Shown here: one piece after another, positions 1-35,991 of the stretch
Position numbering within the stretch: the first letter of the stretch is position 1
How the letters are laid out: each line of letters opens with the position of its first letter
UHGV virus genome: UHGV-0222783
DNA: 35,991 nt
DNA from: a virus
Reading direction: 5' to 3' (one strand)
Notes under the pieces: model-generated
Told to the model about the DNA's origin: nothing
Seen by the model: the letters and a program-made list of their open reading frames with translations, nothing else
The model's database searches: none
Made by a program: the position numbers and the translations under genes

Positions 1-458
1 ACCTTCCCTACCAGGTCTGAACCAGGGTGCATACAGCAATCACTCTGCGCCGCTTTGAAATCCTTATACTCATATTCTTGGGCCACCAGATTTTTTGCAG
101 CTTCTATAGCAGCATCCACCCCCTGCGCCCGCACTTCAGCCAGAAAAGCATCGGTGGCTGGGGTTTCAGTAACATCATCTTCCCATTCGCTAAACTCCTC
201 ACGACAAAAGTCATTAAATTCCTTCTCAGATTGCTTAAGTGAGGTATTTTCAGCAGCCATCTTCGCGCATTTAGCCTCAAGGTTATCAATCGTGATTCCA
301 GCAGAACTACACTCCCGCAACGCCGTTTCCAGTTTTGATTCAAGTTCACCGAACTTACGGACAAGGTATTCAGCGTTTGTTTCGTTAACCTTTAAATCAC
401 TTGGGATGCATTTACCTTTCAGAAAACCATCCATCTCAATTAGTGACATTTGTTTCAT
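1..458 (-). CDS. hypothetical protein, 3' end beyond window start (at least 152 aa; begins MKQMSLIEMDGFLKGK)
   Basis: Hand translation of the minus strand from ATG at 458 (plus 'cat' 456-458) stays open to position 3 with no stop. Not in the ORF track because it runs off the window edge. Charged, helix-rich composition. Last gene seen in the leftward PL operon. Confidence 0.4.
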   Translation of the reverse strand, partial: MKQMSLIEMDGFLKGKCIPSDLKVNETNAEYLVRKFGELESKLETALRECSSAGITIDNLEAKCAKMAAENTSLKQSEKEFNDFCREEFSEWEDDVTETPATDAFLAEVRAQGVDAAIEAAKNLVAQEYEYKDFKAAQSDCCMHPGSDLVGK

Positions 459-552
459 TTCTTCCCACTCCGCCACATCGCATTCAGATATTTGTTGTCA
501 TTAACAGAACCGAAACTCTTTCTCTTAAGCAAGTCCTCTCATGGTAAATTCC

Positions 553-849
553 TCAGTCATTACTGATAGCGCCATAGCGTGAGCGGTAATTACGCAGGCG
601 CGGGTCGATATATTCAGGGAAGCGGGTATATGTGGCTTTGCGGAATGGTCGGATTGATGTCTGGTAAATTCGCTCGCGTTCTTCTTTCTCTGCAAGCCAT
701 ATACAGTGGCGAAATTCCTTTTCCTCTTTCGTTTCCTGCGGTAGAGACATTATTCGATCGTAGTTTTTTCTGAATTTATCCAGCACCTCCGATACGGAAT
801 TGCCGGAACAGCGGCGCGGGTCATCCGCACCATACAAAGGCGCTGGCAT
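553..849 (-). CDS. hypothetical 98-aa protein downstream of erf/ssb; possibly an anti-RecBCD (Abc-like) accessory recombination protein by position only
   Basis: ORF track minus 553..849, ATG at 849. Sits in the slot that holds abc genes in P22-type PL operons; function not established from sequence. Confidence 0.45.
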   Translation of the reverse strand: MPAPLYGADDPRRCSGNSVSEVLDKFRKNYDRIMSLPQETKEEKEFRHCIWLAEKEERERIYQTSIRPFRKATYTRFPEYIDPRLRNYRSRYGAISND

Positions 850-872
850 AATTAAATCCTTATTTTTCTAAA

Positions 873-1256
873 TCAGAATGGGATGGAATCGTCGTATTCA
901 GGATTATTTTGATGATTGCTACTTTGCTGCTGTTGGCTGTTTCCTGAAGTTGCAAATCCAATCTTTGCATTCAGTAATTCAAGAGTGATTGATTGACCAT
1001 TTTGCCCCTGATAAACATCAACCCTGATGTTTTCTCCGGTAATTTCTACAATGCCTCCTTCAACCAGAACGCTACGATAGTAATCCGCTTGCGCTCCCGG
1101 CTTGGCAAATACAACGGCGCTGTAGTTTGTCCATTCTTTCTTTTTTGTCTGGCGATCGTAATACTGAACGCCAGCACGGATGTTGAATCCGATATTTTCC
1201 CCGCCCTGAAACTCTCTTGCGGGTTTGTTTAGTCTTACTGTAATCGAATGTGCCAT
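873..1256 (-). CDS. ssb: single-stranded DNA-binding protein (SSB-like, OB fold)
   Basis: Internal ATG of ORF 873..1346 at 1256 (MAHSITVRLNK...). C-terminal acidic tail ...PEYDDSIPF resembles the SSB DDDIPF tail, followed by a Gln/Ser-rich linker. Start overlaps erf stop (TAATG). Confidence 0.65.
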   Translation of the reverse strand: MAHSITVRLNKPAREFQGGENIGFNIRAGVQYYDRQTKKKEWTNYSAVVFAKPGAQADYYRSVLVEGGIVEITGENIRVDVYQGQNGQSITLELLNAKIGFATSGNSQQQQSSNHQNNPEYDDSIPF

Positions 1257-1861
1257 TAAGCAGTTGCCCCTTCTAATTCGTCTCGTCTGATGTTGTAAAC
1301 GTCCTGCGCTTTGTGCTGCTCCGGCGTCCCTTCGAGCATCTTCCACGCTTTGGCGAACGCCTGTTTAAGCTCTTCTACGGTGTTTTTCTGCATTGCTGCG
1401 TCAGTGAATGCTTTTAGAACCTGTTCAGGTGTAAGTGATGGTTTTGATTGCTTTGCTGCTGCGTTCTGCTGATGTTTATGCTCGTCTGTATCTGCATCTT
1501 TCGCATCATCAATGCCGAACAAACCATTGAGGCAATACTTGCGTGCATAAGAGCTTGTAGCTCCCGTAACTTGTGCAGAATCCATTCCTTTCTTGCTTTC
1601 TTCCTCTCGTGCAAGAGCGGTTGCCGTATGACTGTTTTCGCCATCGGTAATAGTTGCCGTGGCTTTCACGTAATACCGATCACCAATCAACACAACTTCA
1701 TCGCTGATTGATAAAAACAGACCGTTCAGTAACGGCTTAACGCCTTCAAGAATATCTTCGCAGCTTCTGTATTTATATTTGCCGAATGAGTTGTACTGAT
1801 TCTTTGGCGCGTTCAGATTCTCCTGAATAGCTGCCAGTCTTGCGTAAAATTCTTTGCTCAT
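1256..1861 (-). CDS. erf: Erf-family single-strand annealing recombinase (P22 Erf-like)
   Basis: Translation MSKEFYARLAAIQENLNAPKNQYNSFGKYKYRSCEDILEGVKPLL... matches the Erf N-terminal domain as recalled. ATG at 1861. Confidence 0.8.
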   Translation of the reverse strand: MSKEFYARLAAIQENLNAPKNQYNSFGKYKYRSCEDILEGVKPLLNGLFLSISDEVVLIGDRYYVKATATITDGENSHTATALAREEESKKGMDSAQVTGATSSYARKYCLNGLFGIDDAKDADTDEHKHQQNAAAKQSKPSLTPEQVLKAFTDAAMQKNTVEELKQAFAKAWKMLEGTPEQHKAQDVYNIRRDELEGATA

Positions 1862-1962
1862 ATGATTGCTCTCAGAATGGACACGGCCCAAGGAAATAAC
1901 GCTGATTTAATACTTCGACTCGGGACAAATTAAGGCATACCCGCATTCCTTCGCGGTCACCA

Positions 1963-2121
1963 TTATGGCGATACCAGAGAGCTTTCTGCGTGTACATGCG
2001 TCTCTGTAACTTGCTCTCCTTCACTGTGGTTGCAAGTGACATGAATATCTCCTTCGTTACCGATTAATTCTTTTATCTGACGAATGAATTCTTCGTCTGA
2101 CCAGTTATCCGTAAAACTCAT
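1963..2121 (-). CDS. small protein (52 aa) in the kil position downstream of cIII
   Basis: Internal ATG at 2121 overlaps the upstream stop (ATGA). MSFTDNWSDEEFIRQIKELIGNEG... Function inferred from position only. Confidence 0.35.
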   Translation of the reverse strand: MSFTDNWSDEEFIRQIKELIGNEGDIHVTCNHSEGEQVTETHVHAESSLVSP

Positions 2122-2288
2122 GGACGGCCTTGTTGTTTCAAAATATCCCAAAGCTTTTCGAGCAAGCTTTTCATTCTTGGTTGTTTAAAGTCTGCTCCGG
2201 TTAAAATGTTTTTTCGTGAATGCTGTACCGATAAAATCGGGTTGAAAGGGCGAACCGATGCCGCCCCTGCAATAGCGAACTGTTGCAT
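2118..2288 (-). CDS. cIII: CIII-like protein (FtsH-inhibitor family)
   Basis: MQQFAIAGAASVRPF...KSLLEKLWDILKQQGRP resembles lambda CIII (MQYAIAG... amphipathic helix ...LLERI...LIDILNQPG). ATG at 2288 preceded by AGGAG. Confidence 0.6.
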   Translation of the reverse strand: MQQFAIAGAASVRPFNPILSVQHSRKNILTGADFKQPRMKSLLEKLWDILKQQGRP

Positions 2289-2473
2289 AGGATGCTCCTT
2301 CTGTTTGATTGCATAACGAAAACGCCTCGAGTGAAGCGTTATTGGTATGCATATAAAAAAGCCCTCACATTGGAGGGCAAAGAAGATTTCCAATAATCAG
2401 AACAAGTCGGCTCCTGTTTAGTTACGAGCGACATTGCTCCGTGTATTCACTCGTTGGAATGAATACACAGTGC

Positions 2474-2662
2474 TTATTCGTCATGCATTTCAGGTAACTC
2501 TTCGTATTCGACGCTCCATACGTTTTCACACCAACTAACTCGCTCATATCTTTTACAGAAAGCAGACCACATAACTAGTGTTCCATCATGGTTTGTTATT
2601 ACTTCTGTAATATCACCAACACTAACAAAACTGGTATTAGAAGCGGTTATTTTTACTTTCAT
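2474..2662 (-). CDS. hypothetical protein (62 aa)
   Basis: ORF track. Start ATG overlaps the upstream stop (TAATG), indicating translational coupling in the PL operon. Confidence 0.4.
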   Translation of the reverse strand: MKVKITASNTSFVSVGDITEVITNHDGTLVMWSAFCKRYERVSWCENVWSVEYEELPEMHDE

Positions 2663-2958
2663 TACTTATCCCCAAGAGCTTTTCTTATTGCTGCGAGACC
2701 TTTATTAACAGCTCCATACCATTCTGGATATGTTGTCGTTGTTCTATTTTTGGTTTGCTTAAGTAATAACTGAAGTGCTTCGAGAAGGTCAGGTGCTGCC
2801 GCTATTAGATTGGCATCTTCAATGCATTGAACTTCCTCACAGATTGCAATATACGAACGCCAGCCTGCGCCATTTTCAAGTGAGTCTGCCTGGATGATTT
2901 TAATCTCATCCCCATCCATCATTATTTCCCACTTACCTTCAGTACCTTTAAATTCCAT
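2662..2958 (-). CDS. Ead/Ea22-like phage protein
   Basis: Contains the motif ANLIAAAPDLLEALQLL, which I recall as typical of Ead/Ea22-like lambdoid early proteins. ATG at 2958 with AGAGG SD. Confidence 0.5.
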   Translation of the reverse strand: MEFKGTEGKWEIMMDGDEIKIIQADSLENGAGWRSYIAICEEVQCIEDANLIAAAPDLLEALQLLLKQTKNRTTTTYPEWYGAVNKGLAAIRKALGDK

Positions 2959-3004
2959 GTTAGCCTCTGTTGTTTATGCCAAAAATAAAGGCCGACTATG
3001 CGGC

Positions 3005-3475
3005 CTAGTAGAATACCCAATTTTCTGTTTCTTGGTTGTGTCCAAAGTTATATTCAATATCTGGTGTTGATGTATCAATATTCTTCATCCCATCAACAAG
3101 AGTTGATACAACAGCCAAATCTTGTTTGATTCTCATTAAATGGTATTTCTTCCGGCGCAATAAACTTTCAATGGCAAGTTTCTTCGTTGGGAATGCAAAA
3201 GATCTTTCTGCATTTTTTGCTACTTTCTTAATTGCATATCTATTTCTCTTTTGTTTCCATTCCTGTAACCACTGATTTGGTGCTGGTTTAAAATTAACAA
3301 TCCAATGCGCAGGAACCAACCATGCATAATGCTCTGTCTGATGAAAAGCTATATATTGAAGTGCGAATATTTTGATTCCATCTTCTTCAACTGTCGCCTG
3401 GAATCTCCAGAAAACAGGCATTCCATCATGTTCAGTTTCTGATTCAGGAAAAGGTACGCTCCATGATTTTGTCAT
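3005..3475 (-). CDS. hypothetical protein (156 aa), PL-operon accessory gene
   Basis: ORF track; ATG at 3475 with GAGGTGA SD. No family recognised by eye. Confidence 0.5.
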   Translation of the reverse strand: MTKSWSVPFPESETEHDGMPVFWRFQATVEEDGIKIFALQYIAFHQTEHYAWLVPAHWIVNFKPAPNQWLQEWKQKRNRYAIKKVAKNAERSFAFPTKKLAIESLLRRKKYHLMRIKQDLAVVSTLVDGMKNIDTSTPDIEYNFGHNQETENWVFY

Positions 3476-3529
3476 ATCTCACCTCAAATAAGTGGCTTGC
3501 TGCGAAAATAAATCCGCTTAAGTTACCTG

Positions 3530-3667
3530 TTATTTATCCCACCAAGTTCCGTATCTATCTATCCAGTTACACCAATCATCGACACTCCATTTTGTTGTGT
3601 CGCATTTTGGCAACTGGCATGAATATCTACCTTCTTTGTAAAGTCGGCGTTTGACTTTCTTGAGCAT
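3530..3667 (-). CDS. small Cys-containing ORF (45 aa), possible zinc-ribbon-like peptide
   Basis: Hand translation MLKKVKRRLYKEGRYSCQLPKCDTTKWSVDDWCNWIDRYGTWWDK. ATG at 3667 with GAGGTGA SD, 8 nt after N stop. Below the ORF-track size cutoff. Confidence 0.3.
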   Translation of the reverse strand: MLKKVKRRLYKEGRYSCQLPKCDTTKWSVDDWCNWIDRYGTWWDK

Positions 3668-3675
3668 GGCTCACC

Positions 3676-4008
3676 TCAATCGTAATAAGCTGGAATTGAT
3701 TTTCCGCGTTGCTTCTGGCGGCCTGAGCAAGTCACACCCATTTCACTGCGTGGCTTGCTGTACCATGTGCGCTGATTCTTGCGCTCAATACGTTGCAGGT
3801 TGCTTTCAATCTGTTCGTGGTATTCAGCCAGCACCGTAAGGTCTATCGGATTCAGTGCGCTTTCTACTCGTGATTTCGGTTTGCGATTCAGCGAGAGAAT
3901 AGGGCGGTTAACTGGTTTTGCGCTTACCCCAACCAACAGGGGATTTGCTGCTTTCCATTGAGCCTGTTTCTCTGCGCGACGTTCGCGGCGGCGTGTTTGT
4001 GCATCCAT
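3676..4008 (-). CDS. N: antitermination protein N (lambda N-like, arginine-rich motif)
   Basis: Internal ATG at 4008 gives MDAQTRRRERRAEKQAQWKAANPLLVGVSAKPV..., the lambda N N-terminus with the Arg-rich boxB-binding motif. AGGAG SD upstream. Confidence 0.85.
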   Translation of the reverse strand: MDAQTRRRERRAEKQAQWKAANPLLVGVSAKPVNRPILSLNRKPKSRVESALNPIDLTVLAEYHEQIESNLQRIERKNQRTWYSKPRSEMGVTCSGRQKQRGKSIPAYYD

Positions 4009-4118
4009 CTGGATTCTCCTGTCAGTTAGCTTTGAGTAACGCGCCGTGATGCTTATCTCCACGGTTGCTGTCTTGCAGCTGCATTTCGCGCTACTCAAAG
4101 CCTTCTGCTTTGAATGCT

Positions 4119-4150
4119 GCCCTTCTTCAGGGCTTAATTTTTAAGAGCAT
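4119..4150 (-). promoter_or_regulatory. nutL (boxA + boxB)
   Basis: Minus-strand reading gives TGCTCTTAA (boxA-like) followed by GCCCTGAAGAAGGGC (boxB hairpin), between PL and N. Confidence 0.7.
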
Positions 4151-4193
4151 CACCTTCATGGTGGTCAGTGCGTCCTGCTGATGGCTTAAAATT

Positions 4194-4261
4194 ACAAGAA
4201 AGATTGTATGTTGTAAACAAGAAATATTGTAAAAAGGGGCGTGAAAAACAAACTCCATTGT
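4194..4261. promoter_or_regulatory. OL operator cluster / PL region (434-type operators)
   Basis: Three 14-bp sites of form ACAA-N6-TTGT: acaagaaagattgt (4194..4207), acaagaaatattgt (4217..4230), acaaactccattgt (4248..4261). Confidence 0.7.
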
Positions 4262-4310
4262 TTTTAAATGAAAAATAGTTTGTTTTTGGTTATCGAGATT
4301 GAGGTGGGGA

Positions 4311-5663
<1,353 letters not shown>

Positions 5664-5671
5664 GACATTCC

Positions 5672-5703
5672 CGCTCTTACACATCCCAGCCCTGAAAAAG
5701 GGC
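5672..5703 (+). promoter_or_regulatory. nutR (boxA + boxB)
   Basis: CGCTCTTA (5672..5679) and boxB hairpin GCCCTGAAAAAGGGC (5689..5703) immediately after cro. Confidence 0.75.
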
Positions 5704-5782
5704 ATCAAATTAAACCACACCTATGGTGTATGCATTTATTTGCATACATTCAATCAATTGTTATCTAAGGAAATACTTACAT

Positions 5783-6061
5783 ATGCAACTTACAAGTACT
5801 CGCAAGAAAGCGAATGCAATTACAAGCAACATCCTGAATCGAATTGCTGTACGTGGTCAGCGAAAGGTTGCCGACGCGTTAGGGGTTAATGAATCGCAAA
5901 TTTCGCGATGGAAAGACAGCTTCATCCCCAAAATGGGAATGCTTCTGGCTGTTCTTGAATGGGGTGTTGAAGACGAGGAGTTGGCGGAACTGGCTAAGCA
6001 AGTAGCCAGAATGCTGACAAAAGAAAAAGCCCCGAAGAACGGCGAATTCTTCGAGGCCTAA
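5783..6061 (+). CDS. cII: CII-family transcriptional activator
   Basis: ...QRKVADALGVNESQISRWKDSFIPKMGMLLAVLEWGV... aligns with lambda CII (..GVDKSQISRWKRDWIPKFSMLLAVLEWGV..). ATG at 5783. Confidence 0.8.
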   Translation: MQLTSTRKKANAITSNILNRIAVRGQRKVADALGVNESQISRWKDSFIPKMGMLLAVLEWGVEDEELAELAKQVARMLTKEKAPKNGEFFEA

Positions 6062-6095
6062 TGTAGAAAGACTGGATCAATCCACGGGAGTAATT

Positions 6096-6257
6096 ATGAC
6101 AAAACGTCGTAAGAAATACCAGGAAAAAGAAGAGATTCGACACCCTGATTCACCTGAGGGATTAGTGGTAGCCGCAGCAAATAACAGGGCGTTCGCAGAG
6201 CGCCTTGTTGGTGTTTACAGACTAGCTAAAGCAGGAGTGAAACATGGGCGTCGTTAA
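6096..6257 (+). CDS. small basic ORF (53 aa) between cII and the O-like gene
   Basis: Hand translation [53 protein letters not shown]. Overlaps the O-like start by 14 nt; no clear SD. Below track cutoff. Confidence 0.25.
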   Translation: MTKRRKKYQEKEEIRHPDSPEGLVVAAANNRAFAERLVGVYRLAKAGVKHGRR

Positions 6258-7074
6258 GTTAGCTGATTACAGGCCTCAACTGGAGGTCGTGGAGCATCGC
6301 GTGGCAGAACTCGAAGATGGCTACACTCGGACTGCAAACACACTGTTAGAAGCCGCCATGCTTTCTGGACTTACTCTACATCAGTTACTGATTGTTATGG
6401 CTGTGTGGCGCAAGACATACGGTTACAACAAAAAAATAGATTGGATCGGAAACGAACAGTTCGCTGAACTCACTGGCATGGCACCAACCAAATGCTCTAC
6501 CGCCAAAAACGAGCTTATCAGAATGGGAGTTCTCATTCAGGTGGGGCGTCAAGTTGGTATGAATACAAACATTTCCGAGTGGAAAACGAAAGTTAACGGA
6601 TTCGGTAAAACATTTACCAATTCGGTAAAACAAACCTTCACCAAATCGGTAAAAAGCAATTTACCGAATCAGTCAAACACAAAAGACAATATACAAAAGA
6701 CAATAAATACAAATACCCCCTTACCCCCTAGCGGGGGCGGCGATGGGCAGGTTAAACCTGAACGTCGCAAGGCAGAACGAATCGACTACGAATCCTTCCT
6801 GAACGCCTACAACACCGAAGTCGGTGACAGACTTCCACACGCTGTTGCGGTCAACGAGAAACGAAAACGCCGCCTGAAGAAAATCATCCCGCAACTGAAA
6901 ACGCCAAACGTGGACGGTTTCAGAGCGTATGTCAGGGCGTTTGTGCATCAGGCCAAGCCGTTTTACTTCGGAGACAACGACACTGGCTGGACGGCAGATT
7001 TTGATTACCTGCTGAGGGAAGATTCGTTAACGGGAGTACGGGAAGGGAAGTTTGCAGACAGGGGGATTGCATGA
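6244..7074 (+). CDS. replication initiator, lambda O N-terminal-domain family (P22 gene 18-like)
   Basis: ...[16 protein letters not shown]...[11 protein letters not shown]...NISEW... parallels the lambda O N-domain. Internal iterons. Followed by and overlapping a helicase gene. Confidence 0.8.
6596..6725. repeat. ori-like iteron array plus A/T-rich tract inside the O-like gene
   Basis: Repeated ttcggtaaaa (6601..6610, 6621..6630), atcggtaaaaa (6645..6655) and inverted ttaccgaatc (6661..6670), followed by the A-rich run aaaagacaatatacaaaagacaataaatacaaata. Confidence 0.6.
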
Positions 7075-8447
7075 GACAGGATATCGAAGCGAGCGTTATC
7101 GGTGGCCTGCTGATTGGTGGATTAACTCCAACTGCCAGTGACGTTCTGGCAACGCTTGAGCCGGAAGCATTTTCAATTCCGCTCTACCGGAAAGCCTTTG
7201 AGGTTATCCGCAAGCAGGCGAGAAACAGAAACCTAATCGACGCGCTGATGGTTGCCGAAGCGTGCGGAGAGGAGCATTTCACGTCAATCCTGATGACCAG
7301 CAAAAACTGCCCGAGTGCCGCAAACCTGAAGGGATATGCCGGAATGGTCGCGGATAACTATCACCGCCGTCTGGTGCTGGAAATCATGGATGAAATGCGT
7401 GAACCAATTCAGAGCGGCACCATCGACGTATCGAGTCAGGCGATGGATGAACTTGTAAAGCGTCTCTCAGCCATCAGAAAGCCCCGTGACGAGGTTAAAC
7501 CTGTACGGTTAGGGGAAATCATTACTGACTATACTGACACGCTTGACAGGCGTCTGAGGAACGGAGAAGAGTCAGATACCCTGAAGACCGGAATTGAAGA
7601 ACTTGATGCCATCACCGGAGGGATGAACGCGGAAGACCTGGTGATAATCGCTGCTCGTCCTGGTATGGGGAAAACCGAACTGGCGCTGAAGATTGCCGAA
7701 GGCGTTGCAAGCCGCGTTATTCCTGGTTCTGACGTCCGGCGCGGGGTATTGATTTTCTCAATGGAAATGAGCGCATTGCAGATTGCAGAGCGAAGCATTG
7801 CCAACGCCGGGAGGATGTCGGTTAGCGTACTGCGAAATCCTGCATCGATGGATGACGAGGGCTGGGCACGTGTTGCTAACGGCATGAGTCAGCTTGCAGA
7901 TTTGGATGTATGGGTAGTCGATGCCTCGCGATTATCGGTCGAAGAAATACGCTCAATCGCAGAACGGCACAAACAGGAAAATCCAAACCTCTCACTCATC
8001 ATGGCGGATTATCTTGGCCTGATTGAGAAGCCGAAAGCAGACCGCAACGACCTCGCAATTGCTCACATCTCCGGAAGCCTGAAGGCGATGGCGAAAGACC
8101 TGAAAACACCGGTTATTTCCCTGAGTCAGCTTTCACGCGATGTTGAGAAGCGACCAAACAAACGCCCGACAAACGCAGATTTGCGTGATTCAGGAAGCAT
8201 TGAACAGGACGCAGACTCAATCATCATGCTCTATCGGGAAGCGGTATATGACGAGAACAGTAGCGCCGCGCCATTTGCTGAAATCATCGTGACGAAAAAC
8301 CGTTTTGGCTCACTTGGTACGGTTTACCAGCGGTTCTGCAACGGACACTTTGTTGCATGTGACCAGGATGAAGCCAGACAGATTTGCACAGCATCAAATG
8401 CACCTGCTGCGCGTGGCAGACGATATGCACAAGGGGCTGACGTATGA
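7071..8447 (+). CDS. DnaB-family replicative helicase (P22 gene 12-like)
   Basis: 458 aa. Walker [16 protein letters not shown], DnaB-like C-terminal RecA fold motifs. ATG overlaps the O-like stop. Confidence 0.9.
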
Positions 8448-8519
8448 CCATCTACATCACTGAGCTTGTAACAGGCCTGCTGGTAATCGCAGGCCTTTTT
8501 ATTTGGGGGAGGGTAAATC

Positions 8520-8726
8520 GTGGTTGAGTTGATTTTTTCTGCATTGAGGATTCTCGGTGCTATGTGGATGGTAGCGACGTTCATTGTGGTTGCCAGCAGT
8601 TTTGTCCGGTTGGTAGGCGAAGGTAAAGACCTGGTTGGTGTGCTTTTCGGTAGCATTTTTCTGTGGGTGATTATCGGTGTTATGCCTGTTGTCGTAGCAA
8701 AAGTGGCGTGGCGTTTTGTGAGTTAA
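8520..8726 (+). CDS. small hydrophobic membrane protein (68 aa)
   Basis: ORF track, GTG start. Two predicted transmembrane stretches (MWMVATFIVVASSFV, IFLWVIIGVMPVVVA). Confidence 0.35.
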   Translation: MVELIFSALRILGAMWMVATFIVVASSFVRLVGEGKDLVGVLFGSIFLWVIIGVMPVVVAKVAWRFVS

Positions 8727-8738
8727 TCGGAGGTTAAT

Positions 8739-9155
8739 GTGAGCAAGTGCCAAAAGTGCAATAACACAGGAATGTGTGATAGCGGAGGTTCTACTCCTTG
8801 GGGAGAGCCGATTTTTATTGAATGTGACTGCCTTATGAAAGATGACGAAAGCAGATGCCAGTTTGAAGAGAGTTGGTTACGACGTGGGGGCGAATCTTCA
8901 GACCTTATCCGTTACCCTGAAAATCACCATGAAATTGGCAGTGGTGATATTGGTGGTCAATACGTGATGGACGATGTTCAAGGCCACTGGCAAACGTGGC
9001 AGGCATCGAGAGCAGCTATTGAAATTGAGCTGCAAAAGCCAAAGAAAGGCCCACTTCCCGGTGATTATCACATTGGCTATGACTCAGGTGCAGAATCGCA
9101 ATACGAAAGCGATGTAGAGGCTATCCGCGCCGCTGGAATCAAAGTGAAGGAGTGA
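8739..9155 (+). CDS. hypothetical Cys-rich protein (138 aa), nin-region
   Basis: GTG start after GGAGG SD. N-terminal CxxC...C...CxC cluster (CQKCNNTGMCDSGG...IECDC), acidic C-terminal half. Confidence 0.5.
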   Translation: MSKCQKCNNTGMCDSGGSTPWGEPIFIECDCLMKDDESRCQFEESWLRRGGESSDLIRYPENHHEIGSGDIGGQYVMDDVQGHWQTWQASRAAIEIELQKPKKGPLPGDYHIGYDSGAESQYESDVEAIRAAGIKVKE

Positions 9156-9157
9156 GC

Positions 9158-9343
9158 ATGAGTCGACGAAGTAGCTTTTTGGGGTTTGTAATATTCCTGT
9201 CCTGCACTGGTTACATCGTAATCTGGTCAATTTCGAACATTGACCGTGGCGGGAAATATCTCATTGTAATGTTCTTTCCTTTGTTTCTTGGGTGGTACGC
9301 CGCAAGGTTGCTGGAAGAATGGGGTTACAGGCATAAAAAATAA
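9158..9343 (+). CDS. small membrane protein (61 aa)
   Basis: ATG 9158 after GAAGGAG. Two hydrophobic segments. Confidence 0.4.
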   Translation: MSRRSSFLGFVIFLSCTGYIVIWSISNIDRGGKYLIVMFFPLFLGWYAARLLEEWGYRHKK

Positions 9344-9354
9344 AGGAGTATTCA

Positions 9355-9765
9355 GTGAAGCAAACAATCTTCCTCCGAACTAAGCAACAACAGCAAGCTG
9401 CAATAAATGCCATCCTCGCAACACCACTCGATAAAGACAAGCCAGTCACCATCCGCATTACTGACTACAAGCGCAACCTTGACCAGAACGCAAAATTTCA
9501 CGCGATGGTCGCAGATATCGCTAGGCAAGTTCAGTGGCGCGATAAATGGTTAAAACCAGAACAATGGAAGGTTTTGTTGATCAGCGGTCATGCAGTGGCA
9601 ACAAAACAGGAAGCTGATGTTTTGCCCGGGCTTGAAGGCGAATACGTCAACATTCGCGAAAGCAGCGCGCAGATGAGTGTGAAGCGTATGGCAAGTCTGA
9701 TCGAGTACACAACAGCATGGGCTATTGGTCAGGGTGTCAGATTTACCGACAGGAGGTACGAATGA
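9355..9765 (+). CDS. ninB: NinB (Orf-family recombination mediator)
   Basis: ...[27 protein letters not shown]... parallels lambda NinB. GTG start after AAGGAG. Confidence 0.8.
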
Positions 9766-9938
9766 GGCGACAGCGACGAAGTATCACCGACATCATCTGC
9801 GAAAACTGCAAATACCTTCCAACGAAACGCACCAGAAATAAACGCAAGCCAATCCCAAAAGAATCTGACGTAAAAACCTTCAACTACACGGCTCACCTGT
9901 GGGATATCCGGTTGCTAAGACATCGTGCGAGGAAATGA
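9762..9938 (+). CDS. ninE: NinE
   Basis: [49 protein letters not shown]... matches lambda NinE as recalled. ATG at 9762 after AGGAGG. Confidence 0.8.
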
Positions 9939-10360
9939 CAATGGATTATTCACAGTTAAGTGATTTTGAAATTAACAGACGAGTATGTGAGGCTTTAGAT
10001 ATGGAGGAGCATTTCTTCATACCTGATGACGAAGCAGACTTCGATTCTGAGATCCCCACTGACGAAAGAGGTCCTATTTGGCAGACGCAAAAAAGGGATA
10101 TTAATGGCTTCCGTTCTTCAAACGGAAATTGCTTCAATCCTTGCAATAATCCTGAATACGCGTGGCCAATTATCACTGAAAGCAAAATCAGCACTATGTG
10201 GATGACAGCGGAAAAAGAATGGTGCGCATGGTCAGGAGGTGATTTAGAGGAAGGTTGTTGGGAATGGGAAAATATTCCTGGCTACTACTTCTGCGGTGAA
10301 TCTCCACTCCGCGCCGCCATGATTGTATTTCTCATGATGCAGGACGCCAATAATGCTTAG
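9935..10360 (+). CDS. ninX: NinX-like protein
   Basis: Positional and compositional match to P22-type ninX; ATG 9935 overlaps ninE stop. Confidence 0.55.
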
Positions 10361-10529
10361 CCCATCCCAATCCCTTCAATACCAGAAAGAAAGCGTCGAG
10401 CGGGCATTAACGTGCGCTAACTGCGGTCAGAAGCTGCATGTGCTTGAAGTTCACGTGTGCTCCGATTGCTGCGCAGAACTGATGAGCGATCCGAATAGCT
10501 CAATGTACGAGGAAGAAGACGATGAGTGA
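10353..10529 (+). CDS. ninF: NinF
   Basis: Hand translation [58 protein letters not shown] matches lambda NinF as recalled. Below track cutoff. Confidence 0.75.
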   Translation: MLSPSQSLQYQKESVERALTCANCGQKLHVLEVHVCSDCCAELMSDPNSSMYEEEDDE

Positions 10530-10791
10530 TTTCTCTGAGCTTATTTCCTTCAAAAAAGACAGAGAAGAAATGCGGACTGAATCTGTCTATTACGTTCAAC
10601 ACCGGAATAAACGCTCGGTGCTTGATCAGGAGTTGGTTATTACCGGAGGCCTGGCATTCAGAACATATAAGGCCAGCATGGAAATGAAGGATTTCCCTAA
10701 ATGTGGTTCTGAAAGAGAAGCTGCGTTAAAGCTGGCTGAGTGGATGCAGAGAATGGCTGCTGCAATTGAGAATTACTGGAGTGAACCATAA
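10522..10791 (+). CDS. hypothetical nin-region protein (89 aa)
   Basis: ORF track; ATG 10522 overlaps ninF stop. Confidence 0.5.
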   Translation: MSDFSELISFKKDREEMRTESVYYVQHRNKRSVLDQELVITGGLAFRTYKASMEMKDFPKCGSEREAALKLAEWMQRMAAAIENYWSEP

Positions 10792-11081
10792 TGGCTAACC
10801 TACGCAAAGAAGCACGCGGCAGAGAATGCCAGGTACGTATTTACGGAATATGCAATGGTAATCCTGAAACTACAGTTCTGGCACATTACCGGATGGCTGG
10901 AATTTGCGGAACTGGAATGAAGCCTGACGACCTGATCGGCGCATGGGCTTGTAGCGCGTGTCACGATGAAATCGACCGACGCACCCATAATCTCGACAAC
11001 AAAGACGCCAGACTTTACCACCTCGAAGGCGTGATCAGGACGCAGGCGATACTGCTGAAGGAGGGGAAGATTAAACCATGA
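10791..11081 (+). CDS. YbcO-like (DUF1364) putative nuclease
   Basis: 96 aa with Cys/His cluster (C...C...H...CSACHDE). Size and position match ybcO-like genes upstream of rusA in lambdoid prophages. Confidence 0.6.
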   Translation: MANLRKEARGRECQVRIYGICNGNPETTVLAHYRMAGICGTGMKPDDLIGAWACSACHDEIDRRTHNLDNKDARLYHLEGVIRTQAILLKEGKIKP

Positions 11082-11440
11082 ACGAATATCAGTTTGTGCT
11101 TCCATACCCGCCGTCGCTGAACACCTACTGGCGAAGACGGGGAAGCCAATACTACATCAGCGATAAAGGCCAGAAATACCGAAAAGACGTTCAGCAAATC
11201 ATCCGCCAACTTAAGTTAGACATTTTCACCAAATCACGACTCCGCATCAAAGTCATCGTAGACGTTCCGGACTCCCGCCGTCGCGACCTCGACAACATCC
11301 TGAAAGGTTTACTCGACTCCCTTATCCACGCCGGATTTGCGGAAGACGACGAGCAATTCGATGACATTCGCGTAATTCGTGGCGTGAAAGTACCAGGCGG
11401 AAGGCTTGGAATAAAAATCACCGAACTGGAGAACGCATGA
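11078..11440 (+). CDS. rusA: RusA Holliday-junction resolvase
   Basis: ...VDVPDSRRRDLDNILKGLLDSLIHAGF..DDEQ...GGRLGIKITELE parallels E. coli RusA (PDRRRRDLDN...KGGRLELTITEM). Confidence 0.85.
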   Translation: MNEYQFVLPYPPSLNTYWRRRGSQYYISDKGQKYRKDVQQIIRQLKLDIFTKSRLRIKVIVDVPDSRRRDLDNILKGLLDSLIHAGFAEDDEQFDDIRVIRGVKVPGGRLGIKITELENA

Positions 11441-11625
11441 ACGCCACAATTCAAACGATACCAGAGCTTCTTATCCAGACACGAGGCAATCAGACCGAAG
11501 TGGCAAGGATGCTTTCCTGCGCAAGAGGAACAGTGCTCAAGTACAACCGAGACAGCAAAGGCGAGCGTCACGTAATAGTTAACGGCGTCCTGATGGTCAA
11601 ACAGGGCAAAAGGGGAAGGCCATGA
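11437..11625 (+). CDS. ninH: NinH
   Basis: ...GNQTEVARMLSCARGTVLKYNRD... parallels lambda NinH (GNQTEVARRLKCSRGTVRKY). Confidence 0.75.
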   Translation: MNATIQTIPELLIQTRGNQTEVARMLSCARGTVLKYNRDSKGERHVIVNGVLMVKQGKRGRP

Positions 11626-12245
11626 GACTCGAAAGCGCAGCTAAATTTCATTCGCCAAAAAGCCCGATGATGAGCGACTCACCACGGGCTACGGCTTCTG
11701 ACTCTCTTTCCGGTACTGATGTGATGGCTGCTATGGGGATGGCGCAATCACAAGCCGGATTCGGAATGGCTGCATTCTGTGGTAAGCACGAACTCAGCCA
11801 GAACGACAAACAAAAGGCTATCAACTATCTGATGCAATTTGCACACAAGGTATCGGGGAAATACCGTGGCGTTGCAAAGCTTGAAGGAAATACTAAGGCA
11901 AAGGTACTGCAAGTGCTCGCAACATTCGCTTATGCGGATTATTGCCGTAGTGCCGCGACGCCGGGCGCAAGATGCAGAGATTGCCACGGTACAGGCCGTG
12001 CGGTTGATATAGCCAAAACAGAGCAGTGGGGGAGAGTTGTTGAGAAAGAGTGCGGAAGATGCAAAGGTGTCGGCTATTCAAGAATGCCAGCAAGCGCCGC
12101 ATATCGCGCTGTAACGATGCTAATCCCAAACCTTACTCAACCCACCTGGTCACGCACTGTTAAGCCGCTGTATGACGCTCTGGTGGTGCAATGCCACAAA
12201 GAAGAGTCAATCGCAGACAACATTTTGAATGCGGTCACACGTTAA
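11622..12245 (+). CDS. Q: late antiterminator Q (lambda Q type)
   Basis: 207 aa, MRLESAAKFHSPKSPMMSDSPRATASDSLSGTDVMAAM... with zinc-finger cysteines (CRDCHGTG...CGRCKG), as recalled for lambda Q. Confidence 0.9.
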   Translation: MRLESAAKFHSPKSPMMSDSPRATASDSLSGTDVMAAMGMAQSQAGFGMAAFCGKHELSQNDKQKAINYLMQFAHKVSGKYRGVAKLEGNTKAKVLQVLATFAYADYCRSAATPGARCRDCHGTGRAVDIAKTEQWGRVVEKECGRCKGVGYSRMPASAAYRAVTMLIPNLTQPTWSRTVKPLYDALVVQCHKEESIADNILNAVTR

Positions 12246-12287
12246 CAGCATGATTGCCACGGATGGCAACATATTAACGGCATAATA

Positions 12288-12316
12288 TTGACTTTTTGAA
12301 TAAAGTTGGGTAAATT
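12288..12316 (+). promoter_or_regulatory. late promoter pR' (with downstream qut region)
   Basis: TTGACT (12288..12293), 17-bp spacer, TAAATT (12311..12316), directly after Q as in lambda. Confidence 0.6.
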
Positions 12317-12457
12317 TGACCCAACGATGGGTTAATTCGCTCGTTGTGGTAGTGAGATGAAAAGAGGCGGCGCTTACTACCGATTCCGCCTAGTTGGTCA
12401 CTTCGACGTATCGTCTGGAACTCCAACCATCGCAGGCTGAGAGGTCTGCAAAATGCA

Positions 12458-12519
12458 ATCCCGAAACAGTTCGCAGGTAATAGTTAGAGCCTGCACAACG
12501 GTTTCGGGATTTTTTATTT
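12458..12519 (+). terminator. tR'-like intrinsic terminator
   Basis: Inverted repeat atcccgaaac / gtttcgggat (12458..12467 and 12501..12510) enclosing a smaller hairpin, followed by tttttattt. Confidence 0.6.
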
Positions 12520-12594
12520 GGGTCAGTCGTATAAAGGTCATTACGGAAGGCTGTTAACCTTCTTATCGTGGTTCGAGTCCACGCTGTCCCGCCA
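12520..12594 (+). tRNA. tRNA-like gene, anticodon GUU (Asn-like); may be degenerate
   Basis: Hand-folded cloverleaf: acceptor gggtcag/ctgtccc (one T-T mismatch), D-loop with GG, perfect anticodon stem gaagg/ccttc with loop ctGTTaa, T-arm cgtgg-ttcgagt-ccacg, discriminator G, encoded CCA. Parallels E. coli tRNA-Asn loops. Confidence 0.5.
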
Positions 12595-12599
12595 AATAT

Positions 12600-12675
12600 G
12601 CTGGTTTAGCTCCAATGGTAGAGCGGTCGCCTTGTAAGCGAATGGGTAGCGGTTCAAGTCCGTTAACCAGCACCA
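12600..12675 (+). tRNA. tRNA gene, anticodon UGU (Thr)
   Basis: Perfect 7-bp acceptor gctggtt/aaccagc, U8, D-stem gctc/gagc with GG in loop, anticodon loop cTTGTaa, T-arm agcgg-ttcaagt-ccgtt, discriminator A, encoded CCA. Confidence 0.65.
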
Positions 12676-12917
12676 TAACTGAGCCGTAGCCACTGGCTAT
12701 CCTGAACTCATCAGTGATAGTTACGCTGCGGCCTTCTACACATGACCTTCGTGAAAGCGGGTGGCAAGAGGCTGCGCTAACAACCTCCTGCCGTTTTGCC
12801 CGTGCATATCGGTCACGAACAAATCTGATTACTAAACACAGTAGCCTGGATTTGTTCTATCAGTAATCGACCTTATTCCTAATTAAATAGAGCAAATCCC
12901 CTTATTGGGGGTAAGAC

Positions 12918-13241
12918 ATGAAGATGCCAGAAAAACATGACCTGTTAGCCGCCATTCTCGCGGCAAAGGAACAAGGCATCGGGGCAATCCTTGCGTTTGC
13001 AATGGCGTACCTTCGCGGCAGATATAATGGCGGTGCGTTTACAAAAACAGTAATCGACGCAACGATGTGCGCCATTATCGCCTGGTTCATTCGTGACCTT
13101 CTCGACTTCGCCGGACTAAGTAGCAATCTCGCTTATATAACGAGCGTGTTCATCGGCTACATCGGCACTGACTCGATAGGTTCGCTTATCAAACGCTTCG
13201 CTGCTAAAAAAGCCGGAGTAGAAGATGGTGGAAATCAATAA
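12918..13241 (+). CDS. S: class I holin S (lambda S107/S105 type, dual-start MKM)
   Basis: [45 protein letters not shown]... matches lambda S as recalled. Dual-start motif Met1-Lys2-Met3. Confidence 0.95.
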
Positions 13242-13701
13242 TCAACGTAAGGCGTTCCTCGATATGCTGGCGTGGTCAGAGGGAACTGATAACGGACGTC
13301 AGAAAACCAGAAATCATGGTTATGACGTCATTGTTGGCGGAGAGCTATTCACTGATTACTCCGATCACCCTCGCAAACTTGTCACGCTAAACCCCAAACT
13401 CAAATCAACAGCAGCCGGACGTTACCAGCTTCTTTCCCGTTGGTGGGATGCCTATCGTAAGCAGCTTGGCCTGAAAGACTTCTCTCCTAAAAGCCAGGAT
13501 GCTGTTGCATTGCAGCAGATTAAGGAGCGTGGCGCTTTGCCGATGATTGATCGCGGTGATATCCGTCAGGCTATCGACCGTTGCAGCAATATCTGGGCTT
13601 CACTGCCGGGCGCTGGTTATGGTCAGTTCGAGCATAAGGCTGACAGCCTGATTGCAAAATTCAAAGAGGCTGGCGGAACGGTCAGAGAGATTGAGGTATG
13701 A
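13225..13701 (+). CDS. R: endolysin R (lytic transglycosylase, lambda R type)
   Basis: 158 aa, [45 protein letters not shown]... matches lambda R as recalled. Confidence 0.95.
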
Positions 13702-14135
13702 GCAGAGTAACCGCGATTATCTCCGCTCTGGTTATTTGCTTCATCGTCTGCCTGTCATGGGCTGTTAATCATTACCGTGATAACGCCATCGCCTACAAAG
13801 AACAGCGTGATAAGGCCGCATCCACAATTGCTGACATGCAGAAGCGTCAACGTGATGTAGCAGAACTCGACGCCAGATACACAAAGGAGCTTGCTGATGC
13901 TAACGCGACTATCGAAAGTCTCCGTGCTGATGTTTCTGCTGGGCGTAAGCGCCTGCAAGTCGCCGCCACCTGTGCAAAGTCAACGACCGGAGCCAGCAGC
14001 ATGGGCGATGGAGAAAGCCCAAGACTTACAGCAGATGCTGAACTCAATTATTACCGTCTCCGAAGTGGAATCGACAGGATAACCGCGCAGGTTAACTACC
14101 TGCAGGAATACATCAGGACGCAATGCCTTCGATGA
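13698..14135 (+). CDS. Rz: spanin inner-membrane subunit Rz
   Basis: N-terminal TM segment, coiled-coil body; similar to lambda Rz ([14 protein letters not shown]...[10 protein letters not shown]). Confidence 0.85.
13897..14082 (+). CDS. Rz1: spanin outer-membrane lipoprotein Rz1 (embedded in Rz, +1 frame)
   Basis: ATG 13897 after AAGGAG. Signal peptide with lipobox ...LLGVSAC, Pro-rich mature part ([13 protein letters not shown]); fully nested in Rz. Confidence 0.8.
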
Positions 14136-14513
14136 TAGCGATAATTTTACTCATCATCCTTCACATCTGGCTCTGTAGACAGGGTGGTGATCACTTCTGG
14201 AGTGAATCCAGATTAAACATCTCATTGCTGATGCTTGATATTGAGCATCTGGCGCGCGGTAAGGGGCTGCGTTGAGATAAGAGCCAGTTCATTACAAAGC
14301 CTATCTACTGGTGGGCTTGATAATGAAACCGGAATTTATTCTGGGTAACCAGTTACGGCAGTACAGCGAAACAACCCAAGCCAGAAAGTGGGGAAATAAC
14401 ACTGTCAGCCACTGAAAGATGAACCTCCTGCCTTATGGCAAAAAAGATTCTTTGTGGTGGCGGACTGATGGAAAGACATCCTAATCAAGCAACCACTCTA
14501 CAGGGTCATAATT

Positions 14514-14885
14514 ATGAACGACAAGCAAATTGAAAAAGAAATCGCAGCCAAGGGTAAGACGGCGGCTCGCGTTACTCCTGAACACATTGCCAGCATAATC
14601 GCCAGCGAACATTACTTTACGGCCGCTGATGGTGCTCGCTTTGCTCATGTGCAGAGAAGCGAAACATACAGCGTAAAAATCCCAGACCAGCCTGACGAGC
14701 TGGAGCTGCTGACATTCTGCGTTCTGGTGCTGAAGAATGGCTTTACGGTCACCGGGGAAAGCGCCTGCGCCAGCCCAGAGAACTTCGATGAAGAAATCGG
14801 GCGCAAGATTGCTCGCCAGAATGCTGTAAACAAAATCTGGATGCTTGAAGGTTACTTGCTGAAGCAGAAGCTAAGCGAACAGTAG
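14514..14885 (+). CDS. hypothetical protein (123 aa) between lysis and packaging modules
   Basis: ORF track; ATG 14514. Flanked by similar ~35-bp hairpin-containing direct repeats. Confidence 0.5.
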   Translation: MNDKQIEKEIAAKGKTAARVTPEHIASIIASEHYFTAADGARFAHVQRSETYSVKIPDQPDELELLTFCVLVLKNGFTVTGESACASPENFDEEIGRKIARQNAVNKIWMLEGYLLKQKLSEQ

Positions 14886-14988
14886 TTATTACAAAAGCCA
14901 TTCCCTACAGAGTGGCTTTGATAATGGCTTATACCCTACACGGGATAACTTAACTGATATCCCTTTTAACGGATAAACGGAGCCAACA

Positions 14989-15231
14989 ATGGCAGAGATT
15001 ATTCCCATGACTGAAGAACAGAAATTCCAGTTAGAGATTTACAAACTGGTCATGAACCAGAACGCAGCCGCAGAAGAAGCATTTCAGTTCATTGGCACTG
15101 ACGAGTTGAAGCTTGAGCTATTCAAAATTCACTTCCAGTCAGGCGGCGCTAATTCAGATATCACTACCCGCACTATCGAAGCGGTGCGTAAATCGAAGGA
15201 AGCGTTATACCTGTTCACCACCGGAGCATAA
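14989..15231 (+). CDS. hypothetical protein (80 aa)
   Basis: ORF track; SD-like ACGGAG upstream; directly precedes the small terminase. Confidence 0.4.
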   Translation: MAEIIPMTEEQKFQLEIYKLVMNQNAAAEEAFQFIGTDELKLELFKIHFQSGGANSDITTRTIEAVRKSKEALYLFTTGA

Positions 15232-15233
15232 AC

Positions 15234-15674
15234 ATGGCGCGCCCAACAAAGTATCAAGAGGCGTATGCCGAACAGGCACGCAAACTGTGCTTGCTGGGCT
15301 ACACCGATGCAGAGCTTGCTGATTTCTTCGAAGTCAGTGAGTCAACTATTAACAAGTGGAAGCTTGATTATCCTGAGTTTTCGGAGTCCATAAAAAAGGG
15401 TAAGGCCGTCGCTGATGCAGAAGTTAGTGACCGTCTTTATCAACGCGCTATGGGCTTCGTGGCTCCAGACATCGATATTCGTGTTATTGAAAACAGAATT
15501 GTCGAAACTCCGCTTGAGAAGTATTACCCGCCTGATACAACTGCCGCCATCTTCTGGCTTAAGAACCGACAGAAGGATAAATGGCGCGACAAGGTTGATC
15601 ACGAGCTAACAGGCAAAGACGGCGGCGCAATTCAGATTGAAACATCACCGATGAGCACTCTGTTCGGAAAATGA
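15234..15674 (+). CDS. terminase small subunit (Sf6 gp1-like)
   Basis: 146 aa with N-terminal HTH-like segment; C-terminal ...GKDGGAIQIETSPMSTLFGK as recalled for Sf6-type TerS; immediately upstream of and overlapping TerL. Confidence 0.7.
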   Translation: MARPTKYQEAYAEQARKLCLLGYTDAELADFFEVSESTINKWKLDYPEFSESIKKGKAVADAEVSDRLYQRAMGFVAPDIDIRVIENRIVETPLEKYYPPDTTAAIFWLKNRQKDKWRDKVDHELTGKDGGAIQIETSPMSTLFGK

Positions 15675-17086
15675 CCTCGATTAATCCTATCTTTGAACCG
15701 TTCATTGAGGCGCATCGCTACAAAGTCGCCAAAGGCGGTCGAGGTAGCGGTAAATCATGGGCAATTGCGAGGCTGCTTGTTGAAGCGGCGCGTCGTCAGC
15801 CAGTGCGTATTCTTTGCGCTCGTGAACTGCAAAACAGTATCAGCGATTCGGTAATCCGGCTGCTTGAAGACACCATCGAGCGTGAAGGATATTCGGCTGA
15901 GTTTGAAATTCAGCGTTCAATGATTCGTCATCTCGGAACGAATGCTGAATTCATGTTCTACGGCATCAAAAACAACCCGACGAAGATTAAATCGCTCGAA
16001 GGTATTGATATCTGCTGGGTGGAAGAAGCGGAAGCGGTAACGAAGGAATCATGGGATATCCTGATACCAACCATCCGTAAGCCGTTCTCTGAAATATGGG
16101 TGAGCTTTAACCCGAAGAACATACTCGACGATACCTATCAGCGATTCGTCGTAAATCCTCCTGATGATATTTGCCTGTTGACGGTGAACTACACCGACAA
16201 CCCGCACTTTCCTGAAGTTCTCCGTCTGGAGATGGAAGAGTGTAAACGCAGAAATCCGACACTGTATCGTCACATCTGGCTTGGTGAGCCAGTGAGCGCA
16301 AGTGATATGGCAATTATCAAACGTGAATGGCTTGAAGCCGCAACCGATGCGCACAAGAAACTCGGATGGAAAGCGAAAGGCGCTGTTGTCTCTGCGCATG
16401 ACCCATCAGATACAGGGCCAGATGCTAAAGGTTATGCATCGCGTCACGGTTCGGTAGTTAAGCGCATTGCCGAAGGTCTGCTGATGGACATCAACGAGGG
16501 TGCTGACTGGGCTACTTCGCTGGCGATTGAAGACGGCGCTGACCATTACCTGTGGGATGGTGATGGTGTTGGTGCCGGGCTACGCAGACAGACAACGGAA
16601 GCGTTTTCCGGCAAGAAAATCACCGCCACGATGTTCAAGGGCAGCGAATCGCCATTCGATGAAGATGCACCGTATCAAGCCGGAGCATGGGCTGATGAAG
16701 TCGTACAGGGTGACAACGTTCGCACTATTGGCGATGTGTTCCGCAATAAGCGAGCACAATTCTATTACGCGCTGGCTGACAGGCTGTATCTGACATATCG
16801 GGCGGTTGTCTACGGTGAGTATGCAGACCCCGACGACATGCTGAGCTTCGACAAAGAAGCGATAGGCGAGAAGATGCTGGAGAAGCTGTTTGCAGAATTG
16901 ACGCAGATTCAGCGCAAATTCAATAACAACGGGAAGCTGGAGCTAATGACTAAGGTCGAAATGAAGCAGAAGCTCGGTATTCCATCTCCTAACCTGGCTG
17001 ATGCGCTGATGATGTGTATGCATTGCCCGGAGTCGGCTGCGCAACCCGACTATTCCAGTTACTCAATTCCTTGTGGTGTAGGTTGA
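15671..17086 (+). CDS. terminase large subunit (headful packaging type)
   Basis: 471 aa; Walker A KVAKGGRGSGKSWA, Walker B-like ICWVEEAEAV, C-terminal nuclease domain. Confidence 0.9.
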   Translation: MTSINPIFEPFIEAHRYKVAKGGRGSGKSWAIARLLVEAARRQPVRILCARELQNSISDSVIRLLEDTIEREGYSAEFEIQRSMIRHLGTNAEFMFYGIKNNPTKIKSLEGIDICWVEEAEAVTKESWDILIPTIRKPFSEIWVSFNPKNILDDTYQRFVVNPPDDICLLTVNYTDNPHFPEVLRLEMEECKRRNPTLYRHIWLGEPVSASDMAIIKREWLEAATDAHKKLGWKAKGAVVSAHDPSDTGPDAKGYASRHGSVVKRIAEGLLMDINEGADWATSLAIEDGADHYLWDGDGVGAGLRRQTTEAFSGKKITATMFKGSESPFDEDAPYQAGAWADEVVQGDNVRTIGDVFRNKRAQFYYALADRLYLTYRAVVYGEYADPDDMLSFDKEAIGEKMLEKLFAELTQIQRKFNNNGKLELMTKVEMKQKLGIPSPNLADALMMCMHCPESAAQPDYSSYSIPCGVG

Positions 17087-17087
17087 T

Positions 17088-19286
17088 ATGGCAGAAAAAA
17101 AGATGACTGACTGGCATCGCAAGGTGCTGTGCAACTTTGATAATGCCTGGTCAGCAACGCAGGATATGCGTGAGCAGATTATTGAGGCTCAGCGTTTCGT
17201 CCGGGTGTCCGGCGCACAGTGGGAAGGCAGCACAAACGCTGGTTACTCATTTGATGAAGGCAGGTTTGAGCATTATCCGCGTTTTGAACTGAATAAGATT
17301 TCCCGTGAATGTGATCGCATCATTGGCGAGTATCGACAGAATCGCATCAGCGTTAAATTCAGGCCGAAGGATGACAAGGCATCGGAAGCTTTAGCCGAAA
17401 AAATGAACGGCAAATTCCGCGCTGACTATCAGGAAACATCCGGTGGCGAAGCGTGTGATAACGCATTTGATGATGCCGTAACGGGTGGATTCGGTTGTTT
17501 CCGCATGTGTGCCGATTACGAAGATGAAATGGATCCGAGTAACGAGCAGCGCCGCATCAGCCTTCTTCCTGTTTACGACCCAGCGACATGCGTCTTCTTT
17601 GATCAGGACAGCAAGCAATATGACCGCTCTGATGCTATGTGGGCTATGGAAATGTTCTCCATGACGCCTAAAGCGTTCGAGGCTGAATACCCTGATTCCA
17701 TCGCGGCAAGCCTTTCTCGTGATGACACTGGCACTCAATATGACTGGTCAACGCCAGATGCCATCTATGTTGGACGTTACTACGAAGTCCGCATAGAGAA
17801 GGTGAAGCTCACGGCGTGGCGCAACCCTGTTAGCGGAGAAACGGCAATCTATGATGAAGATCAAATCAAAGATATTGTCGACGAGCTAACCGATGGCGCA
17901 TTCGAACTGATTGGTGAGCGAACGGTGAAGAAACGCCGCGTTTATTGCGGCCTTCTGTCTGGCGCTGAATGGCTGGAAGAACCGAAGCGTATTCCGGGCG
18001 AACATATTCCACTCATCCCGGTATATGGGCGTCGCTCATTTGTTGATAATCAGGAGCGAATCGAAGGCCACGCAGCAAAAGCGATGGATGCACAGCGTCT
18101 TGAGAACCTGATGGTTTCCATGATTGCAGATAACGCCACTCAGGCTGGCGGTGATGGCATTCCTATCGTGGATGTTGATTTCATTCCCGGCCCATTAATG
18201 AATCACTGGGCAGAGAGGAATAAGAAAAGACCTGCAGTTCTTCCTATGACCAGCAAGAAGGACAAAAACGGAACAGTCATTTCAGAAGCTCAGGTTGCTG
18301 GCTGGACACCTCCGACACAAATGCCGCCAGCTCTTGCCGGGCTATTGCAGTACACCGGAACGGCTATTCAGCAAATTACAGGTGCGTCGCAGCTTGAGAA
18401 CATGCCGAGCAACGTCGCTACCGATACCGTTGATAGCATCTTTAACCGGATGGACACGCAGTCCTATATCTACATGGACAACATGGCTAAATCCATGCGC
18501 CGTGCTGGCGTCGTGTGGCTTTCTATGGCTCGTGAAGTCTATGGCAGCGATACGCCAATGCGCATCGTTAATGAGGATGGCAGCGATGACGTGGCGCTGA
18601 TGACTGGTGAAGTGGTTGACCGTCAGACAGGGCAGGTTATCGCGCTTAACGACCTTTCGCAGGGTAACTATGAAGTGACTGTCGATGTCGGTCAGTCGTT
18701 CGCTACTCGCCGTGACGCAACGGTTAAGTCGTTACTTTCCATGCTGGCACTTATCCCGCCCGGAACGCCGAAACACGACCTTGTATCGTCGATGATCCTC
18801 GACAATATGGACGGCGAAGGGATGGACGACCTTAAAGAATACAACCGCAATCAGTTGCTTCTGTCTGGAGTTATCAAGCCGAGAACGCCAGAAGAACAGC
18901 AGATGGTTGAGCAGGCGAAACAACAACAGGCCAGTCAGCCAGATCCGGCTATGGTTGCTGCGCAAGGTCAGCTTCTTGCTGGTCAGGCTGAATTGCAGAA
19001 AGCGCAGAACGAGCAGGCAGCCATTCAGGTTAAAGCATTCCAGGCACAGACTGATGCTCAGGTTGCAGCGGCAAATGTTGTGAAAATCCTCGCATCTGCC
19101 GATAGCCAGCAGAAATCTGATATCCGCGAGGCTCTGAAACTGCTCGGACAGTTCCAGCAACAGCAAGGAGACAATGCCCGTGCTGATGCAGAGCTTGTCC
19201 TGAAAAGTCAGGCACAGGGCCATGCGCAGCGCATGGACATCAGCAGCATCCTGCAAAAATCAACTCAGCAACAACCACAGCAGTAA
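17088..19286 (+). CDS. portal protein (P22 gp1-like)
   Basis: 732 aa; long C-terminal helical, Gln-rich tail (..QQQGDNARADAELVLKSQAQ...QQQPQQ) as in the P22 portal barrel; follows TerL. Confidence 0.85.
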   Translation: MAEKKMTDWHRKVLCNFDNAWSATQDMREQIIEAQRFVRVSGAQWEGSTNAGYSFDEGRFEHYPRFELNKISRECDRIIGEYRQNRISVKFRPKDDKASEALAEKMNGKFRADYQETSGGEACDNAFDDAVTGGFGCFRMCADYEDEMDPSNEQRRISLLPVYDPATCVFFDQDSKQYDRSDAMWAMEMFSMTPKAFEAEYPDSIAASLSRDDTGTQYDWSTPDAIYVGRYYEVRIEKVKLTAWRNPVSGETAIYDEDQIKDIVDELTDGAFELIGERTVKKRRVYCGLLSGAEWLEEPKRIPGEHIPLIPVYGRRSFVDNQERIEGHAAKAMDAQRLENLMVSMIADNATQAGGDGIPIVDVDFIPGPLMNHWAERNKKRPAVLPMTSKKDKNGTVISEAQVAGWTPPTQMPPALAGLLQYTGTAIQQITGASQLENMPSNVATDTVDSIFNRMDTQSYIYMDNMAKSMRRAGVVWLSMAREVYGSDTPMRIVNEDGSDDVALMTGEVVDRQTGQVIALNDLSQGNYEVTVDVGQSFATRRDATVKSLLSMLALIPPGTPKHDLVSSMILDNMDGEGMDDLKEYNRNQLLLSGVIKPRTPEEQQMVEQAKQQQASQPDPAMVAAQGQLLAGQAELQKAQNEQAAIQVKAFQAQTDAQVAAANVVKILASADSQQKSDIREALKLLGQFQQQQGDNARADAELVLKSQAQGHAQRMDISSILQKSTQQQPQQ

Positions 19287-19376
19287 TTAACCCATAACGT
19301 GCAATGGCTGTCTTTATGAGGCCTGGCACCCTATTGCCTTCCGATGGGCTGAACATCGAGTAAACAGGGGTAACAA

Positions 19377-20270
19377 ATGGACCAGATGGCAGAAAACACA
19401 CCAGAAGTTGAAATCGAAACCGACGCGTCAGAGCAGATTCCTGATGATGTCGAACTGGCTGAAAAAGTCGAAACAGAAGATGGCAGTGAGTCCTCAGGCA
19501 ATGATGCAGAGGAGGCTACTGAAACTGATGACGACGAATCAGAACAGGAATTCTACTTTGGTGACGAAAAGCTGGATTCGCCAACCAGCGAAGATGGCGC
19601 TGAGCATGGACTGGTAAAACACCTGCGCAAGACGATTAAAGAGAAAGACCGCGAGCTGAAAGAGCTGATGCGTCAGTCTCAGAAACCCGTCGAGCAGCAG
19701 CCGGTAATCACTCAACCACCGCGAATGCCAAAACTGGATGATGAGGACATCGGTTTCGATGAAGAAATCTACCAGCAACGCATGGCTAAGTGGGCAGAGG
19801 ATAATGGCAAGTACCAGCAACAGGAGATGGCTCGCAAGCAGAAGGAGCAGGAGCTTCAGGCTGCCTATCAAGAGCGATTATCCAAATATCAGCAACGTGT
19901 TAAGGCTCTCAAAGTTCCTGGCTATCAGGAAGCTGAGCAGGCCGTACTCGAGGAAATCCCCATCGAGACACAAAACGCGATCCTGTTTGAGTCAGAGAAG
20001 CCGGAAATCGTTGTTCTGGCGCTTGGTCGCAACGCTGAACTGCGCAAGCAACTGGCAGAAGCTACCAACCCCGTAGCAATTGGTCGTCTGCTGGAACGTA
20101 TCGAATCGAAGGCCAGAATCATGCCAAAAGCAAAAACCACGGCAGCCACAACCCCGACGGTTAAGGGGAGCAACGGCGCAGTAATCAACAACCTCGACAA
20201 ATTGAAAGCCAAGGCGCTGGAAACTGGTGACTGGACGCCGTATTTCGCCGCTAAAAAGGCAAAAAAATAA
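19377..20270 (+). CDS. scaffolding protein (P22 gp8-like)
   Basis: 297 aa, very acidic N-terminus, helical, basic C-terminal coat-binding region (...WTPYFAAKKAKK); between portal and coat. Confidence 0.75.
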   Translation: MDQMAENTPEVEIETDASEQIPDDVELAEKVETEDGSESSGNDAEEATETDDDESEQEFYFGDEKLDSPTSEDGAEHGLVKHLRKTIKEKDRELKELMRQSQKPVEQQPVITQPPRMPKLDDEDIGFDEEIYQQRMAKWAEDNGKYQQQEMARKQKEQELQAAYQERLSKYQQRVKALKVPGYQEAEQAVLEEIPIETQNAILFESEKPEIVVLALGRNAELRKQLAEATNPVAIGRLLERIESKARIMPKAKTTAATTPTVKGSNGAVINNLDKLKAKALETGDWTPYFAAKKAKK

Positions 20271-20288
20271 CCTATCGGAGCATTAAGC

Positions 20289-21542
20289 ATGGATAACCAA
20301 TTAGCAAAAGACCTTGAAATCATGTTCGAAAACTACGTTGAAGGCTTTGAGGCCGCCTGCGTAGTTTCCCGTAACGCTAAAAAATTCCGTCCCGGTGATA
20401 CAGCAATGCAGCGAGCAGGTGATGTTCTGTATCGTCCGCAGCATTACCACATGAACATTGAGGAAGGCCTCGACCTCAGCAGCAAAACGCCAACAGCACT
20501 GGTTCAGCGCCTTGTTCCTTCAGTGTTCAAGGAGCCGAAAAACATTCTGTACACTCTGGATGCGCGTGAAATGCGTGACCCTGAGCATAAAACTGAAGCT
20601 GGTCGCGCCGCAGGTATGCGCCTTGCTGCACAGATTGACTCTGACCTGATTTCCATGGTCACGCAGCGTGCTACTAACGTGATCACAATGGCTGACTCAA
20701 CCACTGGTTCACAGGGCCGTGATTTGTGGAACTGTGCGGCAGGTATTGATGCCACCATGACGGCGATTGGTGTGCCACAGGGTATCAACCGCCGCTCTTT
20801 TTGGAACCCCTTCAACTACAAAGACCTTGCTGGCGAGCTTGGTCACCGAGCCTACGCTCAGGGCGCAACCCTGACAGCATACGAAAAAGCGCAGATCCCT
20901 CCGGTTGCTTCCTTTGATAGCTACAAGACCGATATTTCTGGTCGATTACCGAAAGGAAGCACTGAATCCTTGACAGTATCAGGCCAACCTGAACACAAGG
21001 TTGAAGCGAAAGATTCAAATGGTATGCCAGTTGATAACCGACAGGGGACTATTACGGTATCTGCATCTGGCTTGCAGGTTGGTGATGCGTTCACCATTGC
21101 CGGTGTGAATTCCGTACACCAGATCACAAAAGATACCACCGGTCAACCGCAGGTATTCCGTGTTCTGGCTGTTAGCGGAACTACCGTAACAATTTCTCCA
21201 AAGATTCTCCCTGTTGAAAATACTGATGTTGCGAGTCGTCCATATGCAAACGTCGATGCCAAACCGGCAGAATCAGCAGCAATCACCATTCTCAACAAGA
21301 ACGCAGCACCTGCTAACCTGTTCTGGGCTGATGGTTCTGTTGAACTGATGTACGGCAAACTGGCGTTCCCAACTGGTCAGGGTCCACAGGTAATGACAGC
21401 AACCACCGAGCAGGGCGCTACGCTGATCATGTCTTACTCCTTCGACCACATCAAAGGCGTAACCACTGCGCGTTTCACCACTCTGTACGGTTGCTCTGTA
21501 CTGGTTCCTGAATATACGGGCATCGTTATTGCTGGGCAGTAA
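20289..21542 (+). CDS. major coat protein (P22 gp5-like)
   Basis: 417 aa, position after scaffold. Followed by a strong intrinsic terminator. Confidence 0.85.
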   Translation: MDNQLAKDLEIMFENYVEGFEAACVVSRNAKKFRPGDTAMQRAGDVLYRPQHYHMNIEEGLDLSSKTPTALVQRLVPSVFKEPKNILYTLDAREMRDPEHKTEAGRAAGMRLAAQIDSDLISMVTQRATNVITMADSTTGSQGRDLWNCAAGIDATMTAIGVPQGINRRSFWNPFNYKDLAGELGHRAYAQGATLTAYEKAQIPPVASFDSYKTDISGRLPKGSTESLTVSGQPEHKVEAKDSNGMPVDNRQGTITVSASGLQVGDAFTIAGVNSVHQITKDTTGQPQVFRVLAVSGTTVTISPKILPVENTDVASRPYANVDAKPAESAAITILNKNAAPANLFWADGSVELMYGKLAFPTGQGPQVMTATTEQGATLIMSYSFDHIKGVTTARFTTLYGCSVLVPEYTGIVIAGQ

Positions 21543-21549
21543 TTTTGGT

Positions 21550-21570
21550 GGGGCTTCGGCCCCATTTTTA
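21550..21570 (+). terminator. intrinsic terminator after coat gene
   Basis: ggggc-ttcg-gcccc hairpin (21550..21563) followed by attttta. Confidence 0.6.
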
Positions 21571-21583
21571 TTGGGAGAAGACA

Positions 21584-21772
21584 ATGGCACGAACAATGCT
21601 CTATAAGCCAGGCAACATGATCACCTGCGGTCAGTTTGCTGTCGATTACATCATTGTTGATGACGAAGAAGTTAAATCTCACCTGAAAAAAGGTTGGGTA
21701 AAAACTCCTGAAGAAACCGCAACGAAGCAAAAAGTGGCTAAGGCGGAAGAAGATGGCGAAAACGAAGGGTGA
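21584..21772 (+). CDS. hypothetical small protein (62 aa) between coat and gp4-like
   Basis: ATG 21584 after GGGAGAAG SD (MARTMLYKPGNMITCGQFAVDYIIVDDEEVK...). The track start at 21545 is a TTG. Confidence 0.4.
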   Translation: MARTMLYKPGNMITCGQFAVDYIIVDDEEVKSHLKKGWVKTPEETATKQKVAKAEEDGENEG

Positions 21773-22214
21773 TCTCGTTCTAAAGGCTTTACGAAAAGCT
21801 GGGCTGTATTCCAATGCCACGTTGACAGATGCTGACCCTCAGGCAATTGAAGATGCCATTAATGACCTCGAAGACATGATGGCAGCATGGCAGGCGAAAG
21901 GTATCGAGCTTGGGTATCAGTTTGCTGATACAGAAAACGGCATCATGCCGTTACCTGACGATGATTCAGGCATCCCTGCATGGGCAAATGATGGCGTCGC
22001 TTTGAAACTCGCTGTGCAAGTGTGCATGGATAACGTCATTCAGCCGTCAGACGCTCTCCTTACCGCTGCTGACAGTGCATATCAAACAATCTGTATCGCT
22101 TTAACCAAAATACCACCACTTGAGCGGCGAAATGACATGCCTCGCGGTAATGGTAACAAAAGCGCGTTTACGTGGAATCGGTTTTACATCGAGAAAGATG
22201 ATCCGAGTACGTGA
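21753..22214 (+). CDS. head-to-tail adaptor / head completion protein (P22 gp4-like)
   Basis: 153 aa; gene order TerS-TerL-portal-scaffold-coat-gp4-gp10-gp26 as in P22-like podoviruses. Confidence 0.65.
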   Translation: MAKTKGDLVLKALRKAGLYSNATLTDADPQAIEDAINDLEDMMAAWQAKGIELGYQFADTENGIMPLPDDDSGIPAWANDGVALKLAVQVCMDNVIQPSDALLTAADSAYQTICIALTKIPPLERRNDMPRGNGNKSAFTWNRFYIEKDDPST

Positions 22215-22223
22215 GGTGAATAA

Positions 22224-23642
22224 ATGCCGATTCAGCAACTTCCGCTTATGAAAGGTGTCGGCAAAGACTTTAGAAACGCCGACTATATCGACTATCTGCC
22301 AGTGAATATGTTGGCTACACCCAAAGAAATCCTTAACAGCAGCGGATATCTTCGCTCATTCCCGGGCATTGCCAAACGCTCTGATGTAAACGGTGTATCG
22401 CGCGGAGTTGAGTACAACATGGCGCAGAATGCTGTTTATCGCGTGTGTGGCGGCAAGCTGTACAAAGGAGAAAGTGAAGTCGGTGATGTTGCCGGAAGTG
22501 GTCGTGTATCAATGGCGCATGGTCGAACATCTCAGGCTGTAGGCGTTAATGGTCAACTGGTTGAGTATCGCTATGATGGCACGGTTAAAACCGTCTCAAA
22601 CTGGCCTGCAGACAGCGGATTTACGCAGTATGAGTTAGGTTCAGTCCGCGACATTACACGCTTACGTGGGCGTTATGCGTGGTCAAAAGACGGCACGGAT
22701 TCATGGTTTATTACTGACCTTGAAGACGAATCGCACCCTGACCGATACAGCGCACAATATCGCGCAGAATCGCAGCCTGACGGCATTATCGGCATCGGAA
22801 CATGGCGAGACTTCATTGTCTGCTTTGGTTCATCAACGATTGAATATTTCTCCATGACTGGTGCAACCACTGTTGGTGCCGCTTTGTATGTCGCACAGCC
22901 ATCGCTGATGGTGCAGAAAGGTATTGCCGGGACTTACTGCAAAACGCCGTTTGCTGATTCGTATGCGTTCATCAGCAATCCGGCAACAGGCGCGCCTTCT
23001 GTATACATCATCGGCTCCGGTCAGGTATCACCAATAGCCAGCGCGAGCATTGAGAAAATCCTCCGCTCCTACACTGCTGATGAACTGGCTGATGGCGTGA
23101 TGGAATCGTTGCGGTTTGATGCTCATGAGTTGCTGATTATTCACCTGCCGCGCCACGTCCTCGTGTACGACGCATCTTCAAGCGCCAATGGTCCGCAATG
23201 GTGTGTACTGAAAACAGGCCTGTATGACGATGTGTACCGCGCTATCGACTTCATTTACGAAGGCAACCAAATTACGTGCGGCGATAAGCTTGAATCGATG
23301 ACAGGGAAATTGCAGTTCGATATCAGCAGCCAGTACGACAGGCAACAGGAACACCTGCTGTTTACTCCGTTGTTCAAAGCGGATAACGCCAGAGTTTTCG
23401 ACCTTGAGGTTGAGTCGTCAACTGGCGTTGCGCAGTATGCTGACCGCCTTTTTCTCTCTGCAACCACTGACGGCATCAATTACGGGCGTGAGCAGATGAT
23501 TGAGCAGAATGAACCGTTCGTTTACGACAAACGTGTTTTGTGGAAGCGAGTAGGGCGCATCAGGAAAAATGTCGGCTTCAAATTGCGCGTTATCACGAAG
23601 TCACCTGTCACTCTGTCTGGTTGCCAGATAAGGATTGAGTAA
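22224..23642 (+). CDS. tail hub protein (P22 gp10-like)
   Basis: 472 aa (same length as P22 gp10), gene order. Confidence 0.65.
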
Positions 23643-24343
23643 TGGCTGATTCGAATCTCAATGAGCCGGTAACAATTCAGGCTACACGACTCGATACATC
23701 AATCCTTCCACGCAATATATTCAGCCAGTCTTACCTGCTGTATGTCATTAATCAGGGGGCTGATGTCGGCGCAATTGCCGGGAAGGCAAATCAGGCTGGT
23801 CAGGGCGCTTACGATGCCCAGGTAAAAAACGATGAACAGGATGTCGAACTGGCTGATCACGACGCAAGAATCACCGCAAACACAAAAGCGATAAATCTAC
23901 TTGAGGTCAGGTTAACAACTGCCGAAGGGAAGATAGTCGTACTGCGTAGCGATGTTGATTACTTGCTGGATGAGGTTATCGATATTCAGGCGCATCTGGT
24001 CACTGTTGACCAAAGACTGGATGACGTAGAAAACGATGTCTCTGGCATTAAGAGTGATTACGTATCGAAAACCGTAACCGAATTGCAGTCTCTTGCGTCA
24101 CCGCTGGATGTAAAAACATCATATTCAGTTGATGGAATTCAGGTCGTTGGAGCAAGGCAGAGCGGATGGACTGCAGCCACAGGTACGCCACTTCTTGGTT
24201 CATTCAACGCTAACCAGTCATACACGGTCGGCACTACGTACACACAATCCGAAGTCGCAGCTCTCGCTACAGGTTTGGAGCAGGCGCGGCAGCGTATTCT
24301 GGCGCTTGAAACAGCACTTAGATTACATGGGCTGATTGACTGA
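23642..24343 (+). CDS. tail needle / plug protein (P22 gp26-like)
   Basis: 233 aa, extended heptad-like coiled coil (..[46 protein letters not shown]..). Confidence 0.75.
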
Positions 24344-24798
24344 TGATTACATTCAAACCAACGCGAAACATCGACCTGATAGAAGCCGTAGGAAATCACC
24401 CTGACATTATCGCCGGGAGCAACAACGGTGATGGATACGACTACAAACCTGAATGCCGTTACTTTGAGGTTAACGTGCACGGTCAGTTCGGCGGCATTGT
24501 TTACTATCAGGAGATTCAGCCGCTGACATTCGATTGCCACGCCATGTACCTGCCAGAGGTTCGTGGATTCAGCAAGGAAATCGGGCTGGCGTTCTGGCGA
24601 TACATTCTGACTAACACCACCGTTCAGTGCGTCACATCGTTCGCTGCACGCAAATTCCGCCACGGTCAGATGTACTGCGCAATGGTTGGCCTTAAGCGTG
24701 TAGGAACCATCAAGAAATACTTCAAAGGCGTGGATGACGTGACGTTTTACAGCGCCACACGCGAAGAACTAATCGACTTCCTGAATCACGGGAGATAG
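24343..24798 (+). CDS. head assembly protein (P22 gp14-like)
   Basis: 151 aa, gene order. Confidence 0.55.
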   Translation: MITFKPTRNIDLIEAVGNHPDIIAGSNNGDGYDYKPECRYFEVNVHGQFGGIVYYQEIQPLTFDCHAMYLPEVRGFSKEIGLAFWRYILTNTTVQCVTSFAARKFRHGQMYCAMVGLKRVGTIKKYFKGVDDVTFYSATREELIDFLNHGR

Positions 24799-24800
24799 CC

Positions 24801-25490
24801 ATGTTATATGCATTTAAGCTGGGCAGAAAACTGCGCGGCGAGGAACCTTATTGCCCTGAAAAAGGCGGGAAAGGTGGCTCCGATAAAAGTGCAAAGTATG
24901 CCGCAGAAGCTCAGAAGTATGCCGCAGACCTGCAAAATCAGCAGTTCAACACCATCATGAATAACCTGAAGCCGTTTACTCCTCTGGCTGAGAAGTATGT
25001 CGGCAGCCTCGAGAACTTATCGTCTCTGGAAGGGCAAGGTCAGGTACTTAACCAGTATTACAACTCTCAGCAGTACAAAGATCTTGCTGGTCAGGCTCGC
25101 TATCAGAGTCTGGCGGCAGCGGAAGCAACAGGTGGATTGGGTTCCACTGCAACCGGTAATCAGTTAGCAACAATCGCACCAACGCTTGGTCAGCAGTGGC
25201 TGTCTGGTCAGATGAACAATTACAACAACCTGGCAAATATCGGTCTTGGCGCACTGCAAGGTCAGGCAAACGCCGGGCAGACATATGCCAACAACATGAG
25301 TCAGATTTCACAGCAAAGCGCGGCTCTTGCAGCGGCAAACGCCAACCGACCGTCAGCATTGCGGCAGGGTGTTAGTGGTGCTGCATCCGGTGCGCTTTTG
25401 GGTGGTGGCATAGCCAGTGCTCTCGAGCTATCAACTCCGTGGGGGGCTGGTATTGGTGCTGGTCTTGGTCTGCTTGGTTCACTGTTTTAA
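24801..25490 (+). CDS. ejection/internal virion protein (P22 gp7-like)
   Basis: 229 aa, Gly/Ala/Gln-rich low-complexity body, Gly-rich hydrophobic C-terminus; gene order. Confidence 0.6.
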   Translation: MLYAFKLGRKLRGEEPYCPEKGGKGGSDKSAKYAAEAQKYAADLQNQQFNTIMNNLKPFTPLAEKYVGSLENLSSLEGQGQVLNQYYNSQQYKDLAGQARYQSLAAAEATGGLGSTATGNQLATIAPTLGQQWLSGQMNNYNNLANIGLGALQGQANAGQTYANNMSQISQQSAALAAANANRPSALRQGVSGAASGALLGGGIASALELSTPWGAGIGAGLGLLGSLF

Positions 25491-25500
25491 GGGTTAATCA

Positions 25501-26952
25501 ATGGCTACGTGGCAACAGGGTATTAATTCTGGTGGGTTTCTGGCTGGCATCGGTACGCAAAATGAGAATGCGCCAAAGGCAAGCGACATTAACGCAACGC
25601 TTGGTCTGATCCGCGAAAACAATGAACTGGCTCGATCAGGTGCAAATAACGTTGCTCTGACAGGTCTTCGTGGTCTGGCTGGAGTTGCTGATATTTATAA
25701 GCAGCAGCAAAAGCAGGAGCGTAAAGCGGCATTCCAGAAAGGTTATGCGGATGCTTATGCGTCCGGCGACAGGGAGCAGATGCGTAATCTTATTACAGCA
25801 TTCCCCGAAGAGTTTGAGGAAGTCCGTAAAGGCATGGGGTATGTCGATGACGCCCAGCGGGATGATTTTGGCAATCTGGCGCTTAAGGCTCAGGTCGCTT
25901 CGTCGCTTGGTCCGGGTGCATTTGGCAGGTTCATGATGGATAACGAAAAGGAGATGCGTCGTTTAGGTATCCCTCCAGAAACTATTGCGGAAATGCAGGT
26001 TAATGACCCGCAGGGCTTCCAGCACTTCGCAGGTAATCTGGCACTATTTTCTCTCGGTCATGAGAAGTATTTCGATATCAAAGATCAAATGGAAGGTCGG
26101 GATATTGAGCGTGGCAAGTTGGCAGAGACGATTCGCAGCAATAAAGCTGGGGAAGGTTTAAAGGCGCAAAGCATTGCTGTTAGCCGTGAAAACTCCCTGC
26201 GCACTGCTGGAGGTGCTGTTCCTGCATCTGTTAAAGAATATCAATATTTCAACAGCCTGTCTCCAGAGCAACAAAAGACATATCTTCGTGTTCGAGGTCG
26301 TCCTGATGCTGGCGGGGAGAATGTTGTGCAACTGGCAGATGGCAGAACGGTAACGGTTGGTAGGAAGCTTCACGGCGCTGGTGCTAATGCGTTCTACGAA
26401 GGAATAGACAACGAGGGCAATATGATTCGCGTCCCCGCCAGTTCTATTGCTGCTCCGGCTACATCGGCAGCTAATGCACAGAATTACGAAATGAAGAAAG
26501 ATCTTGATGCAATTTCTGGCGCATCAATTGACGATCTTGGCTTCATGACAGGTATTACAGGTTCTTCAGGTTCTTTTGCTCTTGGTGCAGATATTCGTAG
26601 CAGGGCATCTGGTGTTGAGGAGAGGAGGCTATACAACGCTGCACAGCGAATCATGGGCAAAATGCAAAATCAGGGGATTGCAGCAGCCCGAGATATGGGG
26701 GCATCTGGCATCAACACCGAAGCAGAGGCCAATAGGTATTTTCAGGGTATGCCAAAGCCTGATTTCTCAAGTCCTGAAGCGCTGCAACAATCAATGCGCG
26801 ACATTCAGCAATATACCGACAATTACAACCAGCAATATAACGTTAATGTTGGTAATGGCGGGAAGAAATCATCAAGGCAACAGCCAGCTACTCAGCAATC
26901 AGCAGGAGGTAGCTACACGTCAAAATCAGGCATTCAATTTACGGTGGAATGA
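25501..26952 (+). CDS. ejection protein (P22 gp20-like)
   Basis: 483 aa, gene order. Confidence 0.6.
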
Positions 26953-28964
26953 TGAAAGTAACTGCAAATGGTAAGACATTTACCTTTCCTGATGGTACGA
27001 GCACGGAAGATATTGGGTCCGCCATTGATGAGTATTTTGCTGGTCAGTCAGCGCCAACACAACAAGGTGTTCAGCAATCGCCAGCAGACAACTCACTTGC
27101 ATCAGGATATGCACAGCTTGCCACTCAGCAGAAGGAAGGACTAGATCGCTCTGCTGAGCAAGGGGCTGTTTTAGGTGCTGCAATGCGCGATGCCGTTACC
27201 GGTGAAAGCCGAATGACACCAGAAATGGAGAGACTGCAAAATGTTGGGGCTGCCCCTGAGTTGAACTCACTAAGCATGGATGCCCTGAAGGCTGGATGGT
27301 CTCAACTTTTCGGCTCCGACGCGTCTCAGGAAAAGATTCTTCAGAGTATGGGGGCGAAATTAAGGCAGGATGAGAAGGGTAACACTATCGTTTCCCTGCC
27401 ATCCGGTGATTATGCCCTGAACAAGCCAGGTTTATCACCGCAAGACCTGACTTCGTTTCTTGCTAATGCGTTAGCGTTCACACCAGCGGGCAGGGCTGGA
27501 ACGGTGCTTGGTGCCATAGGGAAATCAGCTGCTACAGATTTAGCACTACAGGGTGGCACCAGCCTTGCTGGCGGAGAAGATATTGATCCTGCACAAACGG
27601 TAATTTCTGCTGGCATTGGTGGTGTTGGCAAGGGGCTGGAAAATACAGTTAGTGCGGTTTCCAGGGCTGTTCGCGGTGAGATGTCACCGGAAGCAAAGGC
27701 TGCTGTCGATTTTGCGTCGGAAAGAAACCTGCCGTTAATGACCAGTGACACGCTGAAAGATAAAACCTTTATGCAGAGTCAGGCTCAGACATTAGGCGAA
27801 AGAGTTCCTTTTTTTGGAACCGGTAAGAATCGGCTGAATCAACAACAAGCACGAGAAAATTTAGTCAGAACATTTAGCGATGGTCTGGGTGGCATTTCTG
27901 ATAAACAGCTTTATGAATCTGCGACTAAAGGGCAACAAAAATTCATTGAGGCAGCAGGAAAGCGATATAACCGCATAATTGACGCTATGGGGGATACCCC
28001 TGTCGATCTCTCAAACACGGTAAAAGCTATCGACAATCAGATTGCCGTGTTAAGCCGCCCGGGCAAATCTCAGGATAGAGCCGCGGTAAAAGTCTTGCAG
28101 CAATTTAAAGACGATATCACCAGCGGACCCAATGACCTGCGTCTGGCGAGAGAAAACAGAACTGACCTTCGAAAGCGGTTCATGAATTCAAACGAGACTG
28201 TTGATAAAGACACGCTCCAGAAAGCCAGCGATATTGTCTACAAGGCATATACAGCGGATATGAAAAAAGCAGTATCCCAAAAACTAGGCTCAGAAGAAGC
28301 TGCCAATATGTCTAGGGTTGATCGCTCATGGGCTAGATTCAATGACATGATGGGAAGAACGCGCGTTCAAAAGGCAATAGCCAGCGGCAAGGCTACACCT
28401 GAGGATGTAACAAAACTCGTTTTTAGCCAAAACCCATCAGAACGTTCTCAGCTTTACAGGCTTCTGGATGACAATGGTAGGCAAAACGCACGAGCAGCCA
28501 TAGTTCAGAATGCTGTAGATAAGGCGACTGATCCGTCTGGAAATATTAGTGTTGAAAAGTTTATTAATGCGTTACACCGGAACAGGAAGCAATCAGCAAC
28601 TTTCTTTAAAGGCGTACATGGAAAGGAACTGGACGGCGTTATTAAATACCTCAACGATACAAGACACGCGGCAAAAGCGAACGTTCAAAACTTAAATGGT
28701 CAGCAGCTTTATGGATTGTTAGTTGGTGGTGGCATCATAAACGCAGCAGTATTAGCGGGGATGCTAAAAACGGCTGCGTTTGTTGTTCCTGCTGCTGGTG
28801 TCGTAGGAGGAGCTGCGAAGGCATACGAAAGCCCTGTTATACGAAATGCCTTGTTACGTCTGGCAAATACGCCAAAAGGTAGCACAGCATATGACAGAGC
28901 GATCAGTACGGTCACACAATCGCTCACCAGAGTCGCACAGGCATCACAAAAAGAAGCTCAATAA
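26949..28964 (+). CDS. ejection protein (P22 gp16-like)
   Basis: 671 aa, gene order; C-terminal hydrophobic Gly-rich segment ([34 protein letters not shown]). Confidence 0.6.
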
Positions 28965-28981
28965 CTGGCAGCCACGGATGG

Positions 28982-29332
28982 CTAATTTTTATTCTTTGAT
29001 CTCGTCCACAGGTAAAGAAGAGCAATGGCAAGACAGGAAACAGAGAATAGATAACCTACCTCATATGGTGCGCCAAAAAAATTAGCTATTGATACGGGCA
29101 AAAAAGCCGAAGCGATCAGAATTGAAAGGCAAAAAATAAGCCCAGTAACATAGTTTATTAAACTCTTAAATGAGAAACGTTTTGCTTGATTTACGGTCTC
29201 AGCGAGTGATCGCTTAACGATGGATAAAAGCAAATAGATGGCGACAGTAGCTAATGCCCCTTTCCACCAGTCTGGATATAGTTTTGCGACAATCAGCCCA
29301 AGGAAAACCATGATGACAGACTGAGCATTCAC
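28982..29332 (-). CDS. small polytopic inner-membrane protein (116 aa); candidate superinfection-exclusion protein by position
   Basis: GTG start at 29332 preceded by a perfect AAGGAGGT SD; about four hydrophobic helices. Sits where P22-like phages carry sieA-type exclusion genes. Confidence 0.5.
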   Translation of the reverse strand: MNAQSVIMVFLGLIVAKLYPDWWKGALATVAIYLLLSIVKRSLAETVNQAKRFSFKSLINYVTGLIFCLSILIASAFLPVSIANFFGAPYEVGYLFSVSCLAIALLYLWTRSKNKN

Positions 29333-29507
29333 ACCAACCTCCTTAGTTTTGCGCAGGATACCAGATGATGTATAGGAGTGGGAGTAAAGTTAGTCGGTGA
29401 TAGAACGGTGGTTGCATAATGATATCACGTGACGTAAACTTATTGCGCATAGCGTGTATTCAATGGATGCATAGCTATTGATAATCTCCGATAAGAAGGA
29501 GGTTTGT

Positions 29508-30074
29508 ATGAGCAATGAGACTAATGGGATTGATGAAATGTTTAGCTTGAACGCTGCCAAAGCTGGAGTCGCAATAGGTTTGCTATTACAGCAAGCTTCT
29601 GCGTTCAGTTGTGAGGTGGTTGTTACTGATAACGTTCAGCACGCTTACCATCAATCCTCATTCAGCAGTGAACGGGCTAATGATGAGCTTCATGAGGCGG
29701 TGTCTTCGATTAAAGAATTGTCTCGAATGCTGAAATACGCTTATCGTGTTCTTGCAAACGCTACCGATGAGAATGTAGACAATGTGTTGTCTATCATTGA
29801 ACCAGAAAAGTCTCGATTGATAGAGCATCAATTGAGAGGACTTGAAGGGGCAATGAAATCGGTATTCAAAGAAGCTTCTGCTGATTTTAAAGAGATCGCA
29901 AGAGATATCTATATCGTTGTTGCTGATGCCAGATCTGCCGTAACCAACCTGAATAGTCTTATTAAACAACGCTCATGTGTTCCGGTTGTTTTTGATAGTT
30001 CCGTAGATATGGCTGGTTTGCGTGCGCTTGCTGAGCACGGGACTCGTGTGTTTCACTCTGGTAACTTCCACTGA
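29508..30074 (+). CDS. hypothetical protein (188 aa), first gene of an accessory two-gene operon
   Basis: ATG 29508 after strong SD AAGGAGG. Predicted helical; no family recognised by eye. Confidence 0.5.
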   Translation: MSNETNGIDEMFSLNAAKAGVAIGLLLQQASAFSCEVVVTDNVQHAYHQSSFSSERANDELHEAVSSIKELSRMLKYAYRVLANATDENVDNVLSIIEPEKSRLIEHQLRGLEGAMKSVFKEASADFKEIARDIYIVVADARSAVTNLNSLIKQRSCVPVVFDSSVDMAGLRALAEHGTRVFHSGNFH

Positions 30075-30082
30075 GGTAAAAC

Positions 30083-30532
30083 ATGCAAGTAACCGTGGAA
30101 TATAATCAGGATAGTTTTGACTATTTTTTCTCCCCGGTTTTTGTTGAGTTTCCTGATTTAAAACAAACACTTGTAGATGATTTTATCATCTACAAGTCTA
30201 CGGGAACGTTGCCCAGCTATTTTGGCAGAGACACCTCTTATCATCGACCTCCTGATATTGAAGATGCAGGCCTTATGCACCTTCATTTAGCAATTGGTGA
30301 AAATAAATTTGAGCCAATAAAAAATGGCACAGATATCAGCACACCGCAAAAGTTGCAGTGGCATAAAACATCCAATACCGCTCTCGTTTATGCACAAAAT
30401 CTTTTTGATGAGAACAGGTATTCATTGATTGCTCTTTTTCATCCTGTAGCTCACATGTCTGCTAACAATCATAATAGAATGAGAGTGTTAGCAGGGTATG
30501 CGAGAGACTTTAGAAACACTATGTTTGACTAA
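30083..30532 (+). CDS. hypothetical protein (149 aa), second gene of the accessory operon
   Basis: ATG 30083, 8 nt after the upstream stop. His-rich motifs (HLHLA, FHPVAH). Followed by an intrinsic terminator. Confidence 0.5.
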   Translation: MQVTVEYNQDSFDYFFSPVFVEFPDLKQTLVDDFIIYKSTGTLPSYFGRDTSYHRPPDIEDAGLMHLHLAIGENKFEPIKNGTDISTPQKLQWHKTSNTALVYAQNLFDENRYSLIALFHPVAHMSANNHNRMRVLAGYARDFRNTMFD

Positions 30533-30533
30533 A

Positions 30534-30556
30534 CCCACCGTCAGGTGGGTTTTTTA
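30534..30556 (+). terminator. intrinsic terminator between convergent operons
   Basis: cccacc-gtca-ggtggg hairpin then tttttt, placed between the plus operon end (30532) and the minus ClpP-like gene end (30581). Confidence 0.6.
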
Positions 30557-30580
30557 TAAGGAGTAATCATGATTTACCCA

Positions 30581-31117
30581 TCAAACAACCCACCAGTTTG
30601 CCTGATTGGATGCCAGCCTTGCAGTTTTTATGGAATTAATTATGCCATGCTCAAGAGCCTTGTTAGCATCCAAAATGGTCGAGTCTGCTATCAGGGATGC
30701 CCACCTAATATGGGTTCCGATGTCGATATTGAACGTCTCAACGAAGCGATCAAGATCGTTATCGAGGCATTTCCCGTACTCTCTCAATCTGGCATGGTCG
30801 GCGGCTGGGGAGGCAAAGCACCATAATAGAGGATGTAACAGGAATCTTGATAATGGGTTTGCGAAACGTTCTGAGCCAGCCAGGAAAACGATATTAGCTA
30901 TGGATTCAACATTGCTTATGTTGTGAGTTCTAACGGTAACAGGGAGTGACTTAAGAAAGTTATACGCAGTAAAGCCAGCAGCAGTTTCCCCTCCCTGACT
31001 TGATATATGGATATTTAATTCAGTTGCGCCTTGAGATAATGCGGTGAGACAGTGGTTCTGAAGTTGCCCAACAGTGGCAGTGTTAACAGGGCATAAGAAA
31101 TGAATTGTGTGCAGCAT
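30581..31117 (-). CDS. ClpP-family serine peptidase homolog (178 aa)
   Basis: By-eye alignment to E. coli ClpP: [23 protein letters not shown] vs [51 protein letters not shown] vs [32 protein letters not shown]. The catalytic Ser and His positions appear conserved. ATG overlaps the Mnt-like stop (TAATG). Confidence 0.6.
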   Translation of the reverse strand: [178 protein letters not shown]

Positions 31118-31365
31118 TATTTTTCATCCTTAGCATACATGGTCTTTAGCGTCTCAAGTAGCGCCTCTTTGAATTTATCAGCTTCTTGCTGAGCAAATGA
31201 CTCAACTGACTTTGGCGACCTATCTTCATCAATCGCGGCTTGCAAAATCATGACGATCTCGGAGTTAACAGAGCGACCATTTTTTGATGCTCTGACAGCA
31301 AGAGCCTCGCGTAAAGATTCAGGGATTCTTACCGTAGTTGGAGAAATTGACACACCCTTTGCCAT
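31117..31365 (-). CDS. Mnt/Arc-type ribbon-helix-helix repressor
   Basis: MAKGVSISPTTVRIPESLREALAVRASKNGRSVNSEIVMIL... is an RHH motif (compare P22 Mnt ..REKLKFRAEANGRSMNSELLQIV). ATG at 31365. Confidence 0.7.
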   Translation of the reverse strand: MAKGVSISPTTVRIPESLREALAVRASKNGRSVNSEIVMILQAAIDEDRSPKSVESFAQQEADKFKEALLETLKTMYAKDEK

Positions 31366-31388
31366 ATAACACCTTTGGTATTCAATTT

Positions 31389-31441
31389 GATAGCAAAGTG
31401 TATGCAAAAAAATTTTGACTAGATATACTCACTTTGCTATC
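31389..31441. promoter_or_regulatory. divergent promoter/operator region with 12-bp perfect inverted repeat
   Basis: gatagcaaagtg (31389..31400) and its reverse complement cactttgctatc (31430..31441) bracket a TTGACT -35-like hexamer, between divergent RHH repressor genes. Confidence 0.5.
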
Positions 31442-31479
31442 TTTTGTATTCGAAAAGAGTTGTTTGCGTGGAGGGTAAC

Positions 31480-31632
31480 ATGGAGAAAGAAATAAGTAAG
31501 ATTTTGGTAAGGATGCCGCAGTCGTTAAAGGATGCTATCGGTAGCAGGGCAAAGGAAGAGTGCAGGTCGTTTAACTCAGAGGTTATCAAGCGCCTGATAG
31601 ACAGCCTGAAGAGAGAGGGGGTAACGGTGTGA
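31480..31632 (+). CDS. Arc-like ribbon-helix-helix repressor (50 aa)
   Basis: MEKEISKILVRMPQSLKDAIGSRAKEECRSFNSEVIKRLIDSLKREGVTV; RHH pattern (compare P22 Arc ..RWPREVLDLVRKVAEENGRSVNSEIYQRV). GGAGGG SD. Confidence 0.65.
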   Translation: MEKEISKILVRMPQSLKDAIGSRAKEECRSFNSEVIKRLIDSLKREGVTV

Positions 31633-31864
31633 TTCGCTTGGATGCAGTAGTCAAAGAGATTGCGATTACCATTTTAAGACCAAATTTTGTTCATGGCGAA
31701 TCATTTGGCACGAACGAAAAATTGAGAAGAGAAAGAGTATTCAGTGGCAAGCGCACGTTTTCAGAAGTGATGCTTGATGCGGCAAAGAAATCAAAACAGT
31801 GAAGCCCCAACTGCTGGAACAGTCAGGGCTTCGGTTGTCGGTAAATCCGTGGAGAAAAACCAAC

Positions 31865-32767
31865 ATGAATAGTATAGCAATTTTAGAAGCAGTGAACACC
31901 TCTTACGTGCCATTCAACGGTCAGCAAATTATCACCGCCATGGCTGCCGGAGTTGCATATGTTGCGATGAAGCCAATCGTTGAAAACCTCGGAATGAGCT
32001 GGTCAACGCAGCAAACAAAACTCATGAAGCAGATTAGCAAATTCAACTGTGTTCATATGAACATGGTTGCCGCTGATGGTAAGCTTCGTAAGCTACTCTG
32101 CCTTCCTTTGAAGAAGTTAAATGGATGGCTGTTCAGCATCAACCCTGAGAAAGTTCGTGCTGACATCCGCGATAAACTGATTCAGTACCAGGAAGAATGC
32201 TTTACTGTGCTGCATGACTACTGGACAAAGGGAGAGGCAGCAAATGCACGGAAGAAAACATCTGTTGATGACAGGACTCCGCTTCGTGATGCTGTAAATA
32301 TGCTAGTCAGCAAAAAGCATCTAATGTACCCAGAAGCTTATGCAATGATTCATCAGCGTTTCAATGTGGAAAGTATTGAAGAGCTTGATGCATCTCAGAT
32401 ACCACAAGCAGTAGAGTACATCCACAGGGTAGTGCTTGAAGGTGAGTTCATCGGCAAACAAGAGAAGAAAACCAACGAGCTTTCTGCAAAAGAAGCAAAC
32501 AGCCTTGTATGGCTATGGGATTATGCCAACCGCTCACAGGCATTATTCCGCGAACTGTATCCGGCGCTAAAACAAATTCAATCGAACTATTCCGGCAGAT
32601 GTCATGACTGCGGTTATGAGTTCTCCCGTATTATCGATATGGCGAGAGACGTTTTAATCAATCACACACGAGATGTTGATATCAATGAGCCAGACGGACC
32701 AACGAATCTTTCCGCATGGATGAGACTTAAGAATAAAGAATTACCTCCTTCAGTACATAATTACTGA
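31865..32767 (+). CDS. ant: antirepressor Ant (P22 Ant-like)
   Basis: [43 protein letters not shown]... resembles the P22 Ant N-terminal domain as recalled; downstream of Arc-like as in P22 immI. Confidence 0.7.
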
Positions 32768-32784
32768 CAGATAACCAACGCAAC

Positions 32785-32810
32785 GACCCAGCTTCGGCTG
32801 GGTTTTTTTA
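32785..32810 (+). terminator. intrinsic terminator after ant
   Basis: cccagc-ttcg-gctggg hairpin followed by ttttttt. Confidence 0.6.
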
Positions 32811-32867
32811 TGCCCAAAATTCACCGTGGCCATGCTGCGGCGATTCTTTGCATCTGGAGCAAATTAA

Positions 32868-35813
32868 ATGACAGACATTACAGCCAATGTGATTGTATCG
32901 ATGCCTTCGCAACTCTTCACTATGGCGCGTTCTTTTAAAGCCGTAGCCAATGGCAAAATTTATATCGGTAAAATTGACACTGATCCTGTAAATACAGAAA
33001 ACCAGATTCAGGTCTATGTGGAGAATGAAGACGGTTCTCACGTTCCTGTTTCGCAACCAATAATCATTAACGCTGCTGGATATCCGGTATATAACGGACA
33101 GATTGCCAAATTCGTTACCGTGCAAGGCCATTCTATGGCTGTTTATGATGCGTATGGTGCGCAGCAGTTCTATTTTCCTAATGTGCTGAAGTATGATCCT
33201 GATCAGTTACGGCAGCAATTAGAAGACACAGATGGAGCGAATAAATACCCAAAACTTCAGATAGCAAGATGGAGAGACAGTTATGATGTAAGAGGTTGGG
33301 GGGCTATTGGTGATGGTGTTCATGATGATACATCAGCTCTATCAGAATTACTTTCTGTTGCAACAGGTGGTGAAAAGATAGATGGGCGAGGGCTTACTTT
33401 TAAAGTATCAACTCTTCCAGATGTCAGTCGATTTAAAAATGCTCGTTTTTTATTTGAGAGAATACCGGGTCAGCCTCTTTTTTATGCTTCTGAAGATTTT
33501 ATCCAGGGAGAGTTATTTAAAATTACAGATACACCGTGGTACAACGCCTGGACGCAGGATAAAACGTTTGTATATGACAATGTCATCTATGCGCCTTTTA
33601 TGGCTGGAGACCGCCATGGTGTAAATAACCTCCATGTTGCATGGGTTCGCTCAGGAGATGACGGGAAGACCTGGACAACGCCGGAATGGCTTACAGATTT
33701 ACATGAAAACTATCCCACAGTTAACTATCACTGCATGAGTATGGGGGTTGTCAGAAATCGCCTTTTTGCTGTAATTGAGACGCGGACCGTGAGCGGAAAT
33801 AAACTGCAGGTTGCAGAGTTGTGGGATCGCCCAATGAGTCGCAGCCTTCGCGTTTATGGTGGTATAACGAAAGCAGCAAATCAGCAAGTCGCTTATATTC
33901 GCATTACTGATCACGGATTATTTGCTGGTGATTTTGTCAACTTCTCAAACTCTGGTGTTACAGGTGTTACCGGGAATATGACGGTGACTACTGTTATTGA
34001 TAAAAATACTTTTACAGTTACGACGCAAAATACCCAGGATGTGGATCAGAATAACGAGGGTAGATACTGGAGTTTTGGTACATCATTTCACTCGTCACCA
34101 TGGAGAAAAACCAGTCTTGGAACTATTCCTTCTTTTGTTGACGGAAGCACTCCTGTTACTGAGATTCACAGTTTTGCGACGATTAGCGATAACAGTTTTG
34201 CTGTTGGCTACCATAATGGTGATATTGGTCCACGCGAGCTTGGGATACTCTATTTCTCTGATGCTTTCGGTTCTCCTGGTAGCTTTGTTCGCAGACGCAT
34301 ACCTGCAGAATATGAGGCGAATGCATCTGAGCCATGTGTAAAATATTATGATGGCATTCTGTATCTGACGACCAGGGGGACATTAAGTACTCAACCCGGT
34401 AGTTCATTGCACAGAAGCTCTGATTTAGGTACATCATGGAATTCTCTTCGCTTCCCAAATAATGTTCATCACTCAAACCTTCCTTTTGCCAAAGTTGGCG
34501 ATGAGCTGATTATTTTTGGCAGTGAGCGCGCATTTGGTGAGTGGGAAGGAGGAGAACCTGATAACCGTTATGCAGGAAATTATCCAAGAACATTTATGAC
34601 CAGAGTTAACGTCAATGAGTGGAGTCTGGATAATGTAGAGTGGGTTAATGTTACTGATCAGATTTATCAGGGCGGAATAGTTAACTCTGCGGTTGGTGTT
34701 GGTTCAGTTTGTATCAAAGACAACTGGCTGTACTACATTTTCGGTGGGGAAGACTTTCTAAACCCATGGAGCATAGGGGATAACAACAGAAAATATCCTT
34801 ATGTTCACGATGGTCACCCGGCTGATTTGTATTGTTTCAGGGTGAAAATTAAACAGGAAGAATTTGTTTCAAGGGATTTTGTCTACGGAGCCACTCCTAA
34901 CAGAACGCTTCCTACTTTTATGTCGACGTCAGGCGTGAGGACGGTTCCTGTACCCGTTGATTTCACAGATGATGTTGCCGTCCAGTCACTGACTGTCCAT
35001 GCAGGTACATCAGGACAAGTTCGCGCGGAAGTCAAACTTGAGGGTAATTACGCCATTATTGCGAAGAAAGTACCGTCTGATGATGTTACCGCTCAGAGAT
35101 TAATCGTTAGCGGAGGTGAAACAACGTCTTCAGCAGATGGTGCAATGATAACGTTGCATGGTTCCGGAAGCAGTACTCCACGTCGCGCGGTATATAACGC
35201 ACTCGAACATCTTTTTGAGAACGGAGATGTTAAACCTTATCTTGATAATGTAAATGCTCTTGGTGGTCCGGGAAACAGGTTCTCGACAGTTTATCTTGGC
35301 TCCAATCCTGTGGTTACCAGTGACGGAACATTAAAGACAGAGCCGGTCTCTCCTGACGAAGCATTGCTGGATGCCTGGGGTGACGTCAGGTATATCGCTT
35401 ATAAATGGCTGAACGCTGTCGCTATAAAGGGGGAAGAAGGGGCGAGGATACATCATGGTGTAATCGCGCAGCAACTTCGTGATGTTCTTATTTCTCACGG
35501 ACTCATGGAAGAAGAAAGCACAACATGCCGCTATGCCTTTCTTTGCTATGACGATTATCCCGCAGTATATGATGACGTCATTACTGGCCAAAGGGAAATG
35601 CCGCTGACTGATAATGACGGGAGCATCATTGTTGATGAGGATGATAATCCAGTGATGGTAATGGAAGACATCATTGAGCGCGTTGAAATAACGCCAGCAG
35701 GATCTAGATGGGGGGTCAGACCTGATCTCTTATTCTATATCGAGGCAGCATGGCAGCGCAGAGAAATAGAAAGAATAAAAGCTAGGTTAGACTTAATAGA
35801 AGGGAAGCACTAA
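32868..35813 (+). CDS. tailspike: P22-type N-terminal head-binding domain fused to an endosialidase with C-terminal intramolecular chaperone domain
   Basis: 981 aa. N-terminus [42 protein letters not shown] is the P22-like particle-binding domain. Sialidase Asp-box motifs SGDDGKTW and SSDLGTSW. C-terminal region resembles the self-cleaving chaperone domain of K1-phage endosialidases. Confidence 0.8.
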
Positions 35814-35972
35814 ATGTTTCGTTGGCGTCAAAAATATGAACTGATCACATAAAGAAGTAAGTACATTGGCAAAAAACATTGACGTCAACGAAATTAAATA
35901 TAAAAATTTAAATGCTTTTTAATGACAAGAAAAGTAACTAGTGGTAAAATAACGTAGGATACTAATATGTTA

Positions 35973-35991
35973 AGACTCAAGACTCAAGACT
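35973..35991. repeat. short tandem repeat (agactca unit) at window end
   Basis: gactcaagactcaagact; truncated by the window edge, in an A/T-rich intergenic tail after the tailspike. Confidence 0.3.

Follow-up and report, generated by a model that had tools for sequence, protein, structure and literature searches.

Two inverted copies of a putative repressor operator bracket the Pant-like promoter of a P22-type immI region in an Escherichia coli prophage

The immI region of phage P22 is a classic model of repressor-operator recognition. A region of this type lies in the window, that is, the whole stretch of 35,991 nucleotides analyzed here, where a 114-bp gap (31366 to 31479) separates divergent genes for two ribbon-helix-helix (RHH) proteins that both match the Pfam family Arc (PF03869). 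A first-pass annotation had described this arrangement correctly and had pointed to a long inverted repeat within the gap. The locus therefore raises the question of what the two arms of the repeat are and which of the two repressors would bind them.

The control region (31100 to 31650) was 100% identical to the chromosomes of E. coli ATCC 11775, APEC O1, and other K1/ExPEC strains, and the segment from 30500 to 32900 shared 98% identity with phage phiv205-1. The window represents a P22-like prophage (Lederbergvirus) carried by E. coli K1/APEC strains, with the gene order of P22, epsilon34, and phiv205-1, in which divergent mnt and arc-ant are placed between a homologue of gene 16 (DNA transfer) and the tailspike gene. 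The Mnt-like protein was 36% identical to P22 Mnt over residues 11 to 79, C-terminal part included, and its best PDB match was 1mnt. The Arc-like protein (PF03869, E value of 5e-12) was 39% identical to P22 Arc, and its PDB matches were Arc entries. The presence of Mnt and Arc homologues, a sar RNA, Ant, and a promoter with 21 of 29 positions identical to P22 Pant from the -35 to the -10 upheld the suggested resemblance to the P22 Pant/Pmnt switch. The region (Table 1) is a P22-type immI (secondary immunity) module, or "ant moron." The ant moron of the APEC O1 prophage was already listed by Villafane et al. (2008; PMC2629481), according to whom the P22 version of immI alone has been studied experimentally.

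Table 1. Features of the immI module and its control region
Feature	Coordinates	Strand	Remarks
ClpP-like gene	30581..31117	-	PF00574, E value of 2e-11; start overlaps mnt stop (TAATG)
Mnt-like repressor gene	31117..31365	-	82 aa; RHH domain and C-terminal Mnt-like region; N-terminal strand ISPTTVRIP
Weak third copy of the arm	31371..31382		ACCTTTGGTATT; 8/11 specified arm positions (own count); center ~-41
Best mnt promoter candidate	31387..31395	-	Extended -10-like TGCTATCAA; inside left arm; without -35 match; weak
Putative left operator copy (-18 site)	31389..31405		17-mer GATAGCAAAGTGTATGC; core CAAAGTG centered at 31397
A7TT tract	31406..31414	+	Abuts upstream side of -35
Pant-like sigma-70 promoter	31415..31443	+	-35 TTGACT 31415-31420; 17-nt spacer; TG 31435-31436; -10 TATCTT 31438-31443
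Putative right operator copy (+18 site)	31425..31441		17-mer ATACTCACTTTGCTATC; core CACTTTG centered at 31433
Outer right position	31446..31462		GTATTCGAAAAGAGTTG; center ~+39, around predicted transcription start
Shine-Dalgarno of Arc-like gene	31470-31475	+	GGAGGG
Arc-like repressor gene	31480..31632	+	50 aa; strand SKILVRMP; first gene of Pant-like operon
orf57	31629-31802	+	57 aa; GTG start overlaps arc stop (GTGA); between arc and sar
sar antisense RNA homologue	31798..31864	-	Rfam RF00262, 83.9 bits (gathering score 43)
Antirepressor Ant (controlled product)	31865..32767	+	P22_AR_N and P22_AR_C; ~85% DNA identity to P22 ant

Compared with P22, the module carries two extra genes, orf57 and the clpP-like gene. 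For orf57, which is coupled to arc and absent from P22, no Pfam or PADLOC match was obtained; phiv205-1, S10, 19SZHZ803Rt, and 611R6 have annotated counterparts that differ in length, and locus L079 shares the start sequence. The 3' hairpin of the sar homologue, at 31832 to 31801, was scored as terminator-like in the scan.

Several observations concern the wider neighborhood. The first 404 residues encoded by the tailspike gene (32868 to 35813, + strand) were 99% identical to the K1-specific endosialidase tailspike of CUS-3, and the prophage is therefore probably specific for the K1 capsule, despite an immI region unlike that of CUS-3. On the other side, a YafO-family toxin-like gene (30083 to 30532; PF13957, E value of 3e-22) lies downstream of a 188-aa ORF without a Pfam match, the two together spanning 29508 to 30532 on the + strand. 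The same pair was present in strain 19SZHZ803Rt, and it is possible that it represents toxin-antitoxin or defense cargo of the ant moron; a PADLOC scan of six neighboring proteins returned a single weak match, of the 188-aa ORF to ZorA (E value of 0.004). Within the YafO-like coding sequence, at 30169 to 30197, is a perfect 13-bp palindrome with a 3-nt loop (ACTTGTAGATGAT TTT ATCATCTACAAGT), the only other perfect inverted repeat of at least 12 bp with a short gap in the window. Weak Rfam matches to the sroH terminal hairpin were found on both strands at 30524 to 30553, between the convergent YafO-like and ClpP-like genes, and this element is probably a bidirectional terminator.

The two arms of the repeat, GATAGCAAAGTG at 31389 to 31400 and CACTTTGCTATC at 31430 to 31441, are 12 nt long and 100% complementary. 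They are separated by 29 nt, and the distance between arm centers was measured as 41 bp rather than the 30 bp given in the first-pass annotation. The description of a perfect 12-bp repeat holds for this allele only, since most close relatives pair at 11 of 12 positions; the TTGACT hexamer reported between the arms was found there. When the 114 bp were resampled with a first-order Markov model, 13 of 20,000 sequences contained a perfect 12-bp inverted repeat. For the whole window and gaps of up to 60 nt, 0.21 repeats were expected by chance, and 14% of the resampled windows contained at least one. The exact arm 12-mer had no further copy in the 36-kb window, and copies with up to two mismatches numbered 4 in the whole window, against 3.3 expected. 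The repeat finder also reported that the first mnt codons, ATGGCAAAGGGTGT (31352 to 31365, - strand), resemble the arm sequence ATAGCAAAGTGTAT at 11 of 14 positions; this likeness was not conserved in 611R6 and may be due to chance.

The TTGACT hexamer is the -35 of the Pant-like promoter, the only promoter-like site on the + strand that a consensus scan called between 30400 and 32900. The left arm lies 15 to 26 bp upstream of the -35, and the right arm extends over the last eight spacer bases, TG included, into the -10, of which it takes in the first four bases. The spacer itself was identical to that of P22 Pant at 11 of 17 positions, a level reached by 89 of 100,000 shuffles, and the -35 and the spacing were conserved family-wide. 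The promoter is predicted to be strong and to drive arc-orf57-ant from a start near 31450. The A-tract upstream of the -35 appears to resemble a proximal UP element. The sequence CAAAAAAATTTTGACT was almost invariant across immI types with differing repressor strands, as would be expected of a promoter element more than of an operator. The promoters had been proposed to stand face-to-face; because the flanking genes diverge, a promoter for mnt would be back-to-back with the Pant-like promoter. The converging promoters in P22 are Pant and Psar.

Relatives were collected as 112 loci through the Mnt alignment and 80 more, largely from the same phages, through the Arc alignment. Variation within the window type was examined in 18 distinct sequences (32 loci). 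The block from 31372 to 31451 had 5 variable sites in 80, compared with 10 in the remaining 34 intergenic bases, and the variable fraction among the same sequences was 0.21 for mnt and 0.14 for arc. By eye, the 80-bp block was nearly unchanged in the Serratia locus L008, though the Mnt of that locus is only ~79% identical. The mirror positions 31393 (G/T) and 31437 (C/A), which form the "n" of TGnTAT, were polymorphic, 31393 being the only variable position of the left 17-mer among window-type sequences. Among the relatives listed, the combinations (T,C) and (G,A) were common at these two positions and (G,C) was in the minority, while the compensated pair (T,A) was absent. Hence, perfect complementarity represents one combination of alleles and is not selected.

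Twelve immI control regions from Enterobacterales prophages were aligned by hand on the -35 and searched for a CACnGTG-like 7-mer with at most one mismatch; P22 was not scored. In 8 of the 12 (the window, L008, 611R6, L067, L115, L081, L012, and L020), a 7-mer of this kind was present twice, with centers at -18 and +18 counted from the first T of the -35. As for the others, L103 had the site at +18 only, L094 at -29 only, and L024 had none. An automated table of more loci gave the same site layout. Further CACnGTG-type sites occurred near -36 to -41 and +34 to +40 in the aligned regions; 611R6 had exact matches at -41, -18, and +18, that at -41 being CACCGTG. In most relatives, the site is self-palindromic, with symmetry at 10 to 14 of 17 positions in the -18 17-mers, as in CTACACAGTGTAG of L115 or in ATCACAGTGTA, the site shared by 611R6 and L067. 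The two 17-mers of the window had self-symmetry at 6/17 and 4/17 positions and matched each other as inverted copies at 13/17. The appearance of one long inverted repeat therefore arises because the site of the window lineage (CACTTTGnTATC) has little internal symmetry and its copies are inverted. In L103 and L024, the two sites fit better as direct than as inverted repeats (7 versus 10 and 10 versus 14, of 17), and ATCAC-type boxes were seen in 611R6, L067, and L103.

Outside these two sites, the window retains weaker sequences. The copy near -41 overlaps the mnt ribosome-binding site (AAGGTG, - strand), which could be an alternative cause of its conservation. The outer right 17-mer has little symmetry; it was conserved in its left half, GTATTC, only, and positions 31452 and 31453 were variable among window-type sequences. 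In L008 (Serratia marcescens), a perfect 17-bp palindrome, GTATTCATATAGAATAC, is found ~+39 from the -35, the position of P22 Omnt. Its sequence differs from that of the L008 sites at -18 and +18, and it may be the operator of the second repressor. One half of it, GTATTC, is present in the window at 31446 to 31451, and a second GTATTC is present at 31378 to 31383.

A third immI type was also encountered (L079, L080, L111, L118, L169 to L200, and CUS-3, L120 1809-2338). It has a tandem pair of Mnt-like genes, of which the upstream one encodes the strand PQVNLRLP; its control region is different and carries GCGTACC-type repeats in three places: ahead of the -35, within the spacer, and where transcription starts. 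The other gene of the pair, a downstream mnt of P22 type or 611R6 type, has lost its own operator region. L079/L111 and CUS-3 were considered as a natural repressor swap, but with a third Mnt-like gene and a different control region they have no bearing on which protein binds the arms.

It is very likely that the arms are operators for a repressor. They had been taken for half-sites of an operator. The relatives hold a self-palindromic CACnGTG-type site at each of the fixed offsets, -18 and +18, and each arm is probably a whole operator by this comparison. Our preferred reading, to which we give a probability of about 60%, is that the arms are two inverted copies of one RHH repressor operator of ~15 to 17 bp and that the protein binding them is most probably Mnt-like. 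It had further been suggested that the repeat provides half-sites for the two repressors; the sequence is the same in both arms, and it follows the N-terminal strand of the Mnt-like and not that of the Arc-like protein, which makes the Mnt-like protein the likelier binder. Between the window and 611R6, Arc was 86% and Mnt 65% identical, the Mnt strand changed from PTTV to PYSV, and both arms shifted in parallel from CACTTTG to CAC(A/G)GTG. The Arc strand S(K/R)ILVRMP is found in both the window and 611R6 types (SRILVRMP in 611R6) and is unlike P-x-G-x-R, leaving Mnt-like as the sole repressor in 611R6 with a strand type matching its CACnGTG sites. In many relatives, the long (Mnt-position) and short (Arc-position) proteins both carry the same Mnt-type P-x-G-x-R strand, so both repressors probably read the same sites there. 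N-terminal residues determine the specificity of Arc as well as that of Mnt (Knight and Sauer 1989, as cited in PMC3413123).

The covariation of strand and site is confounded by linkage, the arms being 24 bp from mnt and 39 bp from arc, and it has exceptions in L094 and L091, where P-S-R strands of the 611R6 kind go with CAAATTG or CACAATA sites. A simple residue-base rule, pairing P-[G/S]-R with CACnGTG and P-T-R with asymmetric sites, was rejected as a trend only, given these two loci. A symmetric tetramer would also not be expected to prefer the asymmetric CAC/TTG site of the window lineage, which speaks against Mnt-like. With 36 bp (~3.4 turns) between their core centers, the -18 and +18 sites lie on different faces of the helix. 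A role for the outer sites is weakened by the overlap of the -41 copy with the ribosome-binding site and by the degenerate and, in the window type, polymorphic sequence at +39.

The arms might instead be Arc-like operators, with the Arc-like protein shutting both divergent promoters after infection, the way P22 Arc acts from within the Pant spacer, and the Mnt-like protein binding elsewhere, for instance at the GTATTC boxes or at +39. The right arm lies in the Pant spacer like P22 Oarc, which is bound by Arc at that promoter position, and by our own count it is identical at 9 of 12 positions to the right half of Oarc plus the start of the -10. In its position, P22 Omnt is matched by the outer right site and not by the +18 site, and the second, different palindrome at +39 of L008 could be a Mnt site. 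The 21-mer at the Oarc position (+15) was 14/21 identical, but TATA and TTTG stand in place of its TAGA boxes, symmetry was retained in only 3 of 10 pairs, and the window spacer is asymmetric about the Oarc center (own counts). The core of the arms is that of Omnt rather than the TAGA boxes of Oarc, and the +39 position is polymorphic and degenerate in window-type phages. Moreover, SRILVRMP as the Arc strand is not confined to one arm type: this 611R6-type strand (K7R) is also found in L138, where Mnt and the arms are both of window type. In L067, the ATCACnGTG sites are those of 611R6, although the Arc strand, VDCIVRMS, is very different. On balance, binding of the arms by the Arc-like protein appears unlikely. 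An intermediate arrangement, with one Arc-like and one Mnt-like dimer side by side on each of four shared hybrid operators (-41, -18, +18, and +39), is a long shot. The inner halves of the sites (GTGTAT and ATACTCAC) were unchanged between the window and 611R6, like the Arc-like strand, while the outer halves (GATAGCAA and TTGCTATC) changed together with the Mnt-like strand; two different RHH proteins have so far been placed together on a chimeric site only with engineered ParG hybrids (PMC3413123).

Explanations other than an operator were also weighed. Both arms end in TGnTATC, which in the right arm is the TG and -10 of the Pant-like promoter and in the left arm reads TGCTATCAA on the - strand, at the right distance for mnt with its ribosome-binding site, and the "n" is the one freely polymorphic arm position. 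The repeat could thus be a by-product of two divergent extended -10 promoters sharing an A/T-rich center. This would account for the TG and TAT only, whereas CACTT, conserved to the same degree, is altered in concert in the two arms of 611R6. The left "promoter" has neither a -35 match nor a T as the final base of its -10, the scan did not call it, and L115 and L081 keep the -18 site without the -10-like sequence. We regard this origin as improbable, and it is compatible with an operator function rather than an alternative to it. Very unlikely is pairing of the arms as an RNA or DNA hairpin (12-bp stem, 29-nt loop) acting as a terminator, processing site, or cruciform, for example on read-through from the late operon. 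The predicted RNA fold was no more than moderately stable, at -17.1 kcal/mol (z-score of -2.3, with 6 of 200 shuffles folding as well), and a T-rich stretch follows the right arm. Yet the stem is A/T rich and the loop very large, the structure was not called as a terminator, and no Rfam match was found in the intergenic region. The predominance of mismatched combinations at 31393/31437, with no compensated pair among the relatives listed, and the better fit of L103 and L024 to direct repeats also argue against pairing, and the Pant-like transcript would start downstream of both arms. An invertible promoter switch was rejected as well: the central segment was in one orientation in all listed intergenic sequences (32 window-type loci), the neighboring ORFs scanned had no recombinase domain (Pfam), and a 29-bp segment would be too short to invert. 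The spacings, by eye, were unsuited to CRP (TGTGA-N6-TCACA) or LexA (CTGT-N8-ACAG) boxes.

The P22 operator sequences and the Pant/Pmnt overlap used for comparison are those of the Sauer/Susskind literature; the GenBank annotation of epsilon34, with arcO and Pmnt/Pant over the same 29 bp, is consistent with them. A comparison with P22 Omnt and Oarc had been proposed, and the P22 operators themselves proved to be absent here. Omnt, a 17-bp perfect palindrome (AGGTCCACGGTGGACCT) over the Pant start, was not found in the region. Its core, CACnGTG, is nevertheless that of the relatives' site, and the core of the window arms is one base away. P22 and the window are alike in having an RHH operator, here a predicted one, inside the Pant spacer. 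P22 has one Oarc (center at +15) and one Omnt (center at +43) of different sequence and no site upstream of the -35, whereas in the window one sequence recurs at -18 and +18 and has weak copies around -41 and +39. The positional counterpart of Omnt is thus the outer right site of the window. The window also has an extra A-tract of ~11 bp and an intergenic region of 114 bp, compared with 90 bp in P22, and the DNA-facing strand residues differ (P-T-R versus H-N-R in Mnt and K-L-R versus Q-N-R in Arc).

In other respects, the region resembles the operators of ParG (OF) and of omega from pSM19035, with several short boxes spread over the promoter. Omega binds WATCACW heptads. The orientation of the boxes varies among the relatives, being inverted in the window and direct in L103, as in arrays of the ParG/omega type; ParG accepts both direct and inverted boxes (PMC3413123). 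The window differs in that its sites are 18 to 36 bp apart rather than contiguous 7- to 8-bp units, and its proteins resemble Arc and Mnt most closely, rather than omega or ParG; there is no partition function.

With the arms read as Mnt-like operators, a scheme for the switch can be proposed. In a lysogen, Mnt-like tetramers on the +18 site would exclude RNA polymerase by covering the spacer with its TG and the beginning of the -10. Mnt-like would also occupy the -18 site at the upstream edge of the A-tract. This site and the weaker positions near -41 and +39 may contribute cooperativity or a block of the UP element, and the antirepressor would not be made. Upon infection of a naive cell, Pant would fire, and Arc-like would build up and then shut Pant off, with sar RNA dampening ant translation as in P22. 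As a candidate operator for Arc-like, GATATAC (31422 to 31428), the GTAT boxes, and the +39 position were considered, and no consistent symmetric site common to the window, L008, and 611R6 was found.

The weak part of this scheme is the control of mnt. No - strand promoter was called in the intergenic region by the consensus scan. Three weak candidates were picked by eye, namely TGCTATCAA (31395 to 31387), TTGCAT-16-TTGAAT, and TATCTA/TACAAA; none passed the scan and none was conserved across the family. The last pair corresponds to the P22-type Pmnt hexamers (-10 opposite the Pant -35), which are poor here. TGnTATCAA was kept in 611R6 and L008 but not in L115 or L081. As the -18 site overlaps the only plausible mnt promoter element, Mnt-like would probably autoregulate the mnt-clpP-like operon.

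The first-pass annotation had also placed the ClpP-like gene under the switch. The overlap of the mnt stop with its start makes control through mnt plausible, and, judged from this junction, the gene is probably cotranscribed and translationally coupled with mnt. It was absent from S10, 19SZHZ803Rt, and 611R6, all with the same kind of switch, and is therefore cargo added downstream of mnt rather than a component of the switch. By eye, its Ser and His align with catalytic residues of ClpP. The annotation as "head maturation protease" in phiv205-1 seems unlikely at such a position. In further E. coli genomes, the gene was seen downstream of different mnt alleles, in matches that cover query positions 1 to 99 only.

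The module is most likely a multi-site variant of the textbook P22 immI switch and not a new kind of system. The comparison suggests that the design is broader and probably older, with sites at -18 and +18 on either side of the -35 of a Pant-like promoter and others farther out. The N-terminal strand of Mnt was seen in at least 13 variants, which go together with different site sequences. If confirmed, these would form a natural set of matched RHH repressor/operator pairs on a single promoter scaffold, of use in studies of the evolution of beta-sheet DNA recognition and in the building of orthogonal repressors. The ClpP-like gene would join the genes expressed from the prophage together with Mnt, and the variation would explain secondary immunity groups among the P22-like prophages of pathogenic E. 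coli.

Follow-up and report, generated by a model that had tools for sequence, protein, structure and literature searches.

What kind of receptor-binding protein is encoded near the 3' end of UHGV virus genome UHGV-0222783, and which host would it serve to attack? The window, meaning the whole stretch of 35,991 nucleotides that was analyzed, contains in this region an intact open reading frame in one piece (Table 1), which starts with ATG, encodes 981 amino acids and includes its stop codon. A Shine-Dalgarno-like TGGAG motif was found about 8 nt 5' of the ATG, and the N-terminus of the encoded protein, MTDITANV, is identical to the start of P22 gp9. The precursor has a computed mass of 109.2 kDa, of which residues 1–817 account for 90.5 kDa and residues 818–981 for 18.7 kDa; the CUS-3 enzyme is listed at 109 kDa in a review (PMC5380687). 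The initial annotation, made from the DNA letters, had described the product as a chimeric tailspike in which a P22-type head-binding domain is fused to an endosialidase. Pfam and PDB matches bore out this description, and every element of the identification is supported at the sequence level. Overall, it is almost certain that the gene belongs to a temperate phage of the P22 type that resembles CUS-3 and resides in K1-capsulated Escherichia coli, and that its product serves this phage as a receptor-destroying tailspike.

The closest relative is well known. In a megablast search against phage records, the whole gene was found to be 99.8% identical at the nucleotide level to siaK1, annotated as "endosialidase tailspike protein", in the record of Enterobacteria phage CUS-3 (CP000711.1), which comes from E. 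coli RS218. The siaK1 product (ABQ88383.1; Stummeyer et al., 2006) has the same length of 981 residues and the same domain order, and is 99.6% identical at the amino acid level. Seven nucleotide differences separate the two genes, with four amino acid replacements (A207V, G767R, T807I and A832T, window to RS218). Three of the window residues concerned (207, 807 and 832) are those of K1F, position 767 lies in a variable stretch, and none of the four replacements touches a key residue. The tailspike is also 100% identical in amino acid sequence to WP_047340634.1 from E. coli APEC O18. Among its entries, the CUS-3 record (CP000711.1) gives an endo-alpha-sialidase activity with the evidence code IDA, citing PMID 16689790. 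In its treatment of tailspike module exchange, a review (PMC5380687, citing Stummeyer et al., 2006) uses the CUS-3 chimera as the standard example, with an N-terminus as in P22, Sf6 and HK620 and a catalytic part as in K1F. Thus, the swap of a receptor-binding module onto a P22-like virion, as proposed in the initial annotation, holds, but that annotation overlooked that the exact chimera is already known: it was published in 2006, its protein is in RefSeq, and it is a model case in reviews. Two other interpretations of the reading frame were tried and rejected. A pseudogene or a copy disrupted by an insertion sequence (IS) was ruled out for the window, the frame being uninterrupted and equal in length to CUS-3 siaK1; and a gene on the opposite strand was dismissed, the antisense frames of 50–107 amino acids all lying within the strongly supported tailspike frame.

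The surroundings of the gene are those of a P22-type phage. P22_Tail-4 (gp4) and Phage_stabilise (gp10) matches were found 5' of the tailspike, together with further frames for a P22 portal, coat, gp7, a gp20-like injectosome protein (injectosome translocase), large terminase, Arc-type repressors and the antirepressor Ant. Because these P22-type virion genes, including gp4 and gp10, are present in the window, the chassis can be regarded as P22-like, and the proteins onto which the head-binding domain docks are encoded alongside it. The immediate neighbours are the same as those of CUS-3 siaK1, namely ant on the 5' side and the heptanucleotide repeat of neuO on the 3' side. The terminator-like hairpin after ant has the same relative position as the annotated P22 ant terminator and lies within the stretch designated the "bsq1 boundary sequence" in CUS-3. 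The ATG of neuO, the gene for a polysialic-acid O-acetyltransferase, is located 154 nt 3' of the tailspike stop codon, and the window ends within the first AAGACTC repeats; in CUS-3 (CP000711.1), the poly(psi) AAGACTC repeat of neuO is found at an equal distance after siaK1. Both neuO and its phase-variable repeat have been described (PMC3046976, PMC13001214), and this contingency gene alters capsule O-acetylation and the susceptibility to phage and to neutrophil killing (PMC13001214). CUS-3-like prophages are characterized by an integrase and an attachment site at tRNA-Arg (argW). In APEC O18, the strain with the identical tailspike protein, neuO is followed by intS and tRNA-Arg; the window ends before these features. 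Elsewhere, the window departs from RS218 CUS-3. Its immunity I region, with a ClpP-like frame and a YafO-like frame, is unlike that of RS218 CUS-3 and matches the prophage found in S88, in ST95-32 and in a further 34 genomes, and the ejection-protein genes likewise differ from those of RS218 CUS-3 and match the S88/ST95 prophage variant. Rather than RS218 CUS-3 itself (67% coverage), the window represents a mosaic variant of the CUS-3-like kind.

At least 80% of a query comprising the gene and 178 downstream bases was found in 154 of 5,426 complete E. coli genomes. The best matches include strains recorded as K1 or as coming from an invasive source: S88, CE10 (O7:K1), a cerebrospinal-fluid isolate and ST95-32. 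The proposal that the phage targets hosts with a polysialic-acid capsule of the E. coli K1 type fits with the 99.8% nucleotide identity to the siaK1 gene of CUS-3, a K1-specific prophage, and with neuO lying directly 3' of the tailspike gene. The tailspike marks the window as a prophage of the CUS-3 kind from extraintestinal pathogenic E. coli with a K1 capsule, which gives the identification its value for annotation, and it predicts a capsule-dependent host range. Is the spike still used for infection? It is rather unlikely, but conceivable, that the gene is intact within a prophage that is otherwise a decaying remnant, so that the spike no longer serves infection and persists as a passenger beside neuO as the selected cargo. 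CUS-3-like prophages have been reported to decay, with tail and coat genes annotated as pseudogenes in many isolates (PMC9659370), and the IS-split tailspike genes of phiv205-1, FY26, NCTC11151 and ATCC 11775 fit this report. However, the tailspike gene and all virion genes examined in the window are full-length frames with full-length family matches, and none of the seven nucleotide changes relative to RS218 CUS-3 introduces a frameshift or a stop codon. Moreover, decay would bear on the present-day use of the tailspike and not on its identity. Because CUS-3-like prophages are reported to be prone to decay and the gene is split in several strains, an intact tailspike gene is no proof of an infectious phage.

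The tailspike contains six Pfam domains, detected by profile search in a consistent and expected order. The phage endosialidase (endo-N-acetylneuraminidase) family to which it belongs presumably corresponds to CAZy GH58. The particle-binding domain that had been assigned to the first ~110 residues was recovered over the full length of the Head_binding profile, and structures of P22 and epsilon34 tailspike N-termini (1lkt, 2vky and 7sg7) match residues 1–127 with E values of 1e-44 to 8e-64 in a PDB sequence search. In the same type of search, structures of the catalytic part of endoNF (1v0e, 3gvl and others) match residues 145–817 with E = 0. The endoNF crystal chains stop at the residue aligned with T817 of the window tailspike, and the structure of the C-terminal endoNF chaperone, 3gw6, matches residues 698–979 (E 8e-95). 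Both profiles expected by the initial annotation, endosialidase propeller and Peptidase_S74, were found, the latter at the C-terminus over residues 818–878 (PF13884, E 1.6e-10, with a score of 41.6 bits where the cutoff is 22). With this profile, the 3gw6 match and a conserved Ser/Lys dyad, the proposed self-cleaving chaperone domain is well accounted for.

Table 1. Features of the tailspike gene and its surroundings in the window, with endoNF equivalents of catalytic residues.
Feature	Position in window	Strand	Evidence or remark
P22_Tail-4 (gp4)	21753..22214		Pfam family match
Phage_stabilise (gp10)	22224..23642		Pfam family match
YafO-like frame, immunity I region	30083..30532	+	
ClpP-like frame, immunity I region	30581..31117	-	
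Terminator-like hairpin and T-run after ant	32785..32811	+	~60 nt 5' of tailspike start
Complete tailspike gene (siaK1 allele)	32868..35813	+	ORF; CUS-3 siaK1 99.8% nt; WP_047340634.1 100% aa
P22-type head-binding (virion attachment) domain, aa 1-113	32868..33206	+	PF09008 Head_binding, profile 1-113/113, E 5e-66
Linker/neck segment, aa 114-145	33207..33302	+	Aligns with endoNF aa 214-245
Endosialidase N-terminal extension, aa 146-212	33303..33503	+	PF12218 End_N_terminal, E 9e-37
Catalytic six-bladed beta-propeller, aa 213-662	33504..34853	+	PF12217 End_beta_propel, profile 1-367/367, E 1e-233
Asp-box SGDDGKTW, aa 262-269	33651..33674	+	Aligned with K1F endoNF SGDDGQTW
Beta-barrel nested in propeller, aa 324-406	33837..34085	+	PF12195 End_beta_barrel, E 1e-46
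Asp-box SSDLGTSW, aa 517-524	34416..34439	+	Aligned with K1F endoNF SRDIGQTW
Stalk (tail-spike) domain, aa 663-817	34854..35318	+	PF12219 End_tail_spike, E 7e-78
C-terminal intramolecular chaperone/self-cleavage domain, aa 818-981	35319..35810	+	PF13884 Peptidase_S74 and PDB 3gw6
neuO start (ATG 35967) and first AAGACTC heptanucleotide repeats	35967..35991	+	Ended by window end
Tailspike H250 = endoNF H350			Pairwise alignment, conserved
Tailspike R456 = endoNF R549			Pairwise alignment, conserved
Tailspike E488 = endoNF E581			Pairwise alignment, conserved
Tailspike R503 = endoNF R596			Pairwise alignment, conserved
Tailspike R554 = endoNF R647			Pairwise alignment, conserved

Alignment with P22 gp9 and K1F endoNF, the comparison suggested in the initial annotation, located a sharp junction between the two modules. 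In BLASTP, similarity to gp9 is continuous through ...NVLKYDPDQ113, past which only scattered matches occur, and homology to endoNF (K1F gp17) starts at L114, equivalent to endoNF L214, and extends with 63% identity over 867 residues to the C-terminus. The fusion point was placed between Q113 and L114 because the gp9 similarity ends at the former and the endoNF homology starts at the latter. On the N-terminal side, the 113 residues are homologous to those of P22 gp9 (BK000583) and its relatives in epsilon34, Sf6 and HK620, the gene likewise lying after ant, and a g341c protein of the epsilon34 type is 85% identical to the tailspike over residues 1–124. Past YDPDQ113, however, P22 gp9 is a right-handed beta-helix endorhamnosidase and shows no meaningful similarity to the endosialidase body of the window tailspike. 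On the C-terminal side, K1F endoNF (DQ111067; PDB 1v0e, 3gvl and 3gw6) shares the propeller, barrel, stalk, chaperone, two Asp-boxes, catalytic residues and Ser/Lys dyad. Where the window tailspike has the P22 head-binding domain, endoNF has its own N-terminal part of 213 residues, without similarity to the window tailspike and described as a T7 tail-fiber N-terminal domain (PMC5380687). Relative to endoNF, the window tailspike has an insert in the chaperone domain that is larger than the seven-residue one in its propeller.

The tailspike of Gally, a P22-like phage, adds to the picture of this junction. It shares nucleotides 1–449 of the gene at 88% identity, linker residues 114–145 included, but it is a non-endosialidase with an unrelated receptor-binding part, and Pfam detects only Head_binding in it. 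Since the linker is common to the endoNF and Gally tailspikes, it adjoins different catalytic bodies, and it could provide a source of homology for exchange on either side.

How would such a spike work? Judging from homology to endoNF and P22 gp9, three tailspike chains would assemble into a homotrimer, with the chaperone domain (residues 818–981) expected to nucleate folding of the stalk and to drive trimerization. The chaperone domain would then remove itself. The cleavage motif VVT817/S818DGTLK823 is kept, S818 and K823 being aligned with endoNF S911 and K916, and a Ser...Lys dyad with i/i+5 spacing has been described for endosialidase chaperone domains (PMC3742443). The cleavage site is accordingly placed, as a prediction, between T817 and S818, with S818/K823 as the dyad, and release of the chaperone domain would leave a mature spike of ~90.5 kDa per chain. 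Residues 1–113 are expected to dock the trimer onto a P22-like tail hub, of which the window encodes the gp4 and gp10 homologues. The beta-propeller (residues 213–662) would cut alpha-2,8-polysialic acid internally, with the nested beta-barrel and the stalk probably adding further contacts to the polymer, and in this way the virion would bore across the K1 capsule as far as the bacterial surface. Homology is the ground on which trimer formation, self-cleavage, enzyme activity and host range are inferred here. In the propeller, the tailspike residues equivalent to endoNF H350, R549, E581, R596 and R647 are conserved (Table 1); these endoNF residues are described as key for catalysis and highly intolerant of substitution in a study that subjected the K1F spike to deep mutational scanning (PMC12632334).

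The tailspike also differs from endoNF at places that may contact the substrate polymer. Three endoNF residues, R837, S848 and Q853, which we take to be residues of the sialic-acid site in the stalk, correspond by computed mapping to tailspike R744, S755 and M760, and the replacement of Q853 by M760 could change polymer binding. The propeller also carries a seven-residue insertion at residues 423–429 relative to endoNF. Could the enzyme be directed at something beyond plain K1 polysialic acid, such as O-acetylated polysialic acid or the mixed alpha-2,8/2,9 polymer of K92, possibly reflecting co-evolution with neuO? Apart from M760 and the insertion, such a shift would be in line with the identity of only 63% to endoNF and with the presence on the phage of neuO, a receptor modifier that reduces killing by a lytic K1 phage (PMC13001214). 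A shifted specificity is nevertheless very improbable: all of the listed endoNF active-site residues are conserved, a direct assay underlies the endo-alpha-sialidase annotation of the CUS-3 protein, which is 99.6% identical, and no feature of the sequence points to another substrate.

The two Asp-box strings that had been quoted as the mark of a sialidase were found exactly as given. Both fit the pattern S-x-D-x-G-x-[TS]-W and occupy the same positions as in K1F endoNF. That they are chance matches in a different beta-helix depolymerase is excluded by the full set of endosialidase propeller, barrel, stalk and N-terminal profiles, which score from E 1e-233 to 9e-37, and by the solved endoNF structures matching the tailspike body at E = 0.

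The same endosialidase cassette was also found on an unrelated chassis. ORF7, a tail protein of the temperate epsilon15-like Uetakevirus vB_EcoP_ZX5 (MW722083; PMC9782041), matches nucleotides 522–2914 of the window gene over part of its length with 99.7% identity and 5 differences in 2371 nt. Its N-terminal part of ~200 residues is its own and unrelated, called a T7-like tail fiber by its authors (PMC9782041), and its last ~10 residues are also unlike those of the window tailspike. The ZX5-type junction lies near residue 174, inside the endosialidase N-terminal extension. The authors of the ZX5 study noted the endosialidase domains and made no mention of CUS-3 (PMC9782041), and a discussion of cassette exchange between CUS-3-type and vB_EcoP_ZX5-type chassis was not found in the literature checked. 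In APEC O18, 3 nt of 2371 distinguish the two cassette copies, compared with 6 between the window and RS218 CUS-3. That the two copies within one strain are closer to each other than the window is to RS218 CUS-3 suggests very recent exchange or gene conversion between co-resident prophages. Tentatively, and with a chance that we put at somewhat below even, the cassette (gene nucleotides ~522–2914) may be undergoing ongoing exchange or gene conversion between two unrelated, co-resident temperate podovirus chassis. If so, co-infection would not be the only occasion for homogenizing receptor-binding modules, which would also happen within the lysogen. The mapped junctions, between Q113 and L114 on the P22 chassis and at about residue 174 on the epsilon15-like chassis, could guide the engineering of capsule-targeting spikes.

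As for the distribution of the second gene type, at least 80% of the ZX5-type gene was found in 72 complete E. coli genomes, and most of the best 25 of these 72 have two matching places. Many E. coli genomes, including several recorded as K1, were observed to carry an epsilon15-like prophage alongside a CUS-3-like one, and both the CUS-3-type and the ZX5-type gene were located directly in APEC O18 and EC69.

In the genome of vB_EcoP_ZX5, an epsilon15-like temperate phage, the endosialidase cassette of the CUS-3-like tailspike was found on a second chassis, at 99.7% nucleotide identity. The ZX5-type gene is present in 72 complete E. coli genomes, and in the search of these genomes with that gene, most of 25 genomes among the matches listed contain two matching places. 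Both gene types, CUS-3-like and ZX5-type, were directly located in E. coli strains APEC O18 and EC69. In APEC O18 a mere 3 differences in 2371 nt separate the two cassette copies, suggesting recent exchange or gene conversion of the cassette between co-resident prophages.

The linker preceding the endosialidase body is common to endosialidases on different chassis, including that of coliphage K1F, with other coliphage tail proteins matching more weakly, and is also found in the non-endosialidase tailspike of the P22-like phage Gally. It looks like a portable neck, and modules on both of its sides could be exchanged by way of the homology that it offers.

Features of the window and corresponding comparison loci (L002, L008)
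Feature	Window position	Strand	Remarks
Ejection-protein genes	25501-28964		483 aa and 671 aa
Unannotated ORF	29478-30074	+	198 aa; precedes YafO-toxin-like ORF
YafO-toxin-like ORF	30083-30532	+	Immunity I region
ClpP-like ORF	30581-31117	-	Same orientation as Arc/Mnt-like repressor
Arc/Mnt-like repressor	31117-31407	-	Immunity I region
Linker [33 protein letters not shown]	33207-33317	+	aa 114-150; common to endosialidases on different chassis and the Gally tailspike
Endosialidase cassette	33389-35781		Gene nt ~522-2914; L002 3240-5632; L008 6001-9120
neuO start	35967-35991		ATG, then AAGACTC heptanucleotide repeats; ends at window edge

Sequence comparison shows a prophage of mosaic make-up, related to CUS-3 and distinct from it. 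Only 67% of window 11000-35991 is alignable to CUS-3, and the ejection-protein genes differ in length from those of RS218 CUS-3, annotated as 1350 nt and 2160 nt. The immunity I region (29478-31632) is also unlike that of RS218 CUS-3; its arrangement occurs in 36 complete genomes, S88 among them. A ClpP-like protein ORF adjoins the immI repressors in the window.

Disruption of the tailspike gene was assessed by comparing window 32868-35813 with MN340231.1 (L007 3572-8967) and four further matches (H115-H118). The window copy is intact. Orthologues are split by IS3 family elements in phiv205-1, FY26 and NCTC11151, and by ISEc12 in ATCC 11775. Such recurrent inactivation across strains and phage records is in keeping with prophage decay.

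Only the 5' start of neuO, the phase-variable polysialic-acid O-acetyltransferase gene, lies inside the window. The stretch that separates it from the tailspike stop codon contains a promoter-like site (10/12 matches, extended TG) at 35922-35950, upstream of the neuO ATG, and yielded no terminator-like site.
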